Positions 1 to 64,000 of a stretch of DNA of 64,000 nucleotides are shown here, piece by piece. Location of the stretch: the NCBI GenBank assembly GCA_964016885.1, contig OZ024741.1, positions 170,996,001 to 171,060,000 on the forward strand, written 5' to 3'. The notes under the pieces were generated by a model. It ran no database searches. It saw only the letters and a program-made list of their open reading frames with translations, and was not told the origin of the DNA. The translations under genes were made by a program, and so were the position numbers. Source of the DNA: Eledone cirrhosa (lineage: Eukaryota). How positions within the stretch are numbered: position 1 is the first letter of the stretch; every line of letters starts with the position of its first letter.

Positions 1-1638
1 TATACTTGTTTTACCCTCACAACTCCAATTAAACCGAACGATATCATGACTGTATGTGTATGTTTATGTAAATGTATATGTGTGAATGTATGTATGTTTG
101 TGTGAAAGTATGTGTGAATGTATGTAAGTTTGTGAGAAAGTATGTATGTTTGTGTGAAAGTATGTGTGAATGTATGTATATTTGTGTGAAAGTATGTGTT
201 ATTGTGTTAATTATGTCCGTGAGACTGTATTTTATAAATTTGTGTTTGCGCGATTATAGTTATATACTCATTCATATAGATGTATGTATGTGCACAATCA
301 TACGCGTCAGCGTGTAGAAAGTCATAATCTCTCTATCTCTCTCACCACACACTCTCTCTCTTTCTATATATATGGTAGTTGAAGTAGTGCTAGTGGCGAC
401 GATATACCGGAAATGCAACTTTGAAAAGAAGTCAATTTGAAACTATTTATTTTTACTAAATTATTTTTGTATACGAAATTGAGTAGATAAATTATTTAAT
501 ATTGATTCATTATTTATTCAAAGTAATCCAACTTATTTTACAAACGGGAAAAAAAATAAACCGTGCACAATCAGGTAGACCTTCCTTTATTATAGTTTAG
601 ACATTCTTAATGTAATGACCTAAACAATTTCAACAACTTAAAAATACGCTCGAAGGAGAGAAAACGTAAATACGTTGAATGGGAAGCAAGTTCGAAATTT
701 GGAATTGAATAAGAGTGTGGGTATCTTTTGAAAGTATGATGACAACACTAGACATATTTGGTTCTTATTACACTTCCTTATGAAGGAAATATATTACTTT
801 TAACTTAGTCAACAATCTGTTCTAAAATATAGCATGTATATTGTTGTTGTTTTCATATTAATGCGTAAGATATAGAGCTGCGGGACCTATCATATTCACA
901 TGAACTTCAAGACTGGCGACGTACGTGTAAGTCAAAATGAGTCGGAATTGTCACTTATTGAAAGGACATCCTCAGGAAATCATGAGACTGATGAGAGTCT
1001 TCACGTAACATTACATAATCTCTACGAAGTCGCTCGAACAAAAACAGACGCTCCTTTAGGACAACTTCGCTTTCACGCAAGCGTGAATTTGTTAGCAGTG
1101 GGAAGATCGTTACAGGCTGGTAAATCTACTTTTTTCAGTTAGAAGAGTCTAGATTAGCAAGATTATGCAAGTGTTAGACTGATATTCATAACCGACTGCA
1201 TAAAAAAAGAAAATTCATATGAGCCAGATCACTGTATAATATTCTTTATATAATGCGCACGTAGCATCTCTGTGACAAAAAAAGAAAATGTTTAAATATG
1301 TCTATCTATCGATCAATCGATCTATCTATCTACACACACACACGCATATAAATATATACATATAAATATATGTATATATATTCTAGAATTAGTTTGAAGC
1401 AGAATCAGTGTTATGGTTATAAATACTTCTTATGGTGGTGATTTTCATCTAACGACACTCACATCCTCAATTTGTTAACTTAGAAACTGTCAATTGTAAA
1501 GAAATATCAACATCGACCTAATACAATCTAACCGCATCGTTGATGAATACACGAATACACGAATACACGAAACTAGAGATCACACGGTTCTTGGAGAAAT
1601 ATCATTTTTTTTAATTAGCATTGTACACGCTCTGTTTT

Positions 1639-1825
1639 GGTGGTGGATTGGCAGTATCGGTAGAGGGTCGGACGCCATGGTTTGACGCTTAGAGTTACGG
1701 CCCTTGCCAATCTGAGTTCAAATCCCGCCGAGGTCAACTTTCCCTTTCATCCTTACGGGGTCGATAAAATAAAGTACCTGTAATGCATTGGGTAATTGCT
1801 GGCCTTGCGCCCAAAGTAGAAACAA
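1639..1825 (+). mobile_element. tRNA-derived SINE, family S1 (octopus OR-like, Meta-like central domain)
   Basis: A-box-like TGGCAGTATCGG, B-box GAGTTCAAATCCC, central CCTTTCATCCTTACGGGGTCGATAAAATAAAGTACC, 3' end AGTAGAAACAA; at least 8 homologous copies in this window. Confidence 0.85.
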
Positions 1826-1912
1826 CTGTTTATCTACATCATGCGTCTGTGTTATGATACGGTCTACGAAACTTAAAGAGAGAAATATTCAGCACAACGT
1901 CACATCTACCAA

Positions 1913-1945
<33 letters not shown>

Positions 1946-2008
1946 AACGGAAAAAATGAAACGAAATTTCATTTCCCTCTCTTAGTACGGCTGTTACTTA
2001 TATCATCA

Positions 2009-2097
<89 letters not shown>

Positions 2098-2239
2098 ATA
2101 TTCATGATGGGTGCAAACTCTGCTAAGAGTATTGCAATCGCTTGTCAGATTATAGAAACTGGTTCACTTTTAGGCTACGGCCAGCCACACGAACCTGTAA
2201 CAGATCCTGAACAAGCAATGCCTGTTCTTTGAAGGTTTT

Positions 2240-2620
2240 TTAAGTGGGTAAAGGCCTTGCTCTCGACCAATTACACTCTCTGAGCATCGAAACACTACCC
2301 GAAAGGCAGAACTGGTCAACATCATCGGATGTTTCTGAAGCCACAGGTTTTTTTTTCAGAGTTTACCTCTCCTAGAAAGGTGTTGTGACAACAACTGGGG
2401 GACTTTCACTCCCAGAAAAAAATAGTACTAGTACTATTTGGACGGCCGCTGACTCTGCTGAGTTCCTCCCGCCATTGCCGGGTTTTGTATTTAACCCGCA
2501 AGATGTCCAAATATTACCTACCTCACCAAGCAAGATTGGTTGGGGTAGCCGGTTTAATCACCAACGACCCGACCTTGAGACAGGTTGTACTGGGTTACAT
2601 TTTATCTGTAGCACTCGAGA
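2240..2620 (-). mobile_element. degenerate dispersed repeat, probably an RTE-type LINE 5' UTR remnant
   Basis: Homologous to 49885-50040 (CACTCTCTGAGC...CAACATCATCGG...GCCACAGGTTTT...CTCCTAGAA); the minus strand reads TCTAGGAGAGGTAAACTCTGA, resembling RTE 5' UTRs. Confidence 0.4.
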
Positions 2621-2771
2621 GCGACCTGACATACATATTCATGCATACATACACACTCACGCACAAAATAACACGCACACACCCTCTCGCTCTCACACAC
2701 ACATATATGTAAAAGTTAAACAGAATTAACAACACAATCGTTACAGTATATGGAATGAATATATTAGAGGG

Positions 2772-2806
2772 TCTTAACGTTTCGGACGATAGTCCTTCAT
2801 GAGAAG
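2772..2806 (-). ncRNA. minimal type I hammerhead-ribozyme-like motif (Penelope-type), one core mutation
   Basis: Minus strand TCTT-CTCATGA-A-GGAC-TATC-GTCC-GAAAC-GTTA-AGA; core CTCATGA versus consensus CTGANGA. Confidence 0.55.
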
Positions 2807-3084
2807 AAAGAATGAGAAATGAGGTAGATAGAAGGGACGGGTGGGTTGGAATTGGAAAAAATGTTTTTAGATACTAGGGTGAGAGGGAAAAATAGACGGG
2901 TGAGATGAAGAAGGTGGTATAAAAAGATTATAGTAGAGGAAAAGTGATACAGAGTTGTGGTATATTTAAATACAAGATTTCCTGTTGGAAGTTCAGGTAC
3001 ACTCCGGGTTGATATCCGGATTCGATTCACGTAAGCGTTGATATATATACATATTATATATATATATATTAACCTTTTACATAC

Positions 3085-3118
<34 letters not shown>

Positions 3119-3138
3119 GTATACATATATATGTGTGA

Positions 3139-3258
3139 AGGCGTATGGCTGAGTTGGTTAGCGAATTGGGTTCACAATCGTGAGGTTATGAGTTCGATTC
3201 CCGGATCGAGTGATGCGTTATGTCCTTGAGCAAGACACTTTATTTCACATTGCTCCTT
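3139..3258 (+). mobile_element. tRNA-derived SINE, family S2 (partial)
   Basis: TGGCTGAGTTGG A-box, GAGTTCGATTCCC B-box, TGTCCTTGAGCAAGACACTT domain; homologs at 25595-25850 and 46891-47165. Confidence 0.75.
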
Positions 3259-3386
3259 CTACCTGGAGTTGCGACCGATAGATAGTATCAGCAATTGGAA
3301 AGACCAATGGAAACATTGTTTCCTTGGTCCGATTTGACGAAAGTCGATCGAAAGGAGGGGAGGGACATATATATATATATATATAT

Positions 3387-3521
3387 ATGTTGAACCAACT
3401 CGAACGATAGGAATTTTCTCATTTGTTTGCTTCTTGAGATTTCAACATCCCTTAAAGGTGTTTAAGTTTTGGAATTTCTTGGAGAGATATTTTCGTCATT
3501 TTTAAACTTCCAAACTTTACT

Positions 3522-3564
<43 letters not shown>

Positions 3565-3703
3565 GTATGTGTGTGTAATACTGTACCGATTGTGTTGTTA
3601 TTTCTGTTAACCTTTTACATACATATATATACCTTTAAGGGATGTTGAATTCTCAAGAAGCAAACAAATGAGAAAATTCCTATCGTTCGAGTTGGTTCAA
3701 CAT
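3387..3703. repeat. inverted repeat with arms of about 73 bp (3387-3459 / 3631-3703), MITE-like
   Basis: ATGTTGAACCAACTCGAACGATAGG...CCCTTAAAGGT and its reverse complement with one mismatch; microsatellite-containing spacer. Confidence 0.9.
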
Positions 3704-4267
3704 TTTGGTAACATTTCCAGACAATGCTGTAAAAGAAGATTTTTTTCTCTATGCGAAAAGTCGTTGATTTTCTGATGCATACGAATATGTAATCCCTGGA
3801 GCCATGTTGCGACCAACATCATGCTCAAACCTCAGTCTTACGGCCGGCTGTTGACCCTGGTCACGTGGTGATTGAACAAAATTTGAAAAATAACCCACAA
3901 CGTAAACAGATTGATAACAAAAAAGCAAATCCTTCGACGCTCTCACAGTTGCACTAATCCACTCTTCTTGAATGTGTTATATGTTTAGAAATTCTGAAAA
4001 GATAAAAAGCAAACATGGCGTCAATAGGATCTGAACCTACAACATAGAGAGACAAATTCAATGCCACACGATAATTAACCCACCTATTCTAAGATGCTGT
4101 AAATATGATATGTGCTTTTTATCATTGATGGACTAACGTACATGAGGATAATATGATTTTACTGAAAAATCCTTTTAGAACCATGTGATTCCTCGTTCAA
4201 TCGCTGTACTGCAATTTGAGAAAATATGTGCCGCTTTATGAATTTAGTAGTAGTTTGTATATTCATG

Positions 4268-4298
4268 CACACACACGCTCTCTCTCTCTCCCTCTATC

Positions 4299-4365
<67 letters not shown>

Positions 4366-4412
4366 TATATATATGTATATATGTATATATATATACATAT
4401 ATATATCTATGC

Positions 4413-4456
<44 letters not shown>
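4268..4456. repeat. compound (CT)n/(CA)n/(TA)n microsatellite
   Basis: Direct reading of the sequence. Confidence 0.95.
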
Positions 4457-4740
4457 TGTTATACTTGGGGATTAATAACAGAACACACTCACTGTTTGGT
4501 TGGTTTTCGCTTCTCGCTGTCTTTTATATCTGCGATCTAACTTACTCGGTCCTCAATGTTGCTATTGACTGACCGACGGTCAAAAATAATACAGATACAA
4601 TATAGACACAAACACATATATATAGTTTACATAATTTACATAAATCTTTCGTTGCACATCTGCAACATCCCCAAGTATAACAATATCTGTTTCGACACAC
4701 GATTTCATATAAAAAACCTCGCTAAACTAATTCATCGCCG

Positions 4741-4807
<67 letters not shown>

Positions 4808-4814
4808 TATATCC

Positions 4815-5395
4815 AGGGGGGTGTAACTTGGAGTTACTGCAGGTTCACCCGGGAGAGCATTCGATGTTTAGGTTCACTTCTGTGATGAGGTGTAGAGCTA
4901 TACAGAGTGTAATATATTGAAAGGATAACAAGTACGATTGATTACTCCTTCATTGCATTTATTGATAGGTGACGCGTGTTTCGCCACTGATCAGCTCAAG
5001 GTTCGATCTGTATCGATCCTACCCGACTCAATAATCGGCGGCTCGACGGACCCTTTTAAAATGCTATAAGAAAATGAAATACATGCTATGTGGTAAAGTC
5101 AGAGTTTCAAGAGTTTGACAAAATGAGTTGTTTTGATTGGTGGGAAGGATCAAGGGGATGTACCGGCCTGTAGTGTATTTGGGGGTGGATGTGATGGTGA
5201 GATGTTAGTGACGGTCGGTGGATGTGATGGGCTGTGGTGTGGTGGTGGCGGGTTCGCCTTGGCCTGTAGTGTATGTGGGGGTGGATGTGATGATAAGATG
5301 GTGGTTATGGTCGCTTACTGGGATGGGCTGTGGTGTGAGGTTAGTGGGTTGTCGGTAGACGGGTTGGCGTGTGTGGAGGTGTGGTTTGATATCTA
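4815..5395 (-). mobile_element. probable Penelope-like terminal remnant with a degenerate hammerhead motif (4967-5053) and a tandem repeat of about 96 bp (5165-5356)
   Basis: Minus strand GGT-CCGTCGA-long stem-GAAAC-ACGC-GTC-ACC; GGCCTGTAGTGTA...GGGCTGTGGTGTG occurs twice; starts beside a (TA)n tract. Confidence 0.45.
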
Positions 5396-5494
5396 GAAAT
5401 AATAGTTAAATACATTTAATTCTTTTGATCTAACTTGATCCAAGTCCTACTGAAACACGTTGTCCAGCGACAAAATTAATACTAATTATTATTA

Positions 5495-6975
5495 TTTCCT
5501 TATTGGCAACTAGAAATAAAACATAAAGGACAATACAAAAACACTGGAGATTAAAATAAAACACGCTATAAAAGAAAACAGATAACAGTTAACAACAAAT
5601 TGATAACAATAACATTTCCCAATAGCAGGAAGTTCTACCCAAGGGTAATTTAGGAATCCTACAGATACTAAAACGTCATTATCGCCTAAAGCACCATGGA
5701 GGAGCGACCCTCTCTACTTTAAATACTCTAGCGTAGAGGTGCATGCTCAGAATAAGCCCTCTAACTCAGGGCATCAGCGATAAATGCATCCACCTTTTAA
5801 CAAATGTACTGGGGTGAGGATAGCACTTTCGGTTCCACCTTCAACTTCATTTGAAAGAGGAACTTAAAGCATTTGCCGAGCGTTTGGTCGAAGAAGAATG
5901 TATCTATCTTCAGCCTTTTCGTCCACCAAACAACATCTTTCGCTACAGCTAGAGGGAAATTGCCCTTCTCGGCCAAATAAGGCGGTAGGACGTTCTTAAC
6001 GATGGAGTCAATTGATAGTCCGATCCATCCTATGCACGAAATAAATGTACGACAGAACACAACTCAGCAATAACCGGGTTTTGGACGAGTGCGTGAAGAA
6101 AGGATTCTTCGCTCTGTGCGTATCTTGAACCGGCAGTGTTCTCCGGTAGCACTACCAGATCAGTAATTTCTGGTAATTGTCCATAGACTCCGGATTGAAG
6201 GTTCTCCGGAACAGAGTGGCTAGTTCATTCTCGTTGATGCCTAGAAACTCTCAGAGAGCATCGTTGCATTTCCCCACCACTAATCAACTATAGAACTCTA
6301 GCATTTAGTTTCCACTGATTGGCAGAGGGCTGTGAGCGCCTGACAATATTCCAAATATCAGGCACACTGTCTAGGTTTTCAGTTAACCCACAACTGAAAT
6401 TCAGTCAAAGAGATGAGCTGCGGAAAGACATACCTGACAAAGAGCTACCACAACTGTTCAACACTTTGGAATATTAGGAGATGTCGTAGCTTCAGAGTAT
6501 GTCTTGGCAGTATCAGCTACGGCATGTCGAGGCCTCAGCAAAAAGAGTGTAGGCAGTAGATGGACCGTCTCACCAGTGAAAACTGTCTCTTCCACAAGAA
6601 GCTGAAAAGCAGACGCTCCAATTTAGTGAGGTGCAGATAGGGCCAAGGAAAGACCGTCAGGTGGTAAATGATGAATGACGTGATGTACATATTCGGTTAC
6701 CCCTCTCCAACCTTTCAGGGATAGCGTCTTCTCTGCCATTTCTGTGTAAGAGTGACCACCCTACGCCTAGGTTCGTTCTAGTTTTTATCCACCCGGAGGT
6801 CTGGACCAAACAAGACCCCGAGTAACTTTACTGGTCCATCTGTCTGGTGTCACACGACGCTGTTGGATGGCATAGATTTGCCTCTCCACGTGCAGAGCTG
6901 CAAATCAACCGACTTTTCCGCGATGATCTTTGCTCCCATCAACGTTTTATATTCCTCCAAGATGTTACAGACCAC
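5495..6975 (-). mobile_element. old degenerate Tx1/L1-type LINE, 3' part of ORF2 plus 3' UTR
   Basis: Fragment 5797-6060 (AKDVVWWTKRLK...FKFLFQMKLKVE..VLSS) is homologous to the ORF2 C-terminus of the neighbouring Tx1 copies; DGPVKLLGVLFGPDL motif near 6800-6840. Confidence 0.8.
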
Positions 6976-7411
6976 CTCAGTTTTCGAGGTATTCGACACC
7001 CTTTAGAATCTAAAAATAACGGGGAAAAGATCAAGTCCCTTGGAACTTGATTGGTTTAGCTATATAAATAAACAAAAAATCAAAAGAAAAACGCTTCAAA
7101 AAAGGTCGAAATTTAACAAAGAGCGTGCTGTACAACCTAGAAACAACAAAAACAACAACATCAAGAAAAAAGCCTTTATGTTTATTTGTTATTATAGTGA
7201 TCGTAACTACGAACACGTTTGTCGTTTTTGTTGAAGAAACAAATATTAGTCGAATCTAAGAAGAAAAGATCTTTGTACTATTCAGATTACAGACTTTTTT
7301 TTATTTTTAATGGGAAACTTTTGATTATCATTCCTTGTTTTCCTTTTTTCTGGCCTTTTTTTTTATTCCTTCGTTTAATATACGTCAGTAGAAAAGATAA
7401 AAGTAGTAGGC

Positions 7412-7412
<1 letters not shown>

Positions 7413-7457
<45 letters not shown>
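7413..7457. repeat. (AAT)n microsatellite at the 3' end of Tx1 copy A1
   Basis: About 15 perfect AAT units abutting the element terminus. Confidence 0.95.
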
Positions 7458-7459
<2 letters not shown>

Positions 7460-7703
7460 TTTTCTTTATTAACCACAAGGGTTTACATAAAGTAGACATT
7501 AAGGACAGTACAGGACAATACAGGACGGTACAAATGGGCATTTCTGCGTGTAAAAATAAACAGAGGATGAAATAAAATAACAAAGAAAAATTCCCCAATA
7601 GGGAGGAGACTTCCGAGGGACATTTGTGGAGAAAGCCCATTAAAAGACCACAGTGGCCCTGACCACCAGGGCAAGTGCCCTCTCCCAGTTTTCCACCTTT
7701 AAT

Positions 7704-10387
7704 TTACAGACACATACTCAGAAAAGGCCCATTCATTCGGGCCATACTTACTTCTCTCACCCATCTTTCAACAAAATGCTGGGAAGAGAGCACTTCCCTC
7801 TCTACCTTGATTTTCCTTTTCAGATGAAATTTGAAAAAGTTAATCAGGGCATCACCGAAGAGGTAAGTGCTCGTCTTCAGCCCTTTCAAACGTGTCCACC
7901 ATACTATCTCTTTCGCCATGGCCACCAGACAGATAAAAACTGCCTGCCCTTCCCGGCTAAAGGAAGAGGGCGGGGCAATCCTCACGATGGACTCAGCTGA
8001 TAGCTGGATCCGTCCTACACGTGACAGCAGGTGTTCGACATAAACCCACAAGTCAGCAATGCTCGGACACTGGACGAGTGCGTGCAGGACGGTTTCGTCG
8101 CCCTGTGCGCATCTCGGACATGCCCGGCTGACGGCACCTCCATGCCTGTAAAGTTTATCCCGAACTGGCAAGGCTCCTCGGTAGCACTGCCAGGCCAGGG
8201 ATTTCTGGAAGTTGTCCATAGACCCCCGCCCGAAAGTTCTTCCGAAGAGATTGGCTAGTTGATTTTCGTCGACGCCCAGATTTTCCCCTAGTACGTCGTC
8301 GCTCTTCCCCTCCACTAATCCTTTATAGAACGCCGAGGTGGAGTTTCCACCGATCACATTGCCCGATTGGTCGAGGGCTGTGAGCGCCTGAAGACATTCC
8401 ATTCTCCAAGCGCTCCCTCTCGGTCTTCGCTTGACCCAGCCCTCCACGTAGCGGGTGTTGATAACAGATGGACCCCCTGACCATCGGAGCGCGTCCCTTC
8501 CACGAAAAGCGAAAGAGCAAACGCTCCAGCGCAGTCAGACGGGGCTTAGGACAAGATACGGCGGTATCAGATGACAGACGCGATGTACCTGTTAGCCACC
8601 TCCGCTCGACCTTTCAGGGATAGCTTCCTCCCCGCCCATTTCTGGGTGAGAGAAGCCACCCTGCTCGTCACCTCGTCCCAGTTTTTGTCCGTCTGGAGGT
8701 CCGGACCGAACCAGACCCCTAGTAATTAACCGGTCCGTCCGTCCAGCGTCCGACGACGCTGTTGGAGGGCATGGACCTGCCTCTCCAGGTGCCGAGCTGC
8801 AGGCCCACTGACTTTTCGTGATTGATCATTGCTCCTGTCACCGCTTCGTATTCTCTTAGTGTAGTGCCGATCGCCTCGATGTGTTTGGCGTTCGACACCA
8901 CTAAGGTGACATCGTCCGCATATGCTGACACGGATCTTCCGCATCCTAGTTCGCACGGAACGCCCCTCAACGTCCCCAGTTTGTGCAGTAATGACTCGAG
9001 AGTCAATACGTACAAGAGGGACGGGAGGGGACATCCTTGGCGGACCGAGCGCATGATGTTGAACGGTTCCAAAAGGTGACCGTTCACTCTCACCACAGAG
9101 CAGATATCGCTGTGCATGGCAGCGATCCAGCCTCTGAAGACGGGCCCAAAGCCAGCCGACCTCAGGACTGCCGCTAGGTAACGATGGTCGACCCTATCGA
9201 AAGCTTTCGACTGATCTAAATTGATCAAGGACCCACCCGTACCAGGTTTCCTAGCTACACTCTCTACGATGTATCGCATGAGGTGGAGGTTGTCGGGCCC
9301 ATTGAACGGCTTTCGCCCCCTTGTGTCTGAGAGCACGCATCCTAGCTCTGACAACGCAGCCTTCGTGCTTTGCATTGAAGAATTGGTCCAGGGCCAATTT
9401 CGCCACAAGTACGTCGGTCGCGATGCCTTTGCTAAGCGCCTCGTCTAATTTTCTAACTAGTTCTCCGTCTGCTCTATTTTTCTCTATAGCTAAAGCCTTA
9501 CTAAACCTAATGGACTCTATTCTAATCGCTCTTTTCAGAGCAAACCACCACTTGTTGTTGACGATGGCCCCCGTCAACGCTCGCTTAACTAGTTCGCTAA
9601 TCCGGTCTCTGTAGGCCTTGCGCGCTGGTAAGGACGCGTATAGCTTCCAGTAGCCGGGTCCTCGTCTATAAAGCCTATCTAAGTCAAGCATACAGATCAC
9701 GAATTTGTGGTCCGTGTAGCTGACTATCTTGAATTGTGGACAGCTTATGCTAGACCTATCTATTTCCCTCCAAAATACTCTATCTAGATATGATCTGGAT
9801 GACCCGATGCGATTTGACCAAGTACACATTGGCACATTCGGGAAATTCAATCGGTACCTGTCAGACAGTTCAAAACGCCTGAGCAGGTTGGTGAGGTTGT
9901 TGCAGCCTCCTCCCCTATCCGCTAATCCCACACAGTCCCAGCGTGCATCTAAGATCCCGTTCCAGTCGCCCACTAGCACTAAAGAGCGGGACGTTCCTAG
10001 AAAGGTCTCCAGACGCCGGAAAAAATCAGGCCGCCCTGCTCCTGTCGGGGCATAGACGGCCACTAGCCTGAAAGCTTGCCCTTATCCACTGGTCAAGTCC
10101 AGCACCACCAAATTACCTTCTGGGTCCAGGAAGAGGGCCCGTATGGCGAGATCCAAACCTCTCCGAAAAAGCACAACAACTCCTACTCCCGATCCAGGAC
10201 GGCTGGGAGATGCGTACACATCGTAGCCGCCGAAGATCGGTGCGAAGGCCCGTGGTTCGGAGGTTCTGGTCTTGCTGATGGCCACTACATCTATGTTTAG
10301 TGACATGAGGTCGTTGAGCAGGTGGCCCTGCTTCCATGACGACCCCAAGCCACGCGCATTTATGCTGCCTATTCTGATTGAGGTCAT
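7704..10387 (-). pseudogene. disrupted ORF2 (APE endonuclease + reverse transcriptase + zinc finger) of Tx1 copy A1
   Basis: ORF pieces 10082-10387, 9251-10063, 8719-9408 and 7704-8447, separated by stops and frameshifts. Confidence 0.9.
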
Positions 10388-10421
10388 GTTGAAATGGAGT
10401 GGAAAAGATGGGAAAGACCAC

Positions 10422-12045
10422 TTACCTTACTTCTTCTCGCAGAGGAAGGATGGTTTCTCCATCCCTTTTCACTTGATCGTCTGGTGAAGGGACAGTTGAA
10501 TCGCCCCTTCGGCTGGCCGTCGGCTCTTCTGTGAGTATATCCGAATATACCGTCCGGTTGAGTGTCTCTCCTAGGTCTCTGAAATCACCAACTGCGTTGG
10601 GGAATTTCGTTTTAATGTTTGTGTATTGTTTCTGTGCTATTTTTACCAGTCTTATGTTCGTTGGTGTTTTGATTGGTGCATGGAATGTAGTCGTGCTGTG
10701 AAATGTATGTGTGTCCAATTATGTAAGTCATTATTTCTTGTTGTGTGTATTTATTGTTGTCCATTTGTTTTCCTGGGGTTGGGGGGTGGTTCTGCTCTTT
10801 TCTTGTCGTTGTTGCTGGGTGTGTGTATTTTGTTGTGTTTGCGATGTTGGTGCTTGTGGTGGTGGTGTTGAAGGTGTTGTTGTTGTTGGCGGTGGGGTTG
10901 CCGCCGGTGGTGATGGTGGTGCTAGTGTGGATGGTGATGATGTTGGTGGTGTTGCTGCTGTAAATCTTTTTGCAGTAGCCTTTACCATTTTTTCGTTTCT
11001 TTCCCCCCTTTTCGAAGGCGACGATGCGCTGCTTCTGCGTTTGTGCCTTCTTGAGACCTTTTCCCATCCCTCTCCCACCTCATACTCCATGTCCGATTCT
11101 GTGAGGTCGGGGAGGGGTACTAGCTCCACTCTTTCACTTGTTGTTGTTGGTGATGGTTGCAGTGGTGTCTCTGTTGCAGCTGCAGTTGCTATTGCTGTTG
11201 TTGTTAATACTTCCACTGCTGCTGCTGTTCTTGATTTCCGTGGCGTGGGTATGGGTGCCACGGACCTATCCTTCCTGATTGCCGCCTGTCCTGTTGCTGG
11301 TAGCAGTGGAGCCGATTTCGGAAGGAGGGGGGTTTTCTCCTTTCTCAGGGTGTTCTCATTGCAGAAGGCCCTGAGGTGAGTCTTCGATCCACAGCAAAAG
11401 CATTTCTAGCGTTTGCCCTCAACACTTATGGGCAGTTGAGTGCCGTTATCGAAGTCTATCACATCCGGGATAGATTCGATGCACTCCTGGTTGATTTGGA
11501 TTAACATCTCAATGGAGGTGCCGACCCAATCTTCTCTTACTTTTTTCTGTACTTGCAGTACAGTTGTTTTGTCCTCGATTCCGACGATGACAGACACGGC
11601 CAGCCAAGAAGGGGCCATCCCGGGGGGGACGTGGGTCAGTTTGACGCTCACAATGTTTTGCCCGCAGTAGGAGGGCACCAACACCATTTCTTCGCTCCTT
11701 AGGGTCATTAAGGATTGAGCCTTTGCCTCCTGGGGTGTGGCAAAAGTACGTCTACGGTGGCATATTTCTTTTGGTCGGGTGATATGCGTTTTCCGCTTCC
11801 ACACAGACCCTAAGGCTTTTTGTATTTGAGCCTCTGTGGCCCTTTCAACCCTACGGGATTTTGTGCTTAATGTACGGTACGTGACCATACAGTGCTGTAG
11901 GGTTTCGAAAAAATTTTCGGCTGCCTTGCAGATTGTTCGGTGTTCGGTTTTTCGTCACCATTTTCTTTGCTTCCTGTAATTCCTCATTTTTATAAGGATG
12001 GTTTCCAGGTTCTTTGCGATACCTGCAAACGAGATTGGTTTTTCT

Positions 12046-12079
<34 letters not shown>

Positions 12080-12160
12080 CGTCAGAGCTGCTGTTACTTT
12101 TGTTGTTGCTGCAGGTACTACGACTACTGCCGCGGCCGCTGTTGCTGTGGTTGTTGTTGT

Positions 12161-12191
<31 letters not shown>

Positions 12192-12554
12192 AATGATGTT
12201 GTTGTTTATGCTGCTGCTGATGCTGTTGCGGCTGCTACTGTTGTTTTCATTGTCACTGTTGCTGTTGTTATTACGGCTGCTACTGCTTTTATTCCCGACG
12301 TCAGACGAATGAAATGGGTTTTCGTATTTCTCGCACACCTTTTTCGTCGTTGTCGTCGTCGTCGTGGAGAAATCTTGCTCGCTTTGCACGTGATTTTTCT
12401 TTTCTGGCGTCGCTTGCGAAAGAAAAGGGAGGGAGAGAGACACATTTAGAGAAGGGAGGGAGAGAGACAATCTTCTCTCTGCTGTAGTGACGATTGAGGA
12501 AGAAGAAGACGGAATGAGTGGGAGTGACCTATGAAAATTCTCTTTCGTAGCCAC
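10422..12554 (-). pseudogene. disrupted ORF1 (S/N low-complexity N-terminus, globular domain, CCHC knuckle, P/T-rich tail) of Tx1 copy A1
   Basis: ORF pieces 11955-12584, 11406-11888, 10731-11261 and 10422-10718; the start codon is GTG where copy A2 has ATG. Confidence 0.75.
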
Positions 12555-12785
12555 GTTGTTTTTTTGTTTAAAATTTGGGCACAAAACCCCAATAAGCGGT
12601 TATTTAACCCCGAAGGGCCAAATAACGGGCAGAAAAACCCCTCTCAGGAGGAGGAGGGTGTTTTTGTCTACAAGTTGGTTAAAGTTTTAAACAATTTACA
12701 ATTGTTATAGCGATCAAAATTTACAATACCTTACAGAGCCGAGCCTCCGTCAAACATAGCATTCAATAATAATAATAATAATAAT

Positions 12786-15700
12786 GATTTCATTTATTAG
12801 CCACAAGGGCCGACATGTAGGGGACAATACAAAGACAGGGACAGTGGGGGTTTACAATCAGGTCGAGTAAAAGTGCACAATGGCAAGACCAATTTAACAA
12901 TGAAAATATAAAAATATAAAATAAACTATGCATAAATAATACAAAATAAATTCCCCGATAGGGGGTGGACGGCCCTGGGGTGATTCGGGTACCCCACCAA
13001 TCCTGAACAACCCTGCGCTTCTATGGCACCCAGGGAGAGCACCCCTCTCCTCAAGTTAGTCAGCCTATAGGAGCATGTTCAGAGTAGCCCCATTCACACG
13101 AGCCATTCTCGCCACATTCACCCACCTTTTAGCAAATATACTGGGGGGCAGCACTTCTCTCTCCACCCTCACCCTCCTTTCCAGGTGAAACTTGAAGAAG
13201 TTGATGAGGGATTAGCCGAAGAGAAAAGTGTCTGTCTTTAGTCGTTTCAACCTGGTCCACCATATAATCTCTTTCGCAACTGCCACCAGACAGAGGAAAA
13301 TGTCCTGCTCTTCTTGACCTAAGGAAGGTGGCGGCTCGATCTTCACTATGGACTCGGCTGATAGCCGGATTCGTTCCACACGCGACAGTAGCTGTTCGAC
13401 ATAACTCCACAAGTCAGTAATGCACGGACATTGGACAAGTGCGTGCAGAACGGTTTCGTCGTCCTGTGCGCATCTTGGGCAGGTCCGTCTGACAGCACTT
13501 CCGTGCCTGTAGAGTTTATCCCGAACCGGCAGTGCCCCCCGGTAGCACTACCAAGCGAGAGATTTCTGGAAATTGTCCATCGTCCCCGGCTCAAAAGTCC
13601 TCCGGTACAGACTGCTCAGTTCGACTTCGTCGAGGCCCAAAGCTTCTCCGAGTGCGTCATCGCACTTGCCCACCACTAATCCTCTATAGAACTCGAGAGT
13701 GGAAGTTCCACAGATCGCATTGCCTGCTTGGTAGAGGGCAGTGAGTGCCTGGCAATATTCCAGGTGCCAGTCACTCAGTCTCGGTCTCTTCTTGACCCAG
13801 GACTGCAGCTCAGTCAAAGAAATGAGCTGCGGAAAGGCCCGTCTGATAAACGGCGACCACACCTGTTCACCATTGAGGCAGAATATTTGGAGATGTCGCA
13901 GCCTCAACGAAAGTCTGCGCATCATTAGCCACGGCATGCCCAGCCCTCCGCGTAGAGGGTGCTGGCAGCAGATGGACCGCCTCACCAACGGAACTTGTCC
14001 CCTCCACAAGAATTTGAAGAGGACCATTCCAACTTGACGAGGCGCGGACGGGGGCAAGGCACGACTGTTAGGCGGTAGTAGATGATGGACGCGATGTACG
14101 CATTCGCCACCTCCGCGCGACCTTTCAGTGATAGCTTCCGCCCAGCCCATTTTTGGGTGAGATTGGCTACTCTGCTCGTTACCTCGTCCCAATTCTTTTC
14201 CACCTGGAGGTCTGGTCCGCACCAAACCCCGAGCAACTTTACCGGTCCGTCCGTCCAGCGCCCCACGACACTGTTGGACGGCATGGGCTTGCCTCTCCAG
14301 GTTTCGAGCTGCAAGCCCACCGACTTTTCCGGGTTAAGTTTGGCTCCTGTCAACCTTTCATATTCCTTCAATAAGGTGCCGACCACCTCGATTTCTGAGG
14401 TGTTCGACACCATCACGGTGATGTCGTCCGCATAAGCCGACACCGCCTTTCCACCTCCCGGTTCGAGCGGGATGCCCTGCAACAGTTCCATCTTCCGCAG
14501 TAAAGGGTCGAGAGTCAATACGTACAGAAGAGAAGAGAGAGGGCACCCTTGACGGACCGATCGGCAGAGCCGAAATGGTTCCGAGAGGTGGCCATTAACC
14601 TTGACCACCGAGCGTGTGCCGCTGTGCACTGCAACGATTCAGCTTCTAAAGACAGGGCCGAAGCCAGCTGCATTGAGGACAAACTCCAGTTACCGATGGT
14701 CGACCCTATCGAATGCTTTCGATTGATCTAAATTGATCAGTGTCCCTCCGAAGCCAGGTTTACACCCAACCCTCTATATGATGTATCGCATGAGGTGGAG
14801 ATTGTCGTGTATTGACCTGGCTGGGATTGCGCAAGTTTGCGCCTCCCCAACCAAATCCTCGACGACAAGCGCCAATCTCTTTGCTAACACCTTGGCCAAA
14901 ATCTTAAACTCTGTGTTGAGCAGAGTTATGGGCCTGAAGTTGTCTAATGTATCCCTCTTGTTCTCGTCTTTCCTTATCAGCGTCACCACTCCCCTGCTCA
15001 CAGAACTGGGAATATTCCCATTCTGCTGCCAGTTGCAGTAGAGTGCTTCGAAGAGTTCGGAGAACAGGTCTGGCATATTTACGTAAAGCTCTTAGGGCAG
15101 GCCATCCAAACCGGGTGACTTGCGCCTTATTCAGCCGACAAGGGCGTCCTGAATTTCGGCTGAAGTAATCGGCCTTTCGCAGCGCTCAGCGTCGACCGTC
15201 GAGATGCGCGGCAAGCCGGCAAGGTAGGGACTGAAATCCGCACCACTCTCTGACTCGCCACTCTCCCTGAACAACCGAGCAAAGTGCTGGGGTAAGGCCT
15301 CACACATCCGCTTGGAATCGCTTATCTCGTGTCCGTCTCGGTCGGCCAAAGACCGTATTGTGGTTTTATTACCACGCTGCGCCTCCTCCACGCGGGCCCA
15401 TCGAACAGCTTTAGTTCCCTCGTTTCTTAGCGCACGCGCCTTAGCTCTATCAATGCAACCTTGGTGCTTGGCATTGAAGAAGTGGTCTAATGCCATTCTC
15501 GCCGCTAGCACGACAGTTGCGATGCCACTACAAATAGCCTCGTCTAACTTATCTACCAGCTCCCCCTCCTTTCTATTTTTCTCTAACGCTAGTTCTTTAC
15601 TGATCTCTATCGAAGTTACTCTAATCTCTCTTTTGAGAGCCCCCCACCATCTGTTGTTGATGATCCCCCCCTGTCAACTTTTGCTTAACTAAATTGTTGA

Positions 15701-16780
15701 CTCGGTCCCGGTAATCCTTACGTGCCGGAAATGACATGTTTAGCTTCCAGTAACCCGGTCCTAACCTATGCGTTTTATTTAGGTCGACCGTACAGATCAC
15801 AAATTTGTGATCTGAATAGGCGACCGTTTTAAAAAGTGGACAGCCCACACTATTTCTATTTATTTTCCTAATGAAGATCCTGTCTATATACGATCTAGAT
15901 GAACCTATTCGGTTGGTCCATGTCCATACTGGCACATTGGGGAAATCTAGTCGATACCTGTCAGACAGTTGGAACTGGCTGAGTAGGTGCTCGAGGCTTT
16001 TGCACCCCCACCCCCACCCCCGCTCCTATCGGTTACTCCCACACAATCCCAGCGTGCGTCTAAGATGCCATTCCAGTCCCCCGCTAACAGTAAATGGCGA
16101 GACGTACACAGAAAGGTCTCCAGGCGCCTAAAGAAGTCAGGTCGTCCGGCCCCTGTAGGGGCGTAGATGGCCAGCAGTCTAAAGGCACCACCTTCGCTAC
16201 TGCTCACATCCAAGACCACCAACTTACCGTCCGGGTCCCGGAAGATCGACCTTACCTCGAGATCCTGTCCTTTCCTAAACAGCACTGCCCCCCCATTCCC
16301 GGCCTGCTAACAGATGGGAAGATCTGATAGTCGTCGAAAATGGAGGCTAGTGTTCGCGTGTCGGAAATTCTGGTCTCGCTTACGGCAATCACATCCATTT
16401 CCAGCGACCGGAGGTCGTTGAGCAGGCGACCCTGCTTCCAGGGTGACCCCAGGCCGCGAACATTTAAACTTCCTACTCTTAATATGGCCATATTGGTAAG
16501 CTAAGGGAGAGAGAGGGAAGGTTTACTTACCTCCCGGGTCTTGTGAAGGTCGGGTGTTTCGACCACCATGGTTGGTGGGGTTTCTTTTGGGAACCCCTTT
16601 AAAAGTCTTGATGTGGGTTTCACATTCAGGGTTCCCACGTCTTGAGGAAAGCTCTCTCGAAATTCTTTGAAAGAATTGAGTGACATTCGGACCAGAAGCA
16701 AATCTTCTGGCACGCAAAATGTGCTCATTTCAAAAATCTACCCCTCTGTTTGAATGTCCTCGCTTCGCACTAAGAGGGCC
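12786..16780 (-). mobile_element. Tx1/L1-clade LINE, family B (diverged from family A), truncated within ORF1
   Basis: ORF2 starts at 16491 (MAILRVGSLNVRGL) with GDWN, RPITLLNTEFKILAK, QGCPLS and AYADD motifs; ends near 13065; AATAAA followed by an (ATT)n tail at 12764-12785. Confidence 0.92.
13065..16491 (-). pseudogene. disrupted ORF2 (APE-RT) of Tx1 family B
   Basis: Consecutive minus-strand ORF fragments 16252-16491, 15947-16285, 15621-15935, 15131-15511, 14774-15076, 13982-14629, 13548-14225 and 13212-13412. Confidence 0.88.
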
Positions 16781-16811
16781 ATCAGTTTATCGTTGGCCCT
16801 TCTGACAAGCA

Positions 16812-19095
16812 CGAACAGGCACGCCAACAAACTGATTTGAGTATCACAGTTGAAACTCTTAAGGGGCAGGCCAAAAAACTAACCAATTTGAAATCACCAG
16901 GGCCAGATGGTGTGCAGGGGTATTGGATTACAAATATAACATCCCTCCACCCGAAACTGACAACCATGTTGAATGACTGCTTGATGTCAGGTGAGGTACC
17001 AGAGTGGTTGACAAAAGGTACCACAGTTCTGATAATGAAAGCCCGAATCAAGGGTAATGATGTTACCAACTATAAACCTATCACATGTCTGTCCGTAATG
17101 TGGAAACTGTTGACGAGCATTGTGTCTGAGGAAATCTACCATCACCTCCACACAAACAACTTGTTACCGGACGAACAGAAAGGATGCCGAAAGAAGTGAC
17201 GTGGTACAAAGTACCAGTTACTTATTGATAAGATGGTAATGAGGAATTGCAAGTGGAGACACACTGGTCTTGCCATGGGATGGATAGACTACAAAAAGGC
17301 ATTTGACATGGTGCCTCATTCTTGGATAACCAAAAGCCTGGAGATCTTCAAGGTGGCAGATAACATCAGACAGTTGTTGGGCAAAAGTATGAAGTCCTGG
17401 GAAACAGAGTTAACATCAACCGGAGAATCCTTGGGAAGCGTGAATATCAAGAGAGTTATCTTCCAGGGAGATAGTCTGTCCCCTCTGTTGTTTGTCCTTG
17501 CCCTGATGCCCCTGACCAGTATACTGCGAAAAGTGAGAGCAGGATACAGGTTGGGAAAGGAGGGCTTACCATCAATCACCTCCTCTTCATGGACGATCTT
17601 AAGCTCTTCGGGAAGAGTGAGAAGGAGCTGGATGTGCTTGTTGACACTGTCCGTATTTTCAGCAATGATATATGTATGCAATTTGGTATTAGTAAGTGTG
17701 GAGTCATTGTGATGAGGAGGGGTAAGTTGAGCAGAAGTAACGGAATCCAGGTACCAACAGGTGAGATGATAAAGGAAATTGACTCTGAAGAAGGATACAA
17801 GTATTTGGGTGTTCTGGAGGCTGATGACATCAAGAACAAAAAAATAAGAACTGAATACATTCGGGGAGTAAGGAGCGTATTAAAGTCACATCTGAACAGT
17901 AGGAATGCCATATGTGCAGTAAATTCCCGAGCTGTGTCTATTATTAGGTACAGTGCGGGAATTCTGAGATGGAATGTTGCTGAACAAAAAGAAATGGATA
18001 GGAAGACTAGGAAGCTATTGACTATCTACAACATGTTCCACAAGAGGAGTGATGTCGATAGACTCTACTTAAGGAGATCTGAAGGTAGAAGAGGTCTTAT
18101 CAGCATAGAGGACTGTGTTCAGATGGAGAAAAACAACCTACACAAATACGTGACTGATAGTAAGGAGCCAATGCTCAGAACTGTACTGAAGGAGGGGACA
18201 ATAGGCCAGGGGATGTCCAAGGAGTAAAAAACATCAAGGAGAAAGAGCAGCCTTCAGGAAAAATACCTTCATAGTACCTTTTTTTGCGAAAACTGAATTT
18301 AGAGATCCACAGACATGGAACTGGTTGAAAAGAGGAGACCTTAAAAAGGCTACAGAAGGAATGTTAATGGCTGCGCAGGAGCAGGCTCTCAAAACGAAGT
18401 GGTTGAAACACCACATTTACAAGGAGGAGGCTAGCCCACTGTGCAGGATCTGTGGAGAGAGAGAGGAGACTGTGGCTCACATTGTATCCGAGTGTAAACA
18501 CCTAGCCCAGACTCACTATAAGGGCTGGAGACATGATGTGATGGGCAGGGTGATCCACTGGCACCTATGCAAAGTAAACAATTTACCACATTCTGAGAAG
18601 TGGTATGAGCATAAGCCAGAGTCGGTGATAGAAAACGATCAGGTGAAGGTGCTGTGGGATTTTAGGATACAGACGGACAAGAAACTGGAACACAATAGAC
18701 TTGACCTAGTGGTTGTGGACAAAGAAAAAAAGTTCGTGCCTGATTGTGGATGTGGCCTGCCCATTCGACACGAGAGTGGAAGGGAAGGAGAGGGAGAAAA
18801 TTAACCGATACCAGGACGACTTAAAGTGGGAGGTAAAAAGGATTTGGAACTGCCATGAAGTCAAAGTGATCCCGATTGTCATAGGCGCAATAGGGACTAT
18901 CTCAAAAAAGTTTCCAGGGATGGTTAAAGAAAATTGGCCCCTTCACGCTTTTTGGAACGCTTCTAAAGGCATGCTTGCTGGGAACAGCAAGAACCCTCCG
19001 ATACGTTCTGAATATCTGAGGCTGCAGGTAGTGGCTTGATATTCATCTCAACAAACTTTCCAGTTAACTAACATCAATGACTGAGACTCAAAGAG
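16812..19095 (+). mobile_element. 5'-truncated R4/Dong-type RLE LINE (family D1, variant b), disrupted
   Basis: KSPGPDG, IDYKKAFD, FQGDSLSPLLF, MDD, CRICGEREETVAHIVSEC, RHD and PD-(D/E)xK region in frameshifted pieces; ends in (AAT)n. Confidence 0.92.
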
Positions 19096-19103
19096 TAATA
19101 ACA

Positions 19104-19157
<54 letters not shown>

Positions 19158-20842
19158 TCAACTGGAGTATCCTTGGGAAGCGTGAAGATCAAGAGAGGTA
19201 TCTTCCAGGGAGATAGCCTGTCCCCTCTGTTGTTTGTCCTTGCCCTGATGCCCTTGACCATTATGCTGCGAAAAGTGAGAGCAGGATACAAGTTGGGAAG
19301 TGGAGAGCTTACCATCAATCACCTCCTCTTCATGGACGATCTTAAGCTCTTCGGGAAAAGTGAGAAGGAGTTGGATGTGCTTGTTGACACTTTCCGTATT
19401 TTCAGCAGTGATATATGTATGCAGTTTGGTATTGGTAAATGTGGAGTCATTGTGATGAAGAGGGGTAGGTTGAGCAGAAGTAACGGGATCCAGATACCAA
19501 CAGGTGAGATGATAAAGGAAATTGACTCTGAGGAAGGATACAAGTATTTGGGCGTTCTGGAGGCTGATGGCATAAAGAACAAAAAAATGAAGGAATTGTT
19601 AAGAACTGAATACATTCGGAGAGTAAGGAGCGTATTGAAGTCACATCTGAACAGCAGAAATGCCATAAGCGCAGTAAATTCCCGAGCTGTGTCTATTATT
19701 AGGTACAGTGCGGGAATTCTGAGATGGAATGTTGCTGAACAAAAAGAAATGGATAGGAAGACTAGGAAGCTATTGACTATCTACAACATGTTCCACAAGA
19801 GGAGTGATGTCGATAGACTCTACCTAAGGAGATCTGAGGGTGGAAGAGGTCTTATCAGCATAGAGGACTGTGTTCAGATGGAGAAAAACAACCTATACAA
19901 ATACGTGACCTATAGTAAGGAGCCAATGCTCAGAACTGTACTGAAGGATGGGACAGTAGGCCAAGGGATGTCCAAGGAGGAAATAACATCAAGGAGGAAG
20001 AGCAGCCTTAAGGGAAAATCCCTTCATAGTACCTTCTTTGAGAAAACTGAATTTAGAGATCCACAGACATGGAACTGGTTGAGAAGAGGAGACCTCAAAA
20101 AGGCTACAGAAGGAATGCTAATGGCTGCGCAGGAGCAGGCCCTCAAAACGAAGTGGTTGAAGCACCATATCTACAAGGAGGAGGCTAGCCCACTGTTGAG
20201 GATCTGTGGAGAGAGAGAGGAGACTGTGGCTCACATTGTGTCCGAGTGTAAACACCTAGCCCAGACCCACTATAAGGGCTGGAGACACGATGTGATGGGC
20301 AGGGTGATCCACTGGCACCTGTGCAAAGTAAACAATTTACCACATTCTGAGAAATGGTATGAGCATAGGCCAGAGGCGGTGATGGAGAACAATCAGGTGA
20401 AGGTGCTGTGGGATTTTAGGATACAGACGGACAAAAAACTGGAACACAATAGACCTGACCTGGTGGTTGTGGACAAAGAAAAAAGATCGTGTCTGATTGT
20501 GAATGTGGCCTGCCCGTTCGACACGAGAGTGCAAGAGAAGGAGAGGGAGAAAATTAACCGATACCAGGACCTAAAGTGGGAGGTGAAAAGGATTTGGAAC
20601 TGCCATGAAGTCAAAGTGATCCCGATTGTCATAGACGCACTGGGGACTATCTCCAAAAGTTTCCAGGGATGGTTAAAGAAAATCGGCCCCTTCACGCTTT
20701 TTGGAACGCTTCAAAAGGCATGCTTGCTTGGAACAGCAAGAACCCTCCGATACGTCCTGAATATCTGAGGCTGCAGGTAGTGGCTTGATATTCAATCCAA
20801 CGGACTTTCCAGTTAACCAACATCAATGACTGAGATTCAAGG
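19158..20842 (+). mobile_element. 5'-truncated R4/Dong-type RLE LINE (family D1, variant a)
   Basis: Open frame to 20768 covering the RT C-terminal half, the zinc-finger region (first Cys changed to Leu) and the RLE; flanked by (AAT)n at 19096-19157 and 20843-20942. Confidence 0.93.
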
Positions 20843-20851
20843 AATAACAAC

Positions 20852-20943
<92 letters not shown>

Positions 20944-20963
20944 GAAGAAGAAGAAGAAGAAGA
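20843..20963. repeat. (AAT)n followed by (AAG)n microsatellite
   Basis: Direct reading; forms the tail of the preceding Dong copy. Confidence 0.95.
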
Positions 20964-21067
20964 TATAGATTGATTGATCGACAAATATATATATATATAT
21001 AAGTGTTGAAGTTTTTGTGGAAAAAGTAAAAGGAATGAGGAGTGTTCTATGTAAGTTACAGAGTTAA

Positions 21068-21757
21068 ATATTTAATGTATAATAAACAACACAGTATAAT
21101 AAACAATTACCCGAGGTTTCCCGAACAGGACGAACACAAAAGACGTCCGCATTCGTTCGTCACATGAAGCAATATAACAGTGAGATATTTGAAAATAGCT
21201 CATCAAGAAAATGTTTAACGGACAAAAAATATAAATAAAAGTAATAAGACAAAAATATCTAAAACAATATAAATAAAGAAATATAGTGAGATGATGTGTG
21301 TATATGTACATACATATGCGCATGTGTGTATGTGTACATACATATGTACATGTGTATGTACAACTGCATGTGTATAATGAAAATATCTACGCGTAAGTAC
21401 ATACATGTGGGCAAATATATAAGTGTATGTGTTACCACAAATACACTCTTGCCCTCATGTATGTACTTACGCATACATGTACACATGCAGTTGTACATAT
21501 ACACACATGTACATATGTACATATGTATGTACATATACACACATCATCTCACTATATTTCTTTATTTTTATTTGTTTATATATTTTTTGTCTTATTACTT
21601 TTATTTATATTTTTTGTCCGTTAAACATTTTAGCCTTTCTTGATGAGCCATTTTCAAATATCACACTGTTATATTGCTTCATCTGACGAACGAAAGCGGA
21701 CGTCTTTTGTGTTCGTCCTGTTCGGGAAACCTCGGGTAATTGTTTATTATACATTAA

Positions 21758-21761
<4 letters not shown>
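21068..21761. repeat. foldback palindrome of about 690 bp centred near 21433
   Basis: The left arm ATATTTAATGTATAATAAACAA...CCCGAGGTTTCCCGAACAGGACG... matches the reverse complement of 21436-21761 with scattered indels; innermost TGTG-TTAC-CACA. Confidence 0.9.
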
Positions 21762-21835
<74 letters not shown>

Positions 21836-21963
21836 CAAGGACTCTATATCTTTGATATATTGTTTTTGTTTATGCCACGAAACTACGTAGTCGAGGAATT
21901 TAGGAACAGTTTAGGTATGATACATTTTATTACTAATTATATCTAAATGTTTCTTCTCTCTTC

Positions 21964-22051
<88 letters not shown>

Positions 22052-22194
22052 GAGAGAGAGATAAAGATGAGGTCAGACGGACAGAGAGAAAGTGAGTAAT
22101 ATATGAAATGGCGTACAAATCGCAATGAAATAAGAGCAATGATCCTGTAAATAACACCAGTATGCATTATGAACAATATCATGATTATTTGCAT

Positions 22195-22380
22195 CGGTGG
22201 ATTGGCAGTATCGGTAGAGAGTCGAACACCATGCTTTGAAGCATAGAGTTACGTCCCTTTATGATCTGAGTTCAAATCCCGCCGAGGTTAACTTTGCCTT
22301 TCATCCTTACGGGGTCGATAAAATAAAGTACCAGTAATGCACTGGGTAATTGCTGGCCTTGTGCCAAAAAGTAGAAACAA
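22195..22380 (+). mobile_element. SINE S1 with a 27-bp target-site duplication
   Basis: ATTATGAACAATATCATGATTATTTGC at 22166-22192 and 22380-22406 brackets a full S1 copy. Confidence 0.9.
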
Positions 22381-22498
22381 TTATGAACAATATCATGATT
22401 ATTTGCGGACCAAGCACTCCATCTTCTTTACCATCACTACCAACGCTACCACCAACACTTCCACCGCCTCTGCCGCAAAAGCTACAATAATGATAATA

Positions 22499-22685
22499 AT
22501 TGTTTCTATGTTGGCACAAGGCCAGCAATTATCCTAGTGCATTACTGGTACTTTATTTTATTGACCCCGTAAGGATGAAAAGCAAAGTTAACCTCGGCGG
22601 GATTTGAACTCAGACCGTAAAGGGACGTAACTCTATGCTGAAAAGCATGGTGTCCGACTCTCTACCGATACTGTCAATCCACCAT
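22499..22685 (-). mobile_element. SINE S1, inverted relative to the previous copy
   Basis: Reverse complement of the S1 consensus with an (ATT)n tail at 22485-22500. Confidence 0.88.
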
Positions 22686-23384
22686 CCTTACAATAATAAT
22701 AAACAGTTAATAATAGTATGGTATTAACAAAATGATAATATTCATATCTTTTTTCGTAGCACAGGAAAATTATTTAGAAGACGGTAAAATATGCCATTGA
22801 TATAATGGACATCAGTAATTCTTTTATCAAGATAATTAGCAGAAAGCTATGCATTCTTATAGAGTGGGTGTTGTAGATTTAATCGACAACTCAAATCATT
22901 CTCGCTGGCACTTATTTTTAATAATTAACGATAAGAGATAAAATACAGAATCGTCTTTGATGGAATTTGAACTCCGGATTTTGAGGGATGAAAGTAAATA
23001 ACGTAAATCAACTCATTTCGATGGAAAATTGATATTAATTCAATTGACTCTAGAATATGACTGGTACCTATGTTAACGAGCCTACGTGGATGATGATACA
23101 ATGTAGACGAGACAAAGGTATCTAACAAATTGCTGAAGGTGAGTCGTTCTAATGGCGATTCTGGTATTTACGGCCTACACTTTCTAAGGGGAATTTGGAA
23201 GATGGACACTCTGTATGAATGTACATGTATATATATATATATATATAGGTCAACAACTATTCATCTAAACACACTTCACCCACACTCTCATATATAGAGA
23301 TGTATATATGCGTTAATCTATATATGTATGTACGTATTTCCGTATATATGTATTTATATACGGTTTTATTATTTCTGGTTTTAT

Positions 23385-24800
23385 TATTTCACCAATTTTT
23401 CCCAAAAGATAGAGAGAGTCGGTTTCTAACATAGTTACAAGACTCTCTCATTGGAATTTACACAACATCAACTAGGTAGATATGTCTGCATGTCTGCATG
23501 TGTAGGCATTGTTGTTATTGTATGTGTGGATGTGGATGTCTTGAGTTATGTGTGTGCATGTGCGCTTTTTTATCTGTACATGTGTATCTGGAGTTATTAG
23601 ATGCAACATTTTTGGAATGTTTTACATATTTTTACTGTTACATTAATGGATTGTACTTGTAATTACCTAACTAGTTGTGTTCTTTCTGTTGATGTGAAGC
23701 CCGGCTTCTCAAGATTTGTATTGAGGCAGTTACTAACATACCCCAGTGCCCCAATAATCACAGGCATAAATCTGAAGGTGTAATCAGGGTGGAGTATCTG
23801 CAGATTTCTCATCAGTTCTGCATAAATATTCTCCTTTTCGCTAATCTTTGATATTATATTGGCATCTGCTGGGCAGCCAATTTCCTCTGGGCAGCTAATT
23901 CCACTACTCCCTGTCCCATATCATAATATCTGGTCTGCATTTTATTGGGGTTTTTACTGGAACATTCCACCAATACTCTTTCATATTATGTATATGTATG
24001 TCTTCCACATTGCTGTAGCTTTTAATGTGTTTATTATCGGGGCTATCTTTTCTACGGATTGCATTGTACAGTGTTTTGGCCACTACATCATGCCTCATAG
24101 GTAGATAGTACCGCGATGACATCTTTGGACAGCTACTTATGACATGGGTGACATCTTCGTTGTTAATTCTGCAGAGTCAGCACTTGTTATCAGATCTAGG
24201 TGTTTTACCTGCATCCCTATCTCTTTTGTGAATCAGGTATTTCGTGTTAATTTCCTGTTCTTGGATTGCAAAAGCGTATCCTTCAAAGTGGGAGCCCATA
24301 TAGCGGTTGTTGGTCCAAGATAGACTACTTTCCTTATCTATATTACTTTCACTCTGGAGCTTCCTGGCAACATATCCATGCTTGATTTTTGCTGATAAGT
24401 ATGCAGTTTTTCATCCATGGATTCACTGCGATACTGGGTGTGATTTTTTTTTTATTATCACACAGGGAATATCTTTCGAGGAGTTCCTTCCCAACTCTCA
24501 TGATCTTATCTGTTTCATGCCGAGACTTGCTCGAGAGACGTGCTCCTACGCTTCGATGTTCGTAGATGTCCGAGGGATATGATGCGACATTCAAATGCTG
24601 TCTGGACTGATGTTAGACCTCTGCCTCCCTACTTTCGTTTCAAGTAGAGGCGGTCTATGTCACTGTTGATATGGAAGTTTCCGGTGTTTAGTATTTTTCG
24701 AGTTCTAGTATCAATTGCTCGGATTTCGTCTATCGTCCAACTGAGTATTCGAAACGTTGGTGTTAGGACAGGCACAGCAAATACATTGTGAGGCACAATG
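23385..24800 (-). mobile_element. degenerate 5'-truncated RLE (R4/Dong-like) LINE related to the 59-63 kb element
   Basis: HNVFAVPVLTPTF...GNFHINSDIDRLYL, MSSRYYLPMRHD, RPDIMIWD and KICKTF motifs; 3' UTR homologous to 49095-49372. Confidence 0.85.
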
Positions 24801-25594
24801 TATTTATTTATTTGTATATATGTATTTTGGTATATATGTATGTATTTTCGTATATATTTATTTATTTGTATGTATGTAATTTGTATCCATGTATTTTCGT
24901 ATATGTATGTATTTTCGTATATATGTATGTATGTATATGTCGGTGTGCGTATACGTGTGTTCCCACATATCTGATTACGTTTACCAGTGTAAACGAACAT
25001 TGTGCTAGAAACGTAGCACCCATTAAAGCAGTGATAGAAAAATAAATACCATCTGAAATAAGTACTAAGGTCGTTGTAGTCAACTATAAATTCTTGAATG
25101 ACTTGACACAGCCTAGTCGCAGTACAATGAATGAATCCAGTGTAAAGGAAAAATATATTATTTGGTGTCTGACTTTAGCACAAAAGACAAATTAATGGGT
25201 GGAGAGTATAATCGATTTAGTGTATCTACTGTGTGTTTATTAAAGGTGCATATTTAAAAGAACGAAGACCAGGAAAGAATAAAAAGCCAAATCTGTTCCG
25301 GCTGCATGTGAACTCAGAGCATAATTAAACGTAATTAAACAACTCCACACAATGTGTCCGTTGCTCTATCGATTATGCAACAAATTGCTCTAAATATTAA
25401 TGCAGATAATCTATTGACTTCAGTTTTAGTTGCAAGTATGAAAGACAAAGTCGACGTTTGCGTGATTTTAACTTAAAACGAAATATGTGCGATGGTGGAA
25501 TAGATTAATTACTGAAGGATTCGACCGTGAAAACCCTTTAGTTTTTGCTCGTTCAGCGACTTTAGCATTGAAGTGTACTCCAGTCATATTTGAA

Positions 25595-25850
25595 GTCGCG
25601 TGATTTAATGGTTATTGATGTGGACTAACGGTCATAAAGTAGTGGGTTCGATTCCTAGACTAGGAAGAACGCTCCGTTCTTGAGAAAATCACTTTATTCC
25701 ACGTTCCTCTCCAGTACACTCAGCTGACAATGAGTACGGCAGTAGCTGGGGGTTAACGGCTTAGTGGACTGGCATCCTGTCCAAGAGGAAGTCTTGTATA
25801 TTCAGTCACTTAACGCCGATGAGAATGAAACCGATAAGTACAGGCTTCAA
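25595..25850 (+). mobile_element. SINE S2, diverged
   Basis: GGTTCGATTCC B-box followed by TTCTTGAGAAAATCACTTTATTCCACGTT...CTCAGCTG..AATGAGTAC. Confidence 0.65.
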
Positions 25851-26019
25851 CATTTTTTACTTTATCTCTGATATTATAGGGTAGTCGCTTGGAAACGTTG
25901 TCAGAATTTGTTCCGATATTTTTACCGACACTCTGCATTCTTTCAAATTGCGTCGAAGTCAACTGTCATCCTTTAAGTGTCGTTAAAAATTCCGGCCTCT
26001 CACCGGTATAGTCCTCTTT

Positions 26020-26400
26020 CATTCTAGATGCCATAGCCTGCATATTCACCCGAGTTAAGTGTGGGAGTGTTGGGAGGGTCTCTGTCAGTTCTCAGGTAGA
26101 CACATAGAAGCATTGACGAATGCATAGTAATTGTTGATATGAAGTTATTATCGATTGTACGTGATAGCCGAAATGTTACTCTGACTTTGTTGCTCTTGTT
26201 CAGACCCTCATGGTGCAATCAAAGACGTGGCTTAAGTTGAGTATGGAGGGTGGGATCCTGACCTTTTTAAATTGCTTTCGTAGCTGTTGGGAGAAAAGCA
26301 AGAAGAGATCATTGATCCAATCATAATGCTTGCCACAACATAGATTCCAGTAAATGCTTCTTTAATCTACAGATCAGTCGATGGTAACATGGTTTATTAA
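26020..26400 (-). mobile_element. possible highly degenerate RTE-type RT remnant
   Basis: Minus-strand fragments resemble D..KAF..LW..L, HEG and VYLRTD...EYA of RTE/BovB reverse transcriptase; weak. Confidence 0.3.
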
Positions 26401-26902
26401 TTAAGTGGCACTATATTGAACCAACACTGCAAAGCTGAAAGATAAAGTACATCCGGAAAATTACGAAGCCCGAACATGAAGGGACGTGACCATCCTTCAA
26501 ATTTTGATAATGATTTCTAAATTTGTCACAAAATCAGACATTTTGAGATGCAATGTGTCGCCGATCAAGCGACTACAGTATTTACATGGTATTGTGTTAT
26601 TGTATTAACTCTACACAGCGACAAAGTATAGTCGGATATAAAGTTATGTATCATAAGGTTGATTTCGAAGAATGGGTACAAATTATGAAGAGACTAACAT
26701 TTCATCCTAATTTTCGGTCGTTTATGGCGTTTAATTCTCAATTATAGAATCTTATGTCAATGACATCGTATAGAAGTTTCCTCTCAGGGGATGTATCGCT
26801 AAGTTAATTTCGAACAACTTCAGCATTTCACAAACAAAAAAAGGTTCCATGAGATGAATTTTCTTTTAATAACGTGTAATAAAAAGGTGTAAACATTTGA
26901 GT

Positions 26903-26935
<33 letters not shown>

Positions 26936-26944
26936 GTGTGTGTG

Positions 26945-27010
<66 letters not shown>

Positions 27011-27211
27011 TGTGTGTGTGTTTGTATATACATACATATAAATGAATACTAAAAACAGTTTAATTTCATTTAATCTTTATGAAAATTAGATCAGGGAAGT
27101 TCCATAAGATATTTTTGTGTTTTCTATAAACAAAAGACTGTGGTGATTTGAGAGACATTAATAATCTCTGCTCGAAAAAGACAACAACAAAAAACATCAA
27201 TAATAATAATA

Positions 27212-27468
27212 ATTGTTTCTACTTTAGGCACAAGGCCAGCAATTACTCAGTTCATTACTGGTACTTTATTTTACCGACCCCGTAAGGATGAAAGGCAAAG
27301 TCAACCTCGGCGGGATTTGAACTCAGATCGTAAAGGGACGTAACTATGCTGGAAAGCATGGCGTCCGAGCCTCTACCGATACTGCCAATCCACCAGAATG
27401 AAATAGGCCGTAACGCTATGCGTCAAAGCATGACGTCCGACCCTCTACCGATACTGCCAATCCACCGC
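27212..27468 (-). mobile_element. SINE S1 with a tandemly duplicated head (27406-27468)
   Basis: Full reverse complement of S1 at 27212-27394, plus a second CTCTACCGATACTGCCAATCCACC segment; (AAT)n on both sides. Confidence 0.85.
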
Positions 27469-27470
27469 TC

Positions 27471-27519
<49 letters not shown>

Positions 27520-27767
27520 TTTCTTTATTAACCACAAGGGTTTACATGAAGTAGACATTAAGGACAGTGCAGGACAATACAGGACGGTACTAATGGGCAT
27601 TTCTGCGTGTAAAAAACAAAAACAGAGGATGTAACAAAAAATAACAATGAAAAATTCCCCAATAGGGGGGAGACTTCGGAGGGACATTTGTGGAGAAAGC
27701 CCAGTAAAAGGCCACAGTGACCCTGACCACCAAGGCAAGTGCCCTCTCCCAGTTTTCCACCTTTAAT

Positions 27768-30700
27768 TTACATATACGTACTCAGAGTAGGCCCATTCAC
27801 TCGGGCCATTCTTGCTTCTCTCACCCATCTTTCAACAAAATGGTGGGAAGAGAGCACTTCCCTCTCTACTCTGATTTTCCTTTTCAAATGAAATTTGAAT
27901 AAGTCAATCAGGGCATCACCGAAGAGGTAAGTGCTCGTCTTCAGCCTTTTCAAACGTGTCCACCATACTATCTCTTTCGCCATGGCCACCAGACAGATAA
28001 AAACTGCCTGCCCTTCCCGGCTAAAGGAAGAGGGCGGGGCAATCCTCACGATGGACTCAGCTGATAGCCGGATGCGTCCTACACGCGACAGCAGGTGTTC
28101 GACATAAACCCACAAGTCAGCAATTTTCGGACACTTGACGAGTGCGTGCAGGACGGTTTCGTCGCCCTGCGCGCATCTCGGACATGCCCGGCTGACGGCA
28201 CCTCCATGCCTGTAGAGTTTATTCCGAACTGGCACGGCTCCTCGGTACCACTGCCAGGCCAAGGATTTCTGGAAGTTGTCCATAGACCCCGGCCCGAAAG
28301 TTCTTCCGAAGAGATTGGCTAGTTGTATTTCGTCGACGCCCAGAGTTTCCCCAAGTACGTCGTCGCTCTTCCCCTCCACTAATCCTCTATAGAACGCCGA
28401 GGTGGAGTTTCCACCGATCACATTGCCCGATTGGTCGAGGGCTGTGAGCGCCTGAAGACATTCCATTCTCCAAGCGCTCCCTCTCGGTCTTCGCTTGACC
28501 CAGGACTGCAGCTCCGTCAAGGAAACGAGCTGGGGAAATACGTGTCTAGCAAACGGCGACCACACCTGATCACCGTCGAGAAACAGGTGGAGATGTCGTA
28601 GCCTGAGCGCGTGTCTGCGCATCATCAGCCACGGCATGCTCAGCCCTCCAAGTAGCGGGTGTTGACAGCAGATGGACCGGCTGACCATCGAAGCGCGTCA
28701 CTTCCACAAAAAGCGAAAGAGCAAACGCTACAGCGCAGTCAGGCGGGGCTTAGGACAAGGTACGACGGTCAGGCGGTAGCAGATGACGAACGCGATGTAC
28801 GCGTTAGCCACCTCCGCTCGACCTTTCAGGGATAGCTTCCTCTCCGCCCATTTCTGGGTGAGAGAAGGCACCCTGCTCGTCACCTCGTCCCAGTTTTTGT
28901 CCGTCTGGAGGTCCGGACCGAACCAGACCCCTAGCAATTTAACCGGTCCGTCCGTCCAGCGTCCGACGACGCTGTTGGACGGCATGGACCTGCCTCTCCA
29001 TGTGCCGAGCTGCAGGCCCACTGACTTTTCCTGGTTGATCATTGCTCCTGTAACCGCTTCGTATTCTCTTAGTGTAGTGCCGATCGCCTCGATGTGTTTC
29101 GCGTTCGACACCACTACGGTGACATCCTCCGCATATGATGACACGGATCTTCCGCATCCTAGTTCGCGCGGGACCCCCCTCAACGTCTCCAGTTTGTGCA
29201 GTATTGGCTCGAGAGTTAATACGTACAAGAGGGACGAGAGGGGACATCCTTGGCGGACCGAGCGCATGATGTTGAACGGTTCCACCGGTGACCGTTCACT
29301 CTCACCACAGAGCAGATGTCGCTGTGCATGGCAGCGATCCAGCCTCTGAAGACGAGCCCAAAGCCAGCCGCCCTCAGGACTGCCGCTAGGTAACGATGGT
29401 CGACCCTATCGAAATCTTTCGACTGATCTAAATTGATCAAGGACCCACCCGTGCCAGGTTCCCTAGCTACCCTCTCTACGATGTATCGCATGAGATGGAG
29501 GTTGTCGTGGATGGATCTGTCGGGAATGGCGCATGTCTGCGCCTCTCCCACCAGACCACCAACGACAAGCGCCAACCTCTTTGCTCGCACCTTGGCCAAA
29601 ATCTTGAACTCTGTGTTTAGCAGAGTTATGGGCCTGAAATTATCTATGTTATCCCCCTTGTTCGGATCCTTTCTCAGCAGTGCCGCCGCTCCTCGGCTCA
29701 CAGAGCTGGGAATTCTCCTGTTCTGTTGCCAGTTGCAGTAGACGTCCGCCAAGAGGCCTCCGAACTAGTCTGGCATCTGTACGTAAAGTTCATAGGGCAG
29801 ACCATCCAAACAAGGCGATTTACCCCTTGTGCAGGCTGTCATTGCCTCCCGTACTTCAGCAGCTGTTATCGGCTTTTCGCAACACTCCGCCTCAGTAGCC
29901 GAGAGCCGCGGCAGTACGTCGAGGTAGACACTAAAGTCCATCCCTCGACCCGGCAATCCGCTGCCCCCGAACAGTTGAGCGAAGTGTCGCTGAATAGCTT
30001 CACACATTTGCCCGGGATCGAGTAGCACGCGCCAGTCGTGGTCCACCAAAGACCGGATCGTGGCTTTGTTGCCACGACGCGCCTCCGCCACTCGGACCCA
30101 TTGAACGGCTTTCGTCCCCTCGTGTCTGAGAGCACGCACCCTAGCTCTGACAACGCAGTCTTCGTGCTTTGCATTGAAGAATTGGTCAAGAGCCAATTTC
30201 GCCGCAAGCACGTGGGTCGCGATACTTTTATAAGCGCCTCGTCTAATTTTCTAACTAGTTCTCCTTCCGCTCTCTTTTTCTCTATTGCTAAAGCCTTACT
30301 AAACCTAATGGATTCTATTCTAATCGCTCTTTTCAGAGCAAACCACCACTTGTTGACGATGGCCCCCGTCAATGCCCGCTTAACTAGTTCGCTAATCCGG
30401 TCTCTGTAGGCCTTGATCGCTGGTAAATACGCGTTTAGCTTCCAGTAGCCGGGTCCTCGTCTATGAAGCCTATCTAAGTCAAGCACACAGATCACGAATT
30501 TGTGGTCCGTGTAGCTGACTATCTTGAATTGTGGACAGCCTATGCTAGACCTATCTATTTTCCTACAAAATACTCTATCTAGATATGATCTGGATGACCC
30601 TATGCGATTTGTCCAAGTCCACATTGGCACATTCGGGAAATCCAATCGTTACCTGTCAGACAGTTCAAAACGCCTGAGCAGGATGGTGAGGCTCTTGCAC

Positions 30701-31183
30701 CCTCCACCCCTATCCGCTAATCCCACACAGTCCCAGCGTGCATCAAAGATCCCGTTCCAGTCGCACACTAACACTAAAGAGCGGGACGTTCCAAGAAAGG
30801 TCTCCAGACGCCAGAAGAAATCAGGCCGCCCTGCTCCTGTCGCGGCATAGACGGCCACTAGCCTGAAAGCTTGCCCGTCTCCGCTGGTCACGTCCAGCTC
30901 CACAAACTTATCCTCTGGGTCCAGGAAGATGGCCTGTATGGCGAGATCCAAACCTCTCCGAAAAAAGCACAACAACTCCTCAACACGATCCAGGACGGCT
31001 GGGAGATGCGTATACATCGTAGCCGCCGAAGATCGGTGCGAAGGCCCGTGCTTCGGAGATTCTGGTCTCGCTGATGGCCACCAAATCTATGTTTAGTGAC
31101 CTGCGGTCGTTGAGCAGGTGACCCTGCTTCCATGACGACCCCAAACCATGCGCATTTATGCTGCCTATTCTGAGTGAGGTCAT
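27768..31183 (-). pseudogene. disrupted ORF2 (APE-RT-zinc finger) of Tx1 copy A2
   Basis: MTSLRIGSINAHGL start; several frameshifts; catalytic YADD changed to YAED and KAFD to KDFD. Confidence 0.9.
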
Positions 31184-31218
31184 GTTTAAAATGGAGTGGA
31201 AAAGATGGAAAAGACCAG

Positions 31219-33352
31219 TTATCGTACTTTTCGTAGAGGAAGGATGGTTTCTCCATCCCATTTCACTTGATCGTCTGGTGAAGGGACCGTTGAATCGTCC
31301 CTTCGGATGGTCGTCGGCTCTTCTATGACTATGTCCGAATATACTCTCCGGTTGAGAATGCCTCCTAGGCCTCTAAAATCAACAACTGCGTTGGGGAATT
31401 TCGTTTTAATGTTTGTGTATTGTTTCTGTGCTATTTTTACCAGTCTTATGTTCGTTGGCGTTTTGATTGGTGCTGGTATTATGTAGTCGTGCTGTGAAAT
31501 GTCTGTGTGTTCAATTATGTAAGTTATTAGTTTCTTGTTGTGTGTATTTATTGCAGTGCATTTGTTTTTCTGAGGGTGGGGTGTGGTTCTGCTATTTTCT
31601 TGTCGTTGTTGCTGGGTGTGCGTGTTTTATTGTTGTGTTTGCGATGTTGGTGCTTGTGGTGGTAGTGTTGAAGGTGTTGTTGTTGTTGGCGGTGGGGTTG
31701 TCGCCGGTGGTGATGGTGGTGCTAGTGTGGGTGGTGATGGTATTGGTGGTGTTGCTGCTGTGAGTCTCTTTGCAGTAGCCTTTACCCTTTTTACATTTAT
31801 TTCCTCCCTTTTCGAAGGTGACGATACGCTGCTTCTGCGTTTGTGCCTTCTTACGACCTTTTGCCATCCCTCTCCCACCTCATTCTCCATGTCTGATTCT
31901 GTGAGGTCGGGGAGGAGTACCAGCTCCACTCTTTCACTTGTTGTTGTTGGTGATGTTTTCAGCGGAGTCTCTGTTGGAGCTGCAGTTGGTATTTCTGTTG
32001 TTGTTGTTAATACTTCCACTGCTGCTGCTGTTCTTGATTTCGGTGGCGTGGGTATGGGTGCCACCGACCTATCGTTCCTGATTGCCGCTTGTCCTGTTGC
32101 TGGTAGCAATGGGGCCTATTTCGGAAGGAGGGGTTTTCTCCTTTCTCAGGGTCTTCTCGTTGCAGAAGGCCCTGAGGTGAGTCTTCGATCCACAGCGAAA
32201 GCATTTCGGGCGTTTGCCCTCAACACTTATGGGCAGTTGAGTGCCGTTATCGAAGTCTATCACACCCGGGATAGCTTCGATGCACTCCTGGTTGGTTTGG
32301 ATTAACATCTCAATGGAGGTGCCGACCCAATCTTCTCTTACTCTTTTCTGTACTTGCAGTACAGTTGTTTTGTCCTCGATTCCGACGAGGACAGACGCGG
32401 CCAGCCAAGAAGGGGCCATCCCGGGGGAGACGTGGGTCAGTTTGACCCTCACAATTTTTTGCCCGCAGTAGGAGGGCACCAACACCATTTCCTCGCTCAT
32501 TAGGGTCACTAAGGATCGAGCCTTTGCCTCAAGGGGTGTAGCAAAAAGCACGTCTACGGTGGAATATTTCTTACCTCGGGTGATATGCTTTTTCCGCTGC
32601 CACACAGACCCCAAGGCTTTTTGTATTTGAGCCTCTGTGGCTCTTTCAACCCGACGGGATTTTGTGCTTACTGTACGGTACGTGACTGTACAGTGCTGTT
32701 GGGTTTCGAAAAGGTTTTCGGGTGCCTTGCAGATTGCTCGGTGTCCGGTTTTCGTCACCATCTTCTTCGCTTCCTGTAATTCCTCAATTGTTATGAGGAT
32801 GGTTTCCAGGTTCTTTGCGATACCTGCAAACGAGATTGTTTTTTCTTTGTTGCTGTTGTTGTTGTTGTCGTCAGAGCTGCTGTTAGTTTTGTTGTTGCTG
32901 CAGGTACTACGACTACTTCCGCCGCCACTGTTGCTGTGGTTGTTGTTGTTGTTGCTGCTGCTGTTGTTGTCGCTGTTGCTGCTAATGCTGTTGTTGTGTA
33001 TGCTGCTGCTGATGCTGTTTCAGCTGCTACTGTTGTTTTCCTTGTCATTGTTGCTGCTGCTGCTGCTGCTGTTATTACGGCTGCTACTGCTATTATTCAT
33101 GACGTCAGACGAATGAAATGGGTTTTCGTATTTACTGCACACCTTTTTCGTCGTTGTCGTCGTGAAGAAATGTTTCATGCTTTTCACGTGATTTTTCTTT
33201 ACTGGCGTCGCTTGCGAAAGAGAAGGGAGGGAGAGAGACACATTTAGAGAAGGGAGCGAGAGAGACAATCTTCTCTCTGCTGTAGTGACGATTGAGGAAG
33301 AAGAAGACGGAATGAGTGGGAGTGACCTATGAAAATTCTTTTTCGTAGCCAT
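31219..33352 (-). pseudogene. disrupted ORF1 of Tx1 copy A2 (CX2CX4HX4C zinc knuckle)
   Basis: ATG at 33352 (MATKKNFHRS); pieces 33020-33385, 32069-32761 and 31627-32109. Confidence 0.8.
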
Positions 33353-33565
33353 GTTTTTTTTGTTTAAAATAAATATTGGGCACAAAACCCCAATAAGCGG
33401 TTATTTAACCCCAAAGGGCCAAATAACGGACAGAAAGACCCCTCTCACGAGGAGGAGGGTGTTTTTGTCTACAATTTGGTTAAAGTTTTAAACAATTTAC
33501 AATTGTTATAGCGGTCAAAATTTACAATACCTTACAGAGCCGAGCCTCCGTCAACCATGGCAATC

Positions 33566-33612
<47 letters not shown>

Positions 33613-33783
33613 TAATAAGGGAAGAAGACGCACGAGGTGACGGAGGTCATGAAATCGCTCCCGTAAGTTTTGAATTTTTAACATATTTAAATCATTTGTG
33701 AAATAACAACTCTTAGTACAAATGCTACGTAAAGCACCCGGCTTGAGCCCCAAAAAAATTCGGACCCAAAATATATTGTTATA

Positions 33784-34426
33784 AGGCTCAAATATTCAAA
33801 TATTCAACTTTGTATTGTACACTGTATATCCAAAAAAAAATGGCTATAAATGGAAGAAGAAGAACCCCCCCCTCCTCTCCTCTGGCTACACTATATAGGA
33901 CAGCTAAACTCACCAACACCAGAAACTAGATACACCACCCACCCCATCATCTGTGTACACTAAACACAACAGCATTTTCACCTTCACCGCCACCGCTCAC
34001 TACGGCCATCATTACCACCACTATCCCATCACCGCCGCCACCACCCCTTGACTCCTTCACTGCTGCTGCCACCGCTACAGCACCATCACTACAGTAATAC
34101 GGCTCAAATATTCAAATATTCAACTTTGTATTGTACACTGTATATCCAAAAAAAAAAAAATAAAATGGCTATAAATGGAAGAAGAAGAACCCCCCCTCCT
34201 CTCCTCTGGCTACACTATATAGGACAGCGAAACTCACCAACACCAGAAACTAGATACACCACCCACCCCATCATCTGTGTACACTAAACACAACAACATT
34301 TTCACCTTCACCGCCACCGCTCACTACGGCCATCATTACCACCACTATCCCATCACCGCCGCCACCACCCCCTGACTCCTTCACTGCTGCTGCCACCGCT
34401 ACAGCACCATCACTACAGTAATACGG
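33784..34426 (+). repeat. tandem duplication of about 320 bp in the leader (33784-34100 / 34101-34426)
   Basis: GGCTCAAATATTCAAATATTCAAC...CATCACTACAGTAATACGG occurs twice, nearly identical. Confidence 0.92.
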
Positions 34427-34995
34427 TCGCATCACCGCCACCACTGCCTCGGTATCGACATCACCACCACCACTGTCTCAGTATCGCCAACGCCGCCAGT
34501 CTCTGCTGGCTACCACTTCCACATTATAGAATTCCTACTACTAACAAAGAGGAAGGCATCAAAATATATAGATAGACTCAAAAGAAAAAAGAAAAAACAA
34601 ACAACAAAAGCAGCACAGCAACAACAGTAAAAAACGAGAAAAACAGAGAAAAACAAAAACAAAAAAAGAAACCCCAAAACGTAAAGAAAATAAGAATGAA
34701 GAGAGAAGCAGGCGGACGGACAGAGAAGAGGGGGGGAAAAAGTAAAACTTAAAAAACAAAAACTAAGTCAGACATTCGAATACTACATTACAATGAAACT
34801 TATGCTTATTCATTTTTGGGGCCCTTTCTGCCCGTGTGTTTGTTTGTTTATGTGTGTCCGTATACAGCGTGGTGATAATGCCACACAAGGGCCAAGTGGG
34901 ATGGCGGATCCACAGATGGCTATGTAAACATACATTCGCCAATCCTCGATAAGAGTGTTTAAATATCGAACATAAACAGTTCGAATAACGGTGAA

Positions 34996-37900
34996 ATGGA
35001 GACTAGAACGTCATGTGACAGACTCTCACCCAACAGGTGCCCCCTGGCTCAGCAGCAGGAACCTGACTGTCAACCAAATACTGCTGATGTTGGAGGAAGA
35101 AGAAGAAGGAAAGGGGCCAGAACCAACTGGACGAAAGAATTGAATAGAACTGTTATGCAATGCTACCTGAAAAGTAACCCCAAGGAGAGGGGCTACAGGA
35201 GACGGATGCATAACATCTGGAACGAGATTGGTTTATTTAAATTAGATGAACAAAAATTGGCCGGGCAGGCTCGGGTAATAAGAACTAATGGGTGGATAAG
35301 CGAGCTGGAACTGGAGGAACTGAGCAGAGAGAATGGCTTGGAGATGGCGGGTGTAGTATGCCAGACAAGCGAGCCGGCGGGAAATGAAGGTGAGGAGGTC
35401 CTGAGAACGGAGGAACCACCCGAAGCAGACAATGATCTGAATACTGAGATAAATAATACCTGGAACAGAGATACGGCCACTGAGGAGATGAATGCTGACG
35501 GGCTAGGACAAGATTCGGTTGACATCCTAAATTTAGTGGTAGATGAGTTGAACAATGATAGTGGGAGACCTATGAACCTAAGATTTGTAGACAGGAAAAA
35601 GTTAAAAGAAACAACAGCTAAGGTAAACAAAGTCATCCCATACCTTGAGGCGAGGAGTCTTCACCAGTGCAACAATATCCTCAAAGCAACAGCAAATACG
35701 GTGAGGAAACTACTTGGTATAAAAGCGAGAGGAAACAACAGACAAGAAAGAGCAGAGCTGTGGTGGAAGAAGCGACTGAGTGGGCAAATCGGGGAAATGA
35801 GAAATGACATAGGAAAGCTTGAGTCACTACTGAATGGGACACTAAAAAACATAGGCACTAAAAATAGACTGGAAATAAAATACAAAACTAGGAGTAAAAA
35901 GCTAAGTATTATCATAGAGGAATTGAAGCAACACATTGTAGCAAAGAGTGCCAAAATCAGGCGATACGAGAACAGAGTCAGTCAGTATAAACAGAACCGC
36001 ATGTTCGACAACAACCAGAAGATGCTGTTTGGACAGCTTGAGGGGAAAGAAAGAGGCAACGACTTGATCCCTGGGGCGGAACAAGCTAAAACATTCTGGA
36101 GAGGAATATGGGAGCAGGATGTTAGACACAATGCCCAGGCAGGGTGGATTGAGACAGTACAGAGGGAGATCGGTGAGCAGGCACAGCAACAGACTGATTT
36201 GAGTATCACAGTTGAAACGCTTAAGGGGCAAGCCAAAAAACTAACCAACTGGAAATCACCAGGCCCAGATGGTGTGCAGGGGTATTGGATTAAACATTTA
36301 ACATCCCTCCACCCGAAGCTGACGGCCATGTTCAATGACTGCTTGGTGTCGGGTGAGGTGCCAGAGTGGTTGACAAAAGGTACCACAGTTCTGATAATGA
36401 AAGACCGAATCAAGGGTAATGTGGTTATCAACTATAGACCTATCACATGTCTGCCCGTAATGTGGAAACTGTTGACGAGCATTGTGTCTGAGGAAATCTA
36501 CCATCACCTCCACACAAACAACTTGTTGCCGGACGAACAGAAAGGATGCCGAAAGAAGTCACGTGGTACAAAGGACCAGTTGCTTATTGATAAGATGGTA
36601 ATGGGGAATTGCAGGAGGAGACACACTGATCTTGCCATGGGATGGATAGACTACAGAAAGGCATTTGACATGGTGCCTCATTCCTGGATCACCAAAAGCC
36701 TGGAGATCTTCAGGGTGGCAGATAACATCAGACAGTTGCTGGGCAGGAGTATGGGGTCCTGGGAGACAGAGTTGACATCAACTGGAGTATCCTTGGGAAA
36801 CGTGAAGATCAAGAGAGGTATCTTCCAGGGAGATAGCCTGTCCCCTCTGTTGTTTGTCCTTGCCCTGATGCCCTTGACCATTATGTTGCGAAAAGTGAGA
36901 GCAGGATACAAGTTGGGAAGGGGAGAGCTTACCATCAATCACCTCCTCTTCATGGACGATCTTAAGCTCTTCGGGAAAAGTGAGAAGGAGTTGGATGTGC
37001 TTGTTGACACTGTCCGTATTTTCTGCAGTGATATATGTATGCAGTTTGGTATTGGTAAATGTGGAGTCATTGTGATGAGGAGGGGTAGGTTGAGCAGAAG
37101 TAACGGGATCCAGATACCAACAGGTGAGATGATAAAGGAAATTGACTCTGAGGAAGGATACAAGTATTTGGGCGTTCTGGAGGCTGATGGCATAAAGAAC
37201 AAAAAAATGAAGGAATTGTTAAGAACTGAATACATTCGGAGAGTAAGGAGCGTATTGAAGTCACATCTGAACAGCAGAAATGCCATAAGCGCAGTAAATT
37301 CCCGAGCTGTGTCTATTATTAGGTACAGTGCGGGAATTCTGAGATGGAATGTTGCTGAACAAAAAGAAATGGATAGGAAGACTAGGAAGCTATTGACTAT
37401 CTACAACATGTTCCACAAGAGGAGTGATGTCGATAGACTCTACCTAAGGAGATCTGAGGGTGGAAGAGGTCTTATCAGCATAGAGGACTGTGTTCAGATG
37501 GAGAAAAACAACCTATACAAATACGTGACCTATAGTAAGGAGCCAATGCTCAGAGCTGTACTGAAGGAGGGGACAGTAGGCCAGGGGATACCCAAGGAGG
37601 AAATAACATCAAGGAGGAAGAGCAGCCTTAAGGGAAAATCCCTTCATAGTACCTTCTTTGAGAAAACTGAATTTAGAGATCCACAGACATGGAACTGGTT
37701 GAGAAGAGGAGACCTCAAAAAGGCTACAGAAGGAATGCTAATGGCTGCGCAGGAGCAGGCCCTCAAAACGAAGTGGTTGAAGCACCATATCTACAAGGAG
37801 GAGGCTAGCCCACTGTGCAGGATCTGTGGAGAGAGAGAGGAGACTGTGGCTCACATTGTGTCCGAGTGTAAACACCTAGCCCAGACCCACTATAAGGGCT

Positions 37901-38370
37901 GGAGACACGATGTGATGGGCAGGGTGATCCACTGGCACCTGTGCAAAGTAAACAATCTACCACATTCTGAGAAATGGTATGAGCATAGGCCAGAGGCGGT
38001 GATGGAGAACAGTCAGGTGAAGGTGCTGTGGGATTTTAGGATACAGACGGACAAAAAACTGGAACACAATAGACCTGACCTGGTGGTTGTGGACAAAGAA
38101 AAAAGATCGTGCCTGATTGTGGATGTGGCCTGCCCGTTCGACACGAGAGTGCAAGAGAAGGAGAGGGAGAAAATTAACCGATACCAGGACCTAAAGTGGG
38201 AGGTGAAAAGGATTTGGAACTGCCATGAAGTCAAAGTGATCCCGATTGTCATAGGCGCACTGGGGACTATCTCCAAAGGTTTCCAGGGATGGTTAAAGAA
38301 AATCGGCCCCTTCACGCTTTTTGGAACGCTTCAAAAGGCATGCTTGATTGGAACAGCAAGAACCCTCTGA
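34996..38370 (+). CDS. R4/Dong-clade polyprotein: N-terminal Myb-like region, reverse transcriptase, CCHC zinc finger, restriction-like endonuclease (1124 aa)
   Basis: WTKELNRTVMQCY..GYRRRMHNIW, KSPGPDG, YRPITCL, IDYRKAFD, GIFQGDSLSPLLF, FMDD, YKYLG, CRICGEREETVAHIVSEC, RHD, RPDLVVVDKEKRSCLIVDVACP; no internal stop until the last 6 codons. Confidence 0.95.
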   Translation: METRTSCDRLSPNRCPLAQQQEPDCQPNTADVGGRRRRKGARTNWTKELNRTVMQCYLKSNPKERGYRRRMHNIWNEIGLFKLDEQKLAGQARVIRTNGWISELELEELSRENGLEMAGVVCQTSEPAGNEGEEVLRTEEPPEADNDLNTEINNTWNRDTATEEMNADGLGQDSVDILNLVVDELNNDSGRPMNLRFVDRKKLKETTAKVNKVIPYLEARSLHQCNNILKATANTVRKLLGIKARGNNRQERAELWWKKRLSGQIGEMRNDIGKLESLLNGTLKNIGTKNRLEIKYKTRSKKLSIIIEELKQHIVAKSAKIRRYENRVSQYKQNRMFDNNQKMLFGQLEGKERGNDLIPGAEQAKTFWRGIWEQDVRHNAQAGWIETVQREIGEQAQQQTDLSITVETLKGQAKKLTNWKSPGPDGVQGYWIKHLTSLHPKLTAMFNDCLVSGEVPEWLTKGTTVLIMKDRIKGNVVINYRPITCLPVMWKLLTSIVSEEIYHHLHTNNLLPDEQKGCRKKSRGTKDQLLIDKMVMGNCRRRHTDLAMGWIDYRKAFDMVPHSWITKSLEIFRVADNIRQLLGRSMGSWETELTSTGVSLGNVKIKRGIFQGDSLSPLLFVLALMPLTIMLRKVRAGYKLGRGELTINHLLFMDDLKLFGKSEKELDVLVDTVRIFCSDICMQFGIGKCGVIVMRRGRLSRSNGIQIPTGEMIKEIDSEEGYKYLGVLEADGIKNKKMKELLRTEYIRRVRSVLKSHLNSRNAISAVNSRAVSIIRYSAGILRWNVAEQKEMDRKTRKLLTIYNMFHKRSDVDRLYLRRSEGGRGLISIEDCVQMEKNNLYKYVTYSKEPMLRAVLKEGTVGQGIPKEEITSRRKSSLKGKSLHSTFFEKTEFRDPQTWNWLRRGDLKKATEGMLMAAQEQALKTKWLKHHIYKEEASPLCRICGEREETVAHIVSECKHLAQTHYKGWRHDVMGRVIHWHLCKVNNLPHSEKWYEHRPEAVMENSQVKVLWDFRIQTDKKLEHNRPDLVVVDKEKRSCLIVDVACPFDTRVQEKEREKINRYQDLKWEVKRIWNCHEVKVIPIVIGALGTISKGFQGWLKKIGPFTLFGTLQKACLIGTARTL

Positions 38371-38501
38371 TACGTCCTGAATATCTGAGGCTGCAGGTAG
38401 TGGCTTGATATTCAATCCAACGGACTTTCCAGTTAACCAACATCAATGACTGAGATTCAAGGAATAACAATAACAATAATAACAATAATAATAATAAAAA
38501 C

Positions 38502-41500
38502 AGAAGAAGAAGACGCACGTGGTGGATAGAAGGTAATGAAATCGCTCCCGCAAGTTTTTGATTTTTAACATATTTAAATCAATTGTGAAATAACAATTCT
38601 TAGTACAAATGATACATAAAGCACCAGACTCCACTCTCAGAAAATCCGATTCCATAATATCCTGTTATATCGCTGAAATATTCAATTTTGTATTATACAT
38701 TTTATATTCAAAAAAGAAAATGGTTATAAATGGAAGAAAATGCCCCCTGTCTACACTATATAGAACAGCCAAATAACAGGAATTTCACCAACACCACAAA
38801 CTAGATACACCACCTACCCCATCACCCCTCTATGTACACTAAATACAACAGCCAGATAACGGCAATTTCACCACCACCAATCCCAGCATAATAATAATAA
38901 TTACTATTATTATTGTCTCAAGTTTCACAAAATGTTTAATTCCAATATTAAGAAATATGTCAACACATATATTAAACATACGCGACAAACCGCATAGATA
39001 CTCAAATCAAACAAACTACAGTCTATTCAACAAAACTCAGTAACGACGACGCCATCGCTATAGTCACCGCCGCCACCACACCATCCATCTAGCAAAAGAT
39101 ATTAATAGATTGACTTAGTGACCCGGCCACCGGCCAAAGTCAACGACTATGGCACTGCTGGATCCCCCCTTCCCCACCAACAATAGAAAAAGCCCCAGCA
39201 CCACCACCGACATAGCCAACAATAATAACAGGCAACTTCAGCAAAAAGTATATTATATTATTAATAATTTCATTCTTAAGCCACGCAATGCTCACATTAA
39301 GGAACCACTCATGATAATAACAATTTAAAAAAAACAACAAAAAAGAAAACCTCGTGACCAAGAAATACCGGGATGGCGGCCGCCGGGGAATAGCTGTGTC
39401 TCTAGGGGAGGGCGACCACTCTAGTCTTTGTTGACACTCGTCCGAAATGATTACTCCTTGGCGGATAAGGATAAAACGCGACAAAATAAAGTAAATGTCA
39501 AATGATAAAATCTCATACCGGATCGGCCGTCACCCGGGTAAAAAAGGGCCGCGTCCCTCAGAGAGGAACCAGACTGGGGTCGAAAAATCAGCTAATGGTT
39601 CAAACCTTCCCATTACTTCGGAGCTGGAGACCTCCCATAACCGGAATACTCCTACTGTTGGCCCTCCATGCTCACCACCAAGAAATCCAAAGAAAAAGAG
39701 AGAAAAATGGTCAAAGGAAGATAATAAAGAAGTCCTTGAGGCTTTCTACACTGCCATGTCCTACCCATCAAATACATCGAATACAGAACTGACATATATC
39801 AATTGTAAAAAGAAACATCCCGAAAACAGAGGCTATATTGACAGTAACAAACTAGCCAATATACGAAGAAATATTGTAAAAAAAAGTTACTAACTGACAT
39901 AGAAATTGATCAGATCAAGCTATTAGCACAAAGTCAGCGAAGGGAAAATGAAACATGTGTCAGTGAAAACGAGGTAAATTGTAACACTTCGAATCCCAGG
40001 GTTGGGGCGGAATCACTGACAACAGAACAAATTAAAGAAAGGATCGATGAAACTCAAAATGAAACTCAAAATGAAAATCAAAATGAAAACAATGAGATCG
40101 TAAATGATAAAGAAATGAATGAGAATGAACTTGCCAACTTGAAGGATGAAATTATAATCGAATGGATGAAAATGAAAGAATCTGACATGGGGGAAGGAGA
40201 CACCCTCCCTAAGATCCAGAACTCCAAACAGAACCAAAAGATAATACACAAGACTAACATAATTCTCAAAAACATTATCATCACAAACAAACTAAACATT
40301 ACTGATTTAAATCATCTCTATTATGCATCGGCTAAAGTCACCACTCACTTTTGTGGAGTGAAAATGAAAAAACAAAGGAATTCCCACAAGAAATCTACTT
40401 GGCAAGAGAACATCAATCGCCAAATAAACCTTCTCCGATCTGACATAGAAATTTTAACAAACTATAAAGTAGGTGAACATGTTAAACAAACTAAACTTAG
40501 AAAATTGAAAAGAAAGTACAGTATAAAATCAACAAGTGACATAGACATGCTGATAGAAATAATCAAGCAAAAAGTGTCGGCCAAAGCTGCTCGTATAAGG
40601 CGCTTTGAAAAACGATCTAGATTCTATAAGGACAATAATATGTTCAGAAACAACCAAAGAAACTTCTACAGAAAAATTGGTAAGTCAACAATAACTGCTA
40701 AATCAATACCACCCAAGGAGGAAGTGCAAGAATTCTGGGAAAAGATCATAATATACATGCCCCATGGATAGACAGAAATATGAAAGATACAGCTCACCTT
40801 GAGGAACAAATATGGCAAAATATAACAGTTGAACAGTTGCGTTTGGCTCTTAGAAAAACCAGCAAATGGAAATCCCCAGGAAAAGACAAAATAAAAAATG
40901 TTTGGATAAATGCCTTCACAGAGTCTCATGAGCTGTTAGCCCAACTTTACAATGAAATAGTTATGGAGCCAGAAAAGATACCATCATGGCTAGTTAACAG
41001 CATTACATTCCTGCTTCCGAAGAATGATGAGACAAACAATCCCAAAAATTACTGACCGATAACTTGCTTGACCACAATGTATAAAATTTTAACATCAGTC
41101 CTAACTGTATAAACATATGACCACCTGATACCAAATGACCTATTTCCCATTGAGCAGAAAGGGTGTAAACAAGGCTCATATGGCTGTAAGGATCAGCTTT
41201 TGGTTAACAAAATGATACTGGAACATTGTCATAATAGACACAAAAATCTATCAATTGCTTGGATAGATTATAAAAAAGCATTCGATAGTTTGCCACACAG
41301 TTGGATTGAAAAATGTTTAGAAATTTTCAAAATATCTCCCGTTGTCAGGAGGTTTTTGTCATTCAGTATGAAGACATGGAGAACGACACTCCTTTTGAAT
41401 AGTGAAACAAAATCACTGGAAGCTGGAGAAGTTAATATTAATTGTGGAATTTTTCAGGGTGACTCTTTATCACCGCTTTTATTCTGCATTGCACTTATAC

Positions 41501-43266
41501 CATTAAGTAAAATACTCAATGAAACAAAACATGGGTATAAAGTCTATGACAAAACCATTAATCACTTTTTCTACATGGATGACCTGAAACTATTTGCAAA
41601 AAATGATGAACAATTGCAAGGGCTATTATCCACTGTGGAGCAGTTCAGTGATGACATTAAAATGGAGTTTGGACTAGATAAATGCGCCAAAGCAACGTTC
41701 ACCAGAGTAAAGCTGCTGAAAAGTTCAGACATTAATCTTGATCGGGGGAATGTGATAAGAGAACTTGATCAAGAGGAAACTTACAAATATCTAGGTGTTT
41801 GTGAAGGAGACGGAATCAAGCACTCGACAATAAGGGAACGGATAAGGAAGGAATGTTACCGCAGAGTAAGAGCAATCTTAAGAACGGAATTGAATCCAAG
41901 GAATAGGATCGATGCCATAAACACGCTTGCCATACCAGTAGTAACCTACAGTTACAATGTCATCAACTGGTCAAGCACAGAGATCCGTAGGCTCGATACA
42001 AAAATTCGAAAATTCTTAGCCATGCAGAGAATGCATGACCCTAAGGCAGATACAGATAGAATATATCTCCCTAGGAAAGAAGGAGGACGTGGGTTAATCC
42101 AGTTAGACATTGCGTTGAAAACTGCAACAATTGGATTATCTACATATCTAAGGGAATCACATGATTGGATGATCAAACTCGTTTTGAAACACGAAAGCAT
42201 CAAAAGATCATACTCCATTACAAAAAATCTACAAAGATACAGTAATGGACTACAAATTTTAGAAGTCCCATTTACTGCTGAAATGGAAAACACAGAAAAA
42301 GCAAAGCAGATAAAAGTAACTGCAAAGAAAGAACTGCTACAGAAACTGGCTAAGAAATGGCAAGAAAAGCCTCTGTATGGAAAATATCCAGAACGAGTTA
42401 ACAATCCTGATATTGACAAAACTTTAACCCATCAGTGGTTGGCATCCTTTGGACTGAAATCGGAGACTGAAGGACTGATTATATCAGCACAAGATCAGTA
42501 TCTGCCAACAAAAAATTACCAAGCCAACATAATAAAAAATGGATGCAGCCCATTATGCCGTGTATGTAAAAAACAACCAGAGACCATTGACCATATAATT
42601 TCAATGTGTAGTCCTATAGCTCCAACCGAATACCTAAACAGGCATGACAGAGCTGCACAATAATACATTGGATAATGTGTAAGCATTTTGACCTGCCCCA
42701 TCAAAAGAATTGGTCGGAGCATCAACCACCGCCCATACTTGAAAAAGATCACATCTCAAGCTTGTGGAACTTTAGCATCCAAACAGACCGAAAAATAGAT
42801 GCAAATAGACCTGATATAATACTGAAGGACTTTAAAAAGAGGGTATGCCTGCTAATTGATATGTCCGTTCCAATAGACAAGAATGTATCTATAAAAACAT
42901 TTGAAAAATTGAGCAAGTATAAGGGCCTGGAGATAGAAATTGGAAAAATGTGGAAATTGAGAACTAAAACAATACCAGTGGTTGTAGGCGCTCTAGGAAT
43001 GATACCTAAGGGGTCTAATGATTACTTATCGCAAATCCCAGGAAACTCGCTTATAGGAGAAATACAAAAGATAGTACTAATGTGAACTGCCCAAATACTA
43101 AGGAAGATTCTCTCAATATAAGTACATCACAAGTCAAAACACCTAAAGATGCATATGTGTGTATGTTTGTTCTTTCTTGAACATGGCGGACCTTGTTGTC
43201 TCTTGAGGTCACTGGTTGTGACTTGGTGATAACTCATATGAACATAAAGCAAGATAAATGCAGCTG
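38502..43266 (+). mobile_element. R4/Dong-type RLE LINE, second divergent family D2, probably full length with leader
   Basis: Follows the D1 (AAT)n tail, has a leader homologous to the one starting at 33619, a disrupted ORF and an (AAT)n tail at 43267-43290. Confidence 0.85.
39495..43121 (+). pseudogene. disrupted RT-RLE ORF of family D2
   Basis: WSKEDNKEVLEAFY, WKSPGKD, IDYKKAFD, GIFQGDSLSPLLF, YMDD, CRVCKKQPETIDHIISMC, RHD, RPDIILKD; multiple stops. Confidence 0.9.
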
Positions 43267-43290
43267 TAATAATAATAATAATAATAATAA

Positions 43291-43388
43291 TTGTTTCTAC
43301 TTTAGGCACAAGGCCAGCAATTACCCACTGCATTACTGGTACTTTATTTTATCGACCCCGTAAGGATGAAAGGCAAAGTCAACCTCGG
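43291..43388 (-). mobile_element. 5'-truncated SINE S1 inside an (AAT)n tract
   Basis: 3' half of S1 (reverse complement) between two (AAT)n runs. Confidence 0.85.
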
Positions 43389-43465
<77 letters not shown>

Positions 43466-43467
<2 letters not shown>

Positions 43468-43922
43468 AGTCAGGTGAAGGTGCTGTGGGATTTTAGGATA
43501 CAGACGGACAAAAAACTGGAACACAATAGACCTGACCTGGTGGTTGTGGACAAAGAAAAAAGATCGTGCCTGATTGTGGATGTGGCCTGCCCGTTCGACA
43601 CGAGAGTGCAAGAGAAGGAGAGGGAGAAAATTAACCGATACCAGGACCTAAAGTGGGAGGTGAAAAGGATTTGGAACTGCCATGAAGTCAAAGTGATCCC
43701 GATTGTCATAGGCGCACTGGGGACTATCTCCAAAGGTTTCCAGGGATGGTTAAAGAAAATCGGCCCCTTCACGCTTTATGGAACGCTTCAAAAGGCATGC
43801 TTGCTTGGAACGGCAAGAACCCTCCGATACGTCCTGAATATCTGAGGCTGCAGGTAGTGGCTTGATATTCAATCCAACGGACTTTCCAGTTAACCAACAT
43901 CAATGACTGAGATTCAAGGAAT
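43466..43922 (+). mobile_element. short 3' fragment of Dong family D1a
   Basis: RLE coding region to 43845 plus 3' UTR; (AAT)n on both sides. Confidence 0.93.
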
Positions 43923-43931
43923 AACAATAAC

Positions 43932-43967
<36 letters not shown>

Positions 43968-43970
<3 letters not shown>

Positions 43971-44712
43971 GGCTACAGAAGGAATGCTAATGGCTGCGCA
44001 AGAGCCGGCCCTCAAAACGAAGTGGCTAAAATACCATATTTACAAGGAGGAGACTAGCCCACTGTGCAGGACTGTGGAGAGAGAGAGGAGACTGTGGCTC
44101 ACATTGTATCCGAGTGTAAACACCTAGCCCAGACTCACTATAAAGGCTGGAGACATGATGTGATGGGCAGGGTGATCCACTGGCACCTATGCAAAGTAAA
44201 CAATTTACCACATTCTGAGAAGTGGTATGAGCATAAGCCAGAATCGGTGATAGAAAACGATCAGGTGAAGGTGCTATGGGATTTTAGGATACAGACGGAC
44301 AAGAAACTGGAACACAATAGACCTGACCTGGTGGTTTTGGACAAGGAAAAAAGATCATGCCTGATTGTGGATGTGGTCTGCCCATTCGACACGAGAGTGC
44401 AAGAGAAGGAGAGGGAGAAAATTAACCGATACCAGGACTTAAAGTGGGAGGTAAAAAGGATTTGGAACTGCCATGAAGTCAAAGTGATCCCGATTGCCAT
44501 AGGCGCACTAGGTACTATCTCAAGGAGTCTCCAGGGATGGTTAAGGAAAATTAGCCCCTTCACGCTTTTTGGAACGCTTCAAAAGGCATGCTTGCTGGGA
44601 ACAGCAAGAACCCTCCGATACGTCCGGAATATCTGAGGCTGAAGGTAGTGGCTTGATATTCATTTCAACAAACTTTCCACTTAACTAACATCAATGACTG
44701 AGACTCAAAGAA
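43968..44712 (+). mobile_element. 3' fragment of Dong family D1b
   Basis: KATEGMLMAAQE through ...LRYVRNI plus a variant 3' UTR; (AAT)n on both sides. Confidence 0.93.
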
Positions 44713-44713
44713 C

Positions 44714-44783
<70 letters not shown>

Positions 44784-44785
<2 letters not shown>

Positions 44786-44995
44786 TGTTTTTACTTTAGG
44801 CACAAGGCCAGCAATTTGAAGAGCATTGGGACAGTCGATTAAATAGACCTCTGTGCATTACTGGTACTTTATTTTATCGACGCCGGTAAGAATGAAAGGC
44901 AAAGCTAGCCTCTGCGGGATTTGAACTCAGAACGTAAACTGCCGCAACCCTGCCGCAAAGCTTTGTGTCCGACGTCCACTCGATACTGCCAATCC
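44784..44995 (-). mobile_element. SINE S1, diverged longer variant
   Basis: Reverse complement of S1 whose tail is the (AAT)n at 44713-44784. Confidence 0.8.
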
Positions 44996-45099
44996 ATATA
45001 CATTCCAAGGGGTTTCATCCTCACCGTTACTAGTTGTTATATCACTATGACACACACACTAGAAAAAAAAATTGGGCTAATGATGTGGAAAGCACTTTT

Positions 45100-46500
45100 T
45101 CTTTATGGGTGACTTGAAACAGTTTGAGTAGTCTGAAAACTAAATGGTCGGGGATATCGCTATGGAATTTGACATTTCCAAATGCTTTGTACAACATTAA
45201 AAATAGAAGCCAGTCGTCTGTAGTGGATTACGACTGACAGCAGAAGAAACTGTGGGAAACCTAAAGTTAGTAGTTATAAATATTTGGAGATCTTAGAACT
45301 AGATGATATTTTTCACGTAGAAATGAAAGAAATAGTTAATGGGACATATTTAAAAAAAGAATAAAAAAATATTTTAGAAACTAACTTGAATGCGAGAAAT
45401 CTGGTCACTACAATGTATATCTGGGCAGTTGCAGTAGTGGCATATACTGCATCAATTCTCAGACGTACTGAAGAAAAAAATATCATAATTGGATAGATAT
45501 ACGAGAAAGTTAATGACAATATACATAGCTGGACATACTAAAGCAAATATTAATAGAAAATACATGAAGTGAAAGAATGGAGGCCGAAGCCACATCAGTT
45601 TCGATCATTGTATAAGGAGTGAGAGGAGAACGCTTGCAGAACATTTGGTAAAGTGACGAAGAGTCGTTCCAGTATGCAGCATAAGATATGTGTATAAATG
45701 CAATAGAATTGGTTGGAAAGGAAGATTAACCAAAGAATGAAGAGAAAAGAAAAGATCTAGGAATGAGAATGCATGGCCAATGTGAAAGAAATACACAGGA
45801 TATCAAGGATAAATCAACATCGGTGACATGGCTTAAGCAAGGCGATTTGAAACGTGGCACTGAAAGCTGGCAAGACCAAACTCTTGCTATCAATTCAGTG
45901 AAGCATAACATCTACAAAACTTCTGACACCTTGAAATGAAGGTTCTGTGGAAAGAAGACAGAAAATGTATCCTGCTTGATAAGTGGATGTGAGTCTTGCG
46001 TAAAAAGTGTACAAGCGAAGTCATGACAAAGTCTGTATACCTTAATTGGTTTGGTGTCATAAATACCCTCATGAATTCATAGCGAATTGGTATGAGTATG
46101 TACCAGGTAAGGTATGTGCCAAGAGGATGGGAAAGCAATGATATTCTGGAAATATGATTTTCAAACTGATAGCGTAACTGAGCATCGCCGACTGGACATT
46201 GTCGTATTGAACATGAAAGACAAATACTGTCATATCATAGACGTGGTCATACTAAATGACACAAATATTGCGAGTAGAGAGATTGAAAAATATTACCAAG
46301 TACACTGAATTGAAAGTGGATCAAACAAGACTATTTGGAACGCAGGAGAGTTTCAATCCTCTTGAAACTCCAAGATTTCTTAAAGCGACTGGGATTACCA
46401 TGCAGATGCCATAAAAAAAGGCAGAAAAATCTGTCCAGCGATTCTTTTCTGGAGCATTCTAACCCCATGCTCATAGTATCGGAGCTGTGATCTCTCAATC
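45100..46500 (+). mobile_element. very old degenerate R4/Dong-type LINE 3' half
   Basis: Remnant motifs YKYLEILE, LETNLNARNL, WLKQGDLKRGTE and YDFQTDSVTEHRRLDIVVLN..CHIIDV. Confidence 0.7.
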
Positions 46501-46890
46501 CGGACAAGTAGCGGCTCGACTTGGAGTGACTCTCTAAAATAAAAAGTGGTGATCTTCCGTTAGTTGGGATATATAAAATAACTGCCTCAAAATTGAAATT
46601 AAACGAAATAGTTGTTGCCTATGAACTACGTCTAAACGAATATAACATTATGATTTTGTTCCGCTTTAGGTTCCAGTTAGTGATGCAACAATACTTGCAA
46701 CTTCTACAGTACCAATCTTTTCCATCTGAACATTTCTCACAATTGAGAAAACCCATTGTCTAATTTAAAATGTATTATGAAATAATCCGATAGATGCAAG
46801 GCACTCAACAGTAGAATTAATATCAATAATTACCTCGTAAATATCTTGGAGGAAGTAATTCTTTTAAATCAGATCTTCAGTATTAATGGA

Positions 46891-47165
46891 GTGGAGGTCC
46901 GTTGCCTAGCGGTAAGGATGTTGTACTTATGATCATAATCCTGTTGGTTCGATTCCTGGTTTGCATGTTGAGTTCTTGAGCAAAACACTTCATTTCACGT
47001 TGCTCCAGTATACTCAGCTGAAAATGAGTACCAGCAATAGCTGGAGGTTTAACCTTGTAATGGACTGGTGTCCTGTCCAGAAGGGGGAGTCTTGCACTCT
47101 CAGTCGCTTCACGCTATGAAACCGGGATAAGCACCGTCTTCACGACCTTTCTGGCTTAAGACTGT
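46891..47165 (+). mobile_element. SINE S2
   Basis: GGTTCGATTCC B-box followed by TTCTTGAGCAAAACACTTCATTTCACGTTGCTCCAG...AATGAGTACC. Confidence 0.7.
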
Positions 47166-48069
47166 CTTTAGACTTAGTGTTAATGGTTCCCTCTGCCACA
47201 GTTACAACGGCGTTGCGTCGTCAACATTCGGTCACTCATTAATAATATAAATAATTTCGAAAAGAATTCCTTTACTGTCACTTTCATTTCACTGGCGTTT
47301 TGTTTTGTCAATTACAATTTCCTTTCACTTTTTATTGTAAGTCATTTTATATATCTAAACCGAAAGTATAGTATTAAAAGAATACATAGACTGCCAGAGT
47401 AATAATTACAGGTACGTATTAGGTGACAATGTGTTTTACAGGAATTATATCACCTGCATAATCACTTTGGTAATAAGATTTTCATAAAGTTAGGTCACCG
47501 ACTAAATATATTTTGCAGGTGCCCTAATACATTTCTTCCTATTACATAATTTTCAACATCTTTTATTGTTATTTTAACTTCCCTTTTTCTGTTTATCTTT
47601 CTCGTCTAGAATTAAGCATATTTATCTCTAAATGTTGTATTCCTCTATGCCAATTAGCCTTTTGTGTCTTCCTGTCTTTCTAAACCATGCACTATAACGG
47701 TTCGAGTGGAAAGGAATCAGTTCAATTTTCCAATTTAAATATTTTATTTGCTCGTATCTTCTAACACCTATTAATCACCGCCGGAAATACATTATTCGAA
47801 GCTGATAAGAAAATTACAGCATCCGACTACATTTCAACATAGGTCCTGCTTTCTGCATTATTGGAAGCAAATAGGCGAAAGACTTATCACAGCAACAAAT
47901 GTAAATTGGACATTTGTGTAAGTGTATACTTTGCATAAAGCATTCGCGTGCAGTGACATGTCATGTACTTATATGTATGTAACAGTATTGGTATTTATTC
48001 ATATATTTTGACATAGACTCACACACACACATAATATATACGTGATTGTGTGCGGCAGCCCTGGATATA

Positions 48070-48102
<33 letters not shown>

Positions 48103-48229
48103 CTAAGTGTGGTGTGTGTGTGTGTGTAATATGAATGCATGTATAATATTTCTATGTATATATTTGTATATATATATATATGTACGCATATATATATATG
48201 CATATAACTATGTATGAATATACATATGC

Positions 48230-48262
<33 letters not shown>

Positions 48263-48270
48263 AATTTAAA

Positions 48271-49372
48271 TTAGCGAGAATCGTATTTCGGCTATTGGAA
48301 ATTACCGAAAATCAACATACGAGATGTGTGGCAAGCGCTCCATAGAAGCTAGTGAACTAGAGTTACAACATAAGTTAAAAGGCCAAACACACTGAGACGA
48401 TGGTTAAACCATTATCCGCACAGCCATAGAAACGACCAAGTAATTCGGGTCAAACAAATGAAATATGATTGAAAATTATACCCGGAACTCTGGAAGGTTG
48501 GTAAAATCCAGCATTTGGGTTTCTGCAACTCCTAAATCAGGTACTGTCTGCTTAGACAAATAATTGTTTCTACTTTAGGCACAAGGCCAGCAATTACCCA
48601 GTATGACCCTGAATATTTACGACGATTTAAAACCTTTACATTATGGTAAATCAATGTGTTTAAATACACTGACAACGACAGTGAAGCATTATGTTGGTGA
48701 TAACAGAGATATTAACAAGAACAACACACCACCAAAAATACCATCATATATTACAAAAATAGAAGAAAAAAGAAACGATTGCTGACCTACGGAAAAGTAT
48801 AGGATATGTGCCAGTGCTCACCACATGCAAACAAAATAAAACTATAGTCCTCACTATCAGAGCGTAAAAGTTAAGATATAAACGATGTTTGGTGACAATA
48901 CAACCAGAACTCTTCAATATAAGCTGATTACCCTCAAACAAGAATTGAGAGCTGTCAGTGAGATACTTCGATACAAGAAGAGAAAATAATCAATTAAAGC
49001 ATCGCCCAAAGCCATTCATCAGTCTACAGAGGTATGAAGGGCAAAGTAATAAATATCACTGCGGCCCCATCCCCGTAATAGCTTCCCCCCGGGGAAATAT
49101 ATGTAAAACATTCCAAAAACTCTGCATATGATTCCTCTGCATATATACATATATGGGTACAAGTCATATGCACGTGCATTAATTTAACTCAAAGCATACC
49201 GATCCACACATACAATAACATCCATAGCTGCATACACACACACAAACATGCGCACACACGTATGTATTCAGACATGGAAACATATTTACCTAATTGATGT
49301 CTTATTTCCAATGAAACAATCTTGTGTCTATGTTAGAATCCGACTCTCTTTCTATTGGTAAAAGGTTATACA
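48271..49372 (+). mobile_element. internally deleted RLE LINE derivative (5' repeat, N-terminal coding remnant, fused C-terminus and 3' UTR)
   Basis: 48271-48553 is homologous to 58122-58403; 48700-49070 resembles the pre-RT region; ATATGTAAAACATTCCAAAAA and the 3' UTR match the reverse complement of 23385-23635; a short S1 piece lies at 48563-48601. Confidence 0.55.
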
Positions 49373-49375
49373 ATA

Positions 49376-49592
49376 ATTGTTTCTACTTTAGGCACAAGGC
49401 CAGCAATTTTGGGAGTGGGGGAATGTTGATTAAATTTACCCCAGTGCATTACTGGTGCTTTATTTTATCGACCCCGTAAGGATGAAAGGCAAAGTTAGCC
49501 TCAGCGGGATTTAAACTCAGACCGTAAAGAGCCGTAACTCTATGCTGCAAAGCATAGCGTCCGACCCTCTACTAATACTGCCAATCCACCGC
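49376..49592 (-). mobile_element. SINE S1
   Basis: Reverse complement of the S1 consensus. Confidence 0.85.
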
Positions 49593-49696
49593 CCTAAAAG
49601 TTTATACAATAATGAACCAGAACACACATACATATATACACATACACATACATACTTACATACATACACACACACACAATACATACATAAATATAT

Positions 49697-49732
<36 letters not shown>

Positions 49733-50455
49733 TTATTCGCAATACATACATACATAATGGCTGCCCCCTCGTTTTCGAGTATGACTATTGCACGGTATTC
49801 CATTATTAATAATTATTAATTAATTCTATCGTGCAATGCCTGTGCGTGAAGATATTTTTTAAAGTGAGGAAAGACTGTGCACTGAGGCAATCCCACTCTC
49901 TGAGCGACAGTATCTATAACCCGAAAAGAAGAAATTATCAACATCATCGGTAACTACTTAGCCACAGGTTTTATATCGGTGTTATCCCAGATTTTTGAGT
50001 TCCCTTCTCCTAGAAGAATGCCCTGACAAAGTCTAAGGGTACATACATACATACATGCATACAAACATACATACATCCATAAATAGTTGTCATTAGTGCG
50101 TTGAATAATATGAAAAACTACTGCATATACACATATAGCTTTACAAAACCACCTCTCTGAATTATTTGTTCAAATAAGCTAAGATCCGGTTTGTATTGCA
50201 GCTTATTCTCCTTCAAGCTGTTTCATCCTGTACGTTCGGATAGTTCAAGAGTACTTATGGTCTCACACAACCAAATTATAGAGGAATAATAGTAAATACT
50301 AGCAAATTGAGAACGCCTATGTGTGATGGGCGTAGTTTCGTTTCATATGGAAAAATTAGATTATAATTTTATTTCTTGCTCCCGCACAGCTGATACCTAA
50401 ATGTAAGTATGCATACGTACACACATACACATATACACACACACTCATACACACA

Positions 50456-50518
<63 letters not shown>

Positions 50519-51199
50519 ACATATATACATATATACGTATGGGTTATATCGAAAATTAATTATAATATTCGATTCGTTAGTAAACAAACAACCTGTACCA
50601 TGCCGATGAACTATCGTCATCCGTTTGTTCAACAGTGACATCGATGAACAATCAACGTATTTCTGGGTCATTACATTTCATCAGGACTGTTTACCTCTCT
50701 ACCAATGTGTTGAACGGTTGAAAATATATAGTATTTTCTGAAGTATAGATCGCCTGAGTAGCCTCATTTGCATACCGAGAGCGAGTTACGGCTTTCCTTG
50801 CCAAAAATTAAAAGTAAAATTAGATTCGGATTTTAGTCTTCACATTTATTATTATTACTATATATATATATATATATTAGCAGTTTAGCCCGGCGTTGCT
50901 CGGGTTTGTTTATTTGCTATGAAAAGTTACATACAGGTAAATGTGGCTTGAAAGCGAATAAGCTTATCAATTAAGTGCATAAAGCAGTTGAACCGGTTAT
51001 TAAAAGTTACGAACGAATTAGCATTTTGGACAATCAACGATGGGTTAATAATCTTCCAATAGCGAATTTAGCAGACCAAAGTTGCAAGATGGTGGCCCTG
51101 ATGCCACAAGGTGTCAGATCTGTCCGCCATGGGTGACCCTACCATGAAATAGTTTTCCAGACGCAATTGCTCCAACACCTCCAACACCTGCACCAACAT

Positions 51200-51457
51200 C
51201 TATAGTACCTCTTTGTAGACGATATTGCGTGTCATCCCTTGAGGAGTGTAAGCAAAAATTCTATTCCTGCTCCCTACGCGGGAACAGGCAACACAAAGTT
51301 GGCCATGGGAGAAGCATGGCTCCCCCAAATGGATGCCCGCCACCAACAATGTTTGCCCTTGTGACTTCTTAATGGACATGGCAAAACATGGTCTCACCGG
51401 GAATTGGGATCGCCGGAAATCGAACGGGATATCTGACGCTGAGGGGAAAAGGTTCAT
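51200..51457 (-). pseudogene. Helitron Rep/Hel Pif1 helicase C-terminal fragment
   Basis: FRRSQFPVRPCFAMSIKKSQGQTL...PCFSHGQLCVACSRV...TRNIVYKEVL (helicase motifs V/VI). Confidence 0.9.
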
Positions 51458-51695
51458 CCTTGGCAGTGTATTCGGCAGAATTGCCAGAAGTACAACTATA
51501 TTATAGGTGTTGTCATATTAATATTTAACCAATGAAAGTCGTAAAAAATAAATAATTTAAACATTCCGATTCATATGTCTATAGCATTAATCTGTTATAT
51601 GAAGTGTTATTTTGCGGGTTGTTATTTGCAATAAGCCGATTTAAAATACCCCAGAAAAGCCGTATGTTAATACGGAACTCCAATGACTCCCCTCG

Positions 51696-52013
51696 CAGTT
51701 AAATTATAGAGAGGGGGAATAATCTATTATAAAGATAGGGAAGAGCGATGGAGAGAGTAAAGCTAAGATACTATAGGGAGGTGTTTAAAACAGTGTTGTC
51801 ATATAGCGAGTGAAGAGCGACAGGGAGAGTAAAGCAGTTAAATCATAGAGAGGGGGAATAATCTATTATAGAGAGAGGGAAGAGCGACGGAGAGAGTAAA
51901 ATTAAGAAACTATAGGGAGGTGTGTTAAACCTCAAAGCATGAAGAGAGTAAATCAGTTAAATTATAGAGAGGGGGAATGATCTATTATAGAGAGAGGAAA
52001 GAGCGACGGAGAG
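51696..52013. repeat. imperfect tandem repeat of about 120-140 bp (3 units) inside the Helitron
   Basis: CAGTTAAAT(T/C)ATAGAGAGGGGGAAT.ATCTATTAT recurs near 51696, 51834 and 51954. Confidence 0.8.
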
Positions 52014-52320
52014 AACGTTATGACTATGTTTGTTGTATAAAATGATATGTTCCTTAGTTTTCAAAGTTTGTCGCGTTCCTGAACGAAGTTTTGTCGCTGT
52101 TGGGAAGTAGAGAGAGAGAATAAGCGTGTAAGAGAGAGGGTTACAGCATTTATTTAGTTTTATCGATTTTTTTTCATAGAAGCAGAAACTTTTTGGCAAA
52201 GTTTATTACGCGTTGACCATCGTTGGTAAATTTGGAGCACATCGGAAAAAAATCATCAAAATCGGTAGAGAAATGTGGAAATGCATAAAAAACACACACA
52301 CACACAGACAGACATCTTCC

Positions 52321-52411
<91 letters not shown>

Positions 52412-52968
52412 TTATTTATTAAAATGACAGATTAAAATTTAAGCAAAGAATCGCTGCTTTGACCCTTAACTGGTTCTTCTGAAACTAAAAAAAAAAAAAC
52501 AATCTGTGAACGCAAAAGTAAATATTTCGAGAAACGTTGCAACCGAAGGAAAACAGGAAGACGATACTTTGGCTCGTGAAGACGTTCCCTGGCAATGAAC
52601 GGGAAAAAAACGATGATAATACGCCATTATGTGGTGCTATGAGAATTTATACACGCAAAGACAAAACCACGTTTATGGTGTAAATGGAGTCGTTGATTAA
52701 TATTCTATTAAGGAAACCAAATGATTCTCGGCTTCGGAGTTAAGAATAATGCAAATAAATTAGTAGAATGAAAATGACAGAGGTTATTAAAATCAAAATG
52801 TAACAATAATTAAATATATACATACACACATCTATATACGTACATATATGTGCATACGCGAAAACACCCGCCATGTATGCACATACATGCACAGGGTTCT
52901 TATATATTTGATATATATTTATCCTCGTCGAGCCCTCTCTGGATTTTAGTCTTCACATTTATTATTAT

Positions 52969-53030
<62 letters not shown>

Positions 53031-53583
53031 CCACGAGCATGTGTATAGAAAAGGAAGTTCTAGTTTGCAGTTTTGTAAACTGAAAGTTTTCATAAACAAT
53101 TCGACAATAGGAACTCAATGGTTTCCATTGTATTTTATTTGGAAAGATCTATAGCTCTGTATACCTATCAATTAAACAGTCTAATTAGTTTATTCAGTGA
53201 TCGGAGAGGAGTGATTAGATACATATACTATGACAGGTTGTTTATTTCATAATCTTCGATTCTATCATAAATCGATAATATTGAACTAGTTGCTGATTAG
53301 CTTAAACATATTAAATGTTTTGGCCAATTATTAAAGCTAAGTATTGATTTTAGAAGACGATAGTTTATGGTAGTTTTGTCTTACTGGATATAGACTATGT
53401 ATGACGTTTATTGTAGCCCTGTATTACTAAGTACTGACTATGTTAGTGGGAGCTGTAGTAACCTTGTATTTCTAAATACACTACGTAAGAGGGATATGAT
53501 AGCTTAGGTACAGATTCTATAAGAAGCTTTGGTCTTACTAGGTACATACTGGGGTATTATTAGGGATAGACTATGTAATATAA

Positions 53584-53780
53584 TTGTTACTACTTTAGGA
53601 ATAAGGCCAGCAATTTAAGGGGAGAGGAAAGACGATTAAATTGACCCCAGTGCATTACTGGTGTTTTATTTTATCCCGTAAGGATGAAAGGCAAAGCTAA
53701 CCTCGGCGGGATTTGAAGTCATAACGCAAAGGGCCTTAACTCTATGCTTCGAAGCATGTTGTCCGACGTTCTACCGATTC
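53584..53780 (-). mobile_element. SINE S1 inserted in a degenerate minisatellite (about 53365-53900)
   Basis: Reverse complement of S1; the flanks show recurring GGTAGC.CT(T)GTATTACT.GGTA-like units. Confidence 0.75.
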
Positions 53781-55599
53781 GGCATGATGGTAGCTCTGTA
53801 TAACTAGATACACATTAAGTATAGATTATAATTTTAACAGCCTTGTATTACTTGGTATATATTATCTAAGAGAATTATCTATGGTAGCCTTGCATTCTTG
53901 TTTTATTTAATATAAATGTAATTGACACTGAATATTTACACCACAGCAACAAATTAGTAAAATACAAATATTGTAGGGTGTTTTAATATAGACAATCAAT
54001 TCTGGAGCTCTCAGTTTAATATAGAATTTTACAGATAAGCAAATAAGTGAGATTAAATAGTAATATAAAACTGCTCTGTTGAACAAAGGGTTATTGTTAT
54101 TATATTTTTTAGACACAGCTGAGCCGCGAGAGTAGACATGTGGTTGAATATATTCCTTCCATTACCATATTGTGTTTTTCTTCAGACAGGGCATTTTTGT
54201 TCTAAATCAGTAGGATGAAATATGAACTTGATATGACTGCTACTTCTAGTAACTTTGTTGGCTAAATGTAGACAGACTCGTACTTACCGGAAAAATAAAT
54301 AAAATGACACACACGGTCTAATATTTTAATTTCACCACATAATTATTATCTATTTCTCTATTTAAGTTTTTCTGCATTAAATTAGATAATACTAAGCTGT
54401 GTTGCTTTTATTTTGAAAATGCCAAACTATTCGGTTTCTTGTGTAATAAAATATGAAATACTGTAGGTTACTTTAAGCTGGAAAGATAATATATGATATA
54501 GCCATATATATATTTCTTCGGTGCATGTTGGTGTTTATTCATATTCTTTTCTGAATTTAGTGGTGATGTTGGATGGGAGGAACGCCGAGAACTTTAATTT
54601 CATTCTCAAATAATTATCCTCAAACATCAAATACCACATTAACCAGCTTTCCCTTTCATCCCACCAATATTTCTGCCCTAACGTTTGCTCCGCTTCAGTG
54701 CAGAGCTTGTTATGCTTATTGATGTAACAAAGATATTTTGTCAATGAACGTGTCACTTTATCTGAACTTAGAGACGTTTCACTGTTAGCTGGATTACGGA
54801 GATCTCGTTTCGCACCACCAGATGGTCGGTGATAGAATGTGGATTTAAAACTCAAAAACAATGAGAGACTGAGCAGATACCTAGGAGCAACTCGTCCGAA
54901 TCTCTAAAAATTACACCAATATATTACCATCAACTAGTACTTTATTTATGGACTCTTAAGAAAAGCACACTAACTACTCTACGCACTCACAGTCTTACTT
55001 TTCCATCCAATGTAACTATAACTACATTATCCAATATATTGTTCTATTTTAAGACTGATGAGTGTGATTTGACTGAGTTTTAACTGTTTATTCTAGCAAG
55101 TTAAGCGACTATGTAGAGGTTCCTTCCCTATCTTCTGCGTGTTGATGGTAATGGTGTTATTGATATATTTGTTATTAAGTACTAATCAAACCTGAAAGGG
55201 TAGAAATATTATCCGATATATTCCAGCCATGACCATCCCCTCATGTATGCATTCATACTAGACCATATTGGCCAACGCGTCCTTCTCTTAATAAAACTAC
55301 AAGGTATGATATGGATGAGAATTAGTTGCGATTTTAGCCTGTAGATTGACTTATGTGTACAGTGAATCATCAATTACAATTAGAAATTACATTTTTTTTT
55401 TCGATTATAAATCTCATCTATTAGATATCACCGGATAATTAACAGTTTCCTTTTCTTATGCCTCAAAGATGTACATTATATTCTTCTACATATCAACACT
55501 ATTCCACATAACAAGAATCTTTGATGGTTCTGTTGTTGATTATTACCACTAATACGTTCATAACCTTATATTTTCTATAAGAATATATGGACACGTAAA

Positions 55600-57280
55600 A
55601 CAGCAATATTAATTGTCAGGTAGGAAATGACGTTGGATCAGTAACACACAGACACACACTGTCTTTCAGTCGGCTCTATAGAGATTTCAATGTCGTGGTT
55701 GCAGCATTTGTCAAGATGCGTGTTTAACAGAAGAGACTCTCCTTGTCACATGTTCCTTGATCTGTATGCGTAGTCTCCTTATGGTTAAGCAATATGAGGA
55801 GATAGATTTATAGCAGTGATCTTATAGACTAGATATGCTCTTATGTATACATCTCCATTATTAATGCGACTGTTAAGAAGTATGCATATATTGCTGCATG
55901 CTGGTTGGTGTCTGTTGAGCAGTTTCCTAAAAGAGGGTCCCAATTGTATCAGCCGTACATTCAGTCCTTCCCTACAAATGGCTTGTCTGATGGCAGTTGT
56001 CTTCTTCTCATCGAAATGTGGCAGCTTTAGATTGCATATGTTATCCTTAGCGGCACGTGTCCGCCTTGTTCTTTTACGTGTTGCTGCCTTGGCAGTTCGG
56101 TGTTTGGTGAGAGATGAAGGGTAGCCTTTTTCAGTGAGACCTTTTTGGGATTCCACTGTATCTGTTGTGTATCGGGATATTTGTTTGTATACAGAGCCCT
56201 CAAACTTGGAAATGTTGTTACATATGACGATATAGAGCAGTTCGCGGATGTCAGCAACAGTGAGCCCAAAACAACTGAGGTCCATAATGTCGATGATTTT
56301 GTCCGTAATTAAGTCGATGGTCGGGGATGCGGGGCCAGAGGTGTAGAGAGAAACTACGTCTAAACTATATGGCATCTATTCTGTCAAGGTGTGGCGAAGT
56401 CAAGTTCTTTTAGTCTGTTGACTATTTCTTGTGTGCTGTCTACATGCCCGGGGAAAATGTAAAGATGTTTCAAAAGGCAGGAAAGAAGCCTAGAAATTGT
56501 TATAAAAACTGGTTCGTGCCAGAAACAATGATTCTAATTTAAAGTTAGGTCCTATTTTGTGTGTTTGGACGAGATGGTAGAAGGTGGGGAGCTTACTGTT
56601 TCTGGTGTTAAAGATGCGTTATATTCTACTAGGGAAACTTCGGTGGTTTCAGATATTAGCCCATTTAGTGTTAATGGTGGTCTCTAATTTGCTAGGTGTT
56701 ATGCTTTTCTTAAGCTTACTATGTAGAATTGTGTTGTTAAGGTGTTCTAGCACATGTTGTGTATAAATGTTCCACTCAATGACGCAGAATTCTCTCCTTT
56801 TGTCTGATGAGAGGTGTATTAATATTTTGAACGTCGTTCTCTTCGAATATTTATCTGAGACATGGAGAGATTTGGTGAGGGGGACGAGTGTTTCTGTATG
56901 ATATTGAAGGTAGGATTCTTAAGTCTAGCTAGTTTATCTTTAAGTTCATGTTTGGTGGATATGGTTGGAGTAGGTTGTCTGTGTGGAATGTGGGGAAAGA
57001 GCCAAAGTTAGCGTTGACAGAGGTAGTAGTAGTGGTATGGGTGGCGACGCTATTGTTGTTGGTGATGTTTGTTTTTGTAGTAATAGCAGCTGTAGTAGTG
57101 GATATTAAGAGCTGTCACCCACTTTAACTGGCATGCCGTTCTACAGAAGTTAGCCTCTATGTCAAGCTTTATAATCTGGCTGTAGAGTTGACTTACGAGG
57201 AATTTAGGTTCATAGCTTAATACTCCCGATTCTCTAGATATTAACGAGTCAGATAGAGTTGTTACACGTGGGTTGTTCAT
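55600..57280 (-). mobile_element. degenerate Penelope-like element (RT + GIY-YIG remnant)
   Basis: SLDVVSLYT RT motif, FEGSVYKQI, KGYP, LKLPH, LVYKIT; N-terminal VTTLSD...LSYEPKF. Confidence 0.75.
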
Positions 57281-57425
57281 ATCTTCGCATCTGAATAGGG
57301 GATATTAGCCCCGAAATATCATCATAAATTACACTGTAAAACATTACTTTATATTGTTTCTTTGGTCATCATTTGCCCTTTGTAGTTTTCTACACACACA
57401 CACACACACATACACAGACACACAG

Positions 57426-57639
<214 letters not shown>

Positions 57640-58055
57640 GATATTCTCGGATCCATACGTAGAGCTAACTTTAGTCCCATAAAACCAGCTGCTATTTTTA
57701 GCGGCACGAGTATGAGACGCACTAGGCGCTGTAACATGTGCGTTTATACCAACACACAGTTCAGTCTACTTAGATCTTTTGAAGTGAAAGGTACGAATTT
57801 CCTGGATACCCGCAAAAGAGCACAGGAATGGTGCCTTTCACTTAATAATTTTTGCGCAACAGATTTAGATCTGTCTGGGTATCAAACGGCAGTTGCCCAA
57901 TATAGGTTTGTTATTTTTATTGATTTATTACTTTAAATCGAGACAGGCAAACCATATTGTTTTCAATTAGTATTTTTTTCAACCTAGCTAACTTCGTTAT
58001 TTGCAATTCGAACACATGTATACTTGTATCGGTGTTCATCCCTCTCATATATTCA

Positions 58056-58093
<38 letters not shown>

Positions 58094-58970
58094 AATATAT
58101 ATATATATTCAAATATAATTTCAGCGAGATCGTATTTCGGCGGCGGCCAAAACAAAACGAAACGCAATTTTCGAGATATGCCGGCAAGCGCTCAGTGGAC
58201 TGGGAAGAAACCAGAGCAATTAACATACGTTATAATAGCCAGACACATTATAAAAATGGCTGTGAATTGACAAGCCAGGCAGCCGAAAAAGCGAGCAAGC
58301 TAAACAGGTTAACAACAATTTTTTACCTGGACCTTCCTGGAACTTGGTGGTAAAATCCAGTGGGAGGTTTCTGTGACTTCTAAATCAAGTATATTATCTG
58401 CTTTCGTTGTAAGCTTTCGGTATAATGATCGAACAAGGTAGACACTTTGTCAACAGGTTTTTGCTCTCAAAAGCCTACCAGGTTCAAATGAAGCATTAGT
58501 GAGGCTACTACCTCACGTGGTTACCCTGCAAGGAGATAACCACTGTTTTTGGCGGGTACATTCAAAATGTGTAAAGGAGTTGCAAAATATATATATATAC
58601 ATATATAATAGCCCATACGCAGGTATATACGATATGTTTATACATAATAAAAATATAGAGCTTTCACTATGAATATTTTCAGCTGGGACCACATCACAAC
58701 TAGCTTAGTAGCCGTGTCAGAAAACAGACACGTGATTCAGGAGTTTTATACATCATCAATGTTGTTTACTCACTCTGTACTGAGATAAGACTAAGCATAA
58801 TATGCTTCTATATAAGGTGCTTGTATATGTATGTGTTTATATACATATTTATATATAAATATAGTTGATATGCCACCGTATGCTCCTCTAATTGTGTGTA
58901 TACCATGCATAATACGTACATAGATATATACATACATACATGGATACATACATACATACATGCACGTACA

Positions 58971-61900
58971 ATGGCGACCGTTGTGGTCAGTGCCCGATAA
59001 TCGGACGTGTGTAATTACGGCTTACATGAAGGCAACATACCATATATTGGAAAAAGTTGAGCTACATTACGCGGTAAGATTACATACGATAATTCTACAT
59101 AAGTGTTTGAACTGTGTGTTGTAAAACACCTATTTATATGAACGATACATACACTTTAACATATAAATGCAACGTTGTTATATTACATTTATAAAGAAAT
59201 ATACAAGTAACGTTTTCGATTCAGAAACAAAAATATAAGTGTTTGAACTGTGAATATGTTGTGAATAGGTTGTAGACCACCTATTTATATGAATGATACA
59301 TAAACTTTAACATATAAATGCAGCGTTGTTATATTATATTATATTCATAAAGGAATATACTAAGTAACGGTTCTTTTTGTTCTCGATTCAAACGATTCAA
59401 GAACAACGTTTAAAACACAGTTGTAGAATTAAAAACTAACCGAAAAAAAATATTACCCAAGCTGTGAATAACTTTAAATTTGATTCTGACAAAACTTTGT
59501 CGTAACTTTTAAAGAAGATCATCGACTATTTTGAAAAATAAATACGAAATATTAGTGAATAGACGAACTCATCATGGCAAAAAGTACAAGTCTCCTTCGA
59601 CCAAATCGCAACTACAACCGTTCTACACAGTGGACCTACGAGCTTAACAAAGTATTATATGAAGCATACAAACAATCTGAACCCCAAAAGTTCGGTTTTA
59701 TGCAAAGGCTAAAAACTTTATGGAACTCCAAACACCCAGAATTAGACTTTTCTCCAAAGCATCTAAATGAACAGGCAAAACGTATCATTAGATGTAAATT
59801 GATGCATCTAACGGAATTGAGTGATACTACAAATACAGCCCTTGTAGACAACCACCCCATCTCCACTGACAGACAAAGAGAATGGCCAGCTAAATCTAAC
59901 AGTGAACAGCTCACCGACAATTTTGCTGAAATCCATCCCACTTCCACTGAAGAACAGCGAGAAAGGTCAGCTGACTCTAATAGTAATTGTCACCACATCA
60001 ACAACGAGTCTGAAATTCATGACTCTACTGAACAAACAGAGCACCAAAAACTTGTGGGCACCCTACAAGTGATATGGAACGATATGTTTCAAGAGATACA
60101 CAGCCTTAATGTGAGTGACAGACCATACAACACTAGAGTCAGTAAAGAACCCACTAAATTGGAATTGGAAGCGGTGAACGAAATAGTTGGCAATTATCTG
60201 AAGGCTATACAATCTAAAGGTGTAGAAACGACATTTGAAACGCTTAATGTTTTGTTATATGTTTCAGCTGTCACATTGCTATCACACACATCTAAAACCA
60301 CGCAATCAAGATACAAACAGAAAGCCTGAACCAGCGTGGATGCGAAATTTAAAAACCAAAATGTTGTCCCTGAGACGAAGTATCTCACACATCGCAGTCG
60401 TTATGAAATGCAACATAGAGAGCAACTTCACACGACACCAGGAAGACCTAAAGAAAAAGTTAGAGACGATTTGGAGATACAAAATTTTAAACTTGAACTC
60501 CAAATTACACCAGTTGAAACAACAACTCACAGCTACAACAGAAATACTAAAATATAAGTCAACAGCACATAAACGACAAGTTCTAAATAGATTGTTTGCC
60601 AGAGATCCTAAATCAGTTTATCGCAGCTTAGGTGGCAAAAGCTCAATTCCTGTAAACGACACCCCTTCAAAAGAACAGGTTGAGAGCTACTGGAGATCTG
60701 TATGGGAAACGGATGACGGATTCAACAGACAAGCTAATTGGCTAAAAGAACTGGAACAGGACTACTGCCAACATGTCCAGACAAAACAATATGACATAGA
60801 TGGGTCAATACTGGAAACAGCTCTACAGAAAATGTCGAATAGGAAATCGCCAGGCCCAGACCTCATTACAGGATACTGGTTGAAGAATTTCACTTTCTAT
60901 CGGCAAGATCTCCTACGGCTGTTTACAGAAACCATTAAGGGCACACAAGAAGTGCCCAGATGGTTATCAACTGCCACTACTCTCCTCATTCCCCAAAATA
61001 GCCAAACCACCCTTGCTAAAAATTACCGCCCAATTGCCTGCCAAAACATCATGTATAAATTATATACTGGGTGCCTTAACCTGTTCTTACAGGATCACTG
61101 TGCTACCAACAACATCATAACACCTGAGCAAGCTGGTGGAAAGAGGGAGGTGTGGGGTTGCATAGATCACCTACTAACTAACAAAATGATTCAGGAAAAA
61201 ACAACAAAGAATCGCTGAAACATGACTGTCGTGTGGCTAGACTATCAAAAAGCATTCGATAGTGTACCTCATGGGTGGATTATTAAGGCTTTACAGTTAG
61301 CTAAAGTCCCACAACCATTGGTAGCTGCTGTTGAACGCCTGACCAAGAACTGGTACACCAATGTGATCCTTAGAGGTGAGAAGGAGCAGGCTAAGACTGA
61401 TAAGATACATTACCAGAAGGGCATCTTTCAGGGTGATAGCTTGTCGGTGCTACTCTTCGTTCTCTCACTGAATCCACTATCTTACCTACTCAGGAAACAA
61501 GGTGGACAAAGAAGTGGGCCCAGAAGTATCTCCCATCTTTTCTTTGTTGATGACCTGAAGTTGTATGGGCCAAATATCAATGACATCAAGAAACAATTGG
61601 ACCTCATTACACAATTTTCAACTGACATCAAAATGAAATTTGGTGAGTCCAAGTGTGCATATTTGGCAAAACGTGGAAGAGCTGTGCCCTCCTCTAGAAA
61701 TCTAGAGATGAAAGAAAATATGGTCATCAGAACTTTCAGCATACAACAAATACATTGCCCACAATACTTATGCTGTGCCAATTCTAACGCCAACATTTGG
61801 CCTACTGAACTGGTCATTGCAAGAACTAAGTGAGATGGATGTTAGAACTCGAAAACTTCTCAGTGTTACTGGGAACTTTAACATCAATGGTGATGTGGAT

Positions 61901-63027
61901 AGGCTATACTTCTCACGCAAGGAAGGTGGCTGGGGTCTAAAATCAATATTAACAACATATGAGACCCGGATAGTAACACTGAAGCAACACCTTCAACAGA
62001 GGAAAAAGGTTGGCAACCATCTTGCCCAGGTTTATGAGCATGAAAAAAGAAATATCATTAGAATAGCGACTGATCTGGAGGAGAGATATGGAATAAAGCC
62101 TGATATAAATATCTCACCCAGAGAATTCGGAAGATCCTATTCAATGTTCAAACAAGATAAAAAAATTGACCAATTTACAGAAAAAGTTGTGCATGGATAC
62201 TTGAGGCGTAAAACACAGACCATAGAGGGGATAAACCACTCAAAAAGCCTGGCATGGAGTTCCAACAAGTTTATGACATCACACCTTGAGGGATATCTCT
62301 ATGCAATACAGGAACAAGAACTCCCTAGCAAATATCTGCTGCACAAAAAGCAGGGCCAGCAGCTGACAATAAATGAAGGCTATGTAAAACAAAGATCGAG
62401 GATGTAAGCCACATTGTTGCCAGCTGCGAAAGAATGTCATCTCGCTACTACCTCCCCATGAGACACGATGGGATAGCTAGAACCATCTGGAACGCACTTC
62501 GGAAAACAAAATTAACAACAAACGAGGAAGAATATATTGAGACAGATGGCACTAAGGAATACTGGTGGAACCGGAAAATAAAAACTGCCACCAAATTAAA
62601 GCACAACCGACCTGATATTGTAGTTTGGGACCACACATTGAAAACGTGTTCTGTTGTGGAGATCAGCTGCCCACTTGATGTAAACGTTGTCAGAAAAATA
62701 CAGGAGAAGGAGGACATCTACGGACGATTGATGAGGAGTTTACAAATCCAGTATCCAAGATACACCTTTAGCTTCGTACCCATCATTATTGGTGCTACGG
62801 GTTATATACCAACCCGCTTGGACCAAAGTATGACTAAACTTGGATTTGCGGACAAAAAGCGCAGCTCCCTAATTCATAGTCTACAAATGGCTGCGATAGC
62901 TGGCACCTTCAAAATTTGCAAAACATTCTTGCGATTCAAGGGATAACAATTTCTTTTCCTCTACAACCTTGCCACCAGGAAGGTGGCCGGTCAAAAAAAT
63001 ATACTCGAAATTAAGAGAAAGACAAAA
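58971..63027 (+). mobile_element. third RLE (R4/Dong-like) LINE family D3, probably 5'-complete, flanked by (TACA)n
   Basis: Disrupted ORF; (TACA)n at 58928-58970 and from 63027; tandem duplication of about 135 bp in the 5' UTR (59100-59215 / 59236-59370). Confidence 0.85.
59574..62946 (+). pseudogene. disrupted RT-RLE ORF of family D3
   Basis: WTYELNKVLYEAY, KSPGPD, YRPIAC, LDYQKAFD, GIFQGDSLS, FVDD, RHD, RPDIVVWD..VEISCP; stops, frameshifts and loss of the YKYLG region near 61710. Confidence 0.9.
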
Positions 63028-63058
63028 CATACATACATACATTCATACACACATACAC

Positions 63059-63132
<74 letters not shown>

Positions 63133-64000
63133 GACAATAGGAAAGATAGTTTTAAACATATATATACAATTATGTGCATGTGTATGAGAATGTGCACATA
63201 TAAATTGAAAATAATCTGATTTATTGACATCAGAAAACACCATTACTAAAACTATAAAAACAACATCCTCCAAAATACAAGAAACAAAACGGCCTTCTAT
63301 ATATAAATTTGAGCGACTTCCGTCCGTCAAACAATATGTGTGTTTGTGTTTGTAAAAGGAAGGAAGGGGATGGTGAAAAGATTATAGAAAAACAGTGGCT
63401 GGCGTTCCATTTGCAACGCTGTGTCTGAGTGTATGTGTATATTTGTGTAAATGTATGTATGTGTGTGTGTGTTTGTGTAAGTGTATGTGTATAGTTGTGT
63501 GCGTGTGTGTTTGTGTGAATGTACGTGTTTTTGTGTGAACGTATATCTGTGAATGAGCATGTTTATATGTATTGTCATACATGTAAATGTATGAATGTGT
63601 GTGTTTGTGTGAATATATCTGTATTTGTATGAATGAATGTATCTCTGTGAGTGGTATTTTTGTAAGCTTTTCTGTGTTTGGGATGTTTATATTTATGTAG
63701 TCATACATATAAATGTACATATGCACACACACACAGGTACACACATATACACACTCACGTCAGCGTGTTGAAAAAATTTCTAGTTAATAAAAAAATACTA
63801 AGTTCATGTAGAATATGATGTCATGTATTCACTCTCACAAGCACTTTTTCTCTCTTTGTCTTTTTCTCTGCCTCGCTTACGCACTTTCTTTATCTCGACT
63901 TCTCTCACTAACTCTCTAACACAATCATTCACTATCTCTCTCTTTTTCTCTATCTCCCTCGCCCCACTCACAATCTGTGCGTGCGTAGGTGTACATTCAC

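Follow-up and report, generated by a model that had tools for sequence, protein, structure and literature searches.

R4/Dong elements begin with a Tx1-like leader

We found that the R4/Dong elements of this genome (hereafter Dong) begin with a leader that resembles the 5′ UTRs of Tx1 elements and that has been exchanged between Dong lineages. The best explanation of this likeness is that Dong captured a Tx1 5′ end long ago, a reading that we favor with modest confidence from the sequence comparisons below. In the window, the 64-kb stretch analyzed here from a host genome of 3.0 Gb, two-ORF APE elements occupy (AAT)n runs on the minus strand, and single-ORF RLE elements occupy such runs on the plus strand.

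On the minus strand, Tx1-A (27518-33565) is a full-length, Tx1-like two-ORF LINE that is frameshifted in this copy, with ORF fragments matching RT and zf-RVT; a near-complete ORF2 of the Tx1-A type elsewhere in the genome has APE, RT and zf-RVT. Its 5′ UTR of 213 nt (33353-33565, minus) comprises a box variant, a T-rich tract, a strong hairpin and an A-run, and leads into the ORF1 start codon (33350-33352, minus). The 5′ UTR of a second Tx1-A copy, whose start codon is mutated, lies at 12545-12764 (minus). Tx1-A and Dong-A stand head-to-head across an (AAT)n target common to both (33566-33618, plus). The Tx1 5′ UTR (33353-33565) and the Dong leader (33619-33842) lie where the earlier note on this DNA had placed them, with Tx1-A starting at 33565 (ORF1 ATG at 33352) and the Dong leader at 33619 (ATG at 33840); the strings quoted in the note are also correct.

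On the plus strand, Dong-A opens with the Tx1-like 5′ module (33619-33842), which ends in an A-run and the ATG at 33840 and contains an 11-nt box (33657-33667) that all Dong leader types share, unaltered, with the UTRs of Tx1-I and Tx1-J. The rest of the leader (33843-34995, plus) is A+C-rich triplet-repeat sequence and is followed by an intact ORF (34996-38370, plus) with RT, a CCHC knuckle and a restriction-like endonuclease motif. Within the leader lies a 324-bp tandem duplication (33781-34426, plus); its unit contains the A-run and ATG and varies in copy number among copies, and the distances from box to ORF differ between Dong-A copies in steps of about 320 nt. Another (AAT)n run (38463-38497, plus) separates the Dong-A 3′ end from Dong-B, which has its own Tx1-like 5′ module (38504-38730, plus; box at 38544-38554, with one mismatch here) and an ORF (39495-43085, plus) that is frameshifted in the window and present as intact 1216-aa copies elsewhere in the genome. 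A third R4-like family (58962-62946), inserted in (CATA)n and 30% identical in protein to Dong-A, has a leader that is unrelated and about 600 nt long.

The labels Tx1 and Dong rest on domain layout and target. Dong-A has the R4/Dong layout, with a single ORF, a central RT (RVT_1, E 6e-23) and a C-terminal CCHC knuckle and restriction-like endonuclease; the CCHC and PD..D..K motifs were read from the translation by what we take to be their usual definitions. No Pfam match was obtained for a Myb/SANT-like domain at the N-terminus, and a W-containing motif was seen there by eye. The Dong elements are found at (TAA)n, the target given for R4/Dong in the available text of PMC7998251. The Tx1 elements have the layout of their clade, with a zinc knuckle in ORF1 and APE, RT and a zinc finger in ORF2. 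Relative to the microsatellite, the two families are oriented as the earlier note had described, with (ATT)n preceding the Tx1-A 5′ UTR at 30 of 30 loci and (AAT)n or (AAG)n preceding leader-A at 30 of 30.

The leader is part of Dong and has moved between Dong lineages

All 30 leader-A loci fetched, from 40 full-length matches, continue into Dong-A. Among copies selected by their ORF, the whole module is present in 12 of the 20 taken from each family, Dong-A and Dong-B (24/40), and the remaining 16 start part-way down the same leader, like 5′-truncated copies. The leader is integral to Dong and is the true 5′ end of the (AAT)n-targeting Dong elements. The proposal that it travels as part of Dong is borne out at 30 of 30 leader-selected loci, with 0 of 40 ORF-selected copies carrying another leader; we also looked for full-length Dong copies lacking it and found none among these 40, all of which belong to young subfamilies. 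A separate SINE or other non-autonomous insert lying beside Dong is excluded by the leader-selected loci and the ORF-selected copies. No stand-alone copy of the module was seen, since every full module fetched enters a Dong or Tx1 body or family sequence, the last class being the module loci for which no ORF hit was obtained.

At the protein level Dong-A shares 36% identity with Dong-B, and a sample of 30 homologues from other sources shows 43-63% identity to Dong-A and 33-39% to Dong-B. In a whole-element blastn of Dong-A against Dong-B, the leader alone was found in common (73% over 379 nt). Of the 30 leader-B loci fetched, 5 lead into a Dong-A-type ORF and the other 25 into Dong-B, 7 of the latter belonging to a single tandem array; leaders ahead of these two kinds of ORF are 95% identical across 714 nt and then diverge. 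Hence, with ORFs 36% identical and leaders up to 95% identical, leaders have been swapped within R4/Dong. As judged from these alignments, at least one recent leader transfer took place between deep Dong lineages, and this swap between Dong-A and Dong-B holds irrespective of where the leader came from.

The leader lies ahead of the ancestral Dong 5′ UTR

As an outgroup sample we obtained, from a metagenome scan, 80 loci of Dong relatives, of which 27 reach the N-terminus and 13 were measured. In 12 of the 13 there is an upstream (AAT)n, from which it is 115-356 nt to the first ATG of the longest frame; the same span is about 990 and 1380 nt in the Dong elements of the window. Neither the Tx1 nor the Dong profile found a match below E 3.9 at the 80 loci. 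We found that a profile built from four outgroup UTRs and run on 1.06 Mb of the genome matches the stretch directly 5′ of the Dong-B ORF (best E 7e-16), including positions 39356-39445 (plus) of the window (E 4e-9); Dong-A-type copies match this native element weakly. Hence, Dong-B retains its ancestral UTR behind about 850 added bases. By these comparisons the leader, which is absent from the outgroup relatives examined, is shown to be an addition ahead of the ancestral Dong 5′ UTR.

The native element at 39356-39445, homologous to the 5′ UTRs of foreign Dong relatives (L299, L302, L308 and L327), is conserved and has no Rfam match, and 8 of its 28 predicted pairs show two-sided change. It is probably a structured RNA and possibly a ribozyme or a translation signal. 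Two of the metagenome relatives of R4/Dong have tRNA-like heads immediately after (AAT)n: L313 (9-145), with an A and a B box, and L317 (24-150), with an A box and, by eye, a B-box-like stretch. ARAGORN called no tRNA in either head, and a similar head was seen by eye in L333.

The Dong leader resembles the Tx1 5′ UTR family

We collected 14 types of Tx1 5′ UTR from 464 kb around the window and from fetched loci. All 14 run 200-230 nt up to an A-run and start codon, and most have a GCTCCCGTAAG-like box 25-50 nt from the 5′ end, followed by a T-rich tract and hairpin. All Dong leaders found have the same colinear layout of GCTCCCGTAAG-type box, T-rich tract, A-run and ATG, with the box again 25-50 nt from the 5′ end and the A-run/ATG reached at 200-230 nt. 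The module spans Tx1 groups whose ORF1s are 30-60% identical, and the Tx1-A UTR runs on into Tx1 ORF1 at 30 of 30 loci. Types I and J were found by searching for the Dong box in Tx1 orientation, which at the same distance from the 5′ end gave 285 overlapping matches against 0 in the control; because this search found both types, the box is circular evidence for them. Type J is of Tx1 type: 6 of its 9 copies match ORF1, APE or RT.

The stable Tx1 hairpin (about +125 to +175; -9 to -24 kcal/mol) has no counterpart in the Dong leaders (-2 to -8 kcal/mol). Within Tx1 it occupies the same position in most UTR types (33395-33430 in the window), with differing sequences and often a four-base loop. 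At two loci (L171 and L175), Tx1-E/I-type 5′ UTRs stand ahead of ORF1s nearer to Tx1-A than to Tx1-E, which suggests that UTRs have been swapped among Tx1 families too.

Against a background of 600 real AT-matched fragments, comparisons of three Dong leaders with the 14 Tx1 types gave z of 1.2-6.3, with 33 of 42 at 3 or above; the 5′ ends of the R4-like (CATA)n family and of an RTE reached at most 1.0 in the same test. Dong-Tx1 scores (152 ± 34, n = 42) equal those between Tx1 groups (145 ± 51, n = 80). Run on about 0.84 Mb, a profile made from Dong only ranked Tx1-E (E 2e-4) and Tx1-B and Tx1-A (0.16) above unrelated DNA. When the profile was run on 600 kb of fresh DNA selected for its Dong content, the first seven non-Dong matches were all Tx1 5′ UTRs (E 5e-4, 7e-4, 6e-3, 0.01, 1.2, 1.6 and 1.9), and the first unrelated match came at E 4.8. 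At E ≤30 the profile matched 8 of the 15 Tx1 5′ ends in this DNA and missed 7; all three canonical Tx1-A UTRs were missed, and the Tx1-A′ subfamily, which is close to Tx1-A, and the Tx1-E, -I and -J types did score.

None of 60 block-shuffled profiles reached the real summed score of 95 bits, which falls to 47 bits once the box is removed and to 17 bits once the A-run/ATG is removed as well, a value that 1 of 40 shuffles reached. In the reverse direction, a profile of nine independently found Tx1 UTRs reached Dong at E 0.37, and one of 13 UTRs reached it at E 0.0014, the added types having been found with the Dong box. In a tree of the UTRs, Dong forms one clade on unresolved deep branches. 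These comparisons show the Dong leader to resemble Tx1 5′ UTRs beyond chance and beyond other LINE 5′ ends.

The adjoining Tx1-A is not the nearest relative of the Dong leader

The earlier note had aligned the Dong leader with the UTR of the Tx1-A element beside it. Aligned globally, each of the four pairs formed by two Tx1-A UTRs and two Dong leaders scores above every one of 1000 dinucleotide shuffles (z 3.8-5.4), but their local scores were matched by 14, 107, 165 and 435 of 1000 shuffles. Because the end points of the window pair came from the earlier note, its alignment is weak taken alone, and the Dong profile gives the window Tx1-A UTR 0 bits. The shared string GACGGAGG is real in Dong-A but confined to it, the youngest Dong family: GGTGACGGAGG matches in Dong-A only, and other leader types have GGATAGAAGG, GGATATATATCG or GGTAGAACG at that site.

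The proposed likeness across clades survives in that the Dong leader is closer to Tx1 5′ UTRs than are background sequence or other LINE 5′ ends. Tx1-A as its particular counterpart does not: the likeness is to the whole Tx1 UTR family, and the nearest types are Tx1-J around the box and Tx1-E/I overall. A tie between the module and a shared microsatellite, also proposed, is refuted; the module is independent of a common microsatellite because a Tx1 family adjoining (ATCT)n (type K) carries it. A recent direct transfer from Tx1-A to Dong is ruled out by the weak local scores, the UTR tree and the profile misses. Any transfer of the leader between Tx1 and Dong is old, not recent.

Origin of the leader

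The leader was probably taken once, in the distant past, from a Tx1 element and later passed between two deeply split Dong lineages. The direction would be from Tx1 to Dong because the module is broad in Tx1, with many groups and two targets against one R4 target group, and because its ATG is the ORF1 start in Tx1 but begins no conserved frame in Dong. This ATG opens 40 codons in Dong-A and 18 in Dong-B and is TTG in some copies. The orphan ATG may be the former Tx1 ORF1 start; an ATG without ORF1 is what is expected of a vestigial start.

Tx1 and Dong neighbours lie antisense to each other in 84 of 86 cases (59/60 and 25/26), with no present-day same-sense fusion of Tx1 to Dong among these 86. 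Because the neighbours in (AAT)n are antisense, plain nesting is unable to give the fusion. Two routes could: the Dong reverse transcriptase may have jumped from its template to a Tx1 RNA, or Dong may have inserted where a Tx1 ORF1 begins, in its AAC/AAT-rich part, with read-through afterwards. The triplet sequence 3′ of the Dong ATG has an A+C content of 0.65-0.68, which fits the route by ORF1 insertion, and a search at one AAT site found no match for a sense Dong insertion in the Tx1-A ORF1. A decayed Tx1 ORF1 behind the Dong ATG was considered and not adopted: its composition fits, and its alignments with Tx1 ORF1s are not convincing (best z 3.7 of 56 comparisons). No close Tx1 donor of the Dong leader was found.

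The likeness might instead be convergent, the Tx1 and Dong 5′ ends having been fitted independently to the same host factors through a promoter/splice-donor-like box (GTAAGT), an AT-rich spacer and a host A-rich start-codon context. We regard this as unlikely, although the box and A-run/ATG do carry most of the score, Dong lacks the Tx1 hairpin, a high-identity donor is missing and the box ends in what we take to be a good 5′ splice-site sequence. Within this genome the 5′ ends of other LINEs do not have the module, and the box does not rise above background next to (AT)n/(AC)n/(CATA)n (32 against 101 in the control) or next to (TCT[AC])n (0 against 2). Convergence would also leave unexplained the Tx1-J match, which extends about 15 nt beyond the box (partly selected by the search), and an ORF-less ATG at the Tx1 ORF1 position with no obvious use in Dong.

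That both clades took the module from a third party, such as the 5′ end of one host gene or a shuttling non-autonomous element, seems improbable to us: Dong 5′ ends do look modular, with tRNA-like heads in two outgroup relatives and a SINE-tail-like piece in some intact Dong-B leaders, but the module had no stand-alone copies among those fetched. Least probable is a chance likeness of AT-rich sequences. The single window pair, weak locally and without a bit against the Dong profile, would suit it; the held-out ranking, the real-sequence backgrounds, the block shuffles and the identical 11-nt box at the same 5′ distance (the 285 matches against none) speak against it, and at the family level these comparisons largely refute it. 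Of these readings, the old capture from Tx1 is the one that we carry forward.

Transcription and translation of Dong

A full-length LINE copy needs a promoter of its own or excision from a longer transcript. We found that hundreds of full-length Dong copies have a single G run as their common start (1324 overlapping matches against 1 in the control) and that the box is unchanged while its flanks drift. Rfam gave no match to the leader at gathering level. No HDV-like ribozyme was found in either UTR by Rfam or by a descriptor run without a positive control, and such hits were sparse in the outgroups too. The leader is probably an internal RNA polymerase II promoter, in which the box would act as a factor site or as a promoter-proximal splice-donor-like signal. 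Copies would benefit by carrying their own promoter and would not depend on read-through and self-cleavage. Because 13-14 ATGs lie upstream of the Dong ORF, its translation would need internal initiation or reinitiation.

Comparison with known systems

To our knowledge, the transcription of RLE elements outside rDNA is poorly known. The R2, R4 and Dong elements tested so far are released from a longer transcript by self-cleavage, according to the available text of PMC3774820, where Bombyx mori Dong and Ascaris R4 cleave themselves at the 5′ end through an HDV-like ribozyme. These two belong to the same clade as the elements here by domain layout, and the Dong target is (TAA)n (PMC3774820). Unlike them, the elements here have a leader of 1-1.4 kb and no ribozyme was detected. 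Kibi and Koshi belong to the Tx1 clade and target microsatellites, namely (TC)n and (TTC)n (PMC4494074, in the text available); the Tx1 elements here differ in lying at (ATT)n, with one family beside (ATCT)n.

In mammalian L1, as described in the accessible part of PMC3600994, families with similar 5′ UTRs are not monophyletic and young 3′ ends recruit other 5′ ends, for which RT strand switching is one proposed route. That exchange takes place among L1 families or from unknown sources, whereas here it joins R4/Dong lineages at 36% protein identity and, unlike in L1, probably also crosses the RLE/APE divide. A non-autonomous precedent across clades is provided by the Drosophila R2/R1 SIDEs, RLE/APE hybrids with a common target region (PMC3414825, in part). 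SIDEs are short and place an RLE ribozyme before an APE 3′ end, and R2 template jumps are described there as adding 5′ sequence (PMC3414825). Unlike SIDEs, the element here is an apparently autonomous RLE element with an APE-type 5′ end. We found no description of a Tx1-derived 5′ end on R4/Dong in the literature searched, Repbase and subscription papers lying outside that search.

If true, promoter capture between RLE and APE elements would extend L1 5′ UTR recruitment to exchange between clades, and would mean that very distant LINEs can use the same host transcription factors. In its widest form, which we offer tentatively and with some doubt, an autonomous RLE LINE would have exchanged ribozyme and read-through for the promoter of an APE LINE and passed it to a second lineage, giving rise to the present burst; the R4/Dong 5′ end would then be a slot for host retroelement promoters, filled by a Tx1 UTR here and by tRNA-like heads elsewhere. 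Because the families are young and have many intact ORFs, the module and the 11-nt box are directly testable.

Recent activity of the Dong families

Dong-R4 and L1-Tx1 LINEs have been recently active in Octopus vulgaris (PMC13282606), and O. bimaculoides has a Dong with a full ORF (PMC9115989), as stated in the portions of these papers available. In the genome studied here, many Dong-A copies (1141-aa frame) and Dong-B copies (1216-aa frame) have intact ORFs genome-wide, and their leaders are near-identical, pointing to a very recent burst of both families. Several intact Dong-B copies contain, inside the leader, a stretch that looks like the 3′ tail of a common SINE-like repeat (L179:1710-1755). 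At least seven Dong-B copies form a head-to-tail array with a period of 4.9 kb (G000:C2:353611526-353641229).
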